From the NCBI GenBank assembly GCA_018985225.1, contig JADGIF010000508.1, forward strand, positions 1-7,452: a DNA stretch of 7,452 nucleotides. The letters are read 5' to 3'. How positions within the stretch are numbered: the stretch's first letter is position 1; each line of letters starts with the position of its first letter. Both the position numbers and the translations under genes were made by a program. This document shows positions 1 through 7,452 of the stretch, piece after piece. Source of the DNA: Amoeboradix gromovi X-113 (taxonomy: Eukaryota; Fungi; Sanchytriomycota). The notes beneath the pieces are model-generated. The model saw only the letters and a program-made list of their open reading frames with translations. It had not been told where the DNA came from and did not search any database.

Positions 1-166
1 GCAAGAGAATAACTGTACAGAATATTTATTTTCCTTTTATACTCGTCAACTCCGCAACCAGCTGAATGTCCACTCGCCTTTTAAATCCATAAAGTAATAA
101 AGCTGAAATAATGTTCCAAGTTGTTACAGAAAGTTAGTCCAGTTTTTATATTTGATGTCCCAAATG
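1..166. repeat. Left arm of a long inverted repeat (partner 7220-7386); runs off the window start
   Basis: Seen in sequence: 1-166 is the reverse complement of 7220-7386, with 7 substitutions (left positions 2, 12, 50, 59, 80, 160, 163) and one small indel difference near 94, giving about 95% identity. Confidence 0.97.
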
Positions 167-1250
167 TTTGCAGGCGTCAAGATGCCCAAACACTTTAACT
201 AATTTACTAAATTCCACCTCGTATCTTCAGTTAAATACTTTGAAAACTGCAATTTGCCATATAATTCTGGTGCATCTAGTAACAATCGCCCGTTCTTTCA
301 GGTTTTGAGATAACATTTTTGTCAGTTTCTTTAAGCTTGCTATACAAATCCCTTTGAAGTGAATAGAGTCCATGAACTGCCTTGCTGGGTGCCAGCTAAT
401 GTCCTGAAAATTCACTTAAAGCCTCTGTCATTGATTTAATATTCCTTCCTCTCGATTTTAAGGCATAAACATAGTATTCTTCTGATCCTGTCGGGTAATA
501 AACAGCGTCCCTGGTCACTAATAAGTTTGAATACTTATCGCTTTGTATTCTTGTCTTGGCACGACCCAGGACATGATCTCGTATTGTGGAACATCTGCTA
601 AAAATAGCTCTGCATGTTCTACAGTACATGAAGCAGATATATTAGTAACAGAAACTTGAAGGCTTTGAGTTTCACTTAAATTACTATTAATATATCCCAC
701 CCATACGAGCACATTCTCTTCTTTAATTCAACTTTCTTTTTCACCCAAATGCCTTTCAGAAGTAATGGATTTTCCTTACTTTCCACGAAATATTCTAGAT
801 ATTCCTTGAATTCTTCTAACTCCAAAGGTTTGGTATATCCAATGGCATTACTGAATGAACCACCCATTCATTATACTGTTCTGTGGAATATTTTACTGGT
901 TCTGCAGAGACAATTTCTTCAGGCTTGCTTACGGCTTCTGAAATACTATTCTTTGATCTAGTCGGGAAAATCCGCTACCCAATAATTTGTGGTAGATTCT
1001 TGCATGAGGTATTCGCATGTTAGACAGAGTGAAAAAACTCTTTATATTAGGTTTCTTGAAGAAACATCTTAAACCTAGTTCATAAAATCTTAGTTCTGTG
1101 AATGAATCATCAAGAGCTAATTCATTACTGACTTGATTTTTAGCATCAATAATCAATTGGCTAATATTAGTAGTAAATCTATTATATATAGACTACCGCC
1201 ATTTCCATAACATGCCTTGTAAAATTCAAATTTGGTTAAATAACTCATTC
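1..1250 (-). pseudogene. Degenerate protein-coding gene of unknown function, with multiple frameshifts and stops and a possible 36-nt intron at 1161-1196
   Basis: Minus-strand ORF fragments tile the region (929-1156, 676-867, 518-712, 396-629, then KNGRLLLDAPELYGKLQFSKYLTEDTRWNLVN), as expected for one broken ORF. The candidate intron GTAGTC...TACTAAT.TTAG joins GMLWKW-R-QLIIDAK in frame. I recognise no family, so the call is inference. Confidence 0.45.
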
Positions 1251-1429
1251 TCAACATTTCATCACTCATTTCTTTTTATACCAATATTCCTTCAAGTTAT
1301 TCGATGATGCTTGCTGAAACTTGGAAGTAACATTCACAAGATTCATTGTTTCGATTTGATTCCAGTGGCAATTTAGTAGACAATCTTTAATGAAGACATA
1401 CAAGTTGAAGTACAAGACGACGCATTTCA

Positions 1430-2757
1430 ATGTCTAATCAAAAGTTACAAAGTATAACTAGTAGCTTGGATGCCGTATGGACAAAGAGAATTCATGGCAA
1501 CAAAGACAAGATATTTTTGCATGCTTTCACTTTTGAACAGAAAAAACCATTTTGAATTGGATCAAGTTATTTGCCAGTGATCACGGCGAACCAAGACCTG
1601 GTAGAATGTATACTAGAGTAAATCGAACAAGACGAGTAAGTGACACAGACATATTGTGGTTACCTGCTGACCTTACTATTGCTAAATTACATGGTATTTA
1701 CTCACGTGATGAAAGTAATTTTAATATCAATGTAGAAACATTTCGCAAGTACTTTAAATTATGTGGCAATATTAAAATAAAATCAGGAAAAACGGATGTT
1801 TGTGATACTTGTATAGTATCTCGAGAGCAATTAGATGTCACTGGTTTATACGAAAGTTTTGCCTTGGAATTGACAACAGCCTTTCAAGTACACTTGCGAC
1901 AAGCCAAATTAGCAAGACTCGGTCACAACAGCGATCACCTTCGAGAGAATTTCACACATCTGTCATTTATTTATAGCCAAAATTTAAGTTTACCTCAATT
2001 ACACGACCAACCAAGTGACTTGTATCTTCTTTCACTGTTGAATGTTAATTTATTTGGAACTCACAATGAAACCCAACAGAAACAAATCAATTACATTTAT
2101 CGAGAAGACCAAGGTAGAAAGACAAGTAATAATGTTGCAACACTATTATTAGATTATATTTACTGTTTACCAAAAGAACAACGAATGAATTTAATATTAT
2201 ATGCAGATGATTCTGTAGGTCAAAATAAAAACAACACAATTATTAAATTACTGAGCTGGATGTGTCTACTCGGAGAATGTAACACCATTGAATTGAAATT
2301 CATGATGAAAGGTCACACCAAGTTAAGTTCAGACAGTGGCTTTGGTCTCATTTAAAAGAAATATGCAAGAGAAAATGTGTATAATTTAGATCAAGTGAAA
2401 AGTGTAATTGAAACATCATCAGTTACCAATGAATGCAAGATATTTCCGAGTCATCGATTTAAAGATTATCGGTCAAAGTTGGATCTCGTACTCAATGATA
2501 TTTCAGGAATTGCAAAGTATCAAGTTTTTTTATTCAAGGCTGATTGCCCTGGTGTGTCGTCTTTTGCAAGAAATTGGTTGATGATCCTGTGTTTGTAGAA
2601 TTTGATGCATTAATAGAATAGGACTTGAACCAAAACGACTACTTGTTTGTGCCTGATACTCTTGTTCCAACTGTGTTGTCTGAGAGAAAGAAACGAGACC
2701 TGTGTCGTTGTATTACGATATATTTCTGAGGAACACCATTCTTTTTATAGTGATTGA
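1430..2757 (+). pseudogene. Decayed Sola-superfamily (DDD) DNA transposase
   Basis: Motifs appear in order: RIHGNK (~1490), KTDVCDTC, SF[I]YSQNLSLP (the expected catalytic FD reads FI at 1969-1971), LNVNLFG, YIYREDQGRKTSNNV, LYADDSVGQNKN, FMMKGHTKLSSDSGFGLI and a C-terminal LSERKKRDL...RYISEEHHSFY. Lesions: frameshift ~1545, in-frame TAA at 2353-2355 (the frame continues KKYARENVYNL into the 2377 ORF), frameshift ~2555, TAG ~2619, frameshift ~2703. The stop is TGA at 2755-2757, with AATAAA at 2765-2770. Confidence 0.8.
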
Positions 2758-2944
2758 ACAGGTGAATAAATTTTATCTAGCTCATAATTAGTGTTTGTAG
2801 TTTATCGAAACACGTCCAACGTGATATTTGCATCTGGTATTGATCAGATTGATATTGATTAAAAAACCCCGCTTTTCTTGTTAAAGACTTTTGGTATTTA
2901 TGTATTCATGCATATTGTCCAATGTTATTTTAATAGGACCTTTC
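1430..2944 (+). mobile_element. Sola-like transposon remnant; left end not found, possible right terminus near 2944
   Basis: The transposase above plus a 3' trailer ending ...GTTATTTTAATAGGACCTTTC|ATTA before very AT-rich DNA. I found no matching left TIR, so the boundaries are inferred. Confidence 0.45.
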
Positions 2945-3454
2945 ATTAAATTCTAATTTAGAAAACAATTAATTTATTATCCTTTTTTCCTATTCCTGTT
3001 TTCCCCAATGAACAATGTATGTTTTATTTGCACCAGTGGGCTTAGCTTCAACTTATTTTCCTGATATTTTCCAATTCTTTTTGAAATAATTTCAATCGCA
3101 ACATCTCTGTATTTGTTAGTCTCGGATACACCTTTATCAGAATGTTCTGTGATATATTCATTATCCAGCTTTGAGTGGAATACTAAATCAATGTAAATAT
3201 GATATTTGGGGAAGTTATCACTCACATTTGAAATTTTAATATCGTGTTACCTTTTTACTCCAATTCTCAATCATTCATGTGCTTTGATCCACTAGTCGGT
3301 TGGACAAAAATGTATTTAAAAATCTGTTTACCACAATTCTGTTTTATGTCATCATCAGAAATTCTAAAATCTCCAATCGAGTTCAAAGAAATTATCTCAG
3401 ATAGAAACAAGATGACACCAGATAACACACCTTCACCAACAATAGAGTTTAAGA

Positions 3455-4112
3455 ACTGTCTTGTAGCAGGAGTAGCTGTACGTATCAGGCTGGTCCACAT
3501 CAAATCTTCTCATGCACACCCCTTCTCTTGTCATGCAACGCATGAAGTAGCGTATAATCTTGTTTCGATCGGGAGCCTTGAACTGCTGCGGAAGCGCCTT
3601 GAGATCAGCCTTGAAGGCCTTGCCGACCCGCGCAGAGATGTTCAGGACCACATGATTCTTGCAGGCAACCAAATACTCTTTGGTTGCTTCATTCAGCAGC
3701 TGGTTGACATACTCATAGTCAAATATCTGCATGTCACCAGGTCACAGGCTCTCATATTGCTCATAGGCTCTCCAAACACTTGAACAGCTGCAGGGTGGAC
3801 AGAACCAGCAGCCAATATGAAGGCTCTGTAGAAATATGTTTGATCCAGCTTAGGGATCACTGCTTCTGTTGCTAAGAGATGTAGCGTGTGTAAATTGACC
3901 AGCCTGATGCCTTCAACGGCTGCTCGTGTAACACCTTGAACACAGCGTTCAATCTCTTGACACACAGCAGGTGATTTACAGAAGGTGTTCAGCTTCATCT
4001 TGGTGACTGACAAGGTGACATCAGCTAGCCTGAGCAGCTTGTCTGCCCTGTCCGTTCGCTTGCTACCCACAACAACATCATCCTGTATGTCTTCGTCAAC
4101 ATCATCCTCCAT
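3455..4112 (-). pseudogene. Fanzor1-like (eukaryotic TnpB/OMEGA nuclease) N-terminal remnant; RuvC and zinc finger absent
   Basis: LSVTKMKLNTFCK...EIERCVQGVTRAAVEGIRLVNLHTLHLL...IPKLDQTYFYRAF, then after a frameshift at ~3775 VWRAYEQYESL*PGDMQIFDY...EYLVACKNHVVLNISARV. This matches the Fanzor1 N-terminal pattern as I recall it (VVKxxLNxFC...ANLHxxR...PxLDQxFFY...NHxxxNF). There is an in-frame TGA at 3742-3744 and probably a second frameshift at ~3515. GC is 50-55% in sampled lines (3601-3660: 33/60; 3901-3960: 30/60) versus 19/60 at 3361-3420. Confidence 0.72.
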
Positions 4113-4252
4113 CTTGCAGGGAGGCAGCTGATTTTCAGGTCTGTGATGTGAGGATGTGTGTCTGAACGAATAAAAAGTGAGACAAAAATAAATGGGGAAA
4201 TATTTGTTGGAAAAATATTACAACTTTGAACTTGGACATTCTTAGTTTAGGG

Positions 4253-4295
4253 AGCTCAGAACACTGAGTTGAAGTTCCTAGTTATGGGGGGGGGG
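4253..4295. other. Hairpin, CTAG and G10 run; candidate terminus of the Fanzor-carrying element
   Basis: Seen in sequence: AGCTCAG-AACA-CTGAGTT at 4253-4270, CTAG at 4278-4281 followed by T, and G10 at 4286-4295. Its function is inferred. Confidence 0.4.
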
Positions 4296-5114
4296 TGAAA
4301 TCTTTATGTTACAGATATTAATTAATCTAACAATTTCATCTCTCTATACTTTTTGAGCTGCACATAATGCATCCTTTAAACATGGGTGATCAAAAAACAA
4401 GCAACAATTAAATTGACTTTTCAATTGACAGAATGACACACTTTTCATATCTCCTTCTCTATAGTATAACTTTAATATTTACATGTTCTATCATCTTTTA
4501 TTTCCTTATCTTGGTAATTTAATGAATTATGAACAAATAAATAAAAGTAAAGAAATAGAAAAAAATGATCTGGTAGTTTTGCGCAACAACCTTCATTGTT
4601 AGCACTGCTTTTACATGGTAATAGTGATGTTGTATCTGAAGCCATTATTACATGAGTTAATATCTGTCCTACAACTCTGAAAAAGACTGAATGAATGAAA
4701 GAATAAGAAAATAACAGTATAGAATTTATATTTTTCAAAATTCTATATAAAACATCTAGCGCTAGGACTAATTTTTACAAAGTGTGCGTTAATTTCTTTG
4801 AAGTCAACTCATTCCCTAATGTTAAATAAGATTCTTCAAATAATTAATTAAATAATTAGCTTGTATTCATTGGTCGAATTTGAAACAACTCCCGGTATAG
4901 TTTTTGCAGAGTGTTGTTAGGAAAAAATATCAGTTGACTTTATCTCGCCACCTGCTTCCTACCCCTGGTCTATTTTTACAGAGTATATCCCATTTGTTTA
5001 ACGCTCGAGTGACCAATCTCAGAATGATAACAGAATAGCTTGATTCAATGAATTATGAGAATAAGAAGCTTACAATTGTGCAGGTTTAGTCTCCAATTGA
5101 AAAGCATAACTTGC

Positions 5115-5156
5115 TGATTGGGTTAACTTCATTGGGTTAGTTTGATTGGCTGCAAC
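5115..5156. promoter_or_regulatory. Three reverse CCAAT boxes at 14-bp spacing upstream of the F-box gene
   Basis: ATTGG occurs at 5117, 5131 and 5145 (units TGATTGGGTTAACT / TCATTGGGTTAGTT / TGATTGGCTGCAAC), 70-100 bp upstream of the ATG at 5216. A forward CCAAT lies at ~5014. Confidence 0.5.
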
Positions 5157-5215
5157 TCAATAATTTCTATTTAAGGTTGCAAAATGTAAGATAGAGAATC
5201 CTATCTATTTCGTTT

Positions 5216-5965
5216 ATGACTACAAGATTAATTCAAAGGATAGACAATTTGCAGCTAGAAATTAGAGGTCTTCAAATTAAAATTCAAAAACGGGACAAAA
5301 CTCCTCCTGCGCTACCAATCGATGTAGTGATATTTATAATTCAGCACTTGAACTTTGAAGATTTGATGGAATTCCGTCTTGTTAACAAAGAATTCAACTT
5401 AGCTTCAAATTACATCTTAAAAAAAAGAAGTTTGGAACAACTAAGCGAGACTAAAAGAGCATTACATGAGGCTGAATGCAATTATGCTATTGTTAAGCAG
5501 AGCATAATGCCGGACATTCACAATAACCTTGAATTCTTGAAAGATCAGGAAAACATTCAAAGAGTGTATAGTCAATTTGGGCAACACAAAGATAACATAT
5601 CAAACCTAATAGTGCAATGTTTAGCAGAATTATACGACACAAACTTACCTAGAACACATTTTAAAAACAGAAAATTTAAAAAATGGTTTTTCAATCTTGA
5701 GCTATCTGTTGAAGAAATAACAGACACTCAGGTCAGTAGAGCAGAAGACATCATTCGTGATAACGATATAACTTACGAACTAGCTAGAAGTAAAGGGCAG
5801 TTTGCATTCAGATTACTGATTATAGTGGCTGCTTTGTTAGAGTTGCAAAAGTTGAGGACTACAATTTCAGTACTTGAATTTGGCATACAAGACTTGCTCG
5901 ACGAGCACCAATTTCTTGAAAAGGTCATTGTAGTCTCCAAGTACAATCTAAACAATTTGATTTAA
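5216..5965 (+). CDS. F-box protein (N-terminal coiled coil, F-box, helical C-terminal domain resembling the dynein stalk/MTBD)
   Basis: Uninterrupted 249-aa ORF from ATG to TAA, with AATAAA at 5964-5969. The F-box consensus LPIDVVIFIIQHLNFEDLMEFRLVNKEFNLAS spans aa 33-64 (~5312-5407). The C-terminal assignment is inference (see findings). Confidence 0.88.
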   Translation: MTTRLIQRIDNLQLEIRGLQIKIQKRDKTPPALPIDVVIFIIQHLNFEDLMEFRLVNKEFNLASNYILKKRSLEQLSETKRALHEAECNYAIVKQSIMPDIHNNLEFLKDQENIQRVYSQFGQHKDNISNLIVQCLAELYDTNLPRTHFKNRKFKKWFFNLELSVEEITDTQVSRAEDIIRDNDITYELARSKGQFAFRLLIIVAALLELQKLRTTISVLEFGIQDLLDEHQFLEKVIVVSKYNLNNLI

Positions 5966-6112
5966 TAAAAGACTTTGAACTAATTAAACTTCTGTTTTGA
6001 ATTTTGCACTGAATTCAGTTTCATGAAAGTTTAATATTTCAGAAAGCCAAAATTGTAGCACAAGGCTTTAGGATTTCCATAAAACGGCTTGTTACGAAGT
6101 ATAAATCCAACG

Positions 6113-6991
6113 TGTAACACAGATGACGCCAGAGCAACTTTACGTTTTTCCAATATATTAAAATCTGATAATGTGCGACATAAAATTGCTACATCCCCAC
6201 GAACTATGACAGAAGAAATGAATCGAATTGAGTACCTGACCAAAATTAGAACCATTGTCATGGGCCCATTGTATGATATTACAGCTGAGATCCCCAAGAC
6301 TGGCACCGCAAAACTATTTGAAAGTGTAATATTTATGAATGATGCATTTTTCTGTGCAAATGATATATTGGAGCTCGAGTTCCAAAGATCATTACAGCGC
6401 TAGCATTTCTGGAGGGTTAGATTACATATACAGAGGTATAGTGACCATATATGATATTTGGGTTACACTGGACGTTGATGGAAGACATATGAGTCTAAGA
6501 TCCTTTGATAATTTCTAGTGATCCTGTCTCTAGAATTAGAGGACAGCAGCAATTACCAATGCAAGTGAGCTTTGTTTGGAATGGGCTTTTTCAATGAAAG
6601 CAGAGCAATTTATGAAAGGATTAAAATTTAGGAGAAGCGATAACCAATACACCAGTGAAAAAGAGGCAGGAGAATGCTCTGGGTCAGAGTGCCAGACTTT
6701 GTGCATGGATTATATTCAAATGAATGAGTCTAAAATCGTTTTATTTCCGAGGTAAATGTTGCTTACACAATGAAGGAACACCAATGGATAAAAACTGCCA
6801 AAACCTTCACCACACGTATACAGCAGAAGCAAGACTTCCAAGCTGGAGAGAACACAACTCTTCTTTCGAGAAATAAAGCTTCAGGATTTCAGGGTCAGCC
6901 TAATCTTGACGGAAATAGAGGGCGTGAAAGATGTGTAAAATCTGATTGTGAAGAAAGCTTTCTATCCCATTTTGATCTCCCTATCAAGTGA
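6113..6991 (+). pseudogene. Glycosyltransferase family 69 (CAP59/CMT1-like mannosyltransferase) pseudogene, 5'-truncated
   Basis: Motifs appear in order across frameshifts (~6398, ~6515, ~6590, ~6751): RIEYLTKIRTIVMGPL, VIFMNDAFFCANDILEL, SGGLDY, YDIWVTLDVDG, LPMQVSFVWNG, LKFRR, GECSGSECQTLCMDY and KIVLFPR-VNVAY. These match the CAP59_mtransfer signatures (FxND..C..D.LEL, YDxWV.RD..G, V.SCWNG, GEC..SEC, P.V..AY). Confidence 0.88.
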
Positions 6992-7219
6992 AGCGCTTTA
7001 TTCAGAATGAAAAAGTTTTTATTAGTTGATAAATAATAAAAATAAAACTTGATTTATTTTAGGCAATTCCAGTTGTTCGCTAGTCTCCTGAACTTCAATT
7101 TGTTCACGATATGAACCAAAATGTACAACTTGCTTAAAAAGGATTCTAAATCATTCATGTGCTCGATAAGTTTGCCCCAGATACCATATACCTAAACCGA
7201 AATACAGTCGAAGGAAATC

Positions 7220-7386
7220 CATATGAGACATCAAATATAAAAACTGGACTAACTTTCTGTAACAACTTGGAACATTATTTCAGCTTTATTAATTTTATGG
7301 ATTTAAGAGGCGAGTGGACATTCAGCTAGTTGCGGAATTGACGAGTATAAAAGGAAAATAAATATTCTGTACAGCTATTCTCTTAC
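7220..7386. repeat. Right arm of the long inverted repeat (partner 1-166); may continue to 7452
   Basis: Reverse complement of 1-166. Positions 7387-7452 cannot be compared because their partner would lie before base 1. Confidence 0.97.
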
Positions 7387-7452
7387 TCTTTCATCCAATC
7401 TTTATTTCAAATAAAATATCACTATAACACTTCAAAGAAATAGATAAGAGTA

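Follow-up and report, generated by a model that had tools for sequence, protein, structure and literature searches.

F-box proteins with a dynein-derived stalk tip in zoosporic fungi: candidate SCF adaptors for microtubules

Introduction

Why would a small F-box protein carry what looks like the microtubule-gripping foot of a dynein? F-boxes bind Skp1 and recruit substrates. The question is raised by a gene at 5216..5965 on the forward strand of a 7,452-nucleotide stretch of Amoeboradix gromovi DNA, which was analysed over its whole length and is called the window below. A first-pass annotation, made from the letters alone, had described an F-box followed by the CC1-MTBD-CC2 layout of the dynein stalk and had proposed that the protein either targets an SCF ligase to microtubules or has been repurposed. 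Here the origin of the protein, its family and its surroundings are described, and the possible functions are weighed.

Results

An intact gene for an F-box protein with a stalk-like head

The gene is intact and encodes 249 aa in a single frame that needs no intron; the product consists of a heptad helix, an F-box and a dynein-derived stalk tip. One contig of a sequencing run, which may be the source of the DNA, spans it with zero differences, and an identical protein is already on record in a eukaryotic protein set. The window protein is referred to as P0001 and its nearest relatives, which share a long branch of their own with it, as P0002 and P0003. P0002 is a metagenomic sequence with 52% identity to the window protein over 247 aa, gap-free. 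A genetic code in which TAA and TAG are read as Gln was considered and dropped, as all 17 Gln codons are CAA or CAG and the stop coincides with the end of P0002.

All parts of the protein lie on the forward strand. At its N-terminus, aa 3-24 (5222..5287) form a heptad helix (L5, I9, L12, I16, L19, I23) that was absent from the parts list of the first-pass annotation. It is common to P0002 and was not seen in other relatives in the family alignment. This leucine-zipper-like helix ahead of the F-box is a possible dimerisation or partner-binding element. The F-box itself (aa 33-63, 5312..5404, with L33, P34, D36 and R54) was recognised by Pfam PF00646 with 23.7 bits, where 20.5 is the cut-off (E 4.4e-5), as had been claimed, and it adopts a three-helix fold in the model (helices 35-42, 47-53 and 58 onward). 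Besides the F-box, Pfam returned only the related F-box-like model for the window protein. Weak profile matches were obtained to the F-boxes of FBXW7, Skp2-like, cyclin F, FBXL5 and FBXL2, and in the ESM Atlas just one F-box cluster came up, which has no name (0.92-0.93, recognition scores low).

The outgoing stalk helix, CC1 (aa 64-99, 5405..5512), was placed by model and alignment and ends at the conserved Pro99. It is followed by a helical head that resembles the dynein MTBD (aa 99-210, 5510..5845), as judged from the model, structure superposition and a profile score. Its helices, named H1 to H6 after the alignment to dynein, comprise residues 111-119, 127-140, 146-150 (a short H3), 152-159, 170-182 and 187-193 in the model. 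The return helix, CC2 (aa 211-248, 5846..5959, from model and alignment), lacks the proline of dynein CC2 and is followed by the stop codon. Pro99 and the head of the first-pass segmentation were retained, and the borders of the coiled coils were moved: the model merges CC1 with the third F-box helix into one unbroken helix, aa 58-109, and its return helix covers aa 195-248. No motor is present, the 249 aa being closed by a stop codon and the flanks containing no dynein frames.

The head descends from a dynein stalk

Distant homology to dynein had been suspected, and the searches agree with this. The window protein alone matched no PDB sequence and no Pfam MT family in single-sequence searches, and a profile of P0001, P0002 and P0003 only found no dynein either. 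The profile of the 69-member family alignment, however, found dyneins and nothing else at E<=0.001 (best about 1e-17): each of its 44 PDB matches is a dynein heavy chain or a stalk construct. One of them is labelled as a radial-spoke protein, yet it is 4583 aa long and has DNAH10 sequence in the aligned stretch. The best four matches (3.8e-18 to 3.6e-17) were bovine DNAH10, human DNAH10, this 4583-aa chain and a 4625-aa chain from Chlamydomonas (8glv_Cn). The next match was at 6e-11, and cytoplasmic dynein followed at 1.6e-6 or weaker. A 39-row profile gave an agreeing PDB result. Because of its length and its ranking alongside DNAH10, we read 8glv_Cn as DHC1, the I1 alpha chain. DNAH10 and Chlamydomonas DHC1 belong to the inner-arm I1/f alpha class, class 5 (PMC5100056, accessible text).

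Single relatives matched the same Chlamydomonas chain unaided (3.2e-6 and 3.5e-8; 7.8e-5 for a viral copy described below), and Pfam MT (PF12777) was matched by only 4 of the 69 members, the best at 3.3e-7. The dynein-profile check that had been proposed is therefore positive for the relatives, which match both dyneins and Pfam MT, and negative for the window protein itself, which matches neither. The four motif pairings that had been made by eye fall in the same columns in the profile alignments to 8glv_Cn and bovine DNAH10. On a profile of 65 relatives from which the window's branch was left out, residues 99-210 of the window protein scored 56.3 bits. The reversed sequence reached 0.3 bits, and the highest score among the 1954 shuffles reported (2000 were made) was 9.0 bits. 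The test is not fully independent, since many of the 65 relatives were first collected with the window protein. The window protein is thus joined to the family through its head and not through the F-box alone.

The deep-alignment model of the window protein (pLDDT 92.8, pTM 0.78) gave four Foldseek matches at E<=0.001, all dynein stalks, and a model made from just the window protein and P0002 (pLDDT 63) gave six, all dyneins. The proposed CC1-MTBD-CC2 layout is thereby recovered as a stalk-tip fold that superposes on solved MTBDs: the microtubule-bound mouse MTBD 6rzb_C fits the model with a target-normalised TM of 0.72 and an rmsd of 3.4. In a comparison with 48,161 chains the top four were dynein stalks or MTBDs (VIA Z 12.0-10.8), and the MTBD 6l4p_B matched the head alone (Z 11.7, rmsd 2.8, 112 residues aligned, model 100-215). 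The best non-dynein match was a coiled coil with Z 10.2, and the tool places all these values, those of the dyneins included, in the ambiguous range for helical proteins. Most of the weight of the dynein assignment is carried by the sequence evidence rather than by the structures. Taken together, it is almost certain that the F-box of this protein has been joined to a stalk tip derived from a dynein of the inner-arm I1/f alpha class (DNAH10).

Three further chains from microtubule cryo-EM structures, 9fqr_Xl (Z 9.6 and 8.4), 9ya2_L (8.6) and 9e5c_2e (7.6), also matched the head region. Their matching residue numbers are unlike those of a dynein heavy-chain stalk, and they may represent other motor-less MTBD-like folds.

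A family of zoosporic fungi

An exhaustive phmmer search with the window protein returned 38 proteins at E<=0.001 and a search with one typical member 48; an alignment search returned 5, and a word-index search with the window protein found one relative, P0002. Eighty proteins were collected, 69 of which make up the family alignment, fragments and some near-duplicates having been left out. The 65 relatives outside the window's branch are called typical members. Members are 208-478 aa long (the word-index searches were length-limited). The PF00646 F-box was found in 53 of the 69, and the other 16, some of which are truncated models, had no match at E<=0.01. The distance from the F-box Arg to the CC1 Pro is 45 residues in 68 of the 69, and the one that differs is consistent with a truncated model.

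Of the 48 proteins found with the typical member, 38 bear the name or code of an organism, and the other 10 are unnamed environmental records. We take all 38 to be chytrids, judging from the genera (four chytrid-side names were checked). The named set also includes Gonapodya (Monoblepharomycota), Sorochytrium (Blastocladiomycota) and Globomyces (Rhizophydiales). All relatives with a name are zoosporic fungi, from three phyla, and no named match from non-flagellated fungi or from outside the fungi occurred among the matches of the length-limited, word-based searches. Restriction to flagellated lineages, which had been put forward as a check, thus holds for the matches found. Two quick trees, made without bootstrap or outgroup, recovered groups that correspond to Chytridiales, Spizellomycetales and Batrachochytrium, which suggests vertical descent; in them the window protein, P0002 and P0003 formed a long branch of unsure position.

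In databases the members are labelled 'hypothetical', 'F-box domain-containing' or 'Dynein heavy chain 10'. Four of the 48 proteins are automatically named 'Dynein heavy chain 10, axonemal', which is wrong because they are far too small.

A copy in a giant-virus bin

With the window protein as query, scans of viral and metagenome contigs gave no related locus. When a 16-row alignment was used on metagenome contigs instead, 47 candidate stretches yielded 4 loci. Three of these translate in one frame, and one (L004) is spread over three frames, as introns would give. One of the three, L003, lies on a gene-dense contig of 25% GC that IMG/VR places in a giant-virus bin, and it holds a full-length family member at L003:4968-5681 (= G001:C18, near 24500-25215); its viral status rests on binning and gene content. 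The bin (G001) comprises 358 kb in 21 contigs with one family copy, and its genes for the major capsid protein and family B polymerase are on contigs other than the carrier. Genes on the carrier contig include NADAR, a D12 methylase, an N-myristoyltransferase, DUF5759, MSV199/T5orf172, a deubiquitinase (Pfam UCH) and a phosphatase.

In a quick unrooted tree, from which 12 near-duplicate rows were left out and to which the proteins of three loci were added, the viral protein grouped with Globomyces and four unnamed records (SH-aLRT 96). From this grouping we infer that the viral copy may have been captured from a Rhizophydiales host. Foldseek gave no match at E<=0.001 for the viral models, and a Skp1 search in the 358 kb of the bin gave none.

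The gripping face is largely kept in the family and eroded in the window copy

Dynein contacts the microtubule via H1, H3 and H6 (PMC6629372 and PMC4987762, accessible text). Among the 65 typical members the H1 Glu is retained in 62, the prolines of the PP motif between H1 and H2 in 55 and 60, the Trp that opens H3 in all 65, and the basic pair of H3 in 65 and 61; Arg or Lys is present in H6 in 62, and the Pro at the CC1 end of the head, which is Pro99 in the window copy, in 57. Two features are lost throughout. In H1, DHC1 and DNAH10 have two basic residues, K in SKDH/DKSD and R in IRS, and both positions are non-basic in 65/65; a proline in the CC2 stretch occurs in 1/65. These H1 columns presumably correspond to K3298/K3299 and R3306 of mouse dynein. 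K3298 and K3299 in H1 are reported tubulin contacts (PMC4987762 and PMC6629372, accessible text). Other residues are near-invariant in the family and absent from the aligned dyneins: a His after the CC1 Pro (62/65), a Trp before the PP motif (58/65) and a Trp in H4 (65/65). The sole large insertion is in the H2-H3 linker, which has 11-104 aa in members outside the window copy. Axonemal dyneins carry a flap at this position (PMC6629372, accessible text).

The losses that the first-pass annotation had read from the window copy proved genuine: the PP motif reads KD (aa 125-126), and both the H3 Trp and the CC2 proline are missing. In addition, its H2-H3 linker is 6 residues long (at least 11 in the others) and its H3 has 5 residues. 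Pro99, Cys135, Tyr187 and Arg191 are retained. The head has a charge of -3 against a family median of +2, which is within the family range of -6 to +7, and R146, its H3 basic residue, is Thr in both nearest relatives. As P0002 has the same losses at 52% identity and with no gaps, the changes in the window's branch are old and have been retained. Judged from these residues, the window copy probably binds more weakly or differently than its relatives, or has changed its target.

Surroundings of the gene

The window ends in an inverted repeat with 164-bp arms that are 96% alike (3-166 and 7220-7384; repeat copies 3-166 and 7220-7452) and that extends beyond both window ends. Arms of this kind could in principle be those of a TIR DNA transposon with the gene as its cargo. 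The gene has a read depth of 23.7 and the repeat a summed contig depth of about 1e5, in a comparison that covers 4700-7452 in one run and in which the summed depth is no copy number. Because of this depth and of the 25 contigs that diverge at its inner edge, the repeat is probably an abundant dispersed repeat rather than the two ends of one element.

Upstream on the forward strand, a DUF7869 frame (1552-2598, Pfam E 7.3e-10) has a stop at 2353-2355, after which it continues in frame; we take it to be probably a decayed transposase-like gene. Directly 3' of the F-box gene, homology to CAP59-type mannosyltransferases is spread in model order (67-139, 143-175 and 206-242) over three forward frames at 6089-6731, and on its sequence this stretch is a frameshifted pseudogene. 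On the reverse strand, two overlapping frames at 3433-4112 lie in a GC-rich island (about 45-48% versus 30-35%). They had no database match; to our eye they resemble the N-terminus of Fanzor1 proteins. No Rfam or tRNA matches were obtained in the window.

Discussion

A dynein foot on an F-box

The fusion, its distribution over zoosporic fungi of three phyla, the fixed spacing between F-box and head and the erosion of the window head are direct observations. The architecture can be compared with several known systems. With the stalk and MTBD of I1/f alpha dynein (PF12777), the best sequence match of the family, it shares the order CC1, Pro, six-helix head and CC2. That dynein, however, has a tail, a linker and an AAA+ ring in about 4,500 aa, all of which the F-box family lacks, and of the stalk only about 35-40 residues per strand are left, attached to the F-box. 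The CC2 proline and H1 basic residues have gone family-wide, the PP motif and H3 Trp in the window copy. With the SCF adaptors (FBXW, FBXL and FBXO; PF00646) the family shares an N-terminal F-box followed by a presumed substrate module, which is here a dynein stalk tip instead of WD40 or LRR repeats. To our knowledge, a dynein stalk tip matches no other F-box substrate module. By sequence, the family is not a dynein heavy chain; it would act as an F-box adaptor whose substrate module is new.

The class-10 dynein heavy chains of Chytridiomycota and Neocallimastigomycota are likewise a chytrid-specific dynein derivative (PMC5100056, accessible text). Class 10, which is not DNAH10, comprises giant AAA+ proteins whose tail is of the WD40 type; the F-box family has small members, and the solved structures nearest to it are of class 5. 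The term 'F-box' is absent from the main text of that paper and from the accessible main text of a survey of the fungal flagellum (PMC13358043). Family accessions and terms were not found in the supplements of PMC13358043 and PMC12659703, which held one unrelated F-box row, and the literature search, outside which most subscription papers lie, turned up no published description of an F-box joined to a dynein stalk tip.

What the protein may do

We prefer, with a probability of about 0.45, to read the protein as an SCF adaptor that would have its docking site on microtubules or tubulin, the retracted axoneme of the zoospore being the most plausible place, and with the window copy probably binding more weakly or differently than its relatives. 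The F-box is very probably able to bind Skp1, as predicted from established F-box biology. The conserved H1-H3-H6 face suggests that the ligand of typical members is still tubulin, for which we consider the chances slightly better than even. Because no motor shifts the register of the coiled coil, such a head would act as a static clamp. Since an unbroken helix of fixed length joins the F-box to the head, the arm is predicted to be rigid; it would keep the ligase a constant way off the lattice, from where tubulin or axonemal proteins attached to the lattice could be ubiquitinated.

In chytrids the flagellum is withdrawn into the cell; breakdown of its axoneme takes about 2 h, and the centrioles survive it (PMC12659703, accessible text). 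The degradation is at least partly proteasomal, by a mechanism that is incompletely understood (Venard 2020, as cited in the accessible text of PMC11772885, PMC8887899 and PMC12659703). How an internalised axoneme is destroyed while centrioles are spared is described as unresolved, and no ligase is named for the process in the accessible text of PMC11772885 and PMC12659703. We assign the family only tentatively to axoneme breakdown at encystment, in preference to ciliogenesis or mitosis. That the window copy itself still binds microtubules seems rather doubtful.

The same residues can be read otherwise. The dynein-derived head of an SCF adaptor could have been repurposed for a substrate other than tubulin, such as a regulator of the cell cycle or a protein of the axoneme or centriole; this may have happened family-wide or, at the least, in the branch of the window. 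The family-wide loss of both H1 basic residues and the CC2 proline, and the gain of near-invariant residues that the aligned dyneins lack, would fit such a change, as would the remodelling of H1, PP and H3 in the window's branch, where the gene has stayed intact and gap-free at 52% identity to P0002. On the other hand, the surface residues that typical members conserve are on the tubulin-contact helices of dynein, and the named relatives are all flagellated fungi. We regard a repurposed head as a serious, if not the favoured, possibility for the family; for the window copy, the repurposing that the first-pass annotation had offered as an alternative is about as live as microtubule targeting. 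It is also conceivable that the protein competes at the dynein site or stabilises microtubules, its F-box serving its own turnover or no longer binding Skp1. From structure, a motor-less MTBD would occupy the dynein site, and both the modest F-box score of the window protein and the 16 members without a PF00646 match could be taken in this sense. The F-box core is nevertheless strongly conserved in typical members (Pro 58/65, Glu 59/65, Arg 64/65), and the near-constant distance between F-box and head fits a geometric link between a ligase and its bound target. This makes a mere competitor or stabiliser improbable.

For the window copy alone, the 164-bp inverted repeats on either side, the interrupted DUF7869 frame nearby and the frameshifted CAP59-like stretch, together with the long branch, might indicate a decaying and functionless passenger in mobile or repeat-rich DNA. 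Its frame is intact while its neighbours are broken, however, and its structure is modelled with confidence. The gap-free P0002 shares its losses, so the change is old and kept, and the depth and contig data of the repeat speak for a dispersed repeat instead of element ends. A passenger is accordingly very unlikely.

Implications

A wider scenario would combine the microtubule-docking adaptor with the viral copy. Early fungi would have turned the foot of I1 alpha dynein into an SCF adaptor that reads the lattice and supplies the factor still missing from the account of how the proteasome destroys the retracted axoneme; a giant virus of chytrids would have acquired this adaptor as a means of manipulating the microtubules or flagella of its host; and the branch of the window would show decay or retargeting where the flagellum changed. 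As a whole we consider this scenario speculative and on balance unlikely to hold in every part. The viral copy suggests a function worth capturing. For annotation, small F-box proteins named as DNAH10 can inflate dynein counts in fungi. For the biology of the chytrids, the family gives one specific candidate gene for axoneme destruction in tractable species. If the docking adaptor is real, the track-binding foot of a motor would have been reused as the address label of a ubiquitin ligase.
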